From a bacterium (GTDB taxonomy: Bacteria > Electryoneota > Electryoneia > Electryoneales > Electryoneaceae): a stretch of DNA of 64,000 nt. Of this stretch, positions 1-64,000 are shown piece after piece. The translations under genes were made by a program, and so were the position numbers. Numbering within the stretch: position 1 is the stretch's first letter; every line of letters starts with the position of its first letter. The stretch spans positions 2,624,001 to 2,688,000 of the forward strand of contig CAXXKJ010000002.1 of assembly GCA_963675295.2 (NCBI GenBank), in the 5' to 3' direction. The notes beneath the pieces are model-generated. The model searched no databases and was not told the origin of the DNA. It was given only the letters and a program-made list of their open reading frames with translations.

Positions 1-1480
1 GCGCACTCCAGTCGGTGATCGGGGTCGGGGTGATCACGACACCACCGGCGTGGATTGACAGGTGTCGCGGCAGGCTGAGGATGGATTGCGCGGCGTTGGC
101 GATGCTCAGCCACGGTTCCCGGTCCAGCGGAAGGTTGCGGCATTCCGGTGTTTCGTCCTTCAACGCAGCGAGTGACGAAGGATGAGAGAAATGCGGGATG
201 TGCCGGGTGATCCGTCCGATCTCCTCCTCGGGCATGCCATACGCGAGTGCGGTTTCGTGCAACGCGGCACGGGCGGCGAAAGTGACATAGGTCGCGATCA
301 TCGCGACGTGATCGTCGCCGTAGGTGTCGTAGACACCGTGCAGGATGTCGTCCCGGTCGCGCCACGAAAAGTCGAGGTCGATGTCGGGCGGGCTGCTGCG
401 TTCCGGGTTCAGAAAACGCTCGAAGTAAAGGTCGTATTTGAGCGGACAGATGTCGGTTAGCCGCAGGCAGTAGCAGACCATGCTGTTGGCGGCGGACCCG
501 CGTCCGAGGGTGCGCACACCTCGTGCCCATGCCTTTCGTGCGATGTCATGCACCACCAGCATGTAGCCGGTGAAACCGAGGTGGTCGATCACGCCGAGCT
601 CGTAGGCCAACCGTTCGCGGACAGCGTCCGGTGGCGCGGGACCGTACCGCTCCCGGCTGCCCCGTTCCGCACGGTGGCGCAGTTCGTCGAACGCCTCGAT
701 CCCATCCGGCAGGTGCGGCGCGGGGAACTTCAATTCGCCGAGTCGGAGGTCCACGTCACAGCGTTCGGCGAGGGATACGGTGTTGTGCAGCGCTTCCGGC
801 GCACTCGCGAAACAGTCGTAGAGGAGCGGAATGTCGATGAGGGCGTGACCGAGCTGATGATCACCCTGTCGAGAGAGGACGGTTCGTTCGCCGATCGCGC
901 GCAGCAGACGGACGGTTTCCCGTTGCTCCGGGTGGACATGCGTCACCGGTGCGGTGGCGATAAACGGCAGGCCGAGTGACCGGCCGGCGTCCCACGTGCG
1001 GCGGGCATGGTCGCGTGCGTGCGGGTTGTCAAACGCGACGAGGTTGGCGTAGACATCGCCCGGCGGCAGTTGTTCACGCAGCGCCATCAGCAGGTCCGGC
1101 CGGTCGGACGCCGCTATCACCCCCTCCCCCAGCTCACGGACGGCGTGCGACAGCCGGAAATCCTGCTCCAGTTGACGGGACGATGCTGCGCGGCAAATCG
1201 CCGCATAGCCGATTGCGTCTTTCGCCCACAGCACCATCGTGCGTGACGGATCACCCGGTTCGTCCAGCAGAAGACCGAGCACGGGCCGGATCTCGTTCGC
1301 TTGTGCTGCCTTGTAGCCTTGCACCAGCCCACTGACACGATTGCGGTCGGTGAACGCCAGCGCGGCATGGCCGGCTTCGGCAGCGGCCTGGGCGAGATCT
1401 TTAACTGTTCCCGCGCCCTCGTGGAAGGAATACGGTGTGTGGACGTGCAATGGGACGATATGTGAAGGGTCGAGGGGCAT
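1..1480 (-). CDS. dnaE2: Error-prone DNA polymerase III alpha subunit (DnaE2-like), 3' end runs off the window
   Basis: Not in the ORF track because there is no stop inside the window. Manual translation from ATG 1480 gives MPLDPSHIVPLHVHTPYSFHEG..AFTDRN (PHP domain), GRGSAANSMVCYCL, FERFLNPERSSPPDIDLDF and HAGGVVI. It lies downstream of an imuB-like gene. Confidence 0.9.
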   Translation of the reverse strand, partial: MPLDPSHIVPLHVHTPYSFHEGAGTVKDLAQAAAEAGHAALAFTDRNRVSGLVQGYKAAQANEIRPVLGLLLDEPGDPSRTMVLWAKDAIGYAAICRAASSRQLEQDFRLSHAVRELGEGVIAASDRPDLLMALREQLPPGDVYANLVAFDNPHARDHARRTWDAGRSLGLPFIATAPVTHVHPEQRETVRLLRAIGERTVLSRQGDHQLGHALIDIPLLYDCFASAPEALHNTVSLAERCDVDLRLGELKFPAPHLPDGIEAFDELRHRAERGSRERYGPAPPDAVRERLAYELGVIDHLGFTGYMLVVHDIARKAWARGVRTLGRGSAANSMVCYCLRLTDICPLKYDLYFERFLNPERSSPPDIDLDFSWRDRDDILHGVYDTYGDDHVAMIATYVTFAARAALHETALAYGMPEEEIGRITRHIPHFSHPSSLAALKDETPECRNLPLDREPWLSIANAAQSILSLPRHLSIHAGGVVITPTPITDWSA

Positions 1481-1509
1481 GGGATCGCGCAATGTGAGTT
1501 TTAACATGC

Positions 1510-1661
1510 CCCAGACATTCATGTCTGGGATGATGGAACTAGGGGTGCGGGCAAGGGCAGCGGAGACATTTTGTCCTCAAAGTGTCCCCGTGACCTGCGC
1601 GGACACGACAATCTCCGGACTGTGTTTTCGGGGACACTTAGCGGAGTAAGTGTCCCCTCCA
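1510..1661. repeat. Cluster of REP-like palindromes, including an inverted doublet
   Basis: CCCAGACAT-TC-ATGTCTGGG (1510-1529). CGGAGACATTTT-GTCCTC-AAAGTGTCCCCG (1561-1590). Perfect GGGGACACTTA-GCGGAG-TAAGTGTCCCC (1630-1657). The last two are related sequences in inverted orientation. Confidence 0.65.
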
Positions 1662-1680
1662 CCTGTAGTTATACCCGTAC

Positions 1681-2802
1681 CTACACCGCATACCGTACGA
1701 GATCCCGGCCCCAGCGGTCGCGGACACGGGTGACGGCGTGTGTCAATTCGCGGTCACGGAACTGGCGTTGCGCGGGCACAAACAGCGAGAGCTGGCTGGA
1801 CGGGCGTCCGCTCCAGTCCACGGACAAACGGACCTCAGAAATCCGCACACGCCGTGTCCACAGCGTGTCCACCTGTTCGTGGGCCAGCTTCTGCCAACTG
1901 CCTTCGTGCTCGGGGCGATGGGTGTTGAGTCGCGCGCCGCTGCGTTTGCCATCGGTGTAACACAGGATCAATAGCATCGCCCGGGGCGTCCGGCCGAGGT
2001 GGACGAGCACGTGCGTCAATCCGTCCGCGACGAGCTGCGCGACCGCGCGTTGCACCCGTACGAGGTTCGCCGTGTCACCGCCGAGACGTTTCCGTCCACG
2101 CCACTGTTTCGGCGCCGGTCCACGCATACCGAGCGCCGCGATCCGGCGTAGCGCGGGACCGTCCGGTCCAAGCAGGGCGCGCAACACATCTGGCGGCAGG
2201 GTCAGCAGATGTCCGAACCGGTGCACACCGATCTCCGCCAGTGCCGTGAGCTGCAGTGCGCTGAGGTCCGGCAGCAGTTGAAGCGGTTGCGGCGCGAGGA
2301 ACTCACGGACGCCGTGTTCCGGGATCTCGAGCGTTTCACCCACCGGTGCGATCGAGGCCGCAATCTCCGCGACCGCGTCGCCGGGTGCGATTCCCCACGC
2401 AGCGTGATAGTTGAGTGCGTGCAGCTGATGTGCCGCATGCTCGAGTGCCGTGTGCAGGAACCGTCGTCCCCGGGACCACAACGCCTGCACCACTCCCGGC
2501 CGGATGACGTGTGGATCGGGCAGGTCCTGCGACAGCTGGAGGAGTAGCTGTTGTTCCCCGGAGAGATATCGCATCGGGCTCGCGTGGATGATCTCGCCAC
2601 GAAAGCCGTGCACTTGTCCAGTCCGCATGCCGGGACGTGCACCCTGCAACACAGCCAGCGGACAGGCGGAGAGGATCAGCGACCGATCCCCCTCCCCGGC
2701 ACAGACCAGCAGCGGGCGGTCAGCGGGCAGGTGCTGCAGCTGTCGCTCAAGCAGCGCGTAAAATCCCGGAATCCGGAGTACGATGTGGGTGTTGTTCAGC
2801 AT
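1681..2802 (-). CDS. imuB: ImuB-like inactive Y-family polymerase (mutasome accessory subunit)
   Basis: DinB-like layout with the catalytic acidic motifs degenerate (HIVLRIPGFY in place of HIDMDAFY; no SIDE). C-terminal beta-clamp motif QLSLF, followed by RVRDRWG. Lies upstream of dnaE2. Confidence 0.75.
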   Translation of the reverse strand: MLNNTHIVLRIPGFYALLERQLQHLPADRPLLVCAGEGDRSLILSACPLAVLQGARPGMRTGQVHGFRGEIIHASPMRYLSGEQQLLLQLSQDLPDPHVIRPGVVQALWSRGRRFLHTALEHAAHQLHALNYHAAWGIAPGDAVAEIAASIAPVGETLEIPEHGVREFLAPQPLQLLPDLSALQLTALAEIGVHRFGHLLTLPPDVLRALLGPDGPALRRIAALGMRGPAPKQWRGRKRLGGDTANLVRVQRAVAQLVADGLTHVLVHLGRTPRAMLLILCYTDGKRSGARLNTHRPEHEGSWQKLAHEQVDTLWTRRVRISEVRLSVDWSGRPSSQLSLFVPAQRQFRDRELTHAVTRVRDRWGRDLVRYAV

Positions 2803-2808
2803 GGCGAT

Positions 2809-2837
2809 AAGATACTGAACATCCGTTCACTTTGCAA
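2809..2837 (-). promoter_or_regulatory. sigma70 promoter of imuB with a LexA (SOS) box in the spacer
   Basis: Minus strand reads TTGCAA-agTGAACggatGTTCAg (17 nt)-TATCTT-atcgcc-ATG. The palindrome TGAAC-N4-GTTCA is at 2816-2829. Confidence 0.75.
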
Positions 2838-2849
2838 GGGTGGATAGAC

Positions 2850-2878
2850 TTGAAAGGATCGGAGGAAACGTGTATGAT
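2850..2878 (+). promoter_or_regulatory. Putative sigma70 promoter of the globin-coupled MCP
   Basis: TTGAAA-17 nt-TATGAT, divergent from the imuB promoter. Confidence 0.5.
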
Positions 2879-3011
2879 AAAAGGGGATTGCCGGGTGGAG
2901 CCGGAGAGCAGGTAACCTCGCGAGACTGGAAATAATGATGATTTTGCACTCTTTATAATGTAGATTATCGACGATTGGTAAATCGTCAGGTGACCGTAAC
3001 CGGGGCAGGAC

Positions 3012-4820
3012 ATGTTTGGTAAGAACCGCAAGCGCGCCACACAGGATCTGGTGATGCAGGAGTTGAAGACGGCTGGCGTTCAGGCACCCGCGAAGCAGCG
3101 GGAGTACCGTAAGGGTACGATCAAGTTGAGCGATGCGAAGCTGGTCGAACGACTCCGTTTTCATGGTCTGTCGGAAGAAGATCTCGGTGTGATTGCGACG
3201 TGGGAGCCCACGTGCCGCAAGGTGTCGGACAAGCTCGTTGACATCTTCTACGATCGCATTCTGAAGCAACCGGAAACGAAGGCCATCCTGCTGAAGTATT
3301 CGTCCGTCGAGAAGCAGCGTCCCCGGTTGACCAAATACGCTCTTACTCTCTTCTCCGGAGTGATTGACGACCAGTATGTCGCGTTTCGCGTTCATGTCGG
3401 CAAAATGCATGACGACATCGATCTCGATTCGAATTGGTATGTCGCGATGTACGAGATTATCCGCCAGGTGTTGGTGCAGGCGGTGCGTGACGATGGCGCG
3501 ACGGATGCCGAAGCGCAGCGCTTCGCGGATGCGTTGAACCGGCTGATCCAGGTCGACATCGCTTTGGTCACCACGGCGCTGGGCGATTCGCGGATGGGCA
3601 AGATTCACGCGCTGCGGAAGAAGCAGGCGGAGACGATGCAGAGCCTGATCAACGAATTGATCGGTGCCGCGCGTGAAGGCAAGCTCAGCACCCGCGTCAA
3701 TCCGGACAAGTACGAGGGTGAGGTTCGCACGTTCGTGATGGCGGTCAACGAGATGCTCGACGCGATCGTCAAGCCGGTACAGGAGGCTTCGACGGTGCTG
3801 CGCCGGATTGCGGATCGGGATCTTACCGCGCGGGTCGAAGGGGCATACCGTGGTGATCATGCGTTAATCAAGGATGCGTTGAACAAGGCGACAGCGAAGT
3901 TGCAGAGCGCGTTGATCGAGGTCGGCAGGGCTGTTGATGAGGTCAACACCGGGTCGACGCAGGTCGCACTGGCCAGCCAGTCTCTATCCGACGGATCGAC
4001 GCAGCAGGCGAGTTCACTGGAGGAGATCAGCTCGACGATGGACCAGATCACCTCCCAGACCCGTCAAACGGCGGACAATTCGTCACAAGCTCAGTCGCTC
4101 AGCGTGGACGCCCGTTCCGGCGCCGAAGAGGGCAACCGGCGGATGAAGGAAATGCTGGAAGCGATGCACGAGATCAACGAAGCGTCCAGCCAGATCTCGA
4201 AGATCATCAAGGTCATTGACGAAATCGCGTTCCAGACCAACCTGCTGGCGTTGAACGCAGCGGTCGAAGCAGCGCGCGCCGGGGTGCATGGCAAGGGCTT
4301 CGCGGTGGTTGCGGAAGAGGTGCGAAATCTGGCTGGCCGTAGTGCACGGGCTGCCAAGGAAACCACCGAACTGATCGAAGGTTCGCTGAAGAAGGTTGAA
4401 AAGGGCTACGAGTTGGCCAATGAAACCGCCACCTCGCTGGGCGATATCGTGGAATCAGTGACCAAGATGACAGACATCATCAGCGAAATCGCCAGCGCGT
4501 CCCGTGAGCAGGCGTCCGGCATTGACCAGATGAACGCCGCGTTGGTTCAGATCGGTGAGGTCACCCAGGGCAATGCGGCGAACTCGGAGGAATCCGCTGC
4601 GGCGTCGGAAGAGTTGTCAGGCCAGGCGATGCACCTGCAGCAAATGGTGAACAACTTCGAGCTGGGGATTGGACGAAAGCATTTGTCGCAGCAGAAGCAA
4701 CAGCAACGTTCTGGCGGAAGCCAGCAGCGCCGTCTGGCGACACGAACTCAGGCTCCGGCTTCGCACCGTCCAAAGACTCCGGCAATCAAGCTGGATGACG
4801 ACGATTTCGGTGGTTTCTGA
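3012..4820 (+). CDS. Soluble globin-coupled methyl-accepting chemotaxis protein (HemAT-like; protoglobin + HAMP + MCP signalling domain)
   Basis: N-terminal globin with IFY (B10 Tyr) and [10 protein letters not shown] (proximal His). MCP hairpin [37 protein letters not shown]. No TM helix. C-terminal DFGGF. Confidence 0.9.
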
Positions 4821-4848
4821 TCCTGAGAACAGTTCATGAAGAACGTAC

Positions 4849-4882
4849 AACAGCCCATCCGCGTGGATGGGCTGTTTTCTTT
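4849..4882 (+). terminator. Intrinsic terminator after the MCP
   Basis: AACAGCCCATCC-GCGT-GGATGGGCTGTT followed by TTCTTT. Confidence 0.85.
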
Positions 4883-4891
4883 GTCCTGATG

Positions 4892-5314
4892 CTATTGATC
4901 CGGGATCAGCCGCTTTCCCATTGACAAGACCGCGTCAACTTTGTATCCGATTCGCTCGTAGAACTCGATGGCGGCGCGGTTTGTCTCTCTCACCTGCAGG
5001 TTCAGTTTTGGACAGCCTCGTTCAAGCAGTAGCTGCTCGAGCGTGTCCATCACCTCACGTCCTAAGCCCTGGTGGCGGTGGTCCGGATCGACCGCGAGGT
5101 AGTTGACCCAGCCCCGGTGCCCATCGTACCCACCCATCGCGGTGGCGACAATCTCACCTTCCACCACGCCGACGAGAAACAGCTCGGATTGTACGGTCTG
5201 CTTGCGGGCGATATCCTTCGCCGGGTCGTTCCAGGGAACGGTCAGGTCGCAACGATCCCACAGCCGCACAATGGCATCCTGATCGGAATCCTGGTATGGT
5301 CTGATCTGCATCAT
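4892..5314 (-). CDS. GNAT family acetyltransferase (YpeA-like)
   Basis: PWNDP, MGGYDGHRGWVNYLAVDP, QGLG, CPKLNLQVR and FYERIGY. Confidence 0.88.
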   Translation of the reverse strand: MMQIRPYQDSDQDAIVRLWDRCDLTVPWNDPAKDIARKQTVQSELFLVGVVEGEIVATAMGGYDGHRGWVNYLAVDPDHRHQGLGREVMDTLEQLLLERGCPKLNLQVRETNRAAIEFYERIGYKVDAVLSMGKRLIPDQ

Positions 5315-5332
5315 CGTCGACTCTCCCCCAAG

Positions 5333-5360
5333 AAAAAAGGCTCCGGAATTCCGAAGCCTT
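5333..5360 (-). terminator. Intrinsic terminator of the RND operon
   Basis: Minus strand AAGGCTTCGGAATTCCGGAGCC-TTTTTT. Confidence 0.8.
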
Positions 5361-5373
5361 GGTGAACGTCATG

Positions 5374-8300
5374 TTATTCAACCGCTTCTCCAGCAGCCAG
5401 CCGTTTCCTCTCCCCTTTCAACTCCATGGCGACGAAGAGAACGGGAATCACGAACAAGCCGAGCACGGTTGAAACCAGCAGCCCGCCAATCGCGACGACG
5501 GCCATCGGTGCGCGGAATTCACCACCGGCACCGATCCCCAGCGCCAACGGCATCATCCCAAGCGCGGTCGCGAGCGAACTCATCAGGATCGGCCTGAGAC
5601 GAACCGGGCAGGCTGTCAGCACAGCATCCACCAGCCCCTTGCCGTCACGTCGCAGCTCCTGCGTGTAGTCGATCAACAGAATCCCGTTGTTGACCACGAT
5701 ACCGACGAGCATCACGATCGCCATCAGCGAGAACATTGAGATGGTCATGCCGGTCATCACCAGCGCCATCGAGACACCGATCAGCGCGAGCGGCAGCGTC
5801 ATCATGATGATCAACGGGAATCGGTAGCTTTCCAGGATTGCCGCCAGCAGCATGTAGGTCAGGATGATCGCCAGCACCAGCGCTTGCAACAGGCTGGTAA
5901 ACGAGGACGCCATGTTCTCGGCTTCACCGCCGAAGTACACCGTCACGCCATCTGGAAGCTGCGGACTCGGAACCGGAATGGTACTGCTCTCACCCCGGAG
6001 AATGTCCTGCATCACTTGGGCCGGATCGGTCGCAGGAAGCTGCATCACTTCCGCGATCTGGGCTTGCAGCTCACCCGTGGTGATGTTCACCGAGTTCGCG
6101 GACACCGTGACCATCCGCATTTTGTTCTTACGGTTGATCTGTGTCGGGCCGGTGCCATAGCGAATGTCCGCCACCGCTTTCAGCGGGATGAAGCCGTTCG
6201 GCGTCTGGACGAGCAGGTCTTCCAGCGATTCGACACGGTTGCGCTCCTGCTCCTGAAGCTGGACACGGATATCGTACTCTTCACCCGCTTCACGGTATGT
6301 GGTTTCGGTCGCCCCCTCGAAGAAGGTTCGCAGCACACCCGCGATTTCCTGAACGGTTACGCCACGATCCGCCATCTTGATGCGATCCGGCCGGACAACG
6401 ATTTCCGGCTTGCCCGTTTCCCAGTCGCTGCGAACGTCGACTGCGTTTCCGGTGCTGCGGATCAGTTCGATGGTTCTTTCCGCTGCATCAACGAGGTCAT
6501 CCTGGTTTCGGCCTTGCAGCTGAAGCTGGATGTCCGCGCTTGACCCGCCGCCGAACTGAGTTGCCTCAGAGACGAGGATTTCAGCTGCCGGTACGTCGGC
6601 TAATCGCTCGCGCAGTTCCTTTACGATTACGCTGGTCGGTGGATAATTGTTGTTCTCGATGTCCGCAAGTGTGGCGAACACATAGCCATACTGTACGCCG
6701 GATGCGCTGCCAAGATCTTCACCGCCACTCTGGCCCAAAGCTGTGTAGAGTGACTTTACTTCCTGGTACGAGGATATCTCTTCTTCCACCCGCTGCAGCA
6801 CCCGATCGGTTTCTTCCAGCCTTGAACCGGCGGGCATTTCCACCGCGACCTGAAGTCGGCGTTCGTCGTAGCTCGGGAAGAACTCGCTGCCGATGAAGCT
6901 GAACAGGAATAAGCCGAACACGAAGATCAAGCTTGTGATCCCGATGACGATGAAGCGGTGCTTGATCGCCCAGTTCAATCCAGTGCGGTAATCACTGGCC
7001 AGTTCGTTGTACCACTTGTCCCAGCCCCGGGCGAATGCCTTCACCCCGCCCAATTTGTCCGCCAGGGCAATCAGTCCGACGACGACTGCAACGGCCGTGG
7101 CCGTGATCGGTCCGAGAATAATCCATACGGCTGCGAGAGTGAGGATCGCAACGAACGCGTACGTTTTCGCTTTCAGTTTCTGCGACGCCATCATCGGTGT
7201 CAATGTGAAACTTACCAGCAGGCTGAAGATGGTTGCGAACGCCACGGTCAACCCGAACTGCCGGAAAATCGGCCCGATGATGCCGGCCATGAACGCCATC
7301 GGCGTGAATACGACGATGTTGGTCAGAGTTGCCGCCGAAACGGCCACCGCGATCTGGCCGGTACCCTTGCTGGCGGCTTCCTTGAGCGAGAGTCCCTCAT
7401 CACGCAATCGCTCGATATTTTCGAGCACCACGATGGCGTTCACCACGAGAATACCGACCGAAATCGCCAGTCCCATCAAGCTCATCACGTTGATCGTGAA
7501 GTTTGCGGCTTCGAGCAGGATGAACGTTGAGACAATCGAGATCGGCATTGCTACCGCGGCGATGACCGTACCTCGCCAGCTGTGCAGGAAGAGGAACAGC
7601 ACCAGAGCCGTAAACAGAATGCCGAGCACGAGGTTGCCCGACACGTCCGCGACCGAATCGCGGATAAACTTGCTGGTGTCGGTCGCGATCTCGATGTTGA
7701 CACCTGCCGGCATCATCTTCTGCAGCCGGTCAACGGTGGAGAAAATGTCGTCCGCAACCTGAACCGTGTTCGCGTCCGAACGCTTGACGAGGTTCAACCC
7801 GATGGACGGTGTCCCGTTGTATCGCGCCAGCTCACGCATCTCCGCGAAATCGTCGACGACGTTCGCGATCGCGTCAAGCCGGATCGGACCGGATGCGGTC
7901 TGCAATTGCAGCGCACGGATCTCGTCCACCGCTTCCAGCTCGCCTTCGACACGAACGGTGTATTCGCTGCGGCCTTTCTCGATACGTCCGGCCGGGATGT
8001 CGAGGTTCGCGGCGGTTAGTGCGCCGACGATCTGCATCGGATTGACCTGGTACGCGCGCATCAGTTTCGTTGACAGTTCGACGCGAATCTCGCGTTCCTT
8101 CTCACCGATGACGTCAACGTTCGCGAGTCCGGGAATCTTCTGCAACTCCGGACGGATTTGCTGATCCACAAGCAGATACAGGTCTTCCAGCGGCAGGTCG
8201 CCGATGACGGCCAGGTTGACAATTGCGGACGCACCCATCTCGAACTTCTGCACAATCGGGTCCTGAATGTCGTCCGGCAGGTCGTTACGAATCGCATCGA

Positions 8301-8634
8301 CCTTGTCCTTGACATCCATCGCCCGGATGTCGACATCCTCACCGAGCTGTAGCTCGATCAGGGTGACAGCCACCCCTTCCTGTGCGATGGAATAAATCGT
8401 TTTTACGCCGGATACACTGCTTGCGGCATCTTCCAGCGGCTCAGCCAGCAGCGTTTCAATTTCTTCCGGACCGGCGCCGGGATACACGGTCGTTACCGTG
8501 ACGAACGGGAAATCGATCTCGGGAAACAGGTCGATACCCAGACGTGTCAGGCTGAACAGGCCGATGACGACGAAGGTGAAAATCACCATCGTCATCAACA
8601 CCGGGCGCTTAATGGATAAATCAGCCAGTACCAT
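5374..8634 (-). CDS. RND efflux transporter permease (AcrB/AcrD/AcrF family)
   Basis: SIKRPV, YPGAGPEEIE, the multi-TM pattern and RLRPILMSSLATALGMMP; 1086 aa. Confidence 0.95.
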   Translation of the reverse strand: MVLADLSIKRPVLMTMVIFTFVVIGLFSLTRLGIDLFPEIDFPFVTVTTVYPGAGPEEIETLLAEPLEDAASSVSGVKTIYSIAQEGVAVTLIELQLGEDVDIRAMDVKDKVDAIRNDLPDDIQDPIVQKFEMGASAIVNLAVIGDLPLEDLYLLVDQQIRPELQKIPGLANVDVIGEKEREIRVELSTKLMRAYQVNPMQIVGALTAANLDIPAGRIEKGRSEYTVRVEGELEAVDEIRALQLQTASGPIRLDAIANVVDDFAEMRELARYNGTPSIGLNLVKRSDANTVQVADDIFSTVDRLQKMMPAGVNIEIATDTSKFIRDSVADVSGNLVLGILFTALVLFLFLHSWRGTVIAAVAMPISIVSTFILLEAANFTINVMSLMGLAISVGILVVNAIVVLENIERLRDEGLSLKEAASKGTGQIAVAVSAATLTNIVVFTPMAFMAGIIGPIFRQFGLTVAFATIFSLLVSFTLTPMMASQKLKAKTYAFVAILTLAAVWIILGPITATAVAVVVGLIALADKLGGVKAFARGWDKWYNELASDYRTGLNWAIKHRFIVIGITSLIFVFGLFLFSFIGSEFFPSYDERRLQVAVEMPAGSRLEETDRVLQRVEEEISSYQEVKSLYTALGQSGGEDLGSASGVQYGYVFATLADIENNNYPPTSVIVKELRERLADVPAAEILVSEATQFGGGSSADIQLQLQGRNQDDLVDAAERTIELIRSTGNAVDVRSDWETGKPEIVVRPDRIKMADRGVTVQEIAGVLRTFFEGATETTYREAGEEYDIRVQLQEQERNRVESLEDLLVQTPNGFIPLKAVADIRYGTGPTQINRKNKMRMVTVSANSVNITTGELQAQIAEVMQLPATDPAQVMQDILRGESSTIPVPSPQLPDGVTVYFGGEAENMASSFTSLLQALVLAIILTYMLLAAILESYRFPLIIMMTLPLALIGVSMALVMTGMTISMFSLMAIVMLVGIVVNNGILLIDYTQELRRDGKGLVDAVLTACPVRLRPILMSSLATALGMMPLALGIGAGGEFRAPMAVVAIGGLLVSTVLGLFVIPVLFVAMELKGERKRLAAGEAVE

Positions 8635-8658
8635 GGAGATATCTGTCCCTGTGAATCT

Positions 8659-9720
8659 TTAGTTGGATGTTGTCGACGCGACTTCATCGACCAGTTTCAC
8701 ACGCGCACCATCCTCAAGTGCGGTATGACCATAGGTGGCGACCACGTCTCCATCGTTCAGCCCCTGCAGGATTTCGACCAGGTCTTCGCCAACCACCCCT
8801 CGTTGCACCGGCTGCATTTTCGCCGTCGAACCGTCTTTGACGACGACCACAAAGGTCTGGCCGTCCCGTTCGAGGATTGCATCCGATGGGACCGCGAGAG
8901 CGTTGTCCGCTTCACCGACAACCACCTCGACCGTCGCCAGAACACCGGGGAAAACGCTATTCGTTACCGGCACACTCGCGTACACGGTGAACAGGCGCGT
9001 TTCGGCCGATGCCGACAAGCTCATGCGCGTGACCTGACCTTCAACGGTTTCGCCATTCAACGTCAGTTTTACCGGTTGGCCCGACTGCAGCAACGGCCTG
9101 TCTTCCTGGGTAATCTCGAAGCTGACCTCGTAGGCACCGTCATTGATGATGGTGACCACCGGATCGCCTGGATTGGCGAGGTCGCCCTCGTCGATGTCGA
9201 TCCTCGCGACTGTGCCAGAGATCGGGGCGGTCAACGACACGGACTCGTGCGCCGTGCGGTAATTTTCTTCCGCGACTTCGTAGCCGAGCCGGGCGAGGTC
9301 AAGCTGCTGTTCGGAGATCGCACCCTCATCGCGCAGTGCCTTCATACGATTGAGGTCACGCTTCGAATTTTCCAGCTGCAGCCGCGCCTGGCTGACCGCC
9401 GCCGCGCTGGCGGTGGAGTCAAACGTGACGAGCGCGTCGCCCTTCTTCACCCACTGGCCTTCCTGGACGTGAACGTCCGCGGCGCGTTCCATCAGCTTGG
9501 CGGTGACCACGCTCTGGTTCTTGGCTTCGATGGTGCCGTAGTACGTGCGCAAGACGCGCACATCATGACGGGCGACCGGCTGTGCAAACACCGGGATGCC
9601 GTCCCGTTGCTGGATGTCGTTGATGCTCAACACTTCTTCCGATTCCTGGCTGCGAAGGATACCCAGCACGAGGAACACGCCAACGATGGCAATAACAACG
9701 AATCCGATGATCTTTTTCAT
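8659..9720 (-). CDS. RND periplasmic adaptor (membrane fusion protein)
   Basis: N-terminal TM, VQEGQWVKKGD lipoyl half-motif, APISGTV, ALAVPSDAI and GLNDGDVV. Confidence 0.93.
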   Translation of the reverse strand: MKKIIGFVVIAIVGVFLVLGILRSQESEEVLSINDIQQRDGIPVFAQPVARHDVRVLRTYYGTIEAKNQSVVTAKLMERAADVHVQEGQWVKKGDALVTFDSTASAAAVSQARLQLENSKRDLNRMKALRDEGAISEQQLDLARLGYEVAEENYRTAHESVSLTAPISGTVARIDIDEGDLANPGDPVVTIINDGAYEVSFEITQEDRPLLQSGQPVKLTLNGETVEGQVTRMSLSASAETRLFTVYASVPVTNSVFPGVLATVEVVVGEADNALAVPSDAILERDGQTFVVVVKDGSTAKMQPVQRGVVGEDLVEILQGLNDGDVVATYGHTALEDGARVKLVDEVASTTSN

Positions 9721-9747
9721 GAATCGTCCGTAAAATCTAGACTTCTG

Positions 9748-11163
9748 TTAACGGGCCTGGCCCAGCGCGCGGTCATATTGCGCACGGGCGACAAGCTGAT
9801 CGTATTCTGCCTGCAACACGTTCACGCGGGCGGATTTATACTGCAACTGGGCGTCCAGTACTTCTAGTTGCGTACCGACACCGGAATCGTAGCGAGCCAT
9901 CGCGATGGATTGGCCCTTTTCCGCCTCGCGGCTGTTTTCCAGGGCAGCTTGCAACTGTTCGCTCGCCTTCTCAAATTGACGCGTCGCCTGAAATACTTCC
10001 ATCTGAATGCCGCGCTGAAGCATGCTCTTCTGCAGGTCGACGTTGCGCATGTTCACTTCCGCGATCTGCGACCGGCGGTGTGCAGCGAGACCGTCAAACA
10101 GCGGAATGTTAACGATCAACAGCGCACTCGTACCATTGAAGAACTGTTTTTCCTGGAAATCAAACTTGTCCGATTGAGCTTGCGTTTCCCAGCGTAGTCC
10201 TGCCATGAAATTGGGCCACAACCAACTACGCTGCTCAATCTTTTGCTGATCGGCGTACAGCATCCGCTGCAAGTCCAGCTGCTGGAATTCGACACGCCGT
10301 TCCATCGCGTATTCGGACGCGGTCGTGTAATCCATTTCCGGGGCAAGCACGACGTCGGTGATTGACCCGTCGATGGTGATCGGAGTATCCAGATCCATTC
10401 CAAGCAGGTTCTTCAAACCCTTGTAAGCGAGGTCACGCGCGGTTTCCGCTTCAATGACGTCCGGCTTCAGGTTAGACACGGCAACGCTCGCCCGGATGCG
10501 ATCATACTCGCTGACCACACCTTCCCCGAGCATCGCTTCTACCTGGTCGAGGTGACGCCGGGCCTGATCCAGCGCGTCCCGGGTTACCGCGACGTATTCA
10601 TCAGCAACTAACGCACCGTAAAATGCTTCCACCAGCTGAACTCGCAGGTCCTGCTCGCTGACTTCAACGTTCATTTCTGCGATTTGCTTGTAGTTTTTTG
10701 CGATGCGCAAGCCAAGGCCGACCTTGCCCGCGAGCCACAACGGCTGGGTCAATTGGGCATTCGCAGAGATGTTGTTTTCCTGCCCGAACTTGAATTCTGC
10801 GACAAACGGTTCGCCAGGATTCAAGGCATTCAGTTCACCCGGCATTGTCACTGGATTCGTCGGGATCATGAAATAGTGGTTGAACGTGCCGTTCACATCC
10901 AACGTCGGCATCGCATTCGACCACGCCTCCAGCACCTGCAGACGGGCCTTCTCCTGTTCGTGCAGCGCCATCTGATGCGATTCGTTGTTGGCGACCGCCA
11001 TCGACCAGGCTTTTTCCCAGTCAAGCACGACCCGCTGGGAGCGCTGGGTATCGCGTACCATCTTCTCCTGAGCGAACGCCGGCACTACGATCATGAACGC
11101 CAGCAACCCGATCAGGCACAGAGGGAGCACCGAGTGGTGGAATCTGCGTTTTGGTGTCTTCAT
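9748..11163 (-). CDS. TolC family outer membrane channel
   Basis: Signal peptide, two OEP repeats, IPLFDG and RYDSGVGTQLEVLDAQ. Confidence 0.92.
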   Translation of the reverse strand: MKTPKRRFHHSVLPLCLIGLLAFMIVVPAFAQEKMVRDTQRSQRVVLDWEKAWSMAVANNESHQMALHEQEKARLQVLEAWSNAMPTLDVNGTFNHYFMIPTNPVTMPGELNALNPGEPFVAEFKFGQENNISANAQLTQPLWLAGKVGLGLRIAKNYKQIAEMNVEVSEQDLRVQLVEAFYGALVADEYVAVTRDALDQARRHLDQVEAMLGEGVVSEYDRIRASVAVSNLKPDVIEAETARDLAYKGLKNLLGMDLDTPITIDGSITDVVLAPEMDYTTASEYAMERRVEFQQLDLQRMLYADQQKIEQRSWLWPNFMAGLRWETQAQSDKFDFQEKQFFNGTSALLIVNIPLFDGLAAHRRSQIAEVNMRNVDLQKSMLQRGIQMEVFQATRQFEKASEQLQAALENSREAEKGQSIAMARYDSGVGTQLEVLDAQLQYKSARVNVLQAEYDQLVARAQYDRALGQAR

Positions 11164-11181
11164 GAAATCACTCGTGTTTGC

Positions 11182-11790
11182 TCAGGATGAGCGTGCTTCG
11201 TTGGGCAACGGTGAATTTGTGAAATAGGGATCAAGCAGGGTAAGAACATAATGCAAGGCGTTGTCCGCAGCTATGGCATAATGCTCTGAAAACTCGCGAG
11301 CCTTGAACACCCGTTCGAGAAAATAGCTGATCACGACGGTCAGTTCATCGACGGGACAGGGCTTGAGTTCGCCATCAGCAACAGCCAGTTCGATTCGGGA
11401 TTTCAGCATCCGCCGCAACCGTTCCTCAAACTGAATAATCATGTCATGAGCCAGAGGTAGCAGCAGCCCCGCCTCCTCGAGGAACAGAGCTTTGTGCGGA
11501 TGGAGACGTTCAATCTCCGCCCGCAACACATCGAGATACGTTTCGAGCTCGTCCCGGATCGGACGCATCCCGGGCATCGCTGCGGACAGCGTGTCTAGCA
11601 ACTGGCCGTGCACGTGCTTTACGATCTCCCGAAAGAGTTCGTCCTTGTTGTTGAAATAATGGTACAGGCTGCTCTTCTGCAGGTGTGCAGCTTCCGCGAT
11701 GTCGTCGAGCGTGGTTTTCCGGAAGCCATGACGGAGAAACACCTGCGCTGCCGTCTCCACGATCTCTTGTCGTTTGTCTTTGTCTGTCAT
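11182..11790 (-). CDS. TetR/AcrR family transcriptional regulator
   Basis: GFRKTTLDDIAEAAHLQKSSLYHYFNNKDELF HTH. ATG at 11790 is preferred over the ORF-track start at 11814. Confidence 0.92.
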   Translation of the reverse strand: MTDKDKRQEIVETAAQVFLRHGFRKTTLDDIAEAAHLQKSSLYHYFNNKDELFREIVKHVHGQLLDTLSAAMPGMRPIRDELETYLDVLRAEIERLHPHKALFLEEAGLLLPLAHDMIIQFEERLRRMLKSRIELAVADGELKPCPVDELTVVISYFLERVFKAREFSEHYAIAADNALHYVLTLLDPYFTNSPLPNEARSS

Positions 11791-11806
11791 CGTATCAGCC
11801 GACCAA

Positions 11807-11832
11807 TCGAACAATTCCTTCGAATGTTCGAA
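11807..11832. promoter_or_regulatory. Candidate TetR operator
   Basis: TCGAACA-N11-TGTTCGA and the overlapping TTCGAA-TG-TTCGAA lie just downstream of a minus-strand TTGCTT-N18-TAAGTT promoter-like sequence. Confidence 0.5.
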
Positions 11833-11927
11833 ACTTATACGCGAGATAAGAACGAAAGCAACAGCTGCTCGCGTCTCTCATGGAAACGATCTAGAAACGG
11901 ATGAACGGGCAGGGGTTGGGAATTCTG

Positions 11928-12932
11928 TCAGTCAATATGCAGGTCAAAGGTGAATACCGTGGCCAGCATGACACCGCTTCCATCCTCAGTCAACAACGGT
12001 TGCATCGAAAAGTTCCGTTGCTCCTTGAGCTGGAACATCTGGTCGGTAACAAACCAGCCCCACAGTGCGCCGAAATAGACATCGGAAGGCCAGTGCTTGG
12101 TCGAGGTCATGCGTTCGATGGCGACGGAAGTGGCGACGGTGTAAGCGCCAGTCCGAACCATCCAGTTCGGGAAGTGATGCGAGACGACACCCGCGAGTTG
12201 GAACAGGTTGGCGGTGTGGCCGGAGATGAACGACGCGCCTTTCGGCTTGCCCCAGTCGGTCCGGTCCCCCTGGTAGGGTCGCAGACGGCTGGCGCCGAAT
12301 TTCGTCCCGGCCTGCACGGCGAGTGAGAGGTAGATCGATTCCAGCATGTCGGCGGAGACGTCACGTAGCGGAGCGTACCCGATGACGTAGCCCACCAGCA
12401 TCCCGCTGATATACCACGATTCGGTGAACGCACGTGTGCCCATCGGTTCGAAAAAGACGCCGATTTCGTGGAACGGTTTGAACCATGCGTCGTCCTTGAA
12501 CCGATGCACTTCGTCGTAGATTTCCTGGTCGGCGGTGTAGATACCGTATCCGGCGGCGAAGGTCGCGGCGACGATCAAGCCGTCCTTCCAGTCCATTTTC
12601 GAGGGAGACGTGTAGACATGGTACCAGTCTTTCAGCAGAGTTTTGCCTGCATACAGCGCGTCATCCCCCACCCGTCGAATGACCGGCATCGCTGGGCATC
12701 GGTCATCATCATCGTTATCCCAGTCGTCATCATCATTGTCCTCGAGCAGATACTGACCGGCGAGCGCATACTGCAGGGACGGCAGCTGCACACCTGTCAA
12801 GCGATTGGAACCAGACGGTGAGGCTGGGACGTTGGAGGATGCTTGTGCGGCACGGGCGGTCGAGATCGAGCTCAGCAGGAGTGTCACCACGAGTAAGCAG
12901 ACTACGGGGGAGCGAAGGAGTGCGTGATTCAT
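11928..12932 (-). CDS. PAP2 superfamily phosphatase with signal peptide
   Basis: K..ASRLRP, SFISGHT and RMTSTKHWPSD PAP2 motifs. Start taken at MNHALL (12932) because the longer ORF runs through the tRNA. Confidence 0.8.
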   Translation of the reverse strand: MNHALLRSPVVCLLVVTLLLSSISTARAAQASSNVPASPSGSNRLTGVQLPSLQYALAGQYLLEDNDDDDWDNDDDDRCPAMPVIRRVGDDALYAGKTLLKDWYHVYTSPSKMDWKDGLIVAATFAAGYGIYTADQEIYDEVHRFKDDAWFKPFHEIGVFFEPMGTRAFTESWYISGMLVGYVIGYAPLRDVSADMLESIYLSLAVQAGTKFGASRLRPYQGDRTDWGKPKGASFISGHTANLFQLAGVVSHHFPNWMVRTGAYTVATSVAIERMTSTKHWPSDVYFGALWGWFVTDQMFQLKEQRNFSMQPLLTEDGSGVMLATVFTFDLHID

Positions 12933-12956
12933 GGTATTGCCCGCGTTACGGGTCGT

Positions 12957-12990
12957 CAAACGAAAGGGCAATCCCGTTTGGAATTGCCCT
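12957..12990 (-). terminator. Terminator after tRNA-Leu
   Basis: Minus strand AGGGCAATTCC-AAAC-GGGATTGCCCT-TTCGTTT. Confidence 0.8.
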
Positions 12991-13001
12991 CTGCGTCGTT
13001 C

Positions 13002-13088
13002 TGGTGCCGGAGGGGGGACTCGAACCCCCACGTCCCTGAGGACACTGGTCCCTGAAACCAGCGCGTCTACCAATTTCACCACTCCGGC
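13002..13088 (-). tRNA. tRNA-Leu (anticodon CAG)
   Basis: GCCGGAGTGGTGAAATTGGTAGACGCGCTGGTTTCAGGGACCAG...GGGGGTTCGAGTCCCCCCTCCGGCACCA, with a long variable arm and encoded CCA. Confidence 0.97.
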
Positions 13089-13196
13089 AAAAAACGGCCG
13101 TCATTTCGGCCGTCGCAGATGGTACGGCATCAGACCGGATTCTCGCAACGTCCAGTCTCGGGCGGACTCTGTGCTCTGCTCCGGCCAGATTCGGTA

Positions 13197-14933
13197 TCAG
13201 GAATCGGTCATGCACTCCTTCAGCGCGAAGAACAGTGCGCGAGCCGGTTCCTGCTCGAGGTTCACTCGACGGTCGAGCATTTCTTCGGCGATGAACTTCT
13301 TTCCTGCCTTCCAGTCGGAGGCGGACGTAAGTTTCGCAAGGAATCGGTCAAACGGCGCAGCGTCATTCGCGTAGATCTCGCGAACAACCTTGCCACGCAG
13401 TTCACCGGATCGGAGTGACGCGAAGCGGTCCTTCTGCGGCCGGGGTTTCTCGGCAACCTGAACCGGGATTCCCGGTTCGACATCACGCAAGCCCTTCATC
13501 TGTGGAACGCTGCGTGAGGTCATGCCGTTAACCGTTCCGACCGCGGGAGTAGGCCCTTCCTCGTCGTCATCCTCCCCCGAGTCGTCCTCGTCGTCATCGT
13601 AATCGATCACATCCTTGCCGAACAGGTACTCGATCGCCTCGAGATCGTCATCATCGAGGTCGTCGAGATCCCGCACGTGAAAACGGTTTGGATCCATTTC
13701 GTGTGGTTCTCCTTGCTGGTCACTTTCCGTCGTGACGGTATCGTCAGTTGATTCGTCGGGAGCGGATTCACCGGTAGCTAGCGGCTGTTCCTCTTCCCCA
13801 TGGTCCGGCTCAGGTGTGGCCTCAGCCATGTCGTTATCGGCAGGTTCTTCATCTTCGATCACTTCATCAACGGGTTCTTCGGACTGCCTGCCAGTGTCCT
13901 GATTTTCCTCCTGGTCCTGCACGGGTTCGGTTGACTGATCGCTCGTTTCATCAACCGGAGACGGGTAATCCGCTGAGGAGGCAGCGAGATTGTCATCGTC
14001 CGTGGTGTCGTCCACAAACGGTTCATCCTCGAAGGATGGTTCATCGTAAGGTTCCGCCACCACCTCATGCTGAGGCTCGGGTTCCGGTTCAGATGCGCTC
14101 TGTGTTTCCGGCTCCGGTTCTGACGTTACTGCAGTGATATCCAGTTCTGGAACCGGAGTAGCTTCATCAGGAACGGCATCCGGGATGGGTGGTGCCGCGG
14201 TGAGGCCGATGGCTTCCGGCCCACCGCGTTTCACCATCAACGCGTAGCGTTTCAGGATACGGATGATTTCGTCACGGGAGGCGACATCAACGCCAATGTC
14301 CTGCTCTAGCATCAGGGCTTTCGCCCACGTCCGCGCGCCACGATTTTCCAGGTACGGCAGCAGGTCATTCAGCTTGATCGGTTCGGTGGTCAGGCCGGTT
14401 GTTTGCAGGATCTCCAGGACTGCGTCGCGGGACTGTTTGGTGGTCCAGGTATCGTAGGCATTCTGGAATGCACGCAGGAACCCGCCACGGTCGAGCACTT
14501 TGTTCGGCGGTACATCGAGATACTTGACGCAGGCTTCGATGACCGGGTGTTCTTCAGATGGATCGAACTGGTTAAACACGTCAGCTGCGGAAGCGTTCAC
14601 TTTGCGGCGGAACAAGCGGACGGCCAGTTTGTCGAATTCGTGACCGGGCCGTGGCGGAAGGGCGTCGTAGAAGTCTTCCACCACGTGACGGACGTCATCG
14701 CCCGGCAGACGCCAGCTCTGCGCCATGGCGTCCACGAGCTGCCGTACCGCTTCCTGACGGCGGAGGTCGAGCTGGCCGTCGTGGGCGAACGCGTCGGCGC
14801 GGTGAACGGCTTCGTCCCGTGCGAAATTATCGAGCCGGATCCGGCATTCTTCGGGAATACTTTCCCAGTCGACCGGTGAGATGTACTTCTCCGCCCGATA
14901 AGTTTTCAGCCATGCATCGAGACGTTCTTCCAT
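13197..14933 (-). CDS. Hypothetical protein: helical N-domain, long acidic Pro/Glu/Asp-rich linker and small helical C-domain
   Basis: 578 aa ORF with an RBS-like AGAGGGG before the ATG. The central region is dominated by E, D, P and T. Confidence 0.8.
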   Translation of the reverse strand: MEERLDAWLKTYRAEKYISPVDWESIPEECRIRLDNFARDEAVHRADAFAHDGQLDLRRQEAVRQLVDAMAQSWRLPGDDVRHVVEDFYDALPPRPGHEFDKLAVRLFRRKVNASAADVFNQFDPSEEHPVIEACVKYLDVPPNKVLDRGGFLRAFQNAYDTWTTKQSRDAVLEILQTTGLTTEPIKLNDLLPYLENRGARTWAKALMLEQDIGVDVASRDEIIRILKRYALMVKRGGPEAIGLTAAPPIPDAVPDEATPVPELDITAVTSEPEPETQSASEPEPEPQHEVVAEPYDEPSFEDEPFVDDTTDDDNLAASSADYPSPVDETSDQSTEPVQDQEENQDTGRQSEEPVDEVIEDEEPADNDMAEATPEPDHGEEEQPLATGESAPDESTDDTVTTESDQQGEPHEMDPNRFHVRDLDDLDDDDLEAIEYLFGKDVIDYDDDEDDSGEDDDEEGPTPAVGTVNGMTSRSVPQMKGLRDVEPGIPVQVAEKPRPQKDRFASLRSGELRGKVVREIYANDAAPFDRFLAKLTSASDWKAGKKFIAEEMLDRRVNLEQEPARALFFALKECMTDS

Positions 14934-15148
14934 GATCCCCTCTATCCTGCGGACACTGTACCCACGCGCAACTGTCAGCTGGTATTGTCGGCACTGGCGA
15001 ACTCCGGCGCAAGAGGAAATCTCTGCCGGTCCCGGTCAAAGTTGCCGACTATCGAAGAGTCGGGAGACATTTTTCGAGCACGGTGATGATTCGCTGAAAA
15101 CGTTGTGGTGATTGAGATTCAGGGCAAGCTTCGTGTGAAGAAGTAAAA

Positions 15149-15164
15149 TGGCATGGGCTTTGAA
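15149..15164 (+). promoter_or_regulatory. Candidate sigma54 (-24/-12) promoter
   Basis: TGGCATGGGCTTTGAA: TGGCA at -24 with exact spacing to TTG(A) at -12. GA replaces the canonical GC. Confidence 0.55.
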
Positions 15165-15174
15165 AGTGGAACGG

Positions 15175-15257
15175 GCAGGAGCTCAGCTCCACCCTTCCCT
15201 CCTTTCCGCTTGGAAAGGAACCCTTGCTACAGCATGTCCAGCGGGCATGCTGTTTTT
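15175..15257 (+). ncRNA. Candidate small regulatory RNA (~83 nt)
   Basis: Begins at the predicted +1 of the sigma54-like promoter, folds into a closed multi-stem structure with CU-rich linkers, and ends in the terminator ACAGCATGTCC-AGC-GGGCATGCTGT-TTTT. There is no credible plus-strand CDS here. Confidence 0.55.
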
Positions 15258-15265
15258 CTCTCTGG

Positions 15266-15300
15266 AGAGAAATCGCACGGACCAGCGTTGACCCGTGCGA
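15266..15300 (-). terminator. Terminator of the chemotaxis operon
   Basis: Minus strand TCGCACGGGTCA-ACGC-TGGTCCGTGCGA-TTTCTCT, about 30 nt after the cheX stop. Confidence 0.65.
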
Positions 15301-15329
15301 AGAAATATCGTCCCCTGCAAGATGCAGCC

Positions 15330-15800
15330 TCAATCGGAGAGCTTCATCGTGACTTCCATCATGAAGGTCTCATCCTTGACCGTAAACGGAATCACGATAA
15401 CCGGCGTTTCCGCCTTGTGCCGGATGGAGTGATTCTGCCCAACGACGACGGACGGCACGGAGATGTTGAACGACAGCCCCTGCCCCGCCATCTCGGTCTT
15501 GGCTCCACCTGCGACGATGTTTGCAACCTCTCCGATACAGTCTTCCACATCCCGGTTGATTTCGTCGGTGGCTTCGCCGGTCATCCCCTCGAAGAGCATC
15601 AAGGCGGCTTTTTCCGGGAAGCTGAGGGCGACCGACCCCATGATCTTTTTCTCGGCGAATCCAATCACGCCGGTGATGTCACCGGATGTTTTCGAATTGT
15701 CCTTGACGAATGGGGTTGCCGCAACCGCGTCCAAGTCCATCATCATTTTCAGCGTGTTGATGAGGGAATTGATGAAAGGGTTGATGTATCGTACGTCCAT
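15330..15800 (-). CDS. cheX: Chemotaxis phosphatase CheX
   Basis: MDVRYINPFI, GDITGVIG, DCIGEVANIVAG (ExxN) and ISVPSVV. Confidence 0.9.
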   Translation of the reverse strand: MDVRYINPFINSLINTLKMMMDLDAVAATPFVKDNSKTSGDITGVIGFAEKKIMGSVALSFPEKAALMLFEGMTGEATDEINRDVEDCIGEVANIVAGGAKTEMAGQGLSFNISVPSVVVGQNHSIRHKAETPVIVIPFTVKDETFMMEVTMKLSD

Positions 15801-15820
15801 GGTAGGCTCTGTCTCCCGGT

Positions 15821-16177
15821 TCAGCCGACAACGGCCTCAATCTTTTCGAGGATGATCTGCTTTGTAAATGGCTTGACAATGTAATCATTTACACCGTTCC
15901 TGAGGGCCTCGAGAACTTCTTCTTTTGCACCTTCAGTGGTGATCATGATAATCGGAACGGACGAGAAATTCGGGTTGTGCCGAATTTCCTTCACCAGGCT
16001 AAGCCCGTCCATAACGGGCATGTTCCAGTCTGTCAACACGAGTTCAATGCCAGACATGCGGCTCAATGCTTCCACCCCGTTGGAGGCCTCGACAATATCC
16101 GTGTGGCCGGCCTGCTTCAGGTGGTTGATAATGATTCGACGCATGGTGGCAGAATCGTCCACCACGAGGATCTTCAT
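15821..16177 (-). CDS. cheY: Chemotaxis response regulator CheY
   Basis: MKILVVDDS, LTDWNMPVMDG and YIVKPF. Start set at MKIL (16177). Confidence 0.9.
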   Translation of the reverse strand: MKILVVDDSATMRRIIINHLKQAGHTDIVEASNGVEALSRMSGIELVLTDWNMPVMDGLSLVKEIRHNPNFSSVPIIMITTEGAKEEVLEALRNGVNDYIVKPFTKQIILEKIEAVVG

Positions 16178-16215
16178 CGTGGATCTCCCGTTTCCTAGGT
16201 CTAACTCGCCCGAAA

Positions 16216-16698
16216 TCAGCTGAGTGCGGTGTCGACGAGGACACGCAACAGCCACCCCTCAACAGAGTAATCGATCTGGACCCAGCTCGAGGATGGATCC
16301 TGGAATTCAGCTTTATCCGTCAGCATCCCGAATTCGGGAATGCCGAGATTGTAGATCGTGTTCTCCCCGAACATCTCGACACAGAACCGTCCGGTGAGGG
16401 TGTTCAGGATTTCGTTGACGGCATCCCGTTGATGATCTGGCCCGAGCTCGCCCTCCTCGAACATGCCATAGATCGATTCGGTGATGGATTCCGCGAGCTG
16501 TTTTGACAGGATCAGGACTACTTTTCCCGCACGCGGTTCGAGAAGGTCGATCATGGTGTAGACATTGAGTTCATCAACGACTTCGCAGTCCGGGACCTTA
16601 CGCAGCGGAACGACTTCGGCGAAGGCCATGCTTTCCAATGTACCGGACAGGGCCTTGTCAACGGCTGCGCTCAATGCTTCCTGTTTGCTATCCGCCAT
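16216..16698 (-). CDS. CheX/CheC-like phosphatase family protein
   Basis: TLESMAF and DAVNEILNTLTG (ExxN), then LGIP; located between two cheY genes. Confidence 0.7.
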   Translation of the reverse strand: MADSKQEALSAAVDKALSGTLESMAFAEVVPLRKVPDCEVVDELNVYTMIDLLEPRAGKVVLILSKQLAESITESIYGMFEEGELGPDHQRDAVNEILNTLTGRFCVEMFGENTIYNLGIPEFGMLTDKAEFQDPSSSWVQIDYSVEGWLLRVLVDTALS

Positions 16699-17080
16699 TG
16701 ACCTCTCCGAACAGGGATACCAACGTTTCGCTCAACTGCGGCGGTGACACGGGTTTCGGAAGCACGGCATTCGCACCGGCTTCCAACAGCTGTTTTTCCC
16801 GCGCCTCGTTGCCGATGCTGGTAATCATAATCACGGGAAGTTTGGCAAACTTCGCGTCGGATCGGAGCGCGTTCAGAAACTGCGCCCCGTCCATCTCCGG
16901 CATGTTGTAGTCGGACATGATTAGATCCATTTCTTCCGTCTGCAGCAGGTCCAGTGCTTCCTTTCCGTTGCCGGCCTGATGGAAGGTAGCGTCTTGCCAG
17001 CCCGCAATCTCGAAAATCCGTTGGATCATCATCCGTGCCGTGGCTGAGTCATCCACGATCAATACTCGATGGCTCATCAA
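16688..17080 (-). CDS. CheY-like single-domain response regulator
   Basis: VLIVDDS, MSDYNMPEMDG and LPKP. Confidence 0.88.
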   Translation of the reverse strand: MMSHRVLIVDDSATARMMIQRIFEIAGWQDATFHQAGNGKEALDLLQTEEMDLIMSDYNMPEMDGAQFLNALRSDAKFAKLPVIMITSIGNEAREKQLLEAGANAVLPKPVSPPQLSETLVSLFGEVNGG

Positions 17081-17956
17081 TTACCCCTGCGATTCGCCCA
17101 GAACCGACTGTTCAATCTTGTGAAACTCGTCCACAATATCCAGGATCAGGTGTTCCAGCCCAGCTCGATCCAGGTTGAAATGTTCACTGTAGCCTTCGTC
17201 CAGAGTGTAGCACAAGGCATCAATGCCGGAGCCATATCCGATCGTGCGAGCGAGCAGATCGCCAACGTGGACAGCGTACACCAGCGGCGCCAGTTCAGCA
17301 GGTGCCGCCGATGGCTTGTGCGCAAACCGGATCGCGGTGATGATGCTATCCGGCAGACGCCACTGTCCGGCAATATGCGCGCCGACTTCATCCCTGTCGG
17401 TTCCGGTGATTTCACGTTCCAGTTCGATGAAATCGCCGTGTTCCGGATCGTCCAGCACATCCACGATCCGTTTGCTGTCCTTCTCCAGCGGATCAGACAT
17501 CACCACCATGCCGATGTTGAACAACAGGCCGGCGGTGTAAGCCAGGTCCGGACGCAGATCGGACTTCGCATGGCGTGCGACTTCCCGTGCGGCAATGGCT
17601 TCCTGCAGGCTGAATTTCCACAACGTGCCTTCGTGCTGCGCGTAACCCGCCATCGGGCGCTTCAGCAGCTCACCGGTGCTCATGCCGATCGCGAGGCTCA
17701 GGACGAGTCCTTCGCCGATCTGCAGGACCGCGCGGTTCACCGTTTCGATCTGGTGCCCGCGTGAAAACGCGGCGGAATTGGCCAGCTTCAGCACGTTTGC
17801 CGAGAGATAGACATCGGTTTCGATGACCTTTGCCACTTGGCGCAGGTCATGATCTTCGTCCGCCGCCAGCATCAACAACCTTGATGCGACTTCCGACAGC
17901 ATCGGCAACGCTTCGATTTCGCGCGCGATATCCGGGGGCAGATTTACAGTTCCCAT
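17081..17956 (-). CDS. HDOD domain protein
   Basis: ALPML, LSANVLKLANSA, AYTAGLLFNIG and WRLPDSIITAIRFAH. Confidence 0.88.
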   Translation of the reverse strand: MGTVNLPPDIAREIEALPMLSEVASRLLMLAADEDHDLRQVAKVIETDVYLSANVLKLANSAAFSRGHQIETVNRAVLQIGEGLVLSLAIGMSTGELLKRPMAGYAQHEGTLWKFSLQEAIAAREVARHAKSDLRPDLAYTAGLLFNIGMVVMSDPLEKDSKRIVDVLDDPEHGDFIELEREITGTDRDEVGAHIAGQWRLPDSIITAIRFAHKPSAAPAELAPLVYAVHVGDLLARTIGYGSGIDALCYTLDEGYSEHFNLDRAGLEHLILDIVDEFHKIEQSVLGESQG

Positions 17957-18432
17957 TGGCCCCTCGCGGGTGAACTCAGGTACACTTTGCCAGCTTCGAT
18001 GTCGATGATCACGGTGCGGCTGATCTCGCCTCCGATGTGTTCAGCGATTGGACCCAGACGATACTTCCAGAGGATTTTCTTGGTCGCTAATATGTTACGT
18101 TTTCCAATGTTGAAGGTGGCATTCGGATCCATAATCGACGCGCCTCCGGCGAGCCGGATGGTGAGCCGGCCTTTCCCGTCCCAGCCAGCGCGCCGCATTC
18201 CTCTTAACAGCGCAGGAATGCCGGTATCCGCGAATGTACCAGGTTTCGCTTCGGCTCGTTTCTGATTGATGCTTGATTCTGGGAGTGCAATATGGAGCAA
18301 TCCCCATGCGCCACTCACCTTGTCGTGTGCAATGACACCAACACACGATCCGAGAGCCATCGTTTTAATCTGCTGTTGCGGATTTCGGGAGACACCGAAC
18401 TCGCCGATTCCGACGTAAATCGTGTCCTTCAT
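17944..18432 (-). CDS. cheD: Chemoreceptor glutamine deamidase CheD
   Basis: VGIGE, TMALGSCVG, LLHIALP, FADTG, GGA and NIGKRN. Confidence 0.93.
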   Translation of the reverse strand: MKDTIYVGIGEFGVSRNPQQQIKTMALGSCVGVIAHDKVSGAWGLLHIALPESSINQKRAEAKPGTFADTGIPALLRGMRRAGWDGKGRLTIRLAGGASIMDPNATFNIGKRNILATKKILWKYRLGPIAEHIGGEISRTVIIDIEAGKVYLSSPARGQWEL

Positions 18433-19505
18433 CGGCGTTCTTCGGTTGAATGAACCGGTTTACGCAGGGCGTTCAGAATTGCCCCCGCTACATCTTGAAT
18501 CCCAACCTGCAACTCGACCCCGCCCAGCTGATAGGCTTCACGCGGCATGCCGTACACAACGGACGTTTCCTTGTCCTGGCCGATAGTCCTGGCACCACGT
18601 TTCCTCATCGCCAGCATGCCCTTGTCTCCATCGCGACCCATCCCGGTCAGAATGGCACCGACGGCGTTCGGACCCACGTGTTCCGCAACGGATTGAAACA
18701 ACACTTCGACAGAAGGCCGGTGGCCACTGACTTTTTCCTCGTGGCTCAGCTTGACCTTGTAGATACCGCCGGAGCGAACGACGCGCATGTGGTAATCACC
18801 GGGCGCGATTAATACTCGTCCGGACAGGACGCGGTCATCATCCCGTGCCTCCTGCACAGTCATTTCCGATTGCGAGTTCAGTCGTTCCGCGAACATGGCG
18901 GTGAACCCTGGCGGCATATGCTGCACGATGACGACGCCGGGCGTGTTTGCCGGCAGAGCGGTGATCACGGTTCGCAAGGCTTCCGTGCCACCGGTGGATG
19001 CGCCAATCGCAATCACCTTATCTGTGGATTCGGCAAGGGCGGTTGTTCGTGGACGTGGGGCCGGAGCCTTTTTCAGGCCTGCCAGACGTTTCCAGTGACT
19101 GACATCGACCTGCGCGGCGCCCTTGACCTTTTCGCGGAGGTCATCGAGCATGTCCTCCATGCCGCGGGCAACATCCGCTTTCGGTTTGGCAACAATGTCC
19201 ACCGCGCCGGCTTCCATCGCTTCGAGCGTTATCTGTTTGCCACGTTCGGTTAACGAACTGACCATAACCGTCGGTATCGGATACTGCGGCATGAGGCGGC
19301 GGAGGAATTCGACGCCGTCCATCCGCGGCATTTCGACATCGAGCGTGAGCACATTGGGCTTCAGCTGGATAATCTTGTCACGTGCCTGGTACGGATCACC
19401 AGCCGCACCCAGCACCTCGATATCATCATCCTTGGCCAGCCCTCGAGTGAGGATCTGACGGATCAACGCGGAGTCGTCAATGACCAATACGCGTGCTTTC
19501 TTCAC
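18429..19505 (-). CDS. cheB: Chemotaxis methylesterase CheB (receiver + esterase)
   Basis: LDVEMP receiver; GASTGG, QHMP, HRPSV and LTGMGRDG. Confidence 0.96.
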   Translation of the reverse strand: MKKARVLVIDDSALIRQILTRGLAKDDDIEVLGAAGDPYQARDKIIQLKPNVLTLDVEMPRMDGVEFLRRLMPQYPIPTVMVSSLTERGKQITLEAMEAGAVDIVAKPKADVARGMEDMLDDLREKVKGAAQVDVSHWKRLAGLKKAPAPRPRTTALAESTDKVIAIGASTGGTEALRTVITALPANTPGVVIVQHMPPGFTAMFAERLNSQSEMTVQEARDDDRVLSGRVLIAPGDYHMRVVRSGGIYKVKLSHEEKVSGHRPSVEVLFQSVAEHVGPNAVGAILTGMGRDGDKGMLAMRKRGARTIGQDKETSVVYGMPREAYQLGGVELQVGIQDVAGAILNALRKPVHSTEERR

Positions 19506-20350
19506 CTCGCCTCCGTGCGCCGGTACAATGCCGGGATTACATAGTCGAACAGAGCGTGATTCCGACCCAGGGTTTCCGAGTGACCGATGAACAGCAAGCC
19601 GCCCGGATCGAGGAATTTGCCAAATTTCTTCAGCAGTTCATCGCGCGTCGGCTGGTCGAAATAGATCATCACGTTGCGGCAGAAGATCGCCTGGAAGGTG
19701 CTTTTGAACGGGAAACTGGGACGCATCAGGTTCAGCCGCCGATGCAACAGCATCTTTTTCAGGCTGGGATCGATCTGGTATTCCCCGTTAGGCTGCTTCT
19801 TGAAATACTTGTTCTTCAACGCTGGGGGCATGTGGCTGATGTTTTCCTGCCGGTAGATTCCAGCTTCAGCCTTGGCCAACGCGACGGTGGAAATGTCCGT
19901 CGCCAGCAGGCCGACGTCCCACGCAGCGGCTTCCCGTCCCAACGCTTCCTTGATCAGGATCGCCAGCATGTACGACTCTTCGCCAGAGGAACAGCCGGCA
20001 ATCCAGATCCGGATCTTCTTCTGGTTGCGTGCCCGTTGCTGCTGTATCAGTTTCGGCAGGAATTCGTCCCGGAAGAACACGAAATGGTCGGGTTCACGCC
20101 AGAAATAGGTGTGGTTTGTCGAGATCCGGTCGACCAGCTGACTCAACGACTTGCCGGTATCATCCTTTTCAACGGCCTGGATATAGTCCTGGAAGCTGGC
20201 AAAGCCACCTTCACGAAGGACCTTGTTCAACCGTCCGGTGACGAGAGCCCGTTTCTGCTCCGTCAGATTGATCCCGAACCGGCTGTAAACGAGTTCACGA
20301 ATCTGCTTGAACTCTTTATCGTTGATTGTCGCTGTACCGACCATGTGCAA
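19502..20350 (-). CDS. cheR: Chemotaxis methyltransferase CheR
   Basis: TNHTYFWRE, IWIAGCSSGEESY, ATDIS, IFCRNVMIYFD and GHSETL. Confidence 0.95.
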   Translation of the reverse strand: MHMVGTATINDKEFKQIRELVYSRFGINLTEQKRALVTGRLNKVLREGGFASFQDYIQAVEKDDTGKSLSQLVDRISTNHTYFWREPDHFVFFRDEFLPKLIQQQRARNQKKIRIWIAGCSSGEESYMLAILIKEALGREAAAWDVGLLATDISTVALAKAEAGIYRQENISHMPPALKNKYFKKQPNGEYQIDPSLKKMLLHRRLNLMRPSFPFKSTFQAIFCRNVMIYFDQPTRDELLKKFGKFLDPGGLLFIGHSETLGRNHALFDYVIPALYRRTEAR

Positions 20351-20378
20351 CCCGGAAAAACGTTAGTATCAGGCCACC

Positions 20379-22793
20379 TCAAACGCGGGCAGTTTCCATT
20401 TCCTTGTGGCTTTCTTTTCGGTTCACCTGCTTCATGATCCCGCCGATGTCAAGGATCAGGCAGATGCCGCCATCGCCAAGGATCGTGCAGCCGGAAACGC
20501 ACGGTTGATCGGTGATGTAGTCGCTCAAGCCCTTGATCACGATCTGATGCTGTCCGAGCAATTCATCCACGAACAAGCCGAACTGCTGTCCGTCCACCTC
20601 CAGGATGGTCACAATGCCTTTAGTCAGGTCCGGTGAATCCGCCTCGACGCTGAACTGATCGTGCAAGCGGATGACCGGAATCAGATCGTCGCGAACACGG
20701 ATAATCTCCCGTCCTTCCATCGGACGGGTGATCATGTCCTCGGTTACCTGCAACGATTCGCTGATCGTGGTGATCGGGATGACGTATTTTTCCTTGCCGA
20801 CACGTAACAGCATGCCGTCAATGATCGCCAGCGTCAGCGGGATCCGCAGGACGACTTCCGACCCCTGCCCCGCTTCAGATTTGACATCCACTTTACCCCG
20901 GATAGATTCCAGGTTCCGGCGGACAACATCCATTCCGACGCCACGGCCGGAAACGTCCGTCACCTTTTCCGCCGTCGAGAAACCCGGTTGGAAAATCAGC
21001 TGCCAGACTTCGTCGTCCGGCATCGCTTCAGCTTCTTCCGGATTGACGATGCCGCGTTCCAGCGCCTTGTTCAGGATGCGATCCCGGTCAAGGCCTTTGC
21101 CATCATCCTTGATCGAAATCCAAACCTCGCCGCCGACGTAGTACGCGCGGATGGCAACGTGACCCGTGGCTGACTTACCCGCATCTTCACGGTCTTTCGG
21201 TGACTCGATGCCATGGTCGATGGAGTTGCGCAGGATGTGAACCAGCGGATCGGTGATGTTCTCGATCACCGTCTTGTCGACCTCGGTTTCCTCACCTTCG
21301 ATCGTTAGCTCAACCTTTTTCTTGGACTTCTGCGCGACGTCCCGTACCAGGCGGAACATGCGTCGGAAGGTTCCGGAAAGCGGGATCATCCGGATGGAGG
21401 TGGAAATGTCCTGCAGGTCGCGAGTAATCTTGTTCAACTGCATCACCGCGCGTTCAAACCGGTCGAGCGGAATGTCGACATCCTGTAGATCCGGGTTTTG
21501 CGCGACCATCGCTTCCGCGATCACCAGCTCCCCGACCAGGTCAAGCAGCCGGTCGACCTTTTCCACATCAACACGCACCGACTGACGTTGCGCCGCCGGT
21601 TGCTGGGCTGCGGGAGGCGCTGCCGGTTTTGCAGCCCCGTTGGCGGCTGCCGGCTTGGGAGCCGGTTTAGCAGCAGGCTTTGCAACGGGAGTGGCCGGAG
21701 CGGCAGCCTTCGGTTTCTCCGTTTCAGCCGCTGGCTCAGCTTTCGGTTCGGGCGCGGGCTGTTTCGCTTCCGGTGCGGCGGCGGCAGTCTTTGGCTTCGC
21801 CTTTTCCTTCCGCTGCGCCTGCATGACTTCCTTGCCGACCGTGTCCTCGAGCAGATGCAACAGGCCCGGCGCGGCCGGAATGCTGCCATTGCCAGTATCC
21901 GGCACGGTTTTCAAGGTATTCCGCAAGAAGTCGATGATCTCCAGCAACAGGCTGACAGTCGCCGGGTTATAGTCAACTTTCTTGTTGCGGTACAGATCAA
22001 GAACAGTCTCCGCGCCGTTTGCCAGCGCCATCATGTCCTTGAAGTCAACAAACCCGCAGTTGCCTTTGAAACTGTGCAGCGCGCGGAAGGCTTCCTGCAG
22101 TGCGCTCTCTTCGTCCGTGTTTTTTTCGAAACGAATCAGGCATTCTTCAGCGGTTTGCAGCTGTTCTTCGGACTCCGTCGCAAACTGACTCAGGATTTCA
22201 GGAGTAATCGGAATCGAGTTAACCTCAGGAGGTTCTTCAACGACCTCCTCATCCGCCGATTCCGCTTCGGGCTCCTCAGTCGAGTCAGCTGTCTCTTCAG
22301 CAACGACCTCGAACATGTCCTCCGCTCGCACTACCGGGCCGTCGTCCTCTTCATCATCGCCACCCTTCAACGCGGCGATTTCCTTCCGGAGTTCGGCGGC
22401 TACCTGATCGGCTTCGTCTTCGTGACCTTCTTCGTGATACACGCTGTCGATCTGATCGAGTAGCTTGCGCAGGAAATCGCTTGCGCGATTGATGAGGTCG
22501 ATATGGGCGGGTGTAAGCTTGCCCTGCCCCTTACGGAACAGGTCGAGCAGTGTCTCCGCTTCGTGCGTCACTCTGCTGATCAACGTCAGGTCGAGGAAGC
22601 CGGCACCACCCTTCAACGAGTGAAACAAACGGAAAATGGTGTTGATGGTTTCCGGATCAATGTCGCCGGATTCATCTTCCGCCGCCTGGCTTTCCAGTTC
22701 GATAATCAACGGTTCCGCGTCGTCGATCAGTTCACGGCCTTCTTCGACGAAGCTCTGCAACAATTCCCGTTGCTCTTGTTCTTCGGGAGTCAT
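20379..22793 (-). CDS. cheA: Chemotaxis histidine kinase CheA with two HPt domains
   Basis: FHSLKG and LHSFKG HPt motifs, SVRVDVEKVD, HILRNSIDHG, DDGKG, PGFST..SGRGVGMD and a C-terminal CheW-like domain. Confidence 0.96.
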   Translation of the reverse strand: MTPEEQEQRELLQSFVEEGRELIDDAEPLIIELESQAAEDESGDIDPETINTIFRLFHSLKGGAGFLDLTLISRVTHEAETLLDLFRKGQGKLTPAHIDLINRASDFLRKLLDQIDSVYHEEGHEDEADQVAAELRKEIAALKGGDDEEDDGPVVRAEDMFEVVAEETADSTEEPEAESADEEVVEEPPEVNSIPITPEILSQFATESEEQLQTAEECLIRFEKNTDEESALQEAFRALHSFKGNCGFVDFKDMMALANGAETVLDLYRNKKVDYNPATVSLLLEIIDFLRNTLKTVPDTGNGSIPAAPGLLHLLEDTVGKEVMQAQRKEKAKPKTAAAAPEAKQPAPEPKAEPAAETEKPKAAAPATPVAKPAAKPAPKPAAANGAAKPAAPPAAQQPAAQRQSVRVDVEKVDRLLDLVGELVIAEAMVAQNPDLQDVDIPLDRFERAVMQLNKITRDLQDISTSIRMIPLSGTFRRMFRLVRDVAQKSKKKVELTIEGEETEVDKTVIENITDPLVHILRNSIDHGIESPKDREDAGKSATGHVAIRAYYVGGEVWISIKDDGKGLDRDRILNKALERGIVNPEEAEAMPDDEVWQLIFQPGFSTAEKVTDVSGRGVGMDVVRRNLESIRGKVDVKSEAGQGSEVVLRIPLTLAIIDGMLLRVGKEKYVIPITTISESLQVTEDMITRPMEGREIIRVRDDLIPVIRLHDQFSVEADSPDLTKGIVTILEVDGQQFGLFVDELLGQHQIVIKGLSDYITDQPCVSGCTILGDGGICLILDIGGIMKQVNRKESHKEMETARV

Positions 22794-23019
22794 GTCCCCA
22801 CCCCATAGTTACCGCTTAATCTTACGATAGTGTAAATTGTGTTCCCGAATTGGCTAATGCAAGTCTCATCGGGGCTTCCGGAGTCAAAATTCTAAAAGCG
22901 AGAGCACTCTAATGAGAGTATTCGACAATCTGCTGAAAAATGGGATTTACGGTGGGGACTTGTGGTCGGAGAGAACGGCCATTGGCCGGTACTGCTGTCA
23001 GCGAAAAGCTTTCAGCAGA

Positions 23020-23478
23020 TTACCGGCCCTCTTCTTCGCGAGCTTTCTTGGCAGCGATACTCAGCGTTGCATGCGGTACCGCTTCGAGTCGAGCGTATTC
23101 AATGGGGAGACCGGTGTCCATGCAATAGCCATACGTACCGGCCTTCATGCGGTCGAGTGCGGCCAGCAGACTGCGCAGGAATTTGTGTTCGCGCTGGGCA
23201 AACAGCAGGGCCTTTTCACGTTCCTGAGCGTCCGTACCCTGGTCAGCCATGTGGAGGCTGTAGGTGGAACTGTCGCCAGAGTATTCATCCAACGGTTTCA
23301 ACGAGCTCTCTTCGAGGTAGCCGAGCTCCTTCTTCACGGCTTCAACCTTCTGCAGGATGATTCCGCGGAAGTAGTCCTGATCCTCCGGCCGGTAACGGCG
23401 GACGCCGTCATCGTAATCAACCTTCGGGCTCCAACCGCTTTCCGACTTGCCAGCGCTTTTCTTCTCTTTTTCACTCAT
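23020..23478 (-). CDS. dksA: DksA/TraR family protein with degenerate zinc finger
   Basis: HMADQGTD coiled-coil tip and GTYGYCMDTGLPIEYARLEAVPHATLSI; follows ileS. Confidence 0.82.
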   Translation of the reverse strand: MSEKEKKSAGKSESGWSPKVDYDDGVRRYRPEDQDYFRGIILQKVEAVKKELGYLEESSLKPLDEYSGDSSTYSLHMADQGTDAQEREKALLFAQREHKFLRSLLAALDRMKAGTYGYCMDTGLPIEYARLEAVPHATLSIAAKKAREEEGR

Positions 23479-23495
23479 CCAACTGACTCCATCAC

Positions 23496-26400
23496 TTAAC
23501 CGGCAGCCGGTTCAACGACCAGCCGCACAGCCTTGTCGTTCACATCCAGCGTGTCCGAAGAATCTTCAAGCTCTTGAACATCAACGCGAATTGCAAGTAC
23601 TTCCCGCTCAATGAGGGCTCGATGTTGCTCGACTGCCTCCCTCAGCTCCCCATCAGCGAACACTTGCAGGTTGATTCGCTGTGTCACCTCAAACTGAAGG
23701 TCTTTCCGCTTGTTCTGAATCCGGTTGATCAGCTCGCGAACGTAGCCTTCCGCCTTCAGCTCTTCGTTCAGGCGTGTGTCAAGCGCGAGCAGAACATTCC
23801 CGTCTTCGTTGACTTCCAGGTAGTCCGGCGCTTCCTGGCTCAGCATCACATCATCTGGACCGAAGTCTTCACCATCCAGGGTGACCGTCTCGCCAGCAGC
23901 CCAGGCCGCGGTCGTGGACGGGTCCGAGTTGATGATCTTCGGCGCCCAGACCTTGACGTCCTTTCCGAAGCGCGGACCGAGGGTAACGAAGTTCGGTTTC
24001 GCCCGGAAGGTGACAAGATCGCTGGCGGAATCGGCAAACTCCAACTCCCGGATGTTCAATTCATCGAGCACCAGTTCCCGCAGGTCGGAGAGCATCTCGC
24101 GCTGTGTTTCCTCAGCGACGAGAATCAACTTTGCCAGCGGCTGCCGCACCTTGAGCCGTGCCGCTTCACGCGCGGAACGTCCAGCGGTGACCACCGCGCG
24201 GGCGTAATCCATGTTTGCCTTGATCGTGTCATCCCGCAACGATTCATCAGCTTTCGGCCAGGTATCGAGGTGAATCGAATCGTGCGCATCCTTACTATGG
24301 CCACGCACCAGGTTCTGGTACATGATCTCGCTGATGAACGGTGCGAACGGCGCGAGTACCCGGATGAAACCGGTCAGAACGTCGTACAGCGTGCGATACG
24401 CGCGGTGCTTGTCGCCCAACTGGTCGGATTTCCAGAAACGGCGTCGGCTGCGGCGAATGTACCAGTTCGTCAGCCGGTCAACGAAGTCGGTGATCGCCGC
24501 GGCTGCGGGCATCACGTCGTAGCCTTCCAGCTTTTCAGTAACTTCGGTGACGAGGTCGTTGTAGGCTGTCAGGATCCAACGGTCGATCGGGGTCCGGTCG
24601 GACATCTCGTAGTCCGCGTTTGGATCCCAGCCGTCCACGTTGGCGTAGGTTACAAAGAAGCTGTACGCATTCCACAACGGGATGAGCACCTGCTTCAGGC
24701 TATCCTTGAGCGCTTCTTCACCGAACCGGACGGGCAACCACGGGTTGTTGCGGAAGAACGACCAGCGCACCGCGTCCGCGCCATATTGTTCCATGATCGG
24801 AATCGGCGGGACGACATTCCCCTTTGACTTCGACATCTTCTGCCCTTCCTCGTCGAGTACGAGGTTGGTGCAGATCACGTTCTTATATGACGACCAGCGG
24901 TCCTTGTCGTCATCGTCTCGTGCAATCGCGAGCAAGGTGCTCGCCGCGAGCAGGCTGTAGAACCAGCCTCGGGTCTGGTCGAGACCCTCGCAGATGAAAT
25001 CCGCCGGGTACTGGTGGTTGAAGTAGTCGACCGATCCCTCGGCCGCCGGGTAACCGATCTGGCCCCACGGCATGATGCCGGCGTTGAACCAGCTGTCGAG
25101 CACGAAGTTTTCGCGATGCAGCTCGACTCCAGACTCGGTCCGCAGTATGACATCATCAATGCGCGGTTTGTGGATGTCGGCGTCTGCCGCGAATGGCTCA
25201 TCTCCCTGCCGCTTGAGGTGCTCGTTCAGCTCTTCGATGGACTTCACGACGACGACGTGTCCGTTGTCTTCGCTGGTCCACACCGGCAGCGGCGAACCCC
25301 AGAATCGTTCACGGGTGATGTTCCAATCGATCACATTTTCCAACCACTTGCCGAAGCGGCCTTCACGTATGTGATCGGGAATCCAGTTGATCCGTTCGTT
25401 GGCGGCGAGCATTTCGTCCCGCATCGCCGTTGCGCGGATAAACCAGCCAGGCCGCGGAAAATACACCAGCGGCGTGCCGGTCTTGTAATTGAATGGGTAG
25501 GTGTGTTCGTGCTTTTCCTTGGCGAACAGCATCCCACGGGCAGCGAGGCTCTTGAGGATTTCGATCTCGAGATCGTCGTCCTTGAACCAGCGTCCCAGCC
25601 ACTCCGGTTCACCCTCAACGACTTCACCGGCTTCGTTGACACGGAGCGTGAAGTCGAGCTTGTGCTGCTTGATCAAGCGGTAGTCGTCCTCACCGTACGG
25701 TGCGAGGTGAACCAGCCCGGTACCGTCGTCGGCGGTGACGTAGTCGTCCGCGATCACGAAATGCCCGTTCTGGTCGCCGGACAAAGCCTGGAACTCCCAC
25801 AGCGGCTGGTACTTCGTTCCGGCGAGCTCGGTACCGCTGAAGGTCGCTTCGATCTCGAAGTTGTCCGCACCACCGAGAAAGTTGCTCAGGGCCTCGAGGC
25901 GTGACTTGGCGAGGATCAGGCGTTCACCGGCTTTGTTGAGGCCGTTGTTCGCGTCCTCTTTGATTCGGATGCGGACGTAGGTCAGGGACGGCCCGGCGGC
26001 GACGGCGATGTTGCTCAGCAGCGTCCACGCGGTCGTTGTCCAAACGACCAGCTTGGTGTTCTCCTGCCCGATTACCGGCATCTTGGCAAACAGGGACAGC
26101 TCAGTGACTTCCTTGTATCCCTGGGCGACCTCGAAGTTCGACAAGGTCGTGCCCTGGGTCGGGCACCACGCACTGACACGATAGTCCTTGTACAGGAACC
26201 GGTCGTTCCCGGCGAGGTTGGTGCGGTCGGCGAACTGCGGCTTGACCTTTGTGTTCCACGCCTGCTTCAGCACCCACCAGTCGCTCTGGATGTAATCGTT
26301 GGTGTAGGTCGCGTAAAACTCGTCCAGATCGAGGAAACGGCCAACACGGTGAATCGCTTCTTCCCACGTGCTCTTGAACCGGAAGACCGTTTCGCGGCAG

Positions 26401-26783
26401 TAATCGACGTACTTCTGCACGCCGTACGCTTCGATATCCCGCTTGGACGCCAGCCCGAGGTCACGGTCGGCGGTCAACTCGATCGGGAGGCCGTGTGTGT
26501 CCCACCCGGCCTTGCGTAGCACACGCCGGCCCTTCATCGTTTCGTAACGCGGCCACAAGTCCTTCAACGCGGACTGCATCAGGTGGCCGATGTGCGGCGG
26601 CCCGTTGGTTCCCGGAGGGCCATCGTAGAACACCCAGTCCTGCCCATCCTTGCGTTCGTCGATCGTGCGCTGGAAGATGTTCTCCTTCTTCCATTGATCG
26701 AGGATGGCATGGTCCTGTTTCGGAAAGTCCGGGGGATTGGGTACCGGCGCAAACATCGTGTGGCGGGCTTTATCGTCAGTCAT
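23496..26783 (-). CDS. ileS: Isoleucine--tRNA ligase (type 2)
   Basis: FYDGPPGTNGPPHIGH, GWDTHGLP, WTTTAWTL and KMSKSKGN, with a long C-terminal extension (RELINRIQ) typical of IleRS2. Start set at MTDD (26783). Confidence 0.96.
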   Translation of the reverse strand: MTDDKARHTMFAPVPNPPDFPKQDHAILDQWKKENIFQRTIDERKDGQDWVFYDGPPGTNGPPHIGHLMQSALKDLWPRYETMKGRRVLRKAGWDTHGLPIELTADRDLGLASKRDIEAYGVQKYVDYCRETVFRFKSTWEEAIHRVGRFLDLDEFYATYTNDYIQSDWWVLKQAWNTKVKPQFADRTNLAGNDRFLYKDYRVSAWCPTQGTTLSNFEVAQGYKEVTELSLFAKMPVIGQENTKLVVWTTTAWTLLSNIAVAAGPSLTYVRIRIKEDANNGLNKAGERLILAKSRLEALSNFLGGADNFEIEATFSGTELAGTKYQPLWEFQALSGDQNGHFVIADDYVTADDGTGLVHLAPYGEDDYRLIKQHKLDFTLRVNEAGEVVEGEPEWLGRWFKDDDLEIEILKSLAARGMLFAKEKHEHTYPFNYKTGTPLVYFPRPGWFIRATAMRDEMLAANERINWIPDHIREGRFGKWLENVIDWNITRERFWGSPLPVWTSEDNGHVVVVKSIEELNEHLKRQGDEPFAADADIHKPRIDDVILRTESGVELHRENFVLDSWFNAGIMPWGQIGYPAAEGSVDYFNHQYPADFICEGLDQTRGWFYSLLAASTLLAIARDDDDKDRWSSYKNVICTNLVLDEEGQKMSKSKGNVVPPIPIMEQYGADAVRWSFFRNNPWLPVRFGEEALKDSLKQVLIPLWNAYSFFVTYANVDGWDPNADYEMSDRTPIDRWILTAYNDLVTEVTEKLEGYDVMPAAAAITDFVDRLTNWYIRRSRRRFWKSDQLGDKHRAYRTLYDVLTGFIRVLAPFAPFISEIMYQNLVRGHSKDAHDSIHLDTWPKADESLRDDTIKANMDYARAVVTAGRSAREAARLKVRQPLAKLILVAEETQREMLSDLRELVLDELNIRELEFADSASDLVTFRAKPNFVTLGPRFGKDVKVWAPKIINSDPSTTAAWAAGETVTLDGEDFGPDDVMLSQEAPDYLEVNEDGNVLLALDTRLNEELKAEGYVRELINRIQNKRKDLQFEVTQRINLQVFADGELREAVEQHRALIEREVLAIRVDVQELEDSSDTLDVNDKAVRLVVEPAAG

Positions 26784-26790
26784 AAACTCT

Positions 26791-27342
26791 CTAGCGGGCA
26801 TTCCCGTGTTGTGGATCTCGGGGTGAGCGTTCTGTCTTCGCGTCACCGGAGGTGTCCCCGGGCGCGTGGTTATCGTCCAGAACCCGGTCGAGCGGGTCCT
26901 GTTCGAGGATTTCCAGCAAGTCCACCTGGTTCCTGAGGACGTGCTTCAAGGTCAGAATGAACGAACGCCGCTGGCCTTCCAGCCGGGCGATGTCGTCTTC
27001 AATCTGCTGCCGTTGGCGGCGGCTGTCCGTGATGATCTGCTCGGCTTCCAGCTGCGCACTCTGCACCAGCAGGTCTGCCTCGCGGCTTGAGCGATCCTCC
27101 GCCTCGCGGGCAGCCTTTGTCGCGCTCATCGCGGCGTCCTGCAAGCTGGTTTCCATCTGCTGGTAATCCTGCAGCCTGGTCTGCAACGTCGCCAGTTGTT
27201 TGTTCAGCGACTGATTTTCGTTGATCGCCTGCTCGTACGCATCTGCCACCGATTCGAGGAAGCTGCGGACCTCGTCCAGGTCGTAGCCACGCATCTGCCG
27301 GCTAAACTCCTGCTTGCGTACATCCAGCGGTGTCAGCTTCAT
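26791..27342 (-). CDS. divIVA: DivIVA domain protein
   Basis: MKLTPLDVRKQEFSRQMRGYDLDEVRSFL followed by a coiled coil. Confidence 0.88.
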   Translation of the reverse strand: MKLTPLDVRKQEFSRQMRGYDLDEVRSFLESVADAYEQAINENQSLNKQLATLQTRLQDYQQMETSLQDAAMSATKAAREAEDRSSREADLLVQSAQLEAEQIITDSRRQRQQIEDDIARLEGQRRSFILTLKHVLRNQVDLLEILEQDPLDRVLDDNHAPGDTSGDAKTERSPRDPQHGNAR

Positions 27343-27349
27343 GGCGGCC

Positions 27350-28066
27350 TCAGGTTTGCCTGGGTCCAAAGATGGCGGTTCCGATCCGCACCATCGTCGA
27401 CCCTTCCTCGATTGCGATATCGTAATCGTCCGTCATTCCCATCGACAACGTGTCCATGGAAACGTGCGGCAGATTCAAGTTGGTCAGCCTGTCGGCGGCG
27501 GTTCGTACCTCCACGAACGCACGGCGGATCTCGTCACGATCATCGGTCAATGGGCCAATCGCCATCAGACCGTTCACGTTGACATGGTCCAACTTGGATG
27601 CCGCGACGGCAAGGTCCTCGAGTTCACTCAGCTCTGCCCCGCCCTGCGTTTCCGCGCCGCTGACGTTCACCTGAAACAGGATGTTCGCAGTCGTGTCCAG
27701 TTCTTCTACGATACGGTCGGCACGGCTCAACAGTTTCAAACGGTCAATCGACTGGATCGAATCAAACAGCTCGAGAATCGGTTTGACCTTGTTGCTCTGC
27801 AGGGTGCCGATGAACGACCAGTGCAACTCGTTTGCCAGCTCGGGGAACTGCTGCCGAATCGCGTCGATCTTCTCCGGCGTTCCCTGAAAGCGGTTTTCGC
27901 CGAAGAATCGTTGGCCGGCAAGAATGGCTTCGGCAACTGCATCGATCGGCTGAAACTTGCTCACCGCGAGCAGGTTTATCTCATCCGGCGCACGTCCCGC
28001 CGCCTTCGCGGCGCGCGCGATGCGATCCTGTACCTCGGCCAGCCGTTCCGCGATACTCGCGGGCAT
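27350..28066 (-). CDS. yggS: YggS/PROSC pyridoxal-phosphate homeostasis protein
   Basis: LLAVSK, FGENR, FIGTLQSNK, LSMGMTDD and GSTMVRIGTAIFG. Start set at MPAS (28066). Confidence 0.95.
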   Translation of the reverse strand: MPASIAERLAEVQDRIARAAKAAGRAPDEINLLAVSKFQPIDAVAEAILAGQRFFGENRFQGTPEKIDAIRQQFPELANELHWSFIGTLQSNKVKPILELFDSIQSIDRLKLLSRADRIVEELDTTANILFQVNVSGAETQGGAELSELEDLAVAASKLDHVNVNGLMAIGPLTDDRDEIRRAFVEVRTAADRLTNLNLPHVSMDTLSMGMTDDYDIAIEEGSTMVRIGTAIFGPRQT

Positions 28067-28096
28067 CTCGAAATTCCCCCTGCAAAAACATGCGCA

Positions 28097-28125
28097 AATA
28101 TAGACGCGATCCTCAGTAGAGGCAA
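28097..28125 (-). promoter_or_regulatory. Putative sigma70 promoter of yggS-divIVA-ileS-dksA
   Basis: Minus strand TTGCCT-17 nt-TATATT. Confidence 0.55.
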
Positions 28126-28332
28126 GGTAAACCGTCGCGGGCGCGTGTCTTTGAAAAACATGGCGCAACAGCCACGCTCTCGGCCACTCAGGATACGACG
28201 TACTTAGCTGCTCCCTATGGCTCGGGTCAAACGGAGCGGAGAACGGATTTCGAATTGTGGACCAATTTCAGGAACGCGGGCTCCGTGAATGCGTATCTTA
28301 CTTAGGAATTCCTAACACATCAGGTTCAGTCC

Positions 28333-29661
28333 ATGATCAAAATCAGTTCGCTAGGTCTTTTGCCGCTGCTGGTGTCACTCGCATTTGCCCTCCCGATCTC
28401 CGTGATGGCGGAGAATGTCGAGAATGGCGTCTCCGTGTTGTATCACCTCACGGACGAAACGGTCTATCCAGATCATGTGCTGCAGGAGGGTGAAACGGCG
28501 ACGTTGCAGTTCAGCATCGCAAATCTCACGGAACCGTGGACAAATATCGACTGGGCGCTGAACCTGGAACAAACCGGACCGGTTTCCGCACAGACTCTGA
28601 ACGGTATGATTGACGAGATCCCGGTGGGTGCCGAACGTACCGTTTTCCTCTCGATTCCGGTCAGCACTGGCGCGCTTGGGAATCTGCCGGACCGTACCGC
28701 CGCATCCCTGACGCTCGACTCCCCAACTGGCGGAATGACGTATTCCTTCCACCTCTCCCTCCGCAAGGCGGAAGTTTTGCTGATTTCAGACGGGATGGAA
28801 GGTGTGCGCGAAGTGATCGCCCCGGCGTTGGAAGCAGGACACATCGTGTGGGGTTACGCCGGTGTGCCGATGAACGAGCTGCCGCATGAAATGTACGAGG
28901 CATGGACAATCATGGTTGAGGCGGACGCCCGTTACTCGCAGTATCTGTTTACGCAGGAGGATGTGCCGGTGCGGGATTGGTTCCGCTACAGCAACGGCGG
29001 ATCTGTGAGCGGGCTGTACCTGTACGAAACGTACCCCTATGGCGATCCGGAATGGCTGGGCGGATTGGCGTCGGTGTGGAACGATCCGCTCGACGAAACT
29101 ACCTTCCTCGGCTACCCGGACGACCCGATCGCCCAGGGCCAGACGATTGAAGCGTGCAGCTCGGACGGTGTAAGCATCTCCTATCCTTGCTGCGGCAATC
29201 CGGCTATCTTCCTAACTGGTGATGGCATCCCAACGGCGGGCTGGTTTGACTACGGCTGGCGAGTGGCGGACTACGGCTTCTCGCTGGTGCACATGGACAA
29301 TGGCGCCGATGTCGAATTGCCCCGTGATGAACTGATCCGGCGCACTGCCAACTGGCTGGTATACCGCGAGACGAGCGTTCTCGAGCCCATCGAAGAACCT
29401 GCACTGCCGGTTAAGATTGAGCTGGTCGCATACCCGAACCCGTTCAACGCATCCCTGACCATCCAGCTTCGCGGCGAGGGACGGCTCTCCCCCGTCGAGA
29501 TCATCAACGCCAACGGCCGGCTGGTCGAGACCCTCTTCCCTTCCTCAACCCACAGCACACAGCTGAGCTGGAACGCGCAGGGTTATCCGAGTGGGACCTA
29601 CTACGTAAAAACCGCGACACCTAATGGTGCCACGGTTCGAAAAGTCACGTTGCTGAAATAA
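28333..29661 (+). CDS. Secreted protein with T9SS type A-like C-terminal sorting domain
   Basis: Signal peptide; C-terminus AYPNPFN...NGRLV...PSGTYYV...RKVTLLK. Confidence 0.8.
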   Translation: MIKISSLGLLPLLVSLAFALPISVMAENVENGVSVLYHLTDETVYPDHVLQEGETATLQFSIANLTEPWTNIDWALNLEQTGPVSAQTLNGMIDEIPVGAERTVFLSIPVSTGALGNLPDRTAASLTLDSPTGGMTYSFHLSLRKAEVLLISDGMEGVREVIAPALEAGHIVWGYAGVPMNELPHEMYEAWTIMVEADARYSQYLFTQEDVPVRDWFRYSNGGSVSGLYLYETYPYGDPEWLGGLASVWNDPLDETTFLGYPDDPIAQGQTIEACSSDGVSISYPCCGNPAIFLTGDGIPTAGWFDYGWRVADYGFSLVHMDNGADVELPRDELIRRTANWLVYRETSVLEPIEEPALPVKIELVAYPNPFNASLTIQLRGEGRLSPVEIINANGRLVETLFPSSTHSTQLSWNAQGYPSGTYYVKTATPNGATVRKVTLLK

Positions 29662-29730
29662 AAACAAAGTCAAAGACAGTAAAAGATAGTAAAAGACAGC
29701 AAAAGACATGAACAGACAGGGAAAGACACA
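29661..29730 (+). repeat. Degenerate 10-bp tandem repeat (7 units, consensus AAAAGACAGT)
   Basis: aaaacaaagt caaagacagt aaaagatagt aaaagacagc aaaagacatg aacagacagg gaaagacaca. Confidence 0.85.
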
Positions 29731-29786
29731 TACACACCTTCGGTTTGCGTGTCTGGAGAAGGCAGTGGCACCGAAAGCGTACTTTC

Positions 29787-30566
29787 CTACCCCAATACCT
29801 TCTTCACCATCTCATCCACCACCGGCTTTACGTGCTGTTCATCCATGAACAGGTGCCCGGCGCCATCCATCTGCAGCAGGCGTGAGCGCGGCGCCCAACG
29901 GACCAGCGTCTCCGCGTTCTCGAACGGCACGATGTTGTCCTCGGCGGCATGCACGGCGATCAGGTTCGGCCGCAGAGATCGCACCGACGGCTCGAGATCC
30001 ACTTCCTTCAGCTTGTCGAAGAACTCCTTGCGCAGCTCACGTGGTTTGCCGTCGGTGTTGATCCGTCCCAGTCCGGTCGCTTGCGCTTCCTCGAACGCAG
30101 ATTTCAGACCAGGCCGCAGCTCACCGGGACGAGCGGTCGCGGCAAAGGTGACCACCAGCTTTACGCTCTCAATCGAACTCGCGGCGGCGAGCGACGCACC
30201 CCCACCGAACGAATGCCCGATCAACACCACCGGGGACGAATAGTTCTTGCGCAGGAATTCGGCGGCGAAGCGCACGTCTGAGACATACCCCTGGAACGTG
30301 GTCTGACTGAAATCGCCCTCGCTCTCACCAAGACCCGGGTAGTCGTAGCGCAGCACGCCGATACCATTCTCGGCCAGGAACCGGCCAGTGTACACCGCCA
30401 CCTTGTACTGCTTGCTGCAGGTGAAGCAGTGGGAGAAGATGGCATACGCTTGGGGTTCCCCCTCCGCGGGCAGATCGAGAATGCCGGCCAGCCGTTCGCC
30501 GTCCTTGTTCGTGAAATGGATGCGCTCGTTGCGGATGTTGCCGCGTGTTGTGTCAGCCATGATCAA
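29787..30566 (-). CDS. Alpha/beta hydrolase resembling the N-terminal domain of bifunctional hydrolase/OsmC proteins
   Basis: FSHCFTCSK, GLGESEGDF, nucleophile motif GHSFGG, HAAEDNIV and GAGHLF. Confidence 0.85.
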   Translation of the reverse strand: MIMADTTRGNIRNERIHFTNKDGERLAGILDLPAEGEPQAYAIFSHCFTCSKQYKVAVYTGRFLAENGIGVLRYDYPGLGESEGDFSQTTFQGYVSDVRFAAEFLRKNYSSPVVLIGHSFGGGASLAAASSIESVKLVVTFAATARPGELRPGLKSAFEEAQATGLGRINTDGKPRELRKEFFDKLKEVDLEPSVRSLRPNLIAVHAAEDNIVPFENAETLVRWAPRSRLLQMDGAGHLFMDEQHVKPVVDEMVKKVLG

Positions 30567-30603
30567 TTGTCTCTGCTTGCTGCTGCATTCGTTCCGGCAC
30601 CTG

Positions 30604-30630
30604 AAACAAGACCGGGGCAGATTGCCCCGG
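30604..30630 (-). terminator. Hairpin/terminator after the EEP gene
   Basis: CCGGGGCA-ATC-TGCCCCGG followed by TCTTGTTT on the minus strand. Confidence 0.55.
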
Positions 30631-30674
30631 CCAGGTCATACGTAAAACTCGTTGCGTGTCAGAAGGTTTCCCTC

Positions 30675-32273
30675 TTAGCGGACCAGCATTGCCTTAAGAG
30701 TTGCAACCTCGCCTTGGGACTGTGCGGTGACGAAGTAGATCCCCGAAGCCTGTGCCGACAGGTTCAGGTTCAACCGGTGTGATCCGGCATTCAAGGTTCC
30801 GTCCAGTACGCTGGCGACCTGACGTCCGGTGACGTCATGCACCGTCACCGCCACGCGCTGCGTCTGCGGCAGACTGAGTTCGATGGTGCTGCTGCCGTTG
30901 AACGGGTTCGGATACAGGCCGGTCAGTTCGAATTCCGCCGGGATGGTGGCGTCGTTCGCGGAGACGGTCGCGTCGGACAAACCGATATCGTGCAGGAACG
31001 CGGCGACATTACCCCCGCCGAGCTTGGTGAACGTGAACGAGTCGCTCGCGAAAACGTTGTTCGGGTTGTTACCGATCTTGCCAACGAGGCTGTATTCACC
31101 ACCAGGCGCGGAAGCAGGGATGTTCTGCGTCAACGGGCGCACGATGGTGTAGTTCGCCGGGATCGGCAACGGCTGCACGTAAGCCAGCGGGCCGTAGGTG
31201 TTGCCGTTTGGCAGGATCGCCTCGGTCCAGCCGGCGGTGACGATCATCTGGTTTGTCGTGTTGGTGATGTAGGCAGTGAACTCCACCGTCCCACCACCCG
31301 GGAAGATGGTCTGGTTCGGAACGGCCGGTTCAAGCGTGAAGATGATATCTTCGCCGGAGAGCCAGTAGCCGACATCAACGAACACCGGGATGTGATCACT
31401 GGCGGCGTGCAAAGCGTCGGCGACTTCCGGCGAGACGACGCTGTTGGTTCCGTTGTTGATCGCCTGGTTGAAGTGGTTGCCGTCGTTGCCGAACGCGGTG
31501 TAGGTGGTCGCGAGAACGTCCCAGCCTTCGCTGTCAAACAGGCTTTCCTGCGCGAGGATGAAATCGAAACGGTCGTCCATGCCGCCAGTCGCACCTCCAC
31601 CGAACGAAGATGTGCGCGGGCTCTGAGTGTGGACAGCCGCCAGGCTGGCATTGTCGTGCCAGTTTCCTGGTGTTTCAATCGGATCTTCAAAACCGGCGTT
31701 CATCAACGCCTGGTAGGCCGGTTCGGAGCTGGTGTAGATATTGAAGTCGCCGCAGAAGAAGAAATCGGTGCTGTACAGGTCTTCCGAGGTCATGTAGCTG
31801 AGCAGATCGAGTACTTCGTCGTACCGGCGATCTTCCTCGCCCTGGCTGGCTTTGAGGTGCGTATTACCAAACCAGATCTCAGGCTCGGTCGGAATGTTCA
31901 GCGCGGCGAACTGGTAGATCTCATGGTTGCGCAGGTCGGTGGGCACGGAGGCATGTGACACGAGCTCGAACAGATCGTTGCGGTAAAACGCATATTCGTC
32001 GCTGGTGCCGAGCAGCGGTCCGGGGGTGCGTGACCAGGTACCGTCCAGCACTTCGTCGAGAAAATCGTCCGCGGCGTCGTTGTTGATCACTTCCTGCGCG
32101 AGGATGATGTCCGGATCGATCTCGTTGATGATCGTCGCGAACTCATCATTGCGGTCGTTGCTGGTAGTGCTATAATTCAGCAGATTGTAGGTCATCACAC
32201 GGATGGTATAATCCTGTGCGACGGCAAACGTCGCCAACAGCATGGCGATCAGAACAAGCAGTGTACTGCGCAT
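30675..32273 (-). CDS. Secreted endonuclease/exonuclease/phosphatase (EEP) with Ig-like domain and T9SS-like CTD
   Basis: MTYNLLN, QE, THLKA, GDFN, RFDFI and SDHIPV; C-terminal LYPNPFN...ASGIYFV...KAMLVR. Start set at MRST (32273). Confidence 0.88.
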   Translation of the reverse strand: MRSTLLVLIAMLLATFAVAQDYTIRVMTYNLLNYSTTSNDRNDEFATIINEIDPDIILAQEVINNDAADDFLDEVLDGTWSRTPGPLLGTSDEYAFYRNDLFELVSHASVPTDLRNHEIYQFAALNIPTEPEIWFGNTHLKASQGEEDRRYDEVLDLLSYMTSEDLYSTDFFFCGDFNIYTSSEPAYQALMNAGFEDPIETPGNWHDNASLAAVHTQSPRTSSFGGGATGGMDDRFDFILAQESLFDSEGWDVLATTYTAFGNDGNHFNQAINNGTNSVVSPEVADALHAASDHIPVFVDVGYWLSGEDIIFTLEPAVPNQTIFPGGGTVEFTAYITNTTNQMIVTAGWTEAILPNGNTYGPLAYVQPLPIPANYTIVRPLTQNIPASAPGGEYSLVGKIGNNPNNVFASDSFTFTKLGGGNVAAFLHDIGLSDATVSANDATIPAEFELTGLYPNPFNGSSTIELSLPQTQRVAVTVHDVTGRQVASVLDGTLNAGSHRLNLNLSAQASGIYFVTAQSQGEVATLKAMLVR

Positions 32274-32488
32274 CGTATGCCTCAAACTTACACGTTGGAA
32301 ATCTTGACGTTGCGTGAAACGGGTGATTCCCGCTTCCAATCTTTGAGTATGATACCGTTTCCACGACGAGTCAATGTGAGACCGGTCTTTTGGAGCTTTT
32401 TGCTTTCGTGATGGGAGTTCGTGCCTGACTATCACACGAGTCTTCTGAACCAGTACATTAGCAAAACTCAATCCCGACGCTGGTAGCT

Positions 32489-34468
32489 TTGATGCCCGAT
32501 CCGACTGAACGTTTCCGCAAGATCCTGTTTCACGCGATGGCTGCGGTCACTGCAGTGATTGTGCCGTTGTCGTTTTCCACGGCGACGCTGGACCCCGGTC
32601 TGATGTTCCGGTTTACGGTCTGGGCAGGCTGTCTGGCGATTGTTGCAGCGATGGTGCTGTGGGGTAGCGTGAGGTACAAGAGTTTACGCTCGCATGGCTT
32701 GTGGCGGTCGGGACTGGTGCTTACAGGTGGGTTGTATGTGCTCGCGGCGGCGATTGGTTTCTGGGTGGCGATCGATAAGCCGGACTGGTTGTACGCCACC
32801 CTGCGGACCGCGCTGCTGGTGTCGCACATGGTGCTGTTCGCCCTGATCCTGCTCTGGAACCGTGAACGCTGGCAGCAGCTCGCGTATTACACCGCCTCCT
32901 TCATGCTGCTGATCTCGCTGGTCGGGATTCTGCAATGGGGCAGCCCGCTATTCCGGATCGGGATGCTCGACCCGCCGTACGGTACGATGATGCACGAGAA
33001 CCTGTTCGCCTCTTTCCTGTTCCTCTCCACCCCGTTAACCCTGTATGGCGCGATCCGGATGAAGAAGTTGTCGCGGTTGCTGTTCTTCGCGGCGCTGTTG
33101 GCAATGGTGGCGGCTGTAGTAGTTTCGACGACACGCGCGACGTGGATCGCGCTGACACTCGGCGCGTCAATCGCCGGAATGATCTTTGTTATTGGTGACC
33201 GCAAAATCGGCGTCAAGAAGCTCTGGGGAACCGGCATCCAGAAGCGAGTCGCGGCGCTTGCGCTGTCGGTGGTGTTGCTGGCGGGGGCGGTGGTGTTTGT
33301 CACCTTTGTCTCGGACCAGTTCGACGATCTGCAGGAGCGTACGCTGCTGTGGCAACGCACGTTGGAACTAACCGAGCTGCATCCGGTCACCGGGCTCGGT
33401 GCGGGCAACTGGGTGCAGTACACCAACATCGAGAACATGCGCAACCGGATCTCTCAGGCAAACTGGATCCGTCCGCACAACGACCCGCTCTGGGTGCTGT
33501 CGGAAACCGGCATCATCGGCCTGATCGGCTATCTCGGGTTGTTCGCGATGGCGTTCTGGTTGAATTGGCGCGCGATCCGTGAAGCGAAGGACAACGAAAC
33601 CCGGTGGCTGGCGGGGCTGGTGCTGTTCGCGCTGATCGGCTTCTTCCTGATCTCCAATTCCGGCTTCCCGCGTGAACGGCTGGAACACAGCGCCTACTTT
33701 GCGACCTATCTGGCGCTGTCCTTTTTTGTCTACCGCATGGCAATCCCGTCGAAGGAAACCGGTAAACGGGCCATTGGAGTACGCGTGACCGCGATTGCCG
33801 TCTTGCTGCTGGCGTCATTTGCGACGGTGGTTGGCGTTTACCGTACCAAGGGCGAATCGCGTGTGCGTATGGCTCATGCCGCGTTGGCCTCGGAACACTA
33901 CGAGGTTGTCATCCCGGTGCTTCGTGACGCGAAGAACCCGTTCTTCGATTGTCATCCGAACGGTCTGCCGATCGAGTACATGCGCGGGATCGCGTACTAC
34001 GAGCAGAAGAACTACGAGCAGGCGCGGAAGAATTTCGAGTACGCAGTGAACAAGAATGGCTACCAGGGGATGAGCATGTGGTGGCTGGGCCGGACCTATG
34101 TCCACACCGAACAGTACCCGAAAGCGGCGGAGATGTTCACCCGTGTGCTCGAATGGTGGCCGGACAACATCTTCAGCCTGCCGGGCCTCGCGTTGTCGTA
34201 TTACCAGATGAACGAGTACGAGCTGGCCTACAAGTACATGCTACGCTACCAGAAGCAGTACGATCCGCAACGTCACCGGCAGTCGTACGCCAGTTTATGG
34301 CAGGCGATTCAGCAACGGTTGACACCGGAGCAGATGGCTGCGTTGGATCAGGAGGTCGAAGAGGTCGAGCTCAGGCGTGCGAAGGAAAAGCGCGGAAAGC
34401 GGCACATCGAGTTGATCCAGGAAAAGCAGCGGGAGCGTCTGGGAATCGAACCCAGCCAGGGCGATTAA
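32489..34468 (+). CDS. O-antigen ligase (Wzy_C/WaaL-like) family membrane protein with C-terminal TPR repeats
   Basis: Many TM helices, TRATW, ERTLLW, PVTGLGAGNW and RPHNDPLWVLSETGIIG; TPR-like YYEQKNYEQARKNFEYA. Confidence 0.85.
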   Translation: MMPDPTERFRKILFHAMAAVTAVIVPLSFSTATLDPGLMFRFTVWAGCLAIVAAMVLWGSVRYKSLRSHGLWRSGLVLTGGLYVLAAAIGFWVAIDKPDWLYATLRTALLVSHMVLFALILLWNRERWQQLAYYTASFMLLISLVGILQWGSPLFRIGMLDPPYGTMMHENLFASFLFLSTPLTLYGAIRMKKLSRLLFFAALLAMVAAVVVSTTRATWIALTLGASIAGMIFVIGDRKIGVKKLWGTGIQKRVAALALSVVLLAGAVVFVTFVSDQFDDLQERTLLWQRTLELTELHPVTGLGAGNWVQYTNIENMRNRISQANWIRPHNDPLWVLSETGIIGLIGYLGLFAMAFWLNWRAIREAKDNETRWLAGLVLFALIGFFLISNSGFPRERLEHSAYFATYLALSFFVYRMAIPSKETGKRAIGVRVTAIAVLLLASFATVVGVYRTKGESRVRMAHAALASEHYEVVIPVLRDAKNPFFDCHPNGLPIEYMRGIAYYEQKNYEQARKNFEYAVNKNGYQGMSMWWLGRTYVHTEQYPKAAEMFTRVLEWWPDNIFSLPGLALSYYQMNEYELAYKYMLRYQKQYDPQRHRQSYASLWQAIQQRLTPEQMAALDQEVEEVELRRAKEKRGKRHIELIQEKQRERLGIEPSQGD

Positions 34469-34521
34469 ACCCCACAACGGTTTTGAAGACCGCGGCGTCC
34501 ACCAGGAACACATCCGCCCCC
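34430..34521 (-). tRNA. selC: tRNA-Sec (anticodon UCA), CCA not encoded
   Basis: GGGGGCGG AT GTGTTC CTGGT GGACGC C GCGGT CTTCAAA ACCGT, then a long variable arm, then CTGGG TTCGATT CCCAG ACGCTCCC G. It has the 8/5 acceptor/T layout, a 6-bp D stem, the UCA anticodon at 34484-34486 and a G discriminator. Confidence 0.88.
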
Positions 34522-34526
34522 GAAAC

Positions 34527-34559
34527 ACAGTCGTCAGTTGTCAGTACTCAGTGGTCAGT
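34527..34559 (-). repeat. 7-bp periodic repeat (ACTGA-NN) between mpl and selC
   Basis: Plus-strand (t/a)cagt starts at 34527, 34534, 34541, 34548 and 34555. Confidence 0.75.
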
Positions 34560-35940
34560 CAGCACGGAAGAGGTCGTAGATCCCCCCGAATGCGCCGTTG
34601 GAGAAGATAAGCACCACATCCCCCGCTTTGCCCGTGCTCCGGATCATCCCGGCCAGCTCGGAAACGTCGTCCAAGGATTGTCCCTTGACCCCGCAGTCGC
34701 GCAGTTCGTTAAGCACCGCGTCACGGTTCAACCTTTCGTCGAACGGAATCCGCTCGGCACGGTGAATCGGGCCGAAATAGACCTCGTCCGCCGCCTGCAA
34801 CGCACTTGCCAGCACGTCCTGATGCAACCGCCGGACCATCGTGTTCGATCGCGGTTCGATCAGCACACGCAAGCGTTTTCCCGGCCATCGCGCCCTTGCG
34901 GCGGCGATGGTTTCCTTCATCGCGGTCGGGTGATGACCGAAATCGTCGATGTAGGTGACACCGTCCCGCTCGAGAAACACTTCCATCCGCCGGCGGATGC
35001 CCTTGAACTGCATCAGCGCCTCGGTGATGTCCGGAACGGTTGCGCCCATCAATGTTGTCGCGGCGACAGCAGCAATGGTGTTCCGCAGGTTGTGCATCCC
35101 GGCAAGCGGGACCGCCAGCTCGGCATACCGATTCCCGCCACGGTCGATCACCAGCCCGCTGAACCCTCCGGAGATTCCGGTGTAGGTTCCTTTCCAGTGT
35201 GCGTCCGCGGCGAAGCCGTAGGTCTGTACCCGGCTGTGTGCGTGTTTCGCCAACGCCAGCGCACGGCGGTCGTCCGCACAGGTCAGCAGAGTGCCGTCCG
35301 GCGGGATCAGCCGCAGCATGAATTGGAAGCTGCGTTCAATCGCGTCGATGTCGTCGTAGATGTCCGCATGATCCATTTCGACGGACGTAACAATGGCGAT
35401 ATACGGTAGATAGTGGAAGAACTTCGCGCGTTTGTCGAAGAAGGCGGTGTCGTATTCGTCACCCTCGATCACGAACGGCTTGTCCACTGCCCCCAGCCGA
35501 GCGGACGATGGCAAGTCGAGCGGCTGGCCGCCGATCAACCAGCCCGGTTCGAGCCCGCAGGCGTGCATCAGGTAGGCGGTCAAGGTGGTGGTGGTGGTTT
35601 TGCCGTGCGTGCCGGCGACGACCACTGGACGTCGTTGCCGCAACACATGCAGCCGCAGAAATTCCGGCAGGCTGGTGTAAGGGATTCGGCGTCGCAGCAT
35701 CTCCTCGACCTCCACCTGTCCCCGGCTGAAAGCGTTGCCGACGACAACCAGGTCCGGTTTCCACTCGAGGTTCTGTTCGGCGAAACCGGTGTAAATGGTG
35801 ACGCCCAGTTCCTTGACCATCTCAGACGCTGGCGGATAGAGCGGATTGTCGCTGCCGCGTACCTCGAAGCCAGCCTCTATTGCGATGCGTGCTCCGGCGA
35901 GCATCCCGGTGCCGCCGATGCCGATAAAGTGGATTTTCAT
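34555..35940 (-). CDS. mpl: Murein peptide ligase Mpl (MurC-like)
   Basis: IHFIGIGGTGM, YPPAS, AGTHGKTTTT, IEGDEYDTAFFDKRAKF, DHADIY, DDFGHHPT, EPRSNT and SNGAFGGI. An alternative start lies at 35970. Confidence 0.9.
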   Translation of the reverse strand: MKIHFIGIGGTGMLAGARIAIEAGFEVRGSDNPLYPPASEMVKELGVTIYTGFAEQNLEWKPDLVVVGNAFSRGQVEVEEMLRRRIPYTSLPEFLRLHVLRQRRPVVVAGTHGKTTTTTLTAYLMHACGLEPGWLIGGQPLDLPSSARLGAVDKPFVIEGDEYDTAFFDKRAKFFHYLPYIAIVTSVEMDHADIYDDIDAIERSFQFMLRLIPPDGTLLTCADDRRALALAKHAHSRVQTYGFAADAHWKGTYTGISGGFSGLVIDRGGNRYAELAVPLAGMHNLRNTIAAVAATTLMGATVPDITEALMQFKGIRRRMEVFLERDGVTYIDDFGHHPTAMKETIAAARARWPGKRLRVLIEPRSNTMVRRLHQDVLASALQAADEVYFGPIHRAERIPFDERLNRDAVLNELRDCGVKGQSLDDVSELAGMIRSTGKAGDVVLIFSNGAFGGIYDLFRAD

Positions 35941-35969
35941 CGGGCGGTTGTTTGTGACGTTGTCGGGCA

Positions 35970-38900
35970 TTAGCGGAAGTAGGGGTCCAGGTTGAGGTTG
36001 ACGTAAACGACAGTGCGGTCGAGCCAATCCTGTCCGGACCACGTTTGCAGGTCGTCCCACGACATGCCGACGCTGTCTTCTGTCCGGTACAGTGGTGCGA
36101 CGCGTGCGTGCAGCGAAAGCCCGTACAGGTCGGCCATGGCGGCTTCAACGCCCAGTTCGCCCATGAAGGCGATGTGATTCTTTTCCCGGTTGAAACGGTC
36201 AAGGTCGTGCATCGCCGCACCGGCTTCGAAGATACCGAAGCGCAAGCGGTCGAGGAAACGGTCAACATGAACCTCGCCGGTCTTGCGCATGAAGCCGGGC
36301 AACTGGTGAAGCTGCGACAGGCGTAGAATGAGGAAGCGGTCGGTGTAGTACGATCCGAGGTCGGAACTCAGCGTTGCTGGCGCGTAGACTCGCGGCATGC
36401 GGCTGTAGTGATGCGGTGAATAGTCGTACGGGCTGGTGTCGAGTTCGGTCCACGCACCGCCGTACAACGGGCTGCCCAAGACCTCGTACGGCGATCCTCC
36501 GCCGGGCGAATCAATGAACCGTGCCGGTGGTTTGCCCTCGGAGACGGACAGACGGGTCTCAACGCCCAGCGCCCAGTTCCATGGCAGGCGGTTGCTCATC
36601 GTCATCGACCACGTCGCGACGTTGAAATCGTCGTCGAGACCGGCGGTCCAGTGGAGTTGCTGTTTCCAAGGCGTCCGGCCCCACCTGCCGTCGAATTCGG
36701 CTTGCATGCGGATGTAGGGCGAAGCCGCGTCCTGGCTGGCGTAATCGTAGTCGTGTACGATTCGCGGCCCGATGCTCGCCTGCACAACGCGTTCCGGTTG
36801 AGTCGTGCCGGAAGTCCACCGTGTTGTTGCCGGTCCGCTGGCGGACAACGTGGAGGTCAGTGTTGGAGCTTCCCGCTCCCACGTCCCCGCCTTGATGCTC
36901 CATGTGATGCGGTTGATCGCGGAATTCCACTTCCGCCACGATCTCCGCAGGCCGATTTCGCCCCACGTGTCGCCGTGCATCCTGCCGAAATACAGCGTGC
37001 CGTAGGTCGGACCGAAATCACGGTTGATCGGCGTTGCAAATCCGACGCGGTATAGTGGCAGGTAGGTGTTGATCTGATCGGTCGGGACGAGGAAATCGGC
37101 GAGCAGAATGTCTTCCCGTTCGAGATACGAACCTCGCACCGACAGTCCAGCCATCAGGCGTGTGTCGATGTTGTAGCCGAGGGCCGGGGAAACGTTCATC
37201 TGCCACTGCGTTAACGACGGCAGCTCCATCGGCAGGAAGATCGGATCGATCACCAGTTTGGGTGTCTGCCGCGGCCATCGATTGTTTTCCGGCTCACGGT
37301 CGGTCCAGAAGCCGTCTGGATCGAGAAGGATTTGAGCCGGTTTCACATCACCCGCGAGCTGAATCTCGACCTTGAACTGGTCATTCGGCATGTGCCACTG
37401 ATCCCATGACGCCCAGCGTTCATAGCCTTCGGGGATGCGATCCGTCGGTAGGAACGGGACCGCGCCACGCAGCGTATCGCCTTGATTCGTAACCACGCCG
37501 ATCAGCGGCGGGATCTTCATCTCGTCCTTGCGGTGAACGGTGAATGTCAGCGTGTTCCCGCCGTTCGGGTTGTGGTCGAGATCGACGTTTTCCAGCGCGT
37601 AATCCAGGTCCACGCCCGAATACAGAAACTGGTCGAAGAACCATTTCAAGGATTGTCCGGAGGCGTCCTCGAACGACGATATGATGTCCTGTCCGCTGAC
37701 ATGGGTCAGAGCATGACCTTGATACAGTAGCTTGAAGCCGTTCCAGAACGCTTCGTCGCCGATCACACCACGCAACGTGTTGAGCATGACGGGGCCTTTG
37801 TAATACGAAGACACGCGCAGTAACAGATAGTCGTCTGCCGTATCACTGGCCCGCACCATCGGCAGGTCTTCGCCGGCGAGGACGGCTTCGAGGTACGGCC
37901 GTTGCCCACGGACATCCGCGTCCCGCACGATCATCTCTTCGCTGAACAGTCCGCGCGAATAGGTGCGGTACTTGTTGACCTCTGTGCCTTCGTACATCGT
38001 CAGCAGGACATGCTCGAGATACGTGGTGAATCCTTCGTCGATCCACTGCTCGTCCTGCGAATTGGAATGCAGGATCATCGGGGTGTAGTTGTGCACGACT
38101 TCGTGGATCATCACTTGCACATACTGCGGCGAACTCCAGCTCATCAGGGTCAGCATCGGGTATTCCATCGCCGACCACGAATACGACGCCTTCACTCGCG
38201 GCCACGGATATGGCCCGTAGATGTCTTCCAACTGCTGAATCGTCCAGCCGCAAACCTCGGCGGCGTCGCTCCAGTCGTCCGTCTGATCACGCCGGGAAAA
38301 CGACCACGCCTCGAAGTGGCCGAAATCGACACGGTCAATCAGGAATTTCGGGTCCATCGCGAAGGACACGTCCGGAACGCGATCCGCTTGGAAAATCCAG
38401 GTGATCGGACGTTCGCCCTCTTCCCCCTCCGGAATCGGTACGGGGAATGGGTTGCCGAGGGTCAGCCCCTTCATGCGTTCCGGCGGCAGCACTTCAGACT
38501 CGTTTACCAGCTCGCCGGTCGAGGCGATGATGTACTTGTAGGGAACAGTGTAACGGATGGTAAAGTCGCCGAATTCGCCGTACGCTTCCCCGGTACCGAA
38601 ATAGCGGTTGACAGTCCAGCCGAACTCGGGTGTGTACGGGCAGATCTGTGGATACCAGTACGCGCCCTTGTATTGCCCACGTGAATACCCCATCCGCGAC
38701 TGCGATCCGCCGGTGGGAAACCTGGTGGTGAACGGAATGACGAACGTCGCCGAATCTCCGGGCAGGATCGCCGGAAACAGGCTCAGTTGCCCGATGCTGT
38801 AGTCCTGGTCGAAGGAAACGTCACGGCCATCGAGGGAGCTGACTGTTCCTACCGTGAGATCGCCCCAGGTGTCTTCCGGTTGCCGTGACCAGTGCTTGTC

Positions 38901-39200
38901 TCGGCTGCGCATTCGTGTCTGATCGACCACGCTTCCGCCCTGCAGCGCTGCCGGCGGCAGGCGAAACCAGATCACGTCGAGTTCGTCAGGCGAGTTGTTG
39001 ACGTAAGTGATCGTCGCCGTGCCACTCATCGAACGCAGGCTGTCGATCAGGGTGACGTCGATGTCGTAATTCACGGACTGTTGCCAGTCCGGTGTTCGCT
39101 CGGCGAAGGAAACGGGTGCGATGCAGAGGGTGAGACTGAGTGTAACCAGAATTGCTGCGAGGGGGAGTTTTACGCGATACCGTTGGGGATCGTCAATCAT
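35970..39200 (-). CDS. M1 family metallo-aminopeptidase with long C-terminal extension
   Basis: WQQSVNYDIDV, AMEYPM, HEVVH...WIDEGF (HEXXH-X18-E) and YYKG; signal peptide. Confidence 0.88.
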   Translation of the reverse strand: MIDDPQRYRVKLPLAAILVTLSLTLCIAPVSFAERTPDWQQSVNYDIDVTLIDSLRSMSGTATITYVNNSPDELDVIWFRLPPAALQGGSVVDQTRMRSRDKHWSRQPEDTWGDLTVGTVSSLDGRDVSFDQDYSIGQLSLFPAILPGDSATFVIPFTTRFPTGGSQSRMGYSRGQYKGAYWYPQICPYTPEFGWTVNRYFGTGEAYGEFGDFTIRYTVPYKYIIASTGELVNESEVLPPERMKGLTLGNPFPVPIPEGEEGERPITWIFQADRVPDVSFAMDPKFLIDRVDFGHFEAWSFSRRDQTDDWSDAAEVCGWTIQQLEDIYGPYPWPRVKASYSWSAMEYPMLTLMSWSSPQYVQVMIHEVVHNYTPMILHSNSQDEQWIDEGFTTYLEHVLLTMYEGTEVNKYRTYSRGLFSEEMIVRDADVRGQRPYLEAVLAGEDLPMVRASDTADDYLLLRVSSYYKGPVMLNTLRGVIGDEAFWNGFKLLYQGHALTHVSGQDIISSFEDASGQSLKWFFDQFLYSGVDLDYALENVDLDHNPNGGNTLTFTVHRKDEMKIPPLIGVVTNQGDTLRGAVPFLPTDRIPEGYERWASWDQWHMPNDQFKVEIQLAGDVKPAQILLDPDGFWTDREPENNRWPRQTPKLVIDPIFLPMELPSLTQWQMNVSPALGYNIDTRLMAGLSVRGSYLEREDILLADFLVPTDQINTYLPLYRVGFATPINRDFGPTYGTLYFGRMHGDTWGEIGLRRSWRKWNSAINRITWSIKAGTWEREAPTLTSTLSASGPATTRWTSGTTQPERVVQASIGPRIVHDYDYASQDAASPYIRMQAEFDGRWGRTPWKQQLHWTAGLDDDFNVATWSMTMSNRLPWNWALGVETRLSVSEGKPPARFIDSPGGGSPYEVLGSPLYGGAWTELDTSPYDYSPHHYSRMPRVYAPATLSSDLGSYYTDRFLILRLSQLHQLPGFMRKTGEVHVDRFLDRLRFGIFEAGAAMHDLDRFNREKNHIAFMGELGVEAAMADLYGLSLHARVAPLYRTEDSVGMSWDDLQTWSGQDWLDRTVVYVNLNLDPYFR

Positions 39201-40068
39201 ACTCGGCGTACAGGGTTTCGGTGAGGTTGATCTGATCCAGCCCACGTTTCCGCTCCTCGGTCGTATAATAGTAGTTGGGCGAGAGCTCCATCATGCAGTA
39301 GGTGCGGCCGAGTTCGCGTGCCGCCTGCATGGTCGAACCGGAACCGGCGAACGGATCGAGAACCAGTTCTCCCGGCTGGGTGCTCTTCGATATCAACTTT
39401 TTCAACAGCTTGACGGGTTTTTCCGTGGAATGGGTCAACTTCTTCGTTGACAACTTCGGGAAGTGCAGTACGTTCGATTCGCGCTTGCCATTCAGCACAC
39501 GCCGGCCCTTGTGCAGAAAGATAATCCATTCGTCCTGCGGAGCGTAATCGCCGCGCAAATCGCCACTGCCGTGATTGTTCTTCACCCAGATCAGAGTGCG
39601 CTTGATTTTGAATCCGGCTTCCTTGAACGCTGTGATGAATTCGGGGTAGGTATCATGCCGGCAGAAGCAGTACAGGTGCCGGTCATTTTTCAATACGCGG
39701 AACGCTTCGTGCGCAAAACGCGGAATCCAATCGCCCTGGTTGTCGTTGGCAAGGTGCTGGAACTTGGCGTTGACAACACGCCGGTTCGACTTGTAGTTGA
39801 TGTTGTAGGGTGGGTCAGTGAGGATCAGGTCGACGGTTTCGTCGGGCATGCTGGCGAGTACGTCCTTGTTGTCACCGTACCAGATGGTGTTGTCCCAGGA
39901 GCCGAGGTGGTCACGGCCGTTGAACCTGCGAGTGCCGAGCTCGATGTCGATATCGCTGGGAATCGACAGTTCAGCCGTCGTCTCCTTCAGCTTCTTCTTG
40001 CCGTTACCGTTGAGGACGGGCGGTTCGAAACCTGGCAGGTGCAACTGTTCGTCGTGATGATCGGTCAC
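39193..40068 (-). CDS. Orphan N6-adenine/N4-cytosine DNA methyltransferase (beta class)
   Basis: TDPPY (motif IV) precedes HSTEKP and VLDPFAGSGST (motif I). GTG start at 40068 with a GAGGAG RBS, overlapping the pfkB stop. Confidence 0.9.
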   Translation of the reverse strand: MTDHHDEQLHLPGFEPPVLNGNGKKKLKETTAELSIPSDIDIELGTRRFNGRDHLGSWDNTIWYGDNKDVLASMPDETVDLILTDPPYNINYKSNRRVVNAKFQHLANDNQGDWIPRFAHEAFRVLKNDRHLYCFCRHDTYPEFITAFKEAGFKIKRTLIWVKNNHGSGDLRGDYAPQDEWIIFLHKGRRVLNGKRESNVLHFPKLSTKKLTHSTEKPVKLLKKLISKSTQPGELVLDPFAGSGSTMQAARELGRTYCMMELSPNYYYTTEERKRGLDQINLTETLYAEYD

Positions 40069-41036
40069 GCTGTTGACTCCTCGAATCCCCCATCCGCCTG
40101 ATGCACCCGCAGCAGGCTCAGCACCTCTTCCCTGGTTGGAAGCGTCCCTCTCGCTCCCAGCGCGGTTGTGGACAACGCCGCTGCGGCAGCTGCCCAACGC
40201 ACGCACGCATCAAACGCCCACCCCATCAGCAGGCCGTGAATGAAGCCGGCGTGGAAAATGTCTCCGGCTCCGGTAGTATCGACCGCATCGACCGGATACG
40301 CCGTCATCCACATGGGATCGCCGCCCCTTGCCAGTGCGACCGATCCGCCGGCTCCGTTGGTGATGATCACGCCTTTCGCGGCACCTTCCGGCCCTCGTGC
40401 CAGAAGTTCGCGTGTGGCGTAAAACATGTCAACGTTGCCAAAGTAATCGCGAGTGAAGCTGACCGGGACAATCAGCCAGTCGGTCACCGCGAGCAAGTCG
40501 TCCATGCGGTCGCGAACGTGCCCCGCGTCGAGGACGACATCAACCTCATTATCTCTCGCAATCTTCGCTGCCTCGAGCGCGGCTTCCGTTTCCCAGCCGT
40601 CAAGGAGCAGACAACGAGCGGTTGAGATCGCTTCGGAAGATAACTCATCGGGCGAGAGAGGCGCAAGATCACGATCCAAAACGACCGTTCTGCGTCCCGA
40701 TTTCTTCTCCACCCAAATGGACGCGGACGGAGTGAGAGCCGTGGAGCGGACTTGCAGAGATTCCGTGTGGACTCCGATCTGCTCCAGCTCGGCTCGGATG
40801 CGCTCTCCTTCCACGTCTCCGCCGATACCGGCCTGCAGCGTTGTTCGCCATCCCCAGACCGATAGTTGGCACAATGCGTTCGGAACCGGGCTACCGCTCC
40901 CCTGCCAGCGGTCGAGCGCGACGGTCTTCTGGTCAACCTCCGGATGCTTCTCCACCAGCAACGCACGGTCATAGACCGCCCGTCCGACGCCAACGGCGTC
41001 GAAGGTAGGTCCGGTTGTTGGTGCATTGTCCATCAC
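40065..41036 (-). CDS. PfkB family carbohydrate kinase
   Basis: IITNGAGGS and VDTTGAGDIFHAGF PfkB signature. Confidence 0.9.
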   Translation of the reverse strand: MMDNAPTTGPTFDAVGVGRAVYDRALLVEKHPEVDQKTVALDRWQGSGSPVPNALCQLSVWGWRTTLQAGIGGDVEGERIRAELEQIGVHTESLQVRSTALTPSASIWVEKKSGRRTVVLDRDLAPLSPDELSSEAISTARCLLLDGWETEAALEAAKIARDNEVDVVLDAGHVRDRMDDLLAVTDWLIVPVSFTRDYFGNVDMFYATRELLARGPEGAAKGVIITNGAGGSVALARGGDPMWMTAYPVDAVDTTGAGDIFHAGFIHGLLMGWAFDACVRWAAAAAALSTTALGARGTLPTREEVLSLLRVHQADGGFEESTA

Positions 41037-42586
41037 GGAGCCGAAGTCGATTCGGGCGGGATTTCTCCGGGTTCATACCGGGCTACGTAATAGTCGTCAA
41101 TTACACCATCGGTTTTCAACTGCTGCGCGTACGCGGTGGCTTCTTCCGTTGACGCGTAATGACCGAGGTGAACCCGGTACCAGGTCTTGTTGTCCTGGGT
41201 GGTGGTAACGAGGTAGGCGTCCTGATCCTGACGGCGCAAGCTGCGGATCATCTGTACCGCGCGTTCCCGTGTCGGGAGGGCGCTGACTTGCAACGTGTAC
41301 GGCAACTCGGACTGAACGGCGGTCTGCACTGTCTGTGGCGATTCGGCAGGCGTTTCGTCAGAGTCGAACGCGCGATAGATCCCGAACCCGACCACTGCGA
41401 TGATCACCAGGGCAGCCGCCACGATCAGCCACGGACGGATACCGTGCTTCACGTCCTCCCCAACCGGCGGGATCGTGAAGTCGCCCTCCTGGTCGATCCC
41501 TTCCCTGCCTTCCGCATCAAACGGGATCGTCATCGCAGCTTTCGCCGGAGTTTTTTGCTTCGGCGCGATGATCTCGGGTTCGTCTTTGGTGTCCGATTCG
41601 AACTGAATGTTGTCGGCGTCGTCCCAGATCGACTCGGCTGGTGGTGCTTCCTCTGGCTTGCCAAACGGGGAGAACAGCTGCGTGTCGGCATTCGCCGCTG
41701 AGTCTGTCGAATCCCCGGTGGAGTGGGTCAGTGAACGCAATGTCGCTACCAGTTCCGGGTCCGAGCCGGAACTCTCGAGGGCGTCGGCAGTACGTTTCAT
41801 CTCCGCGGTCAACTCGAGTGACGATTGCTGCTGCAGGAACGCGTCTACAAAAATCCTGCCGGCGATTTCATCACGTCGGCGTGTCGCCAGCAGACGGCGG
41901 GTTAATGGTGGCAGCAGCACCTGTTCCAAGGTGTCATTGGCGCTCTGGTAGGCACGAATCCACGATTGTTCGAGCACGATCAGCTGATCGGCGGGATGAC
42001 TGGAGAGCTCGCGTGTCATCGACTCGCGCGCCAGACGCACCGCCAGCCCGGTTTCGTAGGGGCGGTCTTTTAACAGCGCCAGACCGACCCGCCACGCGGT
42101 CTCGCTAAGGAATTCACTGCTCTTCAGGGCTGCACGGGTCTCGTCCATCAGGGTCGGATTCTGCCGAATGTGCGACCACGCGAGCAGGTAGATGTCCCAC
42201 GCCCATGCGTCCCGTTCATGCCGTTGCAGCAGGACAGTGGCAAGATTCCGCAGGTACCTCGCGAGCAGACGGTCTGCGATTGGTGGGAAAATGACTGGTC
42301 CGGACAGACGGCGGATTACCTTGCGGACAGTCATTTCGCCGCCGTCGGGGATAACGCCGTTTTCCAGCGGCTGCCACTGTTTACGCCAGTACAGGATGAG
42401 CCAGCCGTCGATCAAAAGCAGCGCCAGTCCGATTCCGATCAGCAGCGGCGCGAACAGCATTACCGCTGGGAACAACGGTGGCAGGTTGGTACCGGGTAAA
42501 ACAAACAGCCACATCACCAGCAGCATCAGCAGGGCGAGGATCATGCCGGTTGCGACGCGTGCGAGGATCGCAGAGAACCAGTTCAT
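41033..42586 (-). CDS. Membrane protein with C-terminal SPOR domain
   Basis: Two N-terminal TMs, a helical region, an acidic linker and another TM, then YTLQVSAL...WYRVHLGHY. Confidence 0.82.
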   Translation of the reverse strand: MNWFSAILARVATGMILALLMLLVMWLFVLPGTNLPPLFPAVMLFAPLLIGIGLALLLIDGWLILYWRKQWQPLENGVIPDGGEMTVRKVIRRLSGPVIFPPIADRLLARYLRNLATVLLQRHERDAWAWDIYLLAWSHIRQNPTLMDETRAALKSSEFLSETAWRVGLALLKDRPYETGLAVRLARESMTRELSSHPADQLIVLEQSWIRAYQSANDTLEQVLLPPLTRRLLATRRRDEIAGRIFVDAFLQQQSSLELTAEMKRTADALESSGSDPELVATLRSLTHSTGDSTDSAANADTQLFSPFGKPEEAPPAESIWDDADNIQFESDTKDEPEIIAPKQKTPAKAAMTIPFDAEGREGIDQEGDFTIPPVGEDVKHGIRPWLIVAAALVIIAVVGFGIYRAFDSDETPAESPQTVQTAVQSELPYTLQVSALPTRERAVQMIRSLRRQDQDAYLVTTTQDNKTWYRVHLGHYASTEEATAYAQQLKTDGVIDDYYVARYEPGEIPPESTSAP

Positions 42587-44814
42587 CGGCGGCCTCCACG
42601 CGAATCGAGATCTTCAACCGACGGAATCGAATCCATCGGGTCCTCGTACAGCAGCGAGTCGAACGCATCCTGCGGCGTGAAGCTACCCCACCGTGCGCGG
42701 ACACTGTCCCACGGCGGCACGTAGAACGGCGATTCCTCCCACGGCACCCCGACGTAGCGGTCCCATTCGTCCATCACGCGGTCGAGATTGTCCCAGTCCT
42801 CGATGCGATCCAGCATCAGCAGCCTGTAGTCGGGCAGCTCAGTGTCCTCATGCACCGCCAGCCGAATCCCGCCCGGTTCGTCCGGATCCATCAACTCGCC
42901 GGTCGCCGGGTGAATCTTGACGAAGCGCACACCGGTCGGAACACGGAACTCACGTGGTGGGTCGCCCTCGGTCGCGCGTTTCATGAACACCGTCCACACT
43001 GGCAGCGCGCCGGTTGTTCCAGTGATCCCGGCACCGGACGCTGCACGCATCGGGCGGTTATCGTCATACCCAACCCACGCGCAGGTCGCCAACCGCGGTG
43101 TCGCGCCGAGGAACCACGAGTCGCGGTAATCGTTGGTCGTTCCGGTTTTTCCGATCGCGGGTAAGTCGAAGCCCATTCGTCGCACCGAACGGCCGGTGCC
43201 GCCTTCGATCACACCCTCCATCATGTCGATCAACAGGTAGACGTCATCTGCGTCGAACGCCGGTTTCCGCCTCACGATCTGTTCTTCCAGCACCCGTCCG
43301 TGCAGGTCTTCAACACGCGTTATCAGGTACGGATCGACCGCCTGCCCGAGATTGGCAATGCCCGCACCGATCCCTGCCAGCTCGATGGCGTTGACTGAGG
43401 TCGCACCGAGCGCAATTGCGGGGTTTGGTGTCTGTTCGGAGTGAACGTTGAAGCGGTATAGCGACTCTACCATCGCATCCGCGCCGATGGTCATCACCAG
43501 CTTGGCGGCGACGGTGTTCAGCGATCGCATCAACGCCACTTTCAGCGGCATCACGCCGTAAAATCGCGGGGTGAAGTTGCGTGGTGTCCACGGCCGGGAT
43601 CCGGGAATGGTGATCGTCACCGACGAATCACTCACCATCGACGCAGGCGTAATCCCCGCCTGCTCGATCGCGGTCAGGTACAGCACCGGCTTGAGAACAG
43701 ACCCCATGTTGCGTGAGGACTGGATCGTGCGGTTGAACTGGCTCTGCACCCAGTCACGCCCACCGACAAGCGCCCGCACCGCGCCGGTTGCCGCCTCGAC
43801 GGAAACCAGCGCGCCCTGCGGACGGTCAGCCGAATCCCGTTTCGCCGCGTTCCACTCAGGTAGGCCCATGCGCTCGTCCAGCATCGCAAGGCCTTCCTGC
43901 ACCGACTCGACGGCGTAGCGTTGCAACAGCGGGTCCATCGTGGTGTATATCTTCAGTCCGCCGTGGTACAGGACAGTTTGGCCGTAGCGATCCTCGAGCT
44001 CGTCAAGGACTGCGTCGAGGAAGTAAGAGCCCTCGTCGGCGTGGTCGTACAACGGACGGTAATGCAGCGTGGTATTCAATGCGCGCTGGTACTCGGTCTG
44101 CGTAATCCAGCCGAGGCTGAACATGCGGTACAGCACCCAGCTCTGGCGTTCACGGGCGAGTTCCGGATTGCGGTACGGGTTGTATCGCGACGGGCTCTGC
44201 GGCAGACCAGCGAGCAATGTCGCTTCGGCGAGTGTCAGTTCGGACGCGTGTTTGCCGAAATACACCCGTGCCGCTTCCTCAACGCCGTAAGCGAAGTTTC
44301 CGAACGGGATACCGTTGATGTACGCTTCGAGGATGTCATCTTTGCTGAACCGGCGCTCGATTTCGAACGCTGCGAGGATTTCCTTGAATTTGCGCGACCA
44401 GGATTTCTCGAAGCTGAAGAACAGGTTTTTTGCGAGTTGCTGGCTGATGGTGCTGCCGCCCCGCGCGTCGTTGCCGAGGATGGCGCTGACGGTGGCGCGA
44501 ATCAGAGCAGGTTTGTCGATGCCGGCATGCGAATAGAACTGGTCATCCTCAACGGCGAGTACCGCTTGACGGAACACCGGCGCAACGCGTTCGATCGGAA
44601 TCGAGCTGCGTCCTCCCACCTGGGCGATGATCGAGCCGTCCGCCGCAAATACCTCGGTCGGCGGCACGGAGATCAACTCGGACAGTTCAGCGGGCACACG
44701 CGGTACTGTCGGCAATACTACCGCGATCACGATCAGGATCGTGAACACGACTGCGACAAATGCGCCGAGGAAGGAGTACATCAGGATTGTGAGCACCCGC
44801 GGAAATCCGTTCAC
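42583..44814 (-). CDS. Class A penicillin-binding protein (PBP1A family)
   Basis: Transglycosylase EDDQFYSHAG, GGSTISQQLAKN and RKFKE; transpeptidase SVLK, SLN and KTGT. Confidence 0.93.
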   Translation of the reverse strand: MNGFPRVLTILMYSFLGAFVAVVFTILIVIAVVLPTVPRVPAELSELISVPPTEVFAADGSIIAQVGGRSSIPIERVAPVFRQAVLAVEDDQFYSHAGIDKPALIRATVSAILGNDARGGSTISQQLAKNLFFSFEKSWSRKFKEILAAFEIERRFSKDDILEAYINGIPFGNFAYGVEEAARVYFGKHASELTLAEATLLAGLPQSPSRYNPYRNPELARERQSWVLYRMFSLGWITQTEYQRALNTTLHYRPLYDHADEGSYFLDAVLDELEDRYGQTVLYHGGLKIYTTMDPLLQRYAVESVQEGLAMLDERMGLPEWNAAKRDSADRPQGALVSVEAATGAVRALVGGRDWVQSQFNRTIQSSRNMGSVLKPVLYLTAIEQAGITPASMVSDSSVTITIPGSRPWTPRNFTPRFYGVMPLKVALMRSLNTVAAKLVMTIGADAMVESLYRFNVHSEQTPNPAIALGATSVNAIELAGIGAGIANLGQAVDPYLITRVEDLHGRVLEEQIVRRKPAFDADDVYLLIDMMEGVIEGGTGRSVRRMGFDLPAIGKTGTTNDYRDSWFLGATPRLATCAWVGYDDNRPMRAASGAGITGTTGALPVWTVFMKRATEGDPPREFRVPTGVRFVKIHPATGELMDPDEPGGIRLAVHEDTELPDYRLLMLDRIEDWDNLDRVMDEWDRYVGVPWEESPFYVPPWDSVRARWGSFTPQDAFDSLLYEDPMDSIPSVEDLDSRGGRR

Positions 44815-45743
44815 AAGTCCATTCCCCCGCCCGGTATCATTCGCTGCACCTCTTCCGCGAGTTGTTGACCGATCTGTTTCGTCAGCCAGTAGACATACAC
44901 CCGTTGCGTGTCGCCCTGCTGCACCTCAAACGCGATCTGCCACATCCCGTCTTCCGGCTTCGTTGGAAGACCCACCAGCGTCAACTCACCCTCGAGGCCG
45001 GAAATCCAGCGAATGTCGCTGCCGTCCAGCTCGACGGGACCGCTCGGCGCGAGGGCGTTGAAGAACGTTTCCGCATCCAGCACCAGCGGGAATCGCGACA
45101 GTTCGCGCAAATTGCGTTCAATTGGCACACGCAACGATTCGTAGCGGTTGAAAAAATCGTCGGACAGGCGGCTTTCATGCAACACGAAGTTGTCCGCACT
45201 GATCAGATAGACCTTGTAGAGCTGGTCTTCTTCGACGAAGAAGACACGCCGCCAATCGCCGCTGGAACGTGAGCGCAGCAGGCTGATCGGATCGACCAGC
45301 GATTCCTGGAATGCCGTCGGCAGTTGGCCGTACAAGGTGAGGAAGCGTTCCGGGCTGATGGAGAAGACCTGGAAGGAATCGAGGATCGCCGGAATCTGTT
45401 CCCAGGTATCGAGGGTTGCCCCGGCTGCCCGGCGTTGACGAGTTAACGCCGCCATGTCACTGAGCTTGTCGAGTGCCTCGGTGCCTTCCCGGTTCAGGTC
45501 CCAGCCACGCCCGACTTCTTCGCGCAGATCCTGCGAGTCGAGCATGTAAGCCCCAAGCGCCTGCTCCACGGGCGAGTACGCCCATTCCAACACTCCCGCC
45601 ACGAGAATCAGCAGGGTCAACAGGGTTGGAACCAACCAGCCAGAGTTTCCCGCACCCGCCCAGCGGCGGGCCTGGGTTACAAGTTCCCGGTCAGATTTCG
45701 GGATGGAGGCCAAGGCACCGGATCCTTCAGCTTTGTTCGCCAT
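44811..45743 (-). CDS. Hypothetical single-TM protein
   Basis: ORF coupled to PBP1A by a GTGA overlap, with one hydrophobic segment WLVPTLLTLLILVAGVL. The start is uncertain. Confidence 0.65.
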   Translation of the reverse strand: MANKAEGSGALASIPKSDRELVTQARRWAGAGNSGWLVPTLLTLLILVAGVLEWAYSPVEQALGAYMLDSQDLREEVGRGWDLNREGTEALDKLSDMAALTRQRRAAGATLDTWEQIPAILDSFQVFSISPERFLTLYGQLPTAFQESLVDPISLLRSRSSGDWRRVFFVEEDQLYKVYLISADNFVLHESRLSDDFFNRYESLRVPIERNLRELSRFPLVLDAETFFNALAPSGPVELDGSDIRWISGLEGELTLVGLPTKPEDGMWQIAFEVQQGDTQRVYVYWLTKQIGQQLAEEVQRMIPGGGMDL

Positions 45744-46606
45744 GCGCGCAGGTACGCGGCAGCGGGTTTCGGACCATCGGCGAGGTAGAGGAACGCCGTA
45801 TAGAATACCACAAACGGGGGTGTCAGGATACGCCGGATGAAACGCAGGCATGGCGGTGTCCAGCGTTCGAAGAACAGTCGTCCGGCCAGTGTCCGGTAGA
45901 CCATCTTCAACGGCGAGCGTCCCCCACCACTACTCGCGGACACATTGTGCACGAGAACGGCTTCCGGATTGACCACCATGCGTTTTTCCGCACGCCACAC
46001 CCGGGTGGACCAGTCCACGTCTTCTGCGTACATGCCGTAACTGGAATCAAGTTCCCCATGATCGTCCCACGCCCACGCCGGACTTAGCCAGCAGCAACCG
46101 GTGACAAACTGCGTATCGAAGGGTGATTTACGGAATTCTGAAAGCCGTTCGTGCTGACCGTTGTGTCTCGTCCACGAGATCGGAAACAGGACCTGGCCAC
46201 CGGCATACCAGATACGGTCGTCCGGACTGTCGTACAGAATCACGGGACTGACGGCAGCGATGTGTTCGTGCCGGTCGTTGTCGAGGAACGTCGCCAGCGA
46301 ATCGACCATTCCGGGTTGCACACGTACATCCGGATTGATCAGGCCGATGTAAGGAAAGCCGCACTCCAGCGCGTAGCGGATGCCGATGTTGGTTGCTTCG
46401 GCGAACGGCTTGTTGTCTTCATGGCCGATATAATAGACGCGCCCGGAGAGCTGTGAGGCTCGCACGCCGGAACCGTCCGTCGTTCCGTTATCCACCAGCA
46501 CCAGCAGGTCGTCATCCGACAGATCCGCGAGCAGAGAGTTCACCGACGCGAGGGTTTCTTCGCCCCCGTTATGGTTCACCATGACAAATGCTGCCCGCAG
46601 ATTCAC
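45677..46606 (-). CDS. Glycosyltransferase family 2
   Basis: VDNGTTDG, INPD, TGCCWL and YAEDVDW; GTG start overlapping the upstream TGA. Confidence 0.88.
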   Translation of the reverse strand: MNLRAAFVMVNHNGGEETLASVNSLLADLSDDDLLVLVDNGTTDGSGVRASQLSGRVYYIGHEDNKPFAEATNIGIRYALECGFPYIGLINPDVRVQPGMVDSLATFLDNDRHEHIAAVSPVILYDSPDDRIWYAGGQVLFPISWTRHNGQHERLSEFRKSPFDTQFVTGCCWLSPAWAWDDHGELDSSYGMYAEDVDWSTRVWRAEKRMVVNPEAVLVHNVSASSGGGRSPLKMVYRTLAGRLFFERWTPPCLRFIRRILTPPFVVFYTAFLYLADGPKPAAAYLRAWRTKLKDPVPWPPSRNLTGNL

Positions 46607-47736
46607 CTGTCCTCCAGTACGTTTGCCGCCAACGCTGACCACGAGTAAACGTCAGCCGCCTGCTCGGCGATATTGTTCCGTTTGCGCCGCCACGTCTCCA
46701 ATCCAGAATTAAGGAATCGTTTCAAGGCGACAACAAGGCTTTCGGTGTCGCCGGGTTCCGCGAGACACCCGTTCTCACCTTCCCGGATGATCTCGCTCAA
46801 CGCCCCGGTCGCGGTTGCTATGACCGGCGCACCGCCTGCGAGCGCGATCATGGCGATACCGCTCTGTGTCGCATGCCGGTAGGGCAATACGACAGCATCC
46901 GCAGCCTCGCAGCGCAGCGCCAATTCATCATCACTTAGATAACGATTTTCCAGCCGGACGCGTTCCCCATGCCCGAGTTCGCGCTGCAGATTCTGGTAGC
47001 TGGAAATATCGTCGTAAAATTCACCGATTACATCGAGTTGGAGCTCTCGTTCAATCTGTGCAACCGCTCGCAGCAAAATGTCCACGCCTTTGTAGGCACG
47101 AACCAGACCAAGGTGCACCAGGTACGGTGTTTCTTCGCTGATGTCGAGTGTCTTTCGGGCCTCAACGTAGCGTGCCAGCGGATGGCTGCCCTTGCGTCCG
47201 GCGAAGTAATGGCTGTACACCGGGTGCGGCTGCACGACTCCTCGTGTTTTCGGCGCGATGCGTTCCAGGATGGTCAACTGATCAGCGGCGCCAACAATGA
47301 CGCGATCCGCCTGCCGGTATAATCCCGGGTTGAGCAGACGACCGACCAGGGCGTGTTCATGAGGCAGCACGTTGTGTGCGATGACCACCTTCGGCTTGAC
47401 GCCGGCCCAATGAGCGATGAAACGCAGGCAGGGCGTGAAGAACGGGTGCCAGTGCTGCATGACGAGCCGTTCCGCACCGAAGCCACGGATCAACCTGATC
47501 GCATGCAGCCACGTGTTCGGCTTCCACGCGTTCAGAATCGGGTAGGAATCGACGATCGGGTCAGCGCTCTCGTCGTACTGGTTGCTGCCGGGAAACAGGA
47601 AGGCCGGGTACAGCACATCGTAGCTGATCGGGAGTACCTCATGGCCCTGGTTGAGCAGTTCGTTCAGCAGGTTGAGATTGTAGCTCGAGATGCCGCCACG
47701 CAGTGGTGGCAGCGGTCCGATCAGGGCGAGTTTCAT
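46603..47736 (-). CDS. Glycosyltransferase family 4
   Basis: GPLPPLRGGI, GLVRAYKGVDIL, LPYRHATQSG and PVIAT. Confidence 0.9.
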   Translation of the reverse strand: MKLALIGPLPPLRGGISSYNLNLLNELLNQGHEVLPISYDVLYPAFLFPGSNQYDESADPIVDSYPILNAWKPNTWLHAIRLIRGFGAERLVMQHWHPFFTPCLRFIAHWAGVKPKVVIAHNVLPHEHALVGRLLNPGLYRQADRVIVGAADQLTILERIAPKTRGVVQPHPVYSHYFAGRKGSHPLARYVEARKTLDISEETPYLVHLGLVRAYKGVDILLRAVAQIERELQLDVIGEFYDDISSYQNLQRELGHGERVRLENRYLSDDELALRCEAADAVVLPYRHATQSGIAMIALAGGAPVIATATGALSEIIREGENGCLAEPGDTESLVVALKRFLNSGLETWRRKRNNIAEQAADVYSWSALAANVLEDR

Positions 47737-48734
47737 TCGGCTGGTGGCAGTTGCCGCGTTTGACGTTTCAGGCGTTCAATGCGTTCTGTCTTTTGCCTCA
47801 TGTGGTTAATCTGTTCACCGAGCAGTCCCATCGAGAAAAACTGCACGCCGACAATCAGCAGCAGAATCCCGAGGAAGAACAGCGGCCGGTCACCGATCGG
47901 TTGTCCCATGTACCACTGGATCGTTAGCAACGCCAGGATGCCGAAGCCGACAAAGCCCGACACCAGCCCAAACGCGCCGAACAGGTGCATCGGACGAGCT
48001 GCGTACTTGACGAGAAACAGGACGGTCAGCAGGTCGAGGAAACCGTGCAGGAAACGTGACAGGCCAAACTTCGTCTTGCCCCAACGCCGCGGATGGTGCT
48101 GCACCACCAGCTCGCCAACGGTGAACCCCTGCGACTTGGCGAGGATCGGGATAAACCGGTGCAGTTCGCCGTACAGTTCGAAGGTTTCGACCACTTCCCG
48201 GCGGTAGATCTTGAGGCCGCAGTTGAAGTCGTGAATCTTGATGCCGCTGCTCATCCGTGCGACACCGTTGAAGAATTTCGATGGCAGGGTCTTGGAGATC
48301 GGATCATGCCGCTTCTTCTTCCAACCGCTGACCATGTCGTAGCCGTCATCCAGCCGTTTGATCAGCTTCGGGATTTCGTTGGGGTCGTCCTGCAGGTCGG
48401 CGTCCATCGTGACGACAAGTTTCCCCCGGGCCATTTCAAACCCGGCGGACAGTGCGGCGGATTTTCCCTGGTTGCGGCGGAAATGGATGACATGAACCCG
48501 TGGATCCGAGGCCTTGAACTGCTCGAGCAGGTCGAAACTGCCGTCCCGGCTGCCATCGTTGACGAAGATCAGCTCGGCGTCGACAGCTTCACGTTCCAGC
48601 ACCTCGTCGATGGCGGGTTTCAGGTGAGGCAGTGATTCATCCTCATTCCAGAGGGGAATCACAATGCTGACGTGCGGGACTTCGCCGCCAACTACCAGTC
48701 GTTCGCTTTCAACTGGAAGGGATCCGTCTTCCAT
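47733..48734 (-). CDS. Glycosyltransferase family 2 (polyprenol-phosphate glycosyltransferase, ArnC/GtrB-like)
   Basis: VNDGSRD, MDADLQDDP, HDFNCGLK and GELHRFIP, with two C-terminal TMs. The start may be slightly downstream. Confidence 0.9.
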   Translation of the reverse strand: MEDGSLPVESERLVVGGEVPHVSIVIPLWNEDESLPHLKPAIDEVLEREAVDAELIFVNDGSRDGSFDLLEQFKASDPRVHVIHFRRNQGKSAALSAGFEMARGKLVVTMDADLQDDPNEIPKLIKRLDDGYDMVSGWKKKRHDPISKTLPSKFFNGVARMSSGIKIHDFNCGLKIYRREVVETFELYGELHRFIPILAKSQGFTVGELVVQHHPRRWGKTKFGLSRFLHGFLDLLTVLFLVKYAARPMHLFGAFGLVSGFVGFGILALLTIQWYMGQPIGDRPLFFLGILLLIVGVQFFSMGLLGEQINHMRQKTERIERLKRQTRQLPPAE

Positions 48735-49468
48735 TCCGGGTTCAACTCCAGAGTGTCGAACGTGATGCCGAGTTCGGTCGGATAGGCCCCACCGCCGCGC
48801 AACTTCAAGGATTGCGCCAGCGCGACTCCGCTCAGCCGTGTGAATTGACTGTATTCCTTCAGCAGGACGAGGGATTGGGTGCCAGCCTCAAGCCAGCGTT
48901 CCTCAAGGACCCTGTCCTCCGTTGGATTATACAGAATCTGGTGTTCCAGCGACGCCTCGGCAAGTCTCCATTTCCACAGGGAGTCGGTTTCCGTAACCTC
49001 GAAGGAAACGGTGTTTTCCAGCATATCCGTGGCGGAGACTGCTCGCGGCAATGGTTCGAAGATACGAATCAGGTCTTTCGCGGGAAATGGAACACCGGTG
49101 ATTTCCTGCAGATCAAAGTCCTCAACCGACCCGGTCTCGAACTGGCCGGTGGCGAACCACGCTTCGTATCGCCCGTCCGTGATGACAATATCCCCCACCG
49201 AGATGCCGAACATCATTTTCAGGCTCAAGGACAACTGGTCGATTGGTGCAAGGTACAGCGTGCCGAACATCGTTCCGCTGAATTGGGTGTTCTTGACCTG
49301 CAGCTTGAGCCGGCCCTCGATGTGATCCATCTGGGACCAGGCGGCGGTAAGCCGAGAGTTCAGGAGTTCGGGGGACGGAGTCTGCCCGGAGAGGTCCGGT
49401 TTATGGCTGGCACAGCCTGCGAAGAAGAACAGTGTGAGAAGGAGATAAGCGGGAGCATAGCGCAGCAT
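48692..49468 (-). CDS. Lipoprotein, LolB-like/DUF4292-like fold (tentative)
   Basis: Lipobox FAGC, a beta-rich body, and a position after a TPR lipoprotein. Confidence 0.55.
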   Translation of the reverse strand: MLRYAPAYLLLTLFFFAGCASHKPDLSGQTPSPELLNSRLTAAWSQMDHIEGRLKLQVKNTQFSGTMFGTLYLAPIDQLSLSLKMMFGISVGDIVITDGRYEAWFATGQFETGSVEDFDLQEITGVPFPAKDLIRIFEPLPRAVSATDMLENTVSFEVTETDSLWKWRLAEASLEHQILYNPTEDRVLEERWLEAGTQSLVLLKEYSQFTRLSGVALAQSLKLRGGGAYPTELGITFDTLELNPEWKTDPFQLKANDW

Positions 49469-49474
49469 GCGGGC

Positions 49475-50866
49475 TCACTCCTCCAGTTTGCGGGTCAACG
49501 CGACTTCGTCACCGCCAGCGTCAATCGCACGTTGCCACATCTCGCGCGCCTTGGCTGCATTCCCCATCGCGGCGTAGACATCCCCGAGATGCTCGAGGAT
49601 TTCGTAATGCTCGGGATTGATTCCCGCAGCGCGTTCGAGATAGGTAATCGCGTCCTCGTACTGGCCCTTCTGGAAGAAGATCCATCCCTTAGTATCGAGA
49701 AAGCTGGCGTTCTCGGGCTCCAGCGACAATGCGTCTTCCGACAATTCCAGCGCCCGGTCGAGGTCCTTCCCCTGTTCGGCCAGGAGATAGGCAAAATTGT
49801 TCAGGATCTGTGCATCACCGGGCGACAGTTTCAGCGCGTTATCGTACAGGTCTTCGGCCTCAGCGTAGCGGCCCTGCTCGTGGTACAGGAATCCGAGGTT
49901 GAGGAAATTCTGCGAGTCTTCCGGATCGAGCTGAATCGCACGTTTGAGCGCGGATTCGGCCTTGTCTTCCTGATCTTTGAGCATGTACACGGACGCCGCC
50001 AGAGCGTGCAGCGGAGCACTGATCGGGTTGTAGCTGAGGGCACTGTCGGCGAGTGAGATCGCGCGATCTTGATTCCCTTGAATCACTTCGAGGCGGATCC
50101 ACATGTCCCAATATCGCGGTTCTACCGGACGCATGGTTGCCGCGGCGGCGATGGATTCCACCGCGCGCGTGGTGTCGCCCATGTCGAGGTACAGACCGCC
50201 GATAAAAAACGGAATGCGGTCTTCGTCGGGACGATGGTTCTGCAACTGCTGGTAGACGTCAACTGCTTCGTCCAACCGGTCCAGCGAACTCAGCAACGAC
50301 ACTTTCCGCATCAGGATCGGCACCGGGTCGGTGTCCGGCAACTCGAGCAGGTGTTCGTATGTTTCAATGGCTTTTTCGGGCTGACCGGTGCGTTCGTACG
50401 CAACCGCCAGGTGTCTCAATGTGGTCGCATCATCCGGTTGTATTTCGCGCAGTTCTTCGAAGGTTGCGACTGCATCATTAAACAGCTGCTCGTCCAGCTG
50501 GATTTCGCCAAGATGGGTCAGGATGGTCGGCGCGTGTGTAATCCGCGCGCCTTTCTCGAGGGTGGTCCGGGCTTCGTCGAGCCGTCCAAGTTGCGAGGCC
50601 ATTTCAGCCACAGCGTGGTACAGTTCGACCTGCGTGCTGTCCCGCATCAAGCCACGGTTGTACTCGTGCAATGCGAGCCGATACTCCCCCGCCGATTCGA
50701 ACACCGAACCGGAGATGGCATAATCCATCACCTCGTCGGACGGTGGGTTCGGAGTGACGAGGTTTTCGTCTTCGGTGGCTGACGTTTTCCGCACTTCGCC
50801 GGTGCCTGCGCAACCGGCAATCAGCAACGCCAACAGGAGGATCGGGACAAGCGTTCGCTTAATCAA
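49475..50866 (-). CDS. TPR-repeat lipoprotein
   Basis: Lipobox IAGC; many TPRs; LNNFAYLLAE...FLDTKGW...EHLGD. TTG start at 50866. Confidence 0.85.
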   Translation of the reverse strand: MIKRTLVPILLLALLIAGCAGTGEVRKTSATEDENLVTPNPPSDEVMDYAISGSVFESAGEYRLALHEYNRGLMRDSTQVELYHAVAEMASQLGRLDEARTTLEKGARITHAPTILTHLGEIQLDEQLFNDAVATFEELREIQPDDATTLRHLAVAYERTGQPEKAIETYEHLLELPDTDPVPILMRKVSLLSSLDRLDEAVDVYQQLQNHRPDEDRIPFFIGGLYLDMGDTTRAVESIAAAATMRPVEPRYWDMWIRLEVIQGNQDRAISLADSALSYNPISAPLHALAASVYMLKDQEDKAESALKRAIQLDPEDSQNFLNLGFLYHEQGRYAEAEDLYDNALKLSPGDAQILNNFAYLLAEQGKDLDRALELSEDALSLEPENASFLDTKGWIFFQKGQYEDAITYLERAAGINPEHYEILEHLGDVYAAMGNAAKAREMWQRAIDAGGDEVALTRKLEE

Positions 50867-51938
50867 TGAAGAACCGGAAGATATCGTGATACGTGACAAC
50901 CAGCACCAGTGCCAGCAACAGCACCATGCCGACATTCTGCGCGACGATCTTGATCCGTCCCGACACCGGCCGTCGAATCACGGCCTCAATCAGAATGAAG
51001 ACGAGATGCCCGCCATCCAGCACCGGGAACGGTAAAATATTGAGCAGGCCGATGCTGATGCTGATCAACGCGATGAAGCCGAGGAAGGTTTCCCATCCGG
51101 CACGCGCCGTTTCACCACTGAGGTACACAATGCCCGCGGGACCGGTCAGATCCTTCACCGACGCCTGGCCGGTAAACAGCATCTGGATCGACTTGATGCT
51201 CAACCCGAGGACATTGACTGTCATCCGGGCACCGAGGGAAACTCCCTCGCCGATGGTTACCGGCTCACGGGTGAAGTTCGGGCCTACGCCGACCATGCCG
51301 ACGTCTCGTGCGCCGTCGTCGTCCATGATTGCCTGAGACTTGGTCGTCATCGTCGCGGCGACGGTGTCTGCACCGCTCAGCCAGACCAGGTCAACGTCCA
51401 TGTCCGGCTTGGCGTGTACAGCATCGCGGAACTCTTCCCACGAAACGATCGTGTTGCCGTCTACGCTGAGAATGCGGTCACCGGGCAACAGGCCGGCTTC
51501 TTCCGCCGGGAAGCCCTGCGAGATACTGCCGATCACCGGGGACGGGTCGATCACCGCTTCGCCCTTGACCCAGGCGATGCCGGTGTAGAGAATGAAGCCG
51601 AGCAGGAAATTCATCAACACGCCGGCGGTGATGACGAACGCCTTCTGCAGCGTGTTCTTCGATTGGAATTCCCACGGCTCGCCGGTGATTTCGTCACCAC
51701 CGAACTCGTCAATCATGCCGGAGATCTTGACATAGCCGCCGAGTGGGATGTAGCCGAGGCGGTATTCTGTTTCCCCGCGCTTGATTCCGACCAGCTTGCC
51801 GAAACCGAGCGAAAACGCTTCCACCCGCGCGCCGACAGCCTTTGCGGCGAAAAAGTGGCCGGCTTCATGGACGAAGACAACCACGCCGAGGACAACGATG
51901 AACGACACAAACGTCAATAACATGAGCAGTCCGATCAA
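50859..51938 (-). CDS. rseP: RIP metalloprotease RseP
   Basis: HEAGH, IPLGGYVK, a PDZ domain and NILPFPVLDGGH. Confidence 0.94.
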   Translation of the reverse strand: MIGLLMLLTFVSFIVVLGVVVFVHEAGHFFAAKAVGARVEAFSLGFGKLVGIKRGETEYRLGYIPLGGYVKISGMIDEFGGDEITGEPWEFQSKNTLQKAFVITAGVLMNFLLGFILYTGIAWVKGEAVIDPSPVIGSISQGFPAEEAGLLPGDRILSVDGNTIVSWEEFRDAVHAKPDMDVDLVWLSGADTVAATMTTKSQAIMDDDGARDVGMVGVGPNFTREPVTIGEGVSLGARMTVNVLGLSIKSIQMLFTGQASVKDLTGPAGIVYLSGETARAGWETFLGFIALISISIGLLNILPFPVLDGGHLVFILIEAVIRRPVSGRIKIVAQNVGMVLLLALVLVVTYHDIFRFFID

Positions 51939-51990
51939 GCAAAATTCAGCGCGTCACACCTGACGCTGACAACTCAGAAGATAAGGGTGA

Positions 51991-52021
51991 GAAAGGCCGG
52001 TTCGCACGTACGAACCGGCCT
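51991..52021 (-). terminator. Intrinsic terminator
   Basis: Minus strand AGGCCGGTTCG-TACGTG-CGAACCGGCCT-TTC. Confidence 0.7.
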
Positions 52022-52078
52022 CAATTCGGTTTCGTCTACCCTGCATACTTTGAGATGCAGGAATAGTTCCGGAGTTGT

Positions 52079-52750
52079 TTACCCTCCGAGAACAATCCCG
52101 GCCTGCAACGTAAGCCAGTTCCCCGGCGCGGGGTCTTCCAGGCTCGGAATGATGTAGTATTTCATGCCGACACGGAACGCGAGCGGGAAGCCGGTCGGCT
52201 TCAGCTTGGCGCCAAGAGCGAGGTGCAGACCAAACTCCATCTGGATCTCGTCCACAAGATCAGCTTCATCAACTTCTTCGGAAGCTGAATCAACGTTATC
52301 AAGAATCAGCTCAGAAGAAAAGACGGGTGCTACGGCCATAAAGGACGGTCCAGCACCGACAAACACTCCACCAATTCCAGGCAAAGGCAGCACAGTGTAG
52401 GTAGCAGTCAAATCTGCTCCAGCACGTAAATACGGAAGTGTTTCTTCTTCCGGCAAGAAGGATCCGGCGCCCGGCACATTCGAAACATAGCCGGCATCGT
52501 AGGAGCCGTAGGCAGCTTCCAGACTCAGTGCAAGATCAACCATTGGAATCATGCCAAACGTAATGTCAATACCACCGCCCACCAGCCCGTTCATCTCGCT
52601 GCGAACGATACCACCATATCCGTCGCCAAACTCGATCAGGTTCGCCTCTCCATCAATCGTTGTAGCATCGTAGTTGAAGTGGAACCCGATTCCGGCGAAG
52701 CCCGGCGCTGCCATCAAGCACAACACTAAAACAGCGATCACCTTTTTCAT
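52079..52750 (-). CDS. Putative small outer-membrane beta-barrel protein
   Basis: Signal peptide MKKVIAVLVLCLMAAPGFA followed by alternating amphipathic strands (FVGAGPSF, FGLHLALGAKL, WLTLQAGIVL). Confidence 0.65.
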   Translation of the reverse strand: MKKVIAVLVLCLMAAPGFAGIGFHFNYDATTIDGEANLIEFGDGYGGIVRSEMNGLVGGGIDITFGMIPMVDLALSLEAAYGSYDAGYVSNVPGAGSFLPEEETLPYLRAGADLTATYTVLPLPGIGGVFVGAGPSFMAVAPVFSSELILDNVDSASEEVDEADLVDEIQMEFGLHLALGAKLKPTGFPLAFRVGMKYYIIPSLEDPAPGNWLTLQAGIVLGG

Positions 52751-53106
52751 CTTCTTCTCCCTGGAAGACGTTACGCCCAAACTTGGATCCAGACCCGGAA
52801 TACCGGCATGCCACACAGATCGAACCGTGTGATGAAAAGTGCTACGTGTACGGTATGTCTGGATTTCGCGTCTAAGATGGTATCATTGATGTAACAGACA
52901 CAAGAGGAAAATGCGAAATTTTCCATTTGCTGTGAACGAGTTTGCCGGCAATACCGCTGGGACAACAGTTTGTCACAGTTCCCGTAACTCTGTAGTAACA
53001 AGGACGTATGAACGATCATGCCATGACAGATCTGCTGATTATTCACCATCCGGATTGAGACGTACGAGTTCACGGACGGAATTGTTTTCCGCCTGCATCG
53101 GCCTAC

Positions 53107-53137
53107 AAGAAGAAAACCGTGACATAAGCCACGGTTT
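53107..53137 (-). terminator. Terminator after lpxA
   Basis: Minus strand AAACCGTGGC-TTAT-GTCACGGTTT-TCTTCTT. Confidence 0.7.
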
Positions 53138-53164
53138 GGAATATCCGCAAAGCGTGTTCAGCAA

Positions 53165-53965
53165 TCAGAAATCGGACTCTTTCTTCGCCCGTCCGACAAT
53201 TCCTCGCTCCGAATCATTCTCGATGAAGTTGACGATCGTCTGCACTTCCGGTGTCATCTCCATTTCGTCCTTGATGCGTTGCAGCGCCTGCTTCACGTTC
53301 AACTGACTGCGGTAAATGATACGGTACGCGTGCTTGATGGTGTTGATCGTTTCGTTGCTGAAGCCACGGCGGCGCAGCCCGATCGAGTTGACACCGCGAT
53401 ACGTAATCGGTTCGCCAGCGGCGAGAATGTACGGCGGCACATCCTGCGGCACACGCCACCCCCCGCCAATAAAAGCGTGCTGGCCGAGGCGCGTGAACTG
53501 GTGAATCGGCACCATCCCGCCAATTCCGACCCAGTCCTCGATCGTGACATGTCCGGCCATGTTCACCGAATTGGCGAGAATGACGCGGTTTCCGAGGTGG
53601 CAGTCGTGCGCAACATGCGTGTACGCCATCAGCAGACAGTCTTCGCCGACGGACGAGCTGCCGGATTCATGCGTGCCCCGGTTGAGCGTGGCGAACTCAC
53701 GGATCACGGTCCGGTCGCCGACCTCCATCGTTGTCTCTTCGCCCTCGAACTTGAGATCTTGCGGGTCCGAGCCGATAACAGCACCGGAGAAGACGCGTAC
53801 ATCCTTGCCCAGCCGTGCCCACTTGGTGATCGTGGCGTGCGCGGCAATCTTGCAGCCGTCTCCAACAACCGCACCGTCCTCGATAACGGCGAACGGGCCG
53901 ACGGTCACGTTTTCACCGATCTGGGCGTTGTTCCCAACGGCGGCGCGCGGATCGATCTGGCTCAT
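53165..53965 (-). CDS. lpxA: UDP-N-acetylglucosamine O-acyltransferase
   Basis: Hexapeptide repeats, PQDLKF, HVAHDC, IHQF and GLRRRGF. Confidence 0.96.
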   Translation of the reverse strand: MSQIDPRAAVGNNAQIGENVTVGPFAVIEDGAVVGDGCKIAAHATITKWARLGKDVRVFSGAVIGSDPQDLKFEGEETTMEVGDRTVIREFATLNRGTHESGSSSVGEDCLLMAYTHVAHDCHLGNRVILANSVNMAGHVTIEDWVGIGGMVPIHQFTRLGQHAFIGGGWRVPQDVPPYILAAGEPITYRGVNSIGLRRRGFSNETINTIKHAYRIIYRSQLNVKQALQRIKDEMEMTPEVQTIVNFIENDSERGIVGRAKKESDF

Positions 53966-55362
53966 TTGTCGCGCTCCTTGATGACGGCCTGCATTTCGGC
54001 CTGCGCCGCGAGTTCGTCATCGACAAACGCCTGGCCCTGCATCTTGCAGATACCACGGCGGAAGTAGATCAATTCAACACGGAAATACAGCGTGTCGCCC
54101 GGTACCACCATGCGGCGGAATTTGACGTTGTCCAGCTTGGTGAAGTAGACGATGCTGTCTTCCGGGTTGGCGGATTCGTTCAGCAGCAGCACACCACCCA
54201 CCTGCCCCATCGCTTCGATGATCAGCACGCCCGGCATGATCGGATGCCCGGGGAAGTGGCCCTGGAAGAACGGTTCGTTAGCTGTAACGTTTTTGATCCC
54301 CGTAACCAGTTCCCCAGGAACCAGCTCGAGAATTCGATCCACCAGCAGGAACGGGTAGCGATGCGGAAGCAGTCGCTGAATCGCTTCGACGTCAAAGACA
54401 TACGACGTGGTCTGCGTGCGCTGGTACTTCTTCGTCAGCTTCCGCTGCTGGTAGATCTTGCGCATCTTGCGGACCATCTCGACATGCGATTCGTGCCCCG
54501 CGCGTGCAGCCATCACATGCCCGCGTATCGGCAGTCCGAGCAACGCGAAGTCGCCGATCAGGTCGACGACCTTGTGCCGTACCGGCTCGTTGTAGAACCG
54601 TAGCGGACGATCGTCCAGAATGCCGCTTTCGCCGAGCTTCAATTCATGATCGACGCCGAACACGCCCTTGAGGCGCTCGAGTTCGTCATCGTCCAGGTCA
54701 CGGTCCACGATCACCAGCCCGCCTTCCAGCGACGCACCCTTGATCAGACCGTGCTCCTTGAGGTATTCGATTTCGCTGAGGAAGGCGAAGGTGCGCGCTT
54801 CGGAGAACTCACTGACGTATTCTTCCTCGAGGCTGTACATCGAAGTGTACTGCGTGCCAAGCGCCGGGTTGCGATAATCAACCATGTAGGTGATGCGGAA
54901 TTCGTCCGACGGCACGATGACGAGATCGATCCCCTTCTCTTCGTCGTGGAAGATCAGGGTCTTGTTGATCTCGAGGTACTCTTTCGGCGCTTCCTGTTCG
55001 ACGATTCCGGCTTCGAGCAGCTCGTCCACGAATGGTTTCGAGGAGCCGTCAATCACCGGCGGCTCGATGTTGTCGAGCGCGACGACGCAGTTATCGATCT
55101 CGAGACCGGCGAGCGCCGAAAGCACATGTTCGACGGTGTGGACTCTTACCTCGCCCTGCGCAATGGTGGTACCGCGTGAGATGTCGATGACATGATCGAT
55201 GTCCGCCTTGATGCGCGGGCTGTCATCGATATCAGTCCGTTCAAACCAGTAACCCGACCCGGCCGGGGCGGGCTTGAAGGTCATCTTGGTCTTCACACCG
55301 GTATGCAGGCCGGTGCCTTCGAGTGTGACTTCTTTGCCGATGGTCCGCTGATTCTTGAGCAA
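53962..55362 (-). CDS. lpxC: Bifunctional LpxC deacetylase / FabZ dehydratase
   Basis: [20 protein letters not shown] and HKVVDLIGD (LpxC), then [11 protein letters not shown] and [20 protein letters not shown] (FabZ). TTG start at 55362 with a GGAGGGG RBS. Confidence 0.95.
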
Positions 55363-55385
55363 GAATTCCCCTCCGCGTTCGGAGC

Positions 55386-56402
55386 TCAGTCGCTCCCTCC
55401 CTCCAACTTCTTCAGGCGCCGAAGAGCTGCCGGCAGCTTGTTGACAGCAGCAACCGACCGTTGCCAATCACGGATATCAACGGCTGGAGTGCCGCCGATC
55501 ACCTTGTTCGGGCCGGGATCTTTGTGTACGCCTGACTGCGCGGCGATCAGGACGCCGTCGCTCATCCGAATATGGCCCGCCAGCCCGACTTGTCCCCCAT
55601 ACATCGAGCGCGCTCCGACCTTGGTCGAGCCCGCGATGCCCACTTGGGCGGCAAAGACAGTGTTCTCTCCGATTTCGACGTTGTGCGCGATCTGGACGAG
55701 GTTGTCCAGCTTGACACCACGCCGAATGACCGTCTTTCCGAGTGTTGCCCGGTCGATGGTCGTGTTCGCGCCGATTTCGACGTCGTCTTCGATGACGACA
55801 TTCCCCACCTGCGGAATCTTGGTGTAGCCTTCCTCACCGGGAGCGAAGCCGAAACCGTCTGAACCGATCACCGCGCCATCCTGAATGATGACCCGGTTGC
55901 CGATCTCGCACAGTTCACGAACGGTCACCCGGCTGTGGAACAGGCAGTCTTCACCGATGATCACGTCCCGTCCGACGAAACACTGCGCCCGCAGGATTGT
56001 ATTCGCACCGATTTTCGCGCTGGATTCAATGACGCACTGCGGCCCGACGGTTACGCCGTCCGCAATCACGGCATCGTCTGCTACCACCGCGCTCGGGTGA
56101 ATACCTGGCGCGGGACGTTCGACTTCCGGGTGGAAATGATGCAGAGTGGCGAGAAACGCCCGGTAGGGTTCGGGAGTGACGAAATACGTCCGCCTCTCCG
56201 CTTCCCCGTCCGGGATCGTCTCCAGAATTACCGCGCCGGCGTGCGTGTCAGGCAGATACTTGAGATACGTCTTGTTGGCGATGAAGGTGATTTCATCGCC
56301 AGACGCTTCCTCGATCTTGCTCACACCGGTCAACTGCAGTGACGCATCTCCCACCAGCTCGGCGTTTAACTGCTTTGCTAGTTCGCCTGCTGAGATGGTC
56401 AT
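55386..56402 (-). CDS. lpxD: UDP-3-O-acyl-glucosamine N-acyltransferase
   Basis: GSDGFGF, KIPQVG, GANTTIDR and KLDNLVQIAHNV. Confidence 0.96.
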   Translation of the reverse strand: MTISAGELAKQLNAELVGDASLQLTGVSKIEEASGDEITFIANKTYLKYLPDTHAGAVILETIPDGEAERRTYFVTPEPYRAFLATLHHFHPEVERPAPGIHPSAVVADDAVIADGVTVGPQCVIESSAKIGANTILRAQCFVGRDVIIGEDCLFHSRVTVRELCEIGNRVIIQDGAVIGSDGFGFAPGEEGYTKIPQVGNVVIEDDVEIGANTTIDRATLGKTVIRRGVKLDNLVQIAHNVEIGENTVFAAQVGIAGSTKVGARSMYGGQVGLAGHIRMSDGVLIAAQSGVHKDPGPNKVIGGTPAVDIRDWQRSVAAVNKLPAALRRLKKLEGGSD

Positions 56403-56920
56403 TGCGTCTTCTTCAGTTCTTCGAGTACGAGGTCGGTGATATCCAGGGACGGATCGGCATAGGCAATCGCGGTGCCGATGGCGTCGAGGATGATGTCGTA
56501 GCCGTCCTCGGAAGCGATCTTGTCGATCACAGTCTGAATCTTGTCATTGATTGGAGCGAACAGTTCCTGGTTCCGTTGCATCGCCTTGCGTTCGATACCG
56601 GCCTGGAACTCACGGTATTCGAGCATCTTGCGCTGGAACTTGGATTCGACTTCCGCCTTCTTCTCCTCACTGTAGAACATCGAGCCTTCGGCGAGCTCGG
56701 TATCCAGCGCCTGGAGTTCTTCTTCCATTTCCTGGGCCTGACGCTGCCATTCCTGGATTTCCTCTTCCAGGATCTTCTGAGCGTCCTGCGCTTCCGGGTA
56801 CTCATTCAGGATCCGGTCGGAAATGATGATGCCGACCTTGGCATCCTTCGCACTGACCGCACCGGAGAATGCCAGCACCGCGACCAGAACGATCGCCAGC
56901 GGGGTGATCCATGCCTTCAT
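56399..56920 (-). CDS. skp: OmpH/Skp periplasmic chaperone
   Basis: Signal peptide, KVGII, a coiled coil and GYDIILD...DITDLVL. Confidence 0.9.
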   Translation of the reverse strand: MKAWITPLAIVLVAVLAFSGAVSAKDAKVGIIISDRILNEYPEAQDAQKILEEEIQEWQRQAQEMEEELQALDTELAEGSMFYSEEKKAEVESKFQRKMLEYREFQAGIERKAMQRNQELFAPINDKIQTVIDKIASEDGYDIILDAIGTAIAYADPSLDITDLVLEELKKTQ

Positions 56921-56948
56921 CAGTAACCTCTGTCTTGTCTGCTTGAAT

Positions 56949-59303
56949 TTAGAACGTCCGTCCGAACTGGAAGTGCGGCACCCATTCGCCGTCACGCCGT
57001 CCATCGCTGCCGAGGTAGTCGAACCCGTACCCGTAATCGAGCCCGATCAGGCCGATCAGCGGCATGTACAGGCGTACGCCAAGCCCCACGGACCGGCGCA
57101 AATCGTTCAGGTTCGTCTCATCCCGCTTCGCCCACGTATTCCCCGCTTCGCCAAACGCGAGCAGGAACACGGTCGGATTCGGAATGATCGGCAGACGGAC
57201 TTCCAGTGTCTGCTTAAACATGCTTTGACCACCAAGCGGGTAACCACCGCTCTGTGGACCGACTTCGCCCTCCTCGTACCCTCGCATGGACTCGCCGTAA
57301 CTCAAGCCGCTGCCGCCCATGAAGAAGTAGTCGATGTAGGGGATTTTGTCCTCATCACCCAGATCGTACAGTACACCGAAGAGGGTGTGTGAGTAAAGCA
57401 CCAGCTTGCCGTACAACGGCGTGTACCACTCACCGCTGATGCGTTGCTTGAGGAATTCGTCATCACCGCCGAGCACCGTTCCCGCGACTTCGGTCGAGAA
57501 CGAGAACACGCTCCCCATCGTCGGGAATTCCGGGTTGTCGCGGCTGTCACGGCTGAACACCTGCGTGATCGAGCTGCCCCAGCGGGCGATGCCTTCATTC
57601 AGGCCACGCGGGTTCGACGCGATAAAGTCGGCCGTAAAGTTGTTGTAGAACGACCGGTCAATGCGGTAAATCCAATCACCGCGCGTGTAGTCGTCTGGCC
57701 ACCGGAACCGTCGTCCGATGCGCAGACTGCCGCCGGTGACGTGTTCGTCGTACCCGTAATAGGAACCGCCGCGCTTCAAGTCGTAGAAGCTGATCCCGCC
57801 GAGGGTCGGCGTGTCGAACATCCACGGTTCAGTGAAGCTGATGGAGAAGCTGCGGTAGATGCTGCCGAAGTTCCAGTCGAGGCTGATTGCCTGCCCGTTG
57901 CCGAGGAAGTTCGGCATGGTGAAGCCGACCGCGCCGATGACGCCGTCGAGTTCACTGTAACCGGCTGACACATTCGCCTGATCGGTCGGTTTCTCCTCGA
58001 CCTCAACGTACAGATCGACTTCCTTGTCATTGACCGGCTGCACGTCGGGTATAACATTCGCGAAGTAGTTCAGGATGGTCAATTCACGTGCCGACCGGCG
58101 CAACAGGGAGACATCGAAGGTTTCGCCCGGATACAGCACCATCTCGCGGCGAATCACCTTTTCCTTGGTCTTGGTGTTGCCGAGAATGTGAATCTTGCGC
58201 ACAGTAAACTGGTTGCCCTCGTATACCTGGAAGTCAACCTTCAGGGTGTCGTCGGAAACCGGAATCAGTGTCGGTTCAATGTTCGAGTAAATGTAGCCGC
58301 GGTCGTAGTAGAGATTGCCGAGCCGTTCGGAAACGGTCAGTTCCAGTTTTTCCTGGCTGTAGACATCTCCCGGCTTGAACGCGAGTCGTGACAGCATCAC
58401 GACATCATCGAAGATGGTGTTGCCCTCGAAGCTGACGTCGCCGAAATAGTACTGAACGCCTTCGTTTACGCGGAGATAGATATTCAGCCGGCTGAGGTCT
58501 TCCGAATAGGCGATGGAATCGCTGACGATCTCAGCGTCACGATAGCCGTTGTTACGGTAGAAGTTGAGGACGTTCTGCTGGTCGTTGTCATACTCGTGGG
58601 ATTCGAATTCACCGGGCCGGAACCAGCTCAGAATCCACCAGCCGCGCTGCTTTGTTTCCTTCATCTGCTTGCGCAGCGTCTTGTCGCTGAAGGCATCGTT
58701 TCCGATGAATTCGATCTCGTCGATGCGGACTTTGCTGCCTTCACTGACGCGGAAGATGACCGTTTTGCGTGTGTCCTCTTCGTCCTCGGAATCTTCGGTC
58801 TCGATCTCGATTTCCGCCAGCAGGTAGCCCTTGTCCTTGTACTCGTTCAGCAGGCGCTTCTTTGCAGCCTGCAGGCGAGCAGGACGCATCACCTGACCGC
58901 GGTACAATTCAAGCAGCTCCAGCGCCTTGTCGTCCTTGATCTTGCGGTTGCCGCTGACCTTGACCTCACCGATGCGCGGGTACTCTGCCACCCGGATCAG
59001 GAAAAAGGCACCGCCGGACACTTCCCGTTCCAGCAGGATTTCGATATTGCGGAACAGGTCGAGTGACCAGATCCTGCGAATCGCGCGCTGGATATCGTCG
59101 CCGGTAATCTCCTTGCCGACGACAAGGCCGGAATTGGCGACAATCAGCCCGGGATCGGCGGACTCTGCTCCTTCGACACGGACCCCCATCACCTTGATAG
59201 AGCGTGTCGGCTGTTCCTGTTGCGCGAACACACCGGCGACAGGGACAGTGAGAGCGAGAAGTGCTATGATAACTGGAATGAAACGAAGACAGCGATTTCG
59301 CAT
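56949..59303 (-). CDS. bamA: Outer membrane protein assembly factor BamA
   Basis: POTRA repeats (GNTKTKEKVIRRE), FTEPW, MRGY and C-terminal HFQFGRTF. Confidence 0.95.
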   Translation of the reverse strand: MRNRCLRFIPVIIALLALTVPVAGVFAQQEQPTRSIKVMGVRVEGAESADPGLIVANSGLVVGKEITGDDIQRAIRRIWSLDLFRNIEILLEREVSGGAFFLIRVAEYPRIGEVKVSGNRKIKDDKALELLELYRGQVMRPARLQAAKKRLLNEYKDKGYLLAEIEIETEDSEDEEDTRKTVIFRVSEGSKVRIDEIEFIGNDAFSDKTLRKQMKETKQRGWWILSWFRPGEFESHEYDNDQQNVLNFYRNNGYRDAEIVSDSIAYSEDLSRLNIYLRVNEGVQYYFGDVSFEGNTIFDDVVMLSRLAFKPGDVYSQEKLELTVSERLGNLYYDRGYIYSNIEPTLIPVSDDTLKVDFQVYEGNQFTVRKIHILGNTKTKEKVIRREMVLYPGETFDVSLLRRSARELTILNYFANVIPDVQPVNDKEVDLYVEVEEKPTDQANVSAGYSELDGVIGAVGFTMPNFLGNGQAISLDWNFGSIYRSFSISFTEPWMFDTPTLGGISFYDLKRGGSYYGYDEHVTGGSLRIGRRFRWPDDYTRGDWIYRIDRSFYNNFTADFIASNPRGLNEGIARWGSSITQVFSRDSRDNPEFPTMGSVFSFSTEVAGTVLGGDDEFLKQRISGEWYTPLYGKLVLYSHTLFGVLYDLGDEDKIPYIDYFFMGGSGLSYGESMRGYEEGEVGPQSGGYPLGGQSMFKQTLEVRLPIIPNPTVFLLAFGEAGNTWAKRDETNLNDLRRSVGLGVRLYMPLIGLIGLDYGYGFDYLGSDGRRDGEWVPHFQFGRTF

Positions 59304-59409
59304 GACGATTTCTGCGCTTTCTGGAAAAACGGAATGTACGCGCGGGTGCAGTGCAAGACAAGCGGGCTCAGCAAAACGGGAACCCCGGACACTCGCACCC
59401 AATCCCCCT

Positions 59410-62400
59410 CTATTTCAAGAAACTGTCGCGCCACAGATCCGTCGCGCTCAGCTCCATGATATCAAACACAACGGAGTACTTGACCTGTGCCGACCGGTTG
59501 TTCTGGTCTTCCACATTCTCGTACTCCCAACCGAACTCGATCACGAAGTTCGGTGATATCGGCTGAATCCTGTACTGTAGGTTCCATTTCTGCAGCAACC
59601 CCAGCCGTCCCAGCTGAATGTCCTCGACACTTGCGTAGCGGGCTTCCTCCCCGAACTGGCCAGTGTACGAGATATAGACGTCACGATCGATATACTTGCC
59701 CAATGTGACTCGGCTCGCACGGAACAAGTTCCTGTTGCTCGTGGTCAAGCTGGTACGTTGATCGTCCTCGGCGGTGTTGTACCAGATGTCCGAGGGGTTC
59801 GTGCCGACGATATTGGTCGCAAATTGCGGCCGGAACTGAACGATGTCCAGCCCGAGCCAGTCGGCGGCGTCCCGTTCGATCGGTCCGAGGTAACGCCTGG
59901 CCACCGCTCGATCAATCCCACCCGCTCCCGAGGTAATGAACCGGTTCTGCAGTCCCTGGATGTCCGAAATACCGACACCCATTGCATTCAGAACCTCCTC
60001 CTGGCTCGATCCCTGCTCGTCCTCGAGTACAAAAGTAAATTCGCCCCAGCGGCCACGCTGCTGGCGTTCGCCGGTAATCGGGTCGATTACATACAGCGTC
60101 AGGTACATCTGACGGCTGAAGTTCTCCTCGGTAACCGTGGTGACCGCTCGCGCACTGACCAGTGGATACACGGAGGAGGCGTCAAAGGTGACCTCCGCGC
60201 GTTCCACATCGAAGATGAGGTCGAGGAACTCCACCCGTCCGGTCGTGCTGACAATCGTACCACCAAGCCGGAAGGAGGTATCCGCCAGGGCACCGGTAAT
60301 GTCAATCGGGAAAGTGGGTTCCGTCGGCTCGAGATTGATATCCAGCACCACCTGCCCAAGAAATTCAGAGAACGTTTCCAGGAATGGCGCGTTTTCCAGC
60401 CCCTTGACGATGCGTTCGTAGTGGACGTCGTGCCCGATAAACGCTTCCACATCCCAGCGAGCGTTGTTGATGAATGCCGGAGTTTCAACGGCGGAGCCAT
60501 TGTCCTCTTCACTCAGGAACAGCGCTTCTCGTGGCAGGATGGTCTGGAGAATGTTCTGTTCATCCTCCTCGACGATCGGCGGGTACGTAAAGGTTGCCGA
60601 CAGCAGGCTCAGCTGTCCGTCCACATACAGGCTGTCACGTGGTCCGGCAATGGTCAACCACTCGTCGTTCTTTCCGCTCACACTCAGCTGGGCATACCTC
60701 TCAGTTGTGCTGATGCCGGGAAGCCGGAACGGAATTCCCAGATCCTGATGGGTTCTGATTTTGAGCACGCCAAGATCGATTTCCGGCAGGTCCCAGTGAA
60801 TCGATTGCCGTTTGGGGTCGTCCGATTCTCCGGGAAGGTTGCTGATCTCGAACGGAAATTCGTTGACAAATTCACCCTGCGCCTTGCGAATGTTGACCAG
60901 GCCGTCGGTATCAATGGTGACGTCCACGTTCAGCGTTGTCAACGGCGGGAAGATGTCAGCGAATTCGAGGTTGCCGTTCTTGATCTGCATCTCACCGCGC
61001 GCTGCGACGGGTTTCCCGGCGACGATGGTTGTCGACCAGTTCAGGGAGCCATTTCCATTCGCACTGGTAATGAAACTCGACCATTGCGGTAAAAGTTCGA
61101 GGATGTCTCCCTTGAGACTAAGATCGAGCTCGCCGGCACCCCGATCGAGCGGGATCGCGCCGGACAGGGTGAGTTCGTAATGCTCGGGACGAACCAGCCG
61201 GGCCGTGTCGATAAACACCACGTGTCCCAGTCGTTCGGACGATATCCCCCGCATGCGGATCTGCGTGTCATCGAACTCGATTCCCCCCAGCACACCCTTT
61301 GCCAGGTCGAGATCGGCGGTCCAGGTTGGACGCAGCAAAGAGCCCGTCGCGTTACCCCGGAAACGCGCATCGCCGAGGATGACATCCTCCTGCCCGGTCA
61401 GCGTGGTGACCAGAATATTTGCGTCCGATCCAGGCGATTCGAGGTACAGGTCGAGGTTGTCGTCCGGGATTGAATAGCCACCGAGCATGGTGAACAGTGT
61501 GACGTTGCCGCGTCCCAGCGCGCCCTGCCTCAGGCTGACGTTGCCAAGTTCGTCGGTATCGACGGTCAGCAGGCCCCAATAGTCGGTGAGTTCGCCGTAG
61601 CGGCCATCGAACATTTCGAAATGGGCGTCGATATTCGGTTGTTTGAACGGTCCATCGAAGTTGACGCGGCCGTTGATTTCACCCGCTGCCAGCCCATCCG
61701 GCAGTTCGGTCAGAATTGGCAACAGGTAGCCGATATCGAGATCGGTAAAGCGTGCGGTCAGGTTGTTGAACAGTTCCTCGCGGAAATCGACCTCACCTTT
61801 CGCCTCGATGTAGTCCATGAAGGTGAATACGGGAATGGTGACCACGTCATCCAGGTAGGTGAATTCGAAGTCGCCGTTGCCAACGAACTGGTCCTTGAAA
61901 TTGAGATTGTAGCCGGCAACGGTGTACACCGCACCGGAGGTGTCCACAATCGCCAGTCCACTGAGGTCCAGGTCGAATCCGGTCACGGGATCGGCAATGG
62001 TGGCGAGTACCGTGATGCTGTCGCCGATGACTTTGGCCGTGGCGTGCGTGTCCATCTTCTCGACACGCTCCGGCATCTTGTACTTGTCATCCCACCAACT
62101 GAGGACAAGCTGCGGCTGCGTCGTTTGTATTCGCGCCGGATCGTCCATCGACTGGCTTATCTGGAAGTGAGCGTCGGGCAGCCGTAGCGAATACAGGTCG
62201 AGCGACGCGTTGTAGCCGTAGCGGCCGTAGCGTCCATGGAACTCACCGAAGGCCGGATTGCTAACATTTCGCACCCGTGCTTCGCCGCTGACGACAAAAT
62301 CCTCGTCCTCTAATTTGCGGATTAACACCTTTCCGTCGGCATACTTGCTGGTGATCGGTTCGACCCACTCCGGCAGGTTCCAACGTTCCCCCTGACCGGT

Positions 62401-63684
62401 GAAATCACCCTCGACGAGGAACTCGACAGGCAAAGAGGGCCGGAAGCGGCCGTCTGCGACGATGTCCAGCCCGTACCAGTGCGTGTTCAGGGAATCGAAC
62501 CGCAGTTCCCAGAGTTGATTGTCCCAGGAGAAATCGAGGTGAATGTCGCGGAACGGTCCGGCCTCGGTCCACAGTTCATCCCCGGTCGCGACGGCTGTGA
62601 GGTTGAGTTCGCCGGTGTTCAGGTCGCCAGTGAGGTGCCCGTTCGCGGTAACCGTGCCCTCCGGCTGCAGCTTCGGCTCCAGTTTCGCGAAAGTGCCGAG
62701 GTGACGGCCGATATGGACATCGGGAATTGTCGTTGTCCCGTCCAACCACATCGTAGAATCCAGCGCCAGTGAAGCCTGGATAGTGGCGTCGTCGCCTTCG
62801 AACCGTACGCTGCCGTTCGTGGTCGCCAGCTTGTCTTCAACCCGTCCCTGCAGATTGATGCGGTCAATCAGCAGCCCGCCGCTTTCGTTCACCCATGCGG
62901 TTGCGTCGGTGAGTTGAAAATGCGCGTCCGCATCCCAGCCAGTGCTGTCCCAGTTCAGGTCGGCATGAAAGTCGAACAGTCCGTCGAGGCCATAAACGGG
63001 TGACGATTCCGGCAGAACAACGGACGAGAGGTCGATCTGATTGACATCAACTCGCGCCTTCGCGGCCAGGTCCTCGAGCGTGGCAAATCCGTTGATCTCA
63101 ATGTGCCGTGTCGTATCAGTGCCGAGTGCCGCGCTGAGGTTGAGGTTGAGGCGCTCGTCCATCATGCGGTTAACCCAGCCTTCCACGTCCTGCACCCTCA
63201 CCCATGCGTCATCACGGCCGGTCTTGAGCGTGAACGAACCATCAATCAGGATGATCCGTTCCAACTCGCTCAACACGTTCAGGTCCGCTGAGGATGCGGG
63301 TTCCGAATCGTTCTTTTCGGATGATGTACGCCGGTCAGGCCAGTAAATGATATCCGGTTGCTCCAGCGAAACGCTGGTTACGACACTGGTTACATCGCCG
63401 CGATGGAACAGCATGTTCATCACTTCGACGCGGACGCTGACCTGTCCGATATCGACTTGCAGGCTGGAATCCGGCGAGCGGTACGACACATTGCGCAGGA
63501 CGAGATTGCCCGGCTGGGCGGACGCATTGGCGATGTTAAAATCGCCGTCGATGGCGGTGAGTTCTTCCAGGATCCTGTCACGCAGGACATTGGAACGGTT
63601 GATGTAGCGAAAGGTGACCAGCCCGGCAAATGCCAGCGAGAGTACAATCAAGGTCACCAGAATGATCCATGGACGACGCACCAT
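59410..63684 (-). CDS. TamB/AsmA-like large periplasmic protein
   Basis: 1424 aa with an N-terminal TM, a beta-taco-like repetitive body and a C-terminal VTLGKYID..YISY; adjacent to bamA. Confidence 0.72.
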   Translation of the reverse strand: MVRRPWIILVTLIVLSLAFAGLVTFRYINRSNVLRDRILEELTAIDGDFNIANASAQPGNLVLRNVSYRSPDSSLQVDIGQVSVRVEVMNMLFHRGDVTSVVTSVSLEQPDIIYWPDRRTSSEKNDSEPASSADLNVLSELERIILIDGSFTLKTGRDDAWVRVQDVEGWVNRMMDERLNLNLSAALGTDTTRHIEINGFATLEDLAAKARVDVNQIDLSSVVLPESSPVYGLDGLFDFHADLNWDSTGWDADAHFQLTDATAWVNESGGLLIDRINLQGRVEDKLATTNGSVRFEGDDATIQASLALDSTMWLDGTTTIPDVHIGRHLGTFAKLEPKLQPEGTVTANGHLTGDLNTGELNLTAVATGDELWTEAGPFRDIHLDFSWDNQLWELRFDSLNTHWYGLDIVADGRFRPSLPVEFLVEGDFTGQGERWNLPEWVEPITSKYADGKVLIRKLEDEDFVVSGEARVRNVSNPAFGEFHGRYGRYGYNASLDLYSLRLPDAHFQISQSMDDPARIQTTQPQLVLSWWDDKYKMPERVEKMDTHATAKVIGDSITVLATIADPVTGFDLDLSGLAIVDTSGAVYTVAGYNLNFKDQFVGNGDFEFTYLDDVVTIPVFTFMDYIEAKGEVDFREELFNNLTARFTDLDIGYLLPILTELPDGLAAGEINGRVNFDGPFKQPNIDAHFEMFDGRYGELTDYWGLLTVDTDELGNVSLRQGALGRGNVTLFTMLGGYSIPDDNLDLYLESPGSDANILVTTLTGQEDVILGDARFRGNATGSLLRPTWTADLDLAKGVLGGIEFDDTQIRMRGISSERLGHVVFIDTARLVRPEHYELTLSGAIPLDRGAGELDLSLKGDILELLPQWSSFITSANGNGSLNWSTTIVAGKPVAARGEMQIKNGNLEFADIFPPLTTLNVDVTIDTDGLVNIRKAQGEFVNEFPFEISNLPGESDDPKRQSIHWDLPEIDLGVLKIRTHQDLGIPFRLPGISTTERYAQLSVSGKNDEWLTIAGPRDSLYVDGQLSLLSATFTYPPIVEEDEQNILQTILPREALFLSEEDNGSAVETPAFINNARWDVEAFIGHDVHYERIVKGLENAPFLETFSEFLGQVVLDINLEPTEPTFPIDITGALADTSFRLGGTIVSTTGRVEFLDLIFDVERAEVTFDASSVYPLVSARAVTTVTEENFSRQMYLTLYVIDPITGERQQRGRWGEFTFVLEDEQGSSQEEVLNAMGVGISDIQGLQNRFITSGAGGIDRAVARRYLGPIERDAADWLGLDIVQFRPQFATNIVGTNPSDIWYNTAEDDQRTSLTTSNRNLFRASRVTLGKYIDRDVYISYTGQFGEEARYASVEDIQLGRLGLLQKWNLQYRIQPISPNFVIEFGWEYENVEDQNNRSAQVKYSVVFDIMELSATDLWRDSFLK

Positions 63685-63689
63685 GGATG

Positions 63690-64000
63690 TCAGCCCTTCG
63701 GCTTAAAGAACACATCATCCGGGTCAAACGCGTTGGCGATCTGTCGATACAACCCGGAGAATTCCTTTTTCTGAGTACTTGGCGGCCAGCTGACTCGTTC
63801 CAACGGAGAGCTGGTTCTCGGCTTCAAACGCAGAACGACACGGTCCAGCCATGCCATTGTGCCATGACTGCCAAGCAAAGCGCTGGTTCCGTCAAACCCG
63901 CTGACATCCTTGCGTACCGCGCCGCCAAGGTGCAGAATCCGGCCGGTTCCATCGACGAAGATAGCACCGAGCACGATTCCACGGAACTCGGGTCCGTGCG
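63690..64000 (-). CDS. FAD-binding oxidoreductase (GlcE/FAD_binding_4-like), 5' end outside the window
   Basis: VLGAIFVDGTGRILHLGGAVRKDVSGFD..LLGSHGTM followed by AFDP. Confidence 0.7.
   Translation of the reverse strand, partial: HGPEFRGIVLGAIFVDGTGRILHLGGAVRKDVSGFDGTSALLGSHGTMAWLDRVVLRLKPRTSSPLERVSWPPSTQKKEFSGLYRQIANAFDPDDVFFKPKG

Follow-up and report, generated by a model that had tools for sequence, protein, structure and literature searches.

What resides at positions 15149-15257 of the 64,000-nt stretch of DNA analyzed here (the window), in the interval between a gene without Pfam domains and the end of a convergent chemotaxis operon, and on what could its product act? An earlier note, made from the letters of the stretch alone, had placed at this site a sigma-54-type promoter followed by a small structured RNA. 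The features to be considered, in plain order, are the following.

13197..14933, minus strand: divergent gene of 578 aa, no Pfam domain; a conserved neighbour of the RNA gene
15149..15164, plus strand: sigma-54-type -24/-12 promoter, TGGCAT-N5-TTGA (TGGCATGGGCTTTGAA); GG at 15150-15151, -13/-12 pair GA at 15162-15163
15175..15258, plus strand: predicted small RNA of ~83 nt, sRNA-1, based on fold z-score and covariance-model matches
15178..15190, plus strand: hairpin 1, GGAGC-UCA-GCUCC; stem kept, sequence different among genera
15191..15199, plus strand: CU-rich linker ACCCUUCCC
15200..15219, plus strand: hairpin 2, arms UCCUUUCC / GGAAAGGA, from fold and alignment
15220..15228, plus strand: single-stranded seed ACCCUUGCU, unpaired in the minimum free energy (MFE) fold
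15229..15258, plus strand: intrinsic terminator, 11-bp stem (stem 15229-15253), 3-nt loop and U5 run, from the consensus scan
15273..15300, minus strand: terminator belonging to the che operon and distinct from the RNA; 12 pairs, tail TTTCTCTCC
15330..15800, minus strand: cheX (PF13690, 1.9e-22), last gene of the convergent chemotaxis operon

Judged from its sequence, this is very likely a plus-strand RNA gene that stands by itself, served by a sigma-54-type promoter and by a terminator of its own.

Promoter and fold of the RNA gene

Sigma-54 promoters follow the consensus TGGCAC-N5-TTGC, with GG at -25/-24, GC at -13/-12 and 10 nt in between. The -24 box of the window promoter is an almost perfect TGGCAY; its -12 pair is GA and not the canonical GC, and over 13 copies of the RNA gene this pair is GC in 6, GT in 4 and GA in 3. 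The -24/-12 geometry that the earlier note had read at 15149-15164 is there, and its spacing sets the predicted +1 at G15175, the RNA beginning with GCAGG as claimed. A TGGCAY/TGGTAC-N5-xxG element resides 5' of all 13 copies found in genomes of the family, 11 being retrieved by a strict regular expression, and those of genomes G009 and G012 counted through the GG-N10-G spacing. The same spacing is found in 13/13 genome copies and 4/4 metagenome copies, all four of the latter being preceded by a -24/-12 element as well.

The gene for sigma-54, the presence of which the earlier note had left to be checked, is found in the genome (rpoN; PF04552, 177.3 bits, G000:C2:3489852-3490325), and the RNA is presumably made under its control. 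Enhancer-binding activators are numerous (25 PF00158 matches in the genome, 18 scoring >200 bits); PF00158 matches are missing among the genes of the 64-kb window, and an inverted-repeat and shared-word scan identified no activator binding site upstream of the RNA. The sequence CCGACT-N7-AGTCGG, located at 15045-15063, is shared by G000 (the genome under study) and G001; a word of the form TTGCC/GGCAA recurs loosely ~90-130 nt upstream. A flgB-like rod gene features TGGCATATGGGTTGCT 47 nt 5' of its start; no 8-mer is common to the region upstream of the RNA promoter and the flgB-like promoter. Sigma-70-type promoters were not reported by the consensus scan of the locus. CTTTG was considered as a Bacteroidetes-type sigma-A -7 box, which reads TAnnTTTG, and discarded: the TA is missing, conservation is in the TGGCAY box that precedes it by 5 nt, and TGC stands at this site in six genomes.

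The segment 15175-15257 folds with an MFE of -36.6 kcal/mol, versus -22.2 +/- 2.95 for 200 dinucleotide shuffles, none of which is as stable (z = -4.89). The fold is that described in the earlier note and is made up by GGAGC/GCUCC, UCCUUUCC/GGAAAGGA and the terminator ACAGCAUGUCC/GGGCAUGCUGU with its U run; three further pairs, GCA/UGC, close it. The earlier note had correctly located the two hairpins, the strong plus-strand terminator and the duplicate ACCCUU (15191-15196 and 15220-15225). It had further drawn both hairpins inside a junction closed by GCAGG/CUUGC: this stem is missing in the same-genus relatives G002 and G003, and the junction is therefore not a conserved feature. Terminator-like sites found by the consensus scan are three, against 0.6 expected.

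The two arms of hairpin 2 differ in character. The 5' arm UCCUUUCC, with the preceding CC, reads CCUCCUUUC, a copy of the 3' tail of 16S rRNA, the 3' end of which reads GGAUCACCUCCUUUCU. The 3' arm GGAAAGGA is Shine-Dalgarno-like, and complementary to UUCCUUU of a flagellin leader. It also hosts two GGA motifs, which would fit an RNA titrating a protein, as a CsrA/RsmA-type sponge or similar, the alternative offered by the earlier note; control of flagellin mRNA by CsrA-FliW is known in other phyla (PMC4894983). This reading is disfavoured, and is very improbable, because neither CsrA (PF02599) nor FliW (PF02623) was found in G000 (completeness 92.8%), and the GGA motifs, only two in number, are base-paired in the stem of hairpin 2 and not exposed in loops. 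Searches of the same 92.8% complete genome found neither Hfq (PF17209) nor ProQ (PF04352).

Conservation in one bacterial family

The view of the earlier note that the RNA belongs to no recognised family is borne out by Rfam: no family overlaps 15140-15270, and the seven weak matches in 14000-16500 (E 2.1-6.7) are far below the gathering threshold. Of the 16 genomes of the family, 13 have one strong copy each according to a covariance model, with E values from 3.5e-23 to 1.5e-6; the model found none in 63 genomes from the 8 other families of the phylum. Promoter and hairpins, expected by the same note to persist in close relatives, are retained in those searched, namely the 13 family genomes. 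A weak match of the model in G005 (E 0.48) does not resemble this RNA and was rejected. Searched by its core pattern, a collection of genomes of 185,579 species yielded 9 loci, of which 7 are copies from the family, while the other 2 fall in coding sequence and match by chance; metagenome contigs yielded 7 loci, corresponding to 4 copies and 3 chance matches. The RNA very likely represents a previously undescribed family, and is conserved within a single family of uncultured bacteria.

In relatives of the same genus conservation is limited to the block from promoter to terminator, and does not extend to the flanks. In the alignment of 13 sequences 96.3% of the cells are paired and 17 of 24 pairs have changed on both sides; none of 500 shuffles is as good, and slid controls are paired at 45-49%. 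The degree of variation differs among the parts of the RNA. Changes on both sides were observed at 5/5 pairs in hairpin 1 (87.9% of cells paired), the loop of which carries the motif CUGCGC(A) in six genomes from five other genera, and at 8/11 pairs in the terminator (100% of cells paired). In hairpin 2, also paired in 100% of cells, 4/7 pairs never vary and 3/7 change on both sides. The part invariant throughout the family is CUCCUUUC-loop-GAAAGGAG-CCCUUGCU, the seed core CCCUUGCU, just 5' of the terminator, being identical in 13/13 copies. The unpaired ACCCUUCCC, regarded as the effector in the earlier note, is conserved within the genus only, other genera having unrelated linkers, and the single strand invariant in the family is CCCUUGCU, along with hairpin 2.

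Conservation of the block could be due to DNA-level elements, such as a bidirectional cheX terminator or regulatory sites of the divergent gene, or to a small ORF, no functional RNA being made. Of 14 sequencing runs retrieved, four (X9, of RNA, X5, X1 and X8) were compared with the locus; the contig of the RNA run spans 14900-15046 only, upstream of the RNA gene. Two small ORFs (15148-15291 and 15224-15352) do exist, yet neither has a Pfam match, nor has the plus-strand ORF 14932-15111. The block shows indels within the genus (4 nt and 1 nt), and its stem substitutions are compensatory, a pattern typical of an RNA and not of a coding sequence; a small protein-coding ORF was discarded as the cause of conservation on these grounds and for the missing Pfam match. 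The che operon, moreover, ends at a terminator of its own on the other strand (15300-15273), as the earlier note had it, and the RNA is also kept in genera where cheX does not adjoin. The explanation by DNA elements or small ORFs is highly unlikely.

The neighbourhood of the RNA varies among genera. In relatives the RNA is preceded, at a distance of 175-364 nt, by a divergent ORF of 449-742 aa, and the conserved N-terminus of this ORF is readable on the opposite strand in 11/13. The proteins closest to the 578-aa product in the Atlas mostly bear the labels Ignavibacteriota or Bacteroidota, no more than a hint. Upstream of cheX, the operon comprises CheA, CheR, CheB, CheD, HDOD, receiver and CheX genes. 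The lineage exports proteins via a type IX system.

On the 3' side, seven genomes (G006, G008, G009, G011, G012, G013 and G015) have a plus-strand ORF after the RNA, and five of them feature a PF02633 gene. The RNA could accordingly be viewed as a cis-acting leader, or attenuator, of plus-strand genes coding for an unknown protein of ~400 aa and a creatininase-family protein, and, in this genus, as a relic that outlasted the loss of these genes. The view is an unlikely one. Promoter, hairpins, seed and terminator are nearly intact in all four genomes of genus g1, in which the plus-strand genes following the RNA in other genera were not found, a search for the 403-aa downstream protein in G000 giving no match. 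In addition, the terminator is strong and covarying, the gap between RNA and next ORF ranges from about 57 to 400 nt, and a paralogue with the same seed resides in an unrelated context.

The flagellin leader as predicted target

The seed core CCCUUGCU and the 3' arm of hairpin 2 are complementary to AGCAAGGG(G)UUCC, a motif that 16/16 genomes of the family have in a sigma-28-type flagellin leader, 7-8 nt past its -10 box. The complementarity is present in every family genome. The 15 motif-bearing flagellin leaders examined all feature TAAAG/TCAAG-N14-16-CCGATAN, with AGCAAGGG 7-8 nt later; the leader of G010 is the sixteenth. The pattern CGATA-N7-8-AGCAAGGG occurs in 16/16 family genomes versus 2/63 others. 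The three matches in these two non-family genomes reside in coding sequence, lack a -35 box, and were rejected. Of the eight extra matches to the pattern that were fetched, seven (G003, G006, G012, G013, G021, two in G026) are in coding sequence, with no -35 box, and were set aside as chance. The link to motility suggested in the earlier note extends in this way beyond adjacency to cheX, the conserved predicted target being a sigma-28-type flagellin leader. Both G005 and G010 keep the leader motif, though no sRNA was detected in either by the model search, and the motif may for this reason have another role.

The target gene in this genome is located outside the window (G000:C2:2875454-2876284, minus strand) and encodes one flagellin paralogue (PF00669 9.6e-42, PF00700 1.4e-21); fliA is present (247.5 bits). 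Rfam searches of the flagellin locus and of the locus of the paralogue RNA gave nothing at E<=1. Targets were ranked by cofold ddG; prediction of duplexes between the whole sRNA and start regions gave unrealistically long duplexes. The flagellin leader ranks 3 of 3371 in the genome-wide scan, with -19.2 kcal/mol, a value reached by none of 300 dinucleotide-shuffled sRNA bodies (mean -3.7, sd 2.8), and its cofold with the RNA includes 44 intermolecular pairs, from the 5' end of the mRNA through to the start codon. Genes were called by a codon-score caller, the starts being crude and biased to Shine-Dalgarno-like sequences, and the enrichment of GCAAGGG near starts is confounded because the calls favour such sequences. 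Cognate duplexes with 12 motif leaders have energies between -21 and -35 kcal/mol (z between -3.6 and -6.7), while in 13 flagellin leaders other than these z varies from -2.6 to +1.0. The invariant core contributes most of the pairing energy. Cognate and non-cognate leaders differ little (means of -27.6 vs. -25.6 kcal/mol; 200 of 5000 permutations as good; the cognate leader best in only 2/13), which gives weak support to lineage-specific co-variation of sRNA and leader.

The favoured reading, held with a probability of about 0.6, is that of a trans-acting, base-pairing sRNA, which would be transcribed from a sigma-54-dependent promoter up to an intrinsic terminator and would repress translation of flagellin. 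The seed CCCUUGCU (15221-15228) would first bind AGCAAGGG, located right at the 5' terminus of the flagellin paralogue's mRNA, and pairing would then proceed to hairpin 2, the 3' arm of which, GGAAAGGA, would bind UUCCUUU. Hairpin 2 would open, freeing the 5' arm, i.e. the copy of the 16S anti-Shine-Dalgarno, which could cover the flagellin Shine-Dalgarno ~25 nt further along the same leader. Repression of flagellin translation would be the most likely outcome, and late, sigma-28-dependent synthesis of the filament would be coupled to a sigma-54-controlled input. Because the most conserved part of the RNA is complementary to the start of the flagellin mRNA, the RNA probably helps to time or to limit filament making.

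A sigma-54-type sRNA binding the same leader might have the opposite effect, activating or stabilising the mRNA, or might have its main targets in other mRNAs with G-rich ribosome-binding sites, a reading that is rather unlikely in either form. Pairing begins where the mRNA itself begins, and this 5' end could be shielded from 5'-end-dependent decay; and in some genomes a CU stretch of the leader folds onto the interval between Shine-Dalgarno and AUG, so that a weak leader structure could be opened by the RNA. Leader folds, however, are weak (-6 to -19 kcal/mol) and neither consistent among genomes nor conserved, and self-structure hiding the Shine-Dalgarno was rejected on this account; an exact copy of the anti-Shine-Dalgarno, moreover, is placed within reach of the flagellin ribosome-binding site. 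As to other targets, the two top cofold matches, above flagellin, are a Big_7 and a DUF6029 protein, both with ribosome-binding sites of the GGAGGGGGAG type, but the linker pairing with G-rich sites is genus-specific.

A sigma-28-type paralogue RNA with an identical seed resides elsewhere in the genome, and the two RNAs, sigma-54-type and sigma-28-type, coexist in genus g1. They may tentatively be seen as siblings, specific to the family, which would have arisen as antisense copies of the flagellin leader, would replace the CsrA-FliW checkpoint and would work as a "masked anti-Shine-Dalgarno" switch, an elaboration for which the odds are low. In such a switch CCCUUGCU would be the toehold binding the mRNA 5' end, strand displacement would expose the anti-Shine-Dalgarno copy, and the ribosome-binding site would be occluded only on the mRNA tethered to the RNA.

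If true, repression of flagellin by sRNA-1 would add a new family of small RNAs, and one more example, the second and outside Proteobacteria-type models, of the Vibrio design in which a sigma-54-driven RNA restrains a sigma-28-driven flagellin. As searches found no RNA chaperone of the usual kinds in the lineage, it would also make a case for chaperone-independent, structure-gated anti-Shine-Dalgarno regulation in an uncultured, type IX-secreting lineage. The pair CCCUUGCU/AGCAAGGG would be a concrete target for testing in organisms not yet grown, and culturing is not needed since a heterologous reporter suffices.

Comparison with known small RNAs

RepG and RNAIII have C/U-rich segments pairing with G-rich leader or ribosome-binding sequences, the C/U element being located in an exposed loop. 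In sRNA-1, instead, a stem hides the anti-Shine-Dalgarno copy, and CCCUUGCU lies exposed as the seed; homology was compared through Rfam only. Qrr, CrcZ and Pxr are sigma-54-dependent sRNAs, and these, as GlmY and GlmZ, need an enhancer-binding activator. sRNA-1 resembles Qrr, CrcZ, Pxr and GlmY/GlmZ (for the latter, PMC3045617) in being a predicted stand-alone sRNA gene with a -24/-12-type promoter. It differs from all of them in predicted targets and partner proteins, and the Rfam model of none of these families matches the locus.

The sigma-28-dependent, UTR-derived sRNAs of E. coli include FliX, MotR, UhpU and FlgO. RNAs of this kind act by base-pairing, are embedded in the flagellar regulon and adjust flagellar synthesis (PMC10578931). 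They differ from sRNA-1 in being UTR-derived and Hfq-dependent RNAs of Enterobacteria, with other targets and no sigma-54 promoter. CJnc230 (FlmE) and CJnc170 (FlmR) of Campylobacter jejuni are an RpoN- and FliA-dependent sRNA pair tuning the flagellar hierarchy, and thus recall the sigma-54-type sRNA and sigma-28-type paralogue found together in genus g1. The two C. jejuni RNAs are mutually unrelated and have opposing effects, target flgM and a regulator and not flagellin directly, and CJnc230 is processed from the flgE mRNA (PMC11187230). Unlike them, the two RNAs described here are paralogues with one common seed. The CsrA-FliW system (PMC4894983) is like the role proposed for sRNA-1 in acting post-transcriptionally at the 5' UTR and ribosome-binding site of flagellin, but is protein-based. 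As CsrA and FliW were not found in the genome, sRNA-1 may fill their niche here.

The closest analogue is FlaX of Vibrio. In V. cholerae FlaX needs RpoN and FlrA-C (class III), pairs with the 5' UTR of the FliA-dependent flagellin mRNA flaB at several points, including the Shine-Dalgarno and standby Shine-Dalgarno-like sites, and blocks 30S binding, reinforcing the precedence of class III over class IV (PMC11879080). As FlaX, sRNA-1 has a sigma-54-type promoter and a predicted pairing with both a Shine-Dalgarno-like 5' motif, AAGGG, and the Shine-Dalgarno of a sigma-28-type flagellin leader. FlaX derives from the flaA 3' UTR, is processed by RNase E and bound by ProQ (same source), whereas sRNA-1 is intergenic, with its own promoter, in a genome where ProQ and Hfq were not found. 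The two RNAs have no detectable sequence relationship and reside in different phyla, and sRNA-1 is known from sequence alone. Being intergenic with a promoter of its own, and ProQ not having been found, sRNA-1 is not a member of the FlaX family, yet is predicted to work like FlaX.

Locus, fold and conservation of sRNA-1

Comparative sequence data mark sRNA-1 as very likely a real, new family of small RNAs of a known kind, with a well supported predicted target. The sequence features described in the earlier note all lie where it placed them. The -24/-12 motif TGGCATGGGCTTTGAA occupies 15149-15164, and its GG (15150-15151) sets the predicted +1 at G15175. RNAfold of 15175-15257 returned the proposed structure: hairpin 1 (15178-15190), hairpin 2 (15200-15219), a 3-bp closure, and a terminator hairpin (15229-15253) followed by a U run. 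The fold energy is -36.6 kcal/mol vs. -22.2 +/- 2.95 in dinucleotide shuffles (z = -4.89), none of 200 shuffles being as stable. In consensus scans of the locus the che operon has, as claimed, a separate minus-strand terminator (15300-15273) beside that of the plus-strand RNA, and no sigma-70-type promoter was detected. Rfam gave no match at the locus, in line with the lack of a recognizable family; seven weak matches elsewhere in 14000-16500 are all far below gathering. The flanking genes are:

13197-14933, minus strand: 578-aa gene without Pfam domains, divergent from sRNA-1
15330-15800, minus strand: cheX, convergent with sRNA-1

The operon ending in cheX encodes CheA, CheR, CheB, CheD, an HDOD protein, two receiver proteins and a second CheX. 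Two window proteins (28333-29661, plus strand; 30675-32471, minus strand) have PF18962, the C-terminal sorting domain of type IX secretion, which also occurs in several predicted sRNA-1 partners elsewhere in G000, the genome holding the window.

The independent RNA proposed in the earlier note recurs as a block in the other three species of the genus (91%, 79% and 73% identity by BLAST); in the genus alignment conservation runs from the -24 box through the terminator end, and the flanks diverge. A covariance model of the four genus sequences found one strong match each in 13 of the 16 family genomes (E 3.5e-23 to 1.5e-6), covering 8 of 11 genera. A second model, made from the 13 family copies, retrieved the same 13 among 79 genomes of the phylum, and none in the 63 belonging to eight other families. 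Scanning 185,579 species, one genome per species, with the core pattern yielded nine loci, seven family copies and two chance matches in coding sequence; in the metagenome collection seven loci were found, four model-positive copies and three chance matches. Paired cells make up 96.3% of the 13-sequence alignment vs. 83.1% in shuffles (0/500 as high), and in 17 of 24 pairs both partners have changed. Fitting the alignment to the model biases it towards structure, yet covariation is still clear from the controls with partners slid by 1-3 columns (45-49% paired) and from hairpin 1 and the terminator, where double changes are numerous. The carriers of sRNA-1 are uncultured genomes, and a full-text literature search found no description of it.

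Two elements stressed in the earlier note are not general: the GCAGG/CUUGC closing stem is already gone in G002 and G003, relatives from the same genus, and the CU-rich linker ACCCUUCCC is restricted to the genus. Hairpin 1 is kept through changes in sequence. What stays invariant is CUCCUUUC-loop-GAAAGGAG followed by CCCUUGCU and then by the terminator. As the 16S rRNA of G000 ends in GGAUCACCUCCUUUCU, the 5' arm of hairpin 2 (CCUCCUUUC in the window) is an anti-Shine-Dalgarno copy whose pairing partner, the 3' arm, resembles a Shine-Dalgarno sequence. The hairpin 1 loop word CUGCGC(A), common to six genomes of five other genera (loci L038, L040, L041, L042, L043 and L044), sits on differing stems and is absent from the genus of the window.

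The relatives have a divergent ORF (449-742 aa, no Pfam domain) whose start is 175-364 nt upstream of sRNA-1 (Pfam was run on 41 of the 94 neighbourhood ORFs listed). In 11 of 13 cases its conserved N-terminus is readable on the opposite strand, and an HDOD gene lies behind it in other genera. The 578-aa protein is the conserved divergent neighbour family-wide; its Atlas neighbours are hypothetical, mostly labelled Ignavibacteriota or Bacteroidota. Homologues reside also in G005, G007 and G010, with no sRNA-1 upstream. A plus-strand ORF follows sRNA-1 in seven genomes, five of which have a creatininase-family (PF02633) gene; a same-strand protein of ~400 aa without Pfam domains accompanies the PF02633 gene in other genera (L074, L076, L080, L081, L082). 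In genus g1, that of the window, cheX holds this place, the ~400-aa and PF02633 genes are missing from the locus, and a search of G000 did not find the 403-aa protein. cheX is also close by in G011 and G014.

Promoter and sigma-54 setting

The predicted sigma-54-type promoter finds support in comparison. A TGGCAY box (once TGGTAC, twice CGGCAY), followed 5 nt on by xxG, lies upstream of all 13 genome copies; a strict regular expression fits 11, and G009 and G012 keep GG-N10-G. The element is found in 4/4 metagenome copies too, and is selectively conserved, since the surrounding sequence is not alignable between genera. The main weakness of the predicted promoter is its non-canonical -12 dinucleotide, GC being present in only 6 of 13 copies and GA in the window. 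RpoN, which this reading presupposes, is encoded in G000, as are roughly 20 activators (the sigma-54 activator domain has 25 matches, all outside the window). No convincing activator site emerged upstream of sRNA-1 from the upstream regions of relatives or from comparison with a flgB-like promoter. At 15040-15063, some 112-130 nt before the predicted +1, stand AAAGTTGCC and, behind it, the palindrome CCGACT-N7-AGTCGG. G008 and G013 also have AAAG(A)TTGCC, most relatives have TTGCC/GGCAA words, and an RNA-run contig stops at 15046. This element may serve as an activator site or mark where the divergent mRNA begins.

A sigma-54-consensus scan upstream of called genes gave 34 close matches before 33 genes, 32 of which were run against Pfam. 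A flgB-like gene (135-aa Flg_bb_rod; G000:C2:2930121-2930528, minus strand) has the near-consensus -24/-12 element TGGCATATGGGTTGCT 47 nt upstream, so that flagellar rod genes in G000 look sigma-54-dependent. Other genes behind such sites encode two HSP20, one thioredoxin and three MacB-type transporters; the best matches in the genome (11/11 positions) both precede HSP20 genes (C2:3859948-3860388 and C2:2140112-2140552). A weaker -24/-12 match precedes a 98-aa ORF directly upstream of fliA (C2:2897879-2898930, minus strand). Together, the flgB-like and pre-fliA sites may point to a flagellar cascade from sigma-54 to sigma-28.

The flagellin leader as predicted target

Start regions of 3371 genes of G000, obtained with a codon-score caller, were scanned. 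The genome holds 93 copies of the seed complement, AGCAAGGG, of which 11 lie within -80..+30 of called starts. Among the 13 of 27 AGCAAGG-bearing candidates run against Pfam, one is a flagellin (PF00669, 9.6e-42; PF00700, 1.4e-21), the others being pyruvate kinase, a BatD protein, type IX secretion substrates and further unrelated genes. Scored by cofolding (energy of the complex less that of both partners folded alone), the flagellin leader comes third of 3371 (-19.2 kcal/mol; 0.1 percentile, -18.8), a value reached by none of 300 dinucleotide-shuffled sRNA bodies (mean -3.7, sd 2.8). The two best partners, genes for a Big_7-domain protein (C2:330149-331324, plus strand) and a DUF6029 protein (C2:3161183-3162757, minus strand), have very G-rich ribosome-binding sites (GGAGGGGGAG, GAGGGGGAAGGGGAG) matching the genus-specific CU-rich linker. 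The predicted complex with the flagellin mRNA has 44 intermolecular pairs:

mRNA -44..-37: paired with the seed
mRNA -35..-29: paired with AAAGGAA
mRNA -23..-14: paired with the hairpin 2 loop and 5' arm
GGAGGUG ribosome-binding site: paired with UCC and CACC
start codon: paired with part of hairpin 1

The reverse complement of sRNA-1, taken as DNA, resembles a diverged copy of the leader (MAFFT; register off by one at the start).

Family genomes hold 1-9 flagellin matches each; upstream regions were read for 30 of 65, then also for G014 and G010. One paralogue is preceded in 16/16 genomes by TAAAG/TCAAG-N14-16-CCGATAN, which we take to be a sigma-28 pattern, and G000 encodes FliA (247.5 bits). 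AGCAAGGG begins 7 nt (once 8 nt) after the CCGATAN box in all 15 tabulated leaders, G010 fitting too, and is thus placed at or adjoining the predicted mRNA 5' end, 40-60 nt before ATG. Matches to CGATA-N7-8-AGCAAGGG come from all 16 family genomes and from 2 of the 63 outside the family; the reversed control matched in no family genome. Three matches in the two outside genomes and four extra family matches were discarded, as they fall in coding sequence and lack a -35 box. The motif is absent from flagellin leaders of two other families (G019, G021), five of 63 genomes having been searched and three having flagellin. Cognate duplexes range from -21 to -35 kcal/mol (z -3.6 to -6.7; 0/300 shuffles as good in 11 of 12), 13 other flagellin leaders from z -2.6 to +1.0; only extension beyond 8 nt is independent evidence here, since leaders entered the motif group by having the seed complement. 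Lineage-specific co-variation of sRNA-1 and leader has weak support from a 13 x 13 cross test (cognate mean -27.6 vs. -25.6 kcal/mol; 200/5000 permutations as good; cognate best in 2 of 13).

A second RNA, at G000:C2:1451945-1452041, plus strand (L061, L188:1501-1597), outside the window, came to light through weak matches of the first model. It is made of CUUCCCUCC-loop-GGAGGAACCCUUGCUG and a long terminator, the seed (GGAGGAACCCUUGCUG) being that of sRNA-1. The promoter, CTCAAGT-N15-GCCGA(T/A)AG (CTCAAGT-N15-GCCGAAGA at the G000 locus), is sigma-28-type, and none of the genes next to this RNA (YidD, a type IX secretion substrate, MTHFR) is a motility gene. A model of four copies finds the second RNA in all four genus g1 genomes and G007, and cross-detects sRNA-1 (E 1.6e-4). 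Counting this paralogue, one seed-bearing RNA or more is present in 14 of 16 genomes; none was detected in G005 (92% complete) or G010 (87% complete). Both keep the leader motif, which is a caveat for the pairing model.

Proposed mechanism and known systems

sRNA-1 would be a sigma-54-driven, chaperone-independent base-pairing RNA; Hfq, CsrA, FliW and ProQ were not found in G000 (92.8% complete). The exposed seed would dock on the 5' end of the sigma-28-type flagellin mRNA and thereby open hairpin 2, and the unmasked anti-Shine-Dalgarno copy would cover the flagellin ribosome-binding site, repressing translation. We infer repression as the sign of the effect; leader folds revealed no consistent Shine-Dalgarno-sequestering structure that would argue for activation.

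By analogy, the closest known system is FlaX of V. cholerae. PMC11879080 describes FlaX as a class III sRNA dependent on RpoN and FlrA-C. Its three pairing sites in the flaB 5' UTR include the Shine-Dalgarno sequence and standby sites that resemble it, and FlaX keeps the 30S subunit from binding. A flagellar sRNA pair, one member RpoN-dependent and the other FliA-dependent, is described for C. jejuni in PMC11187230. Unlike sRNA-1, FlaX is 3'-UTR-derived and ProQ-bound (PMC11879080); sRNA-1 is therefore predicted to work like FlaX, rather than to be a member of the FlaX family.
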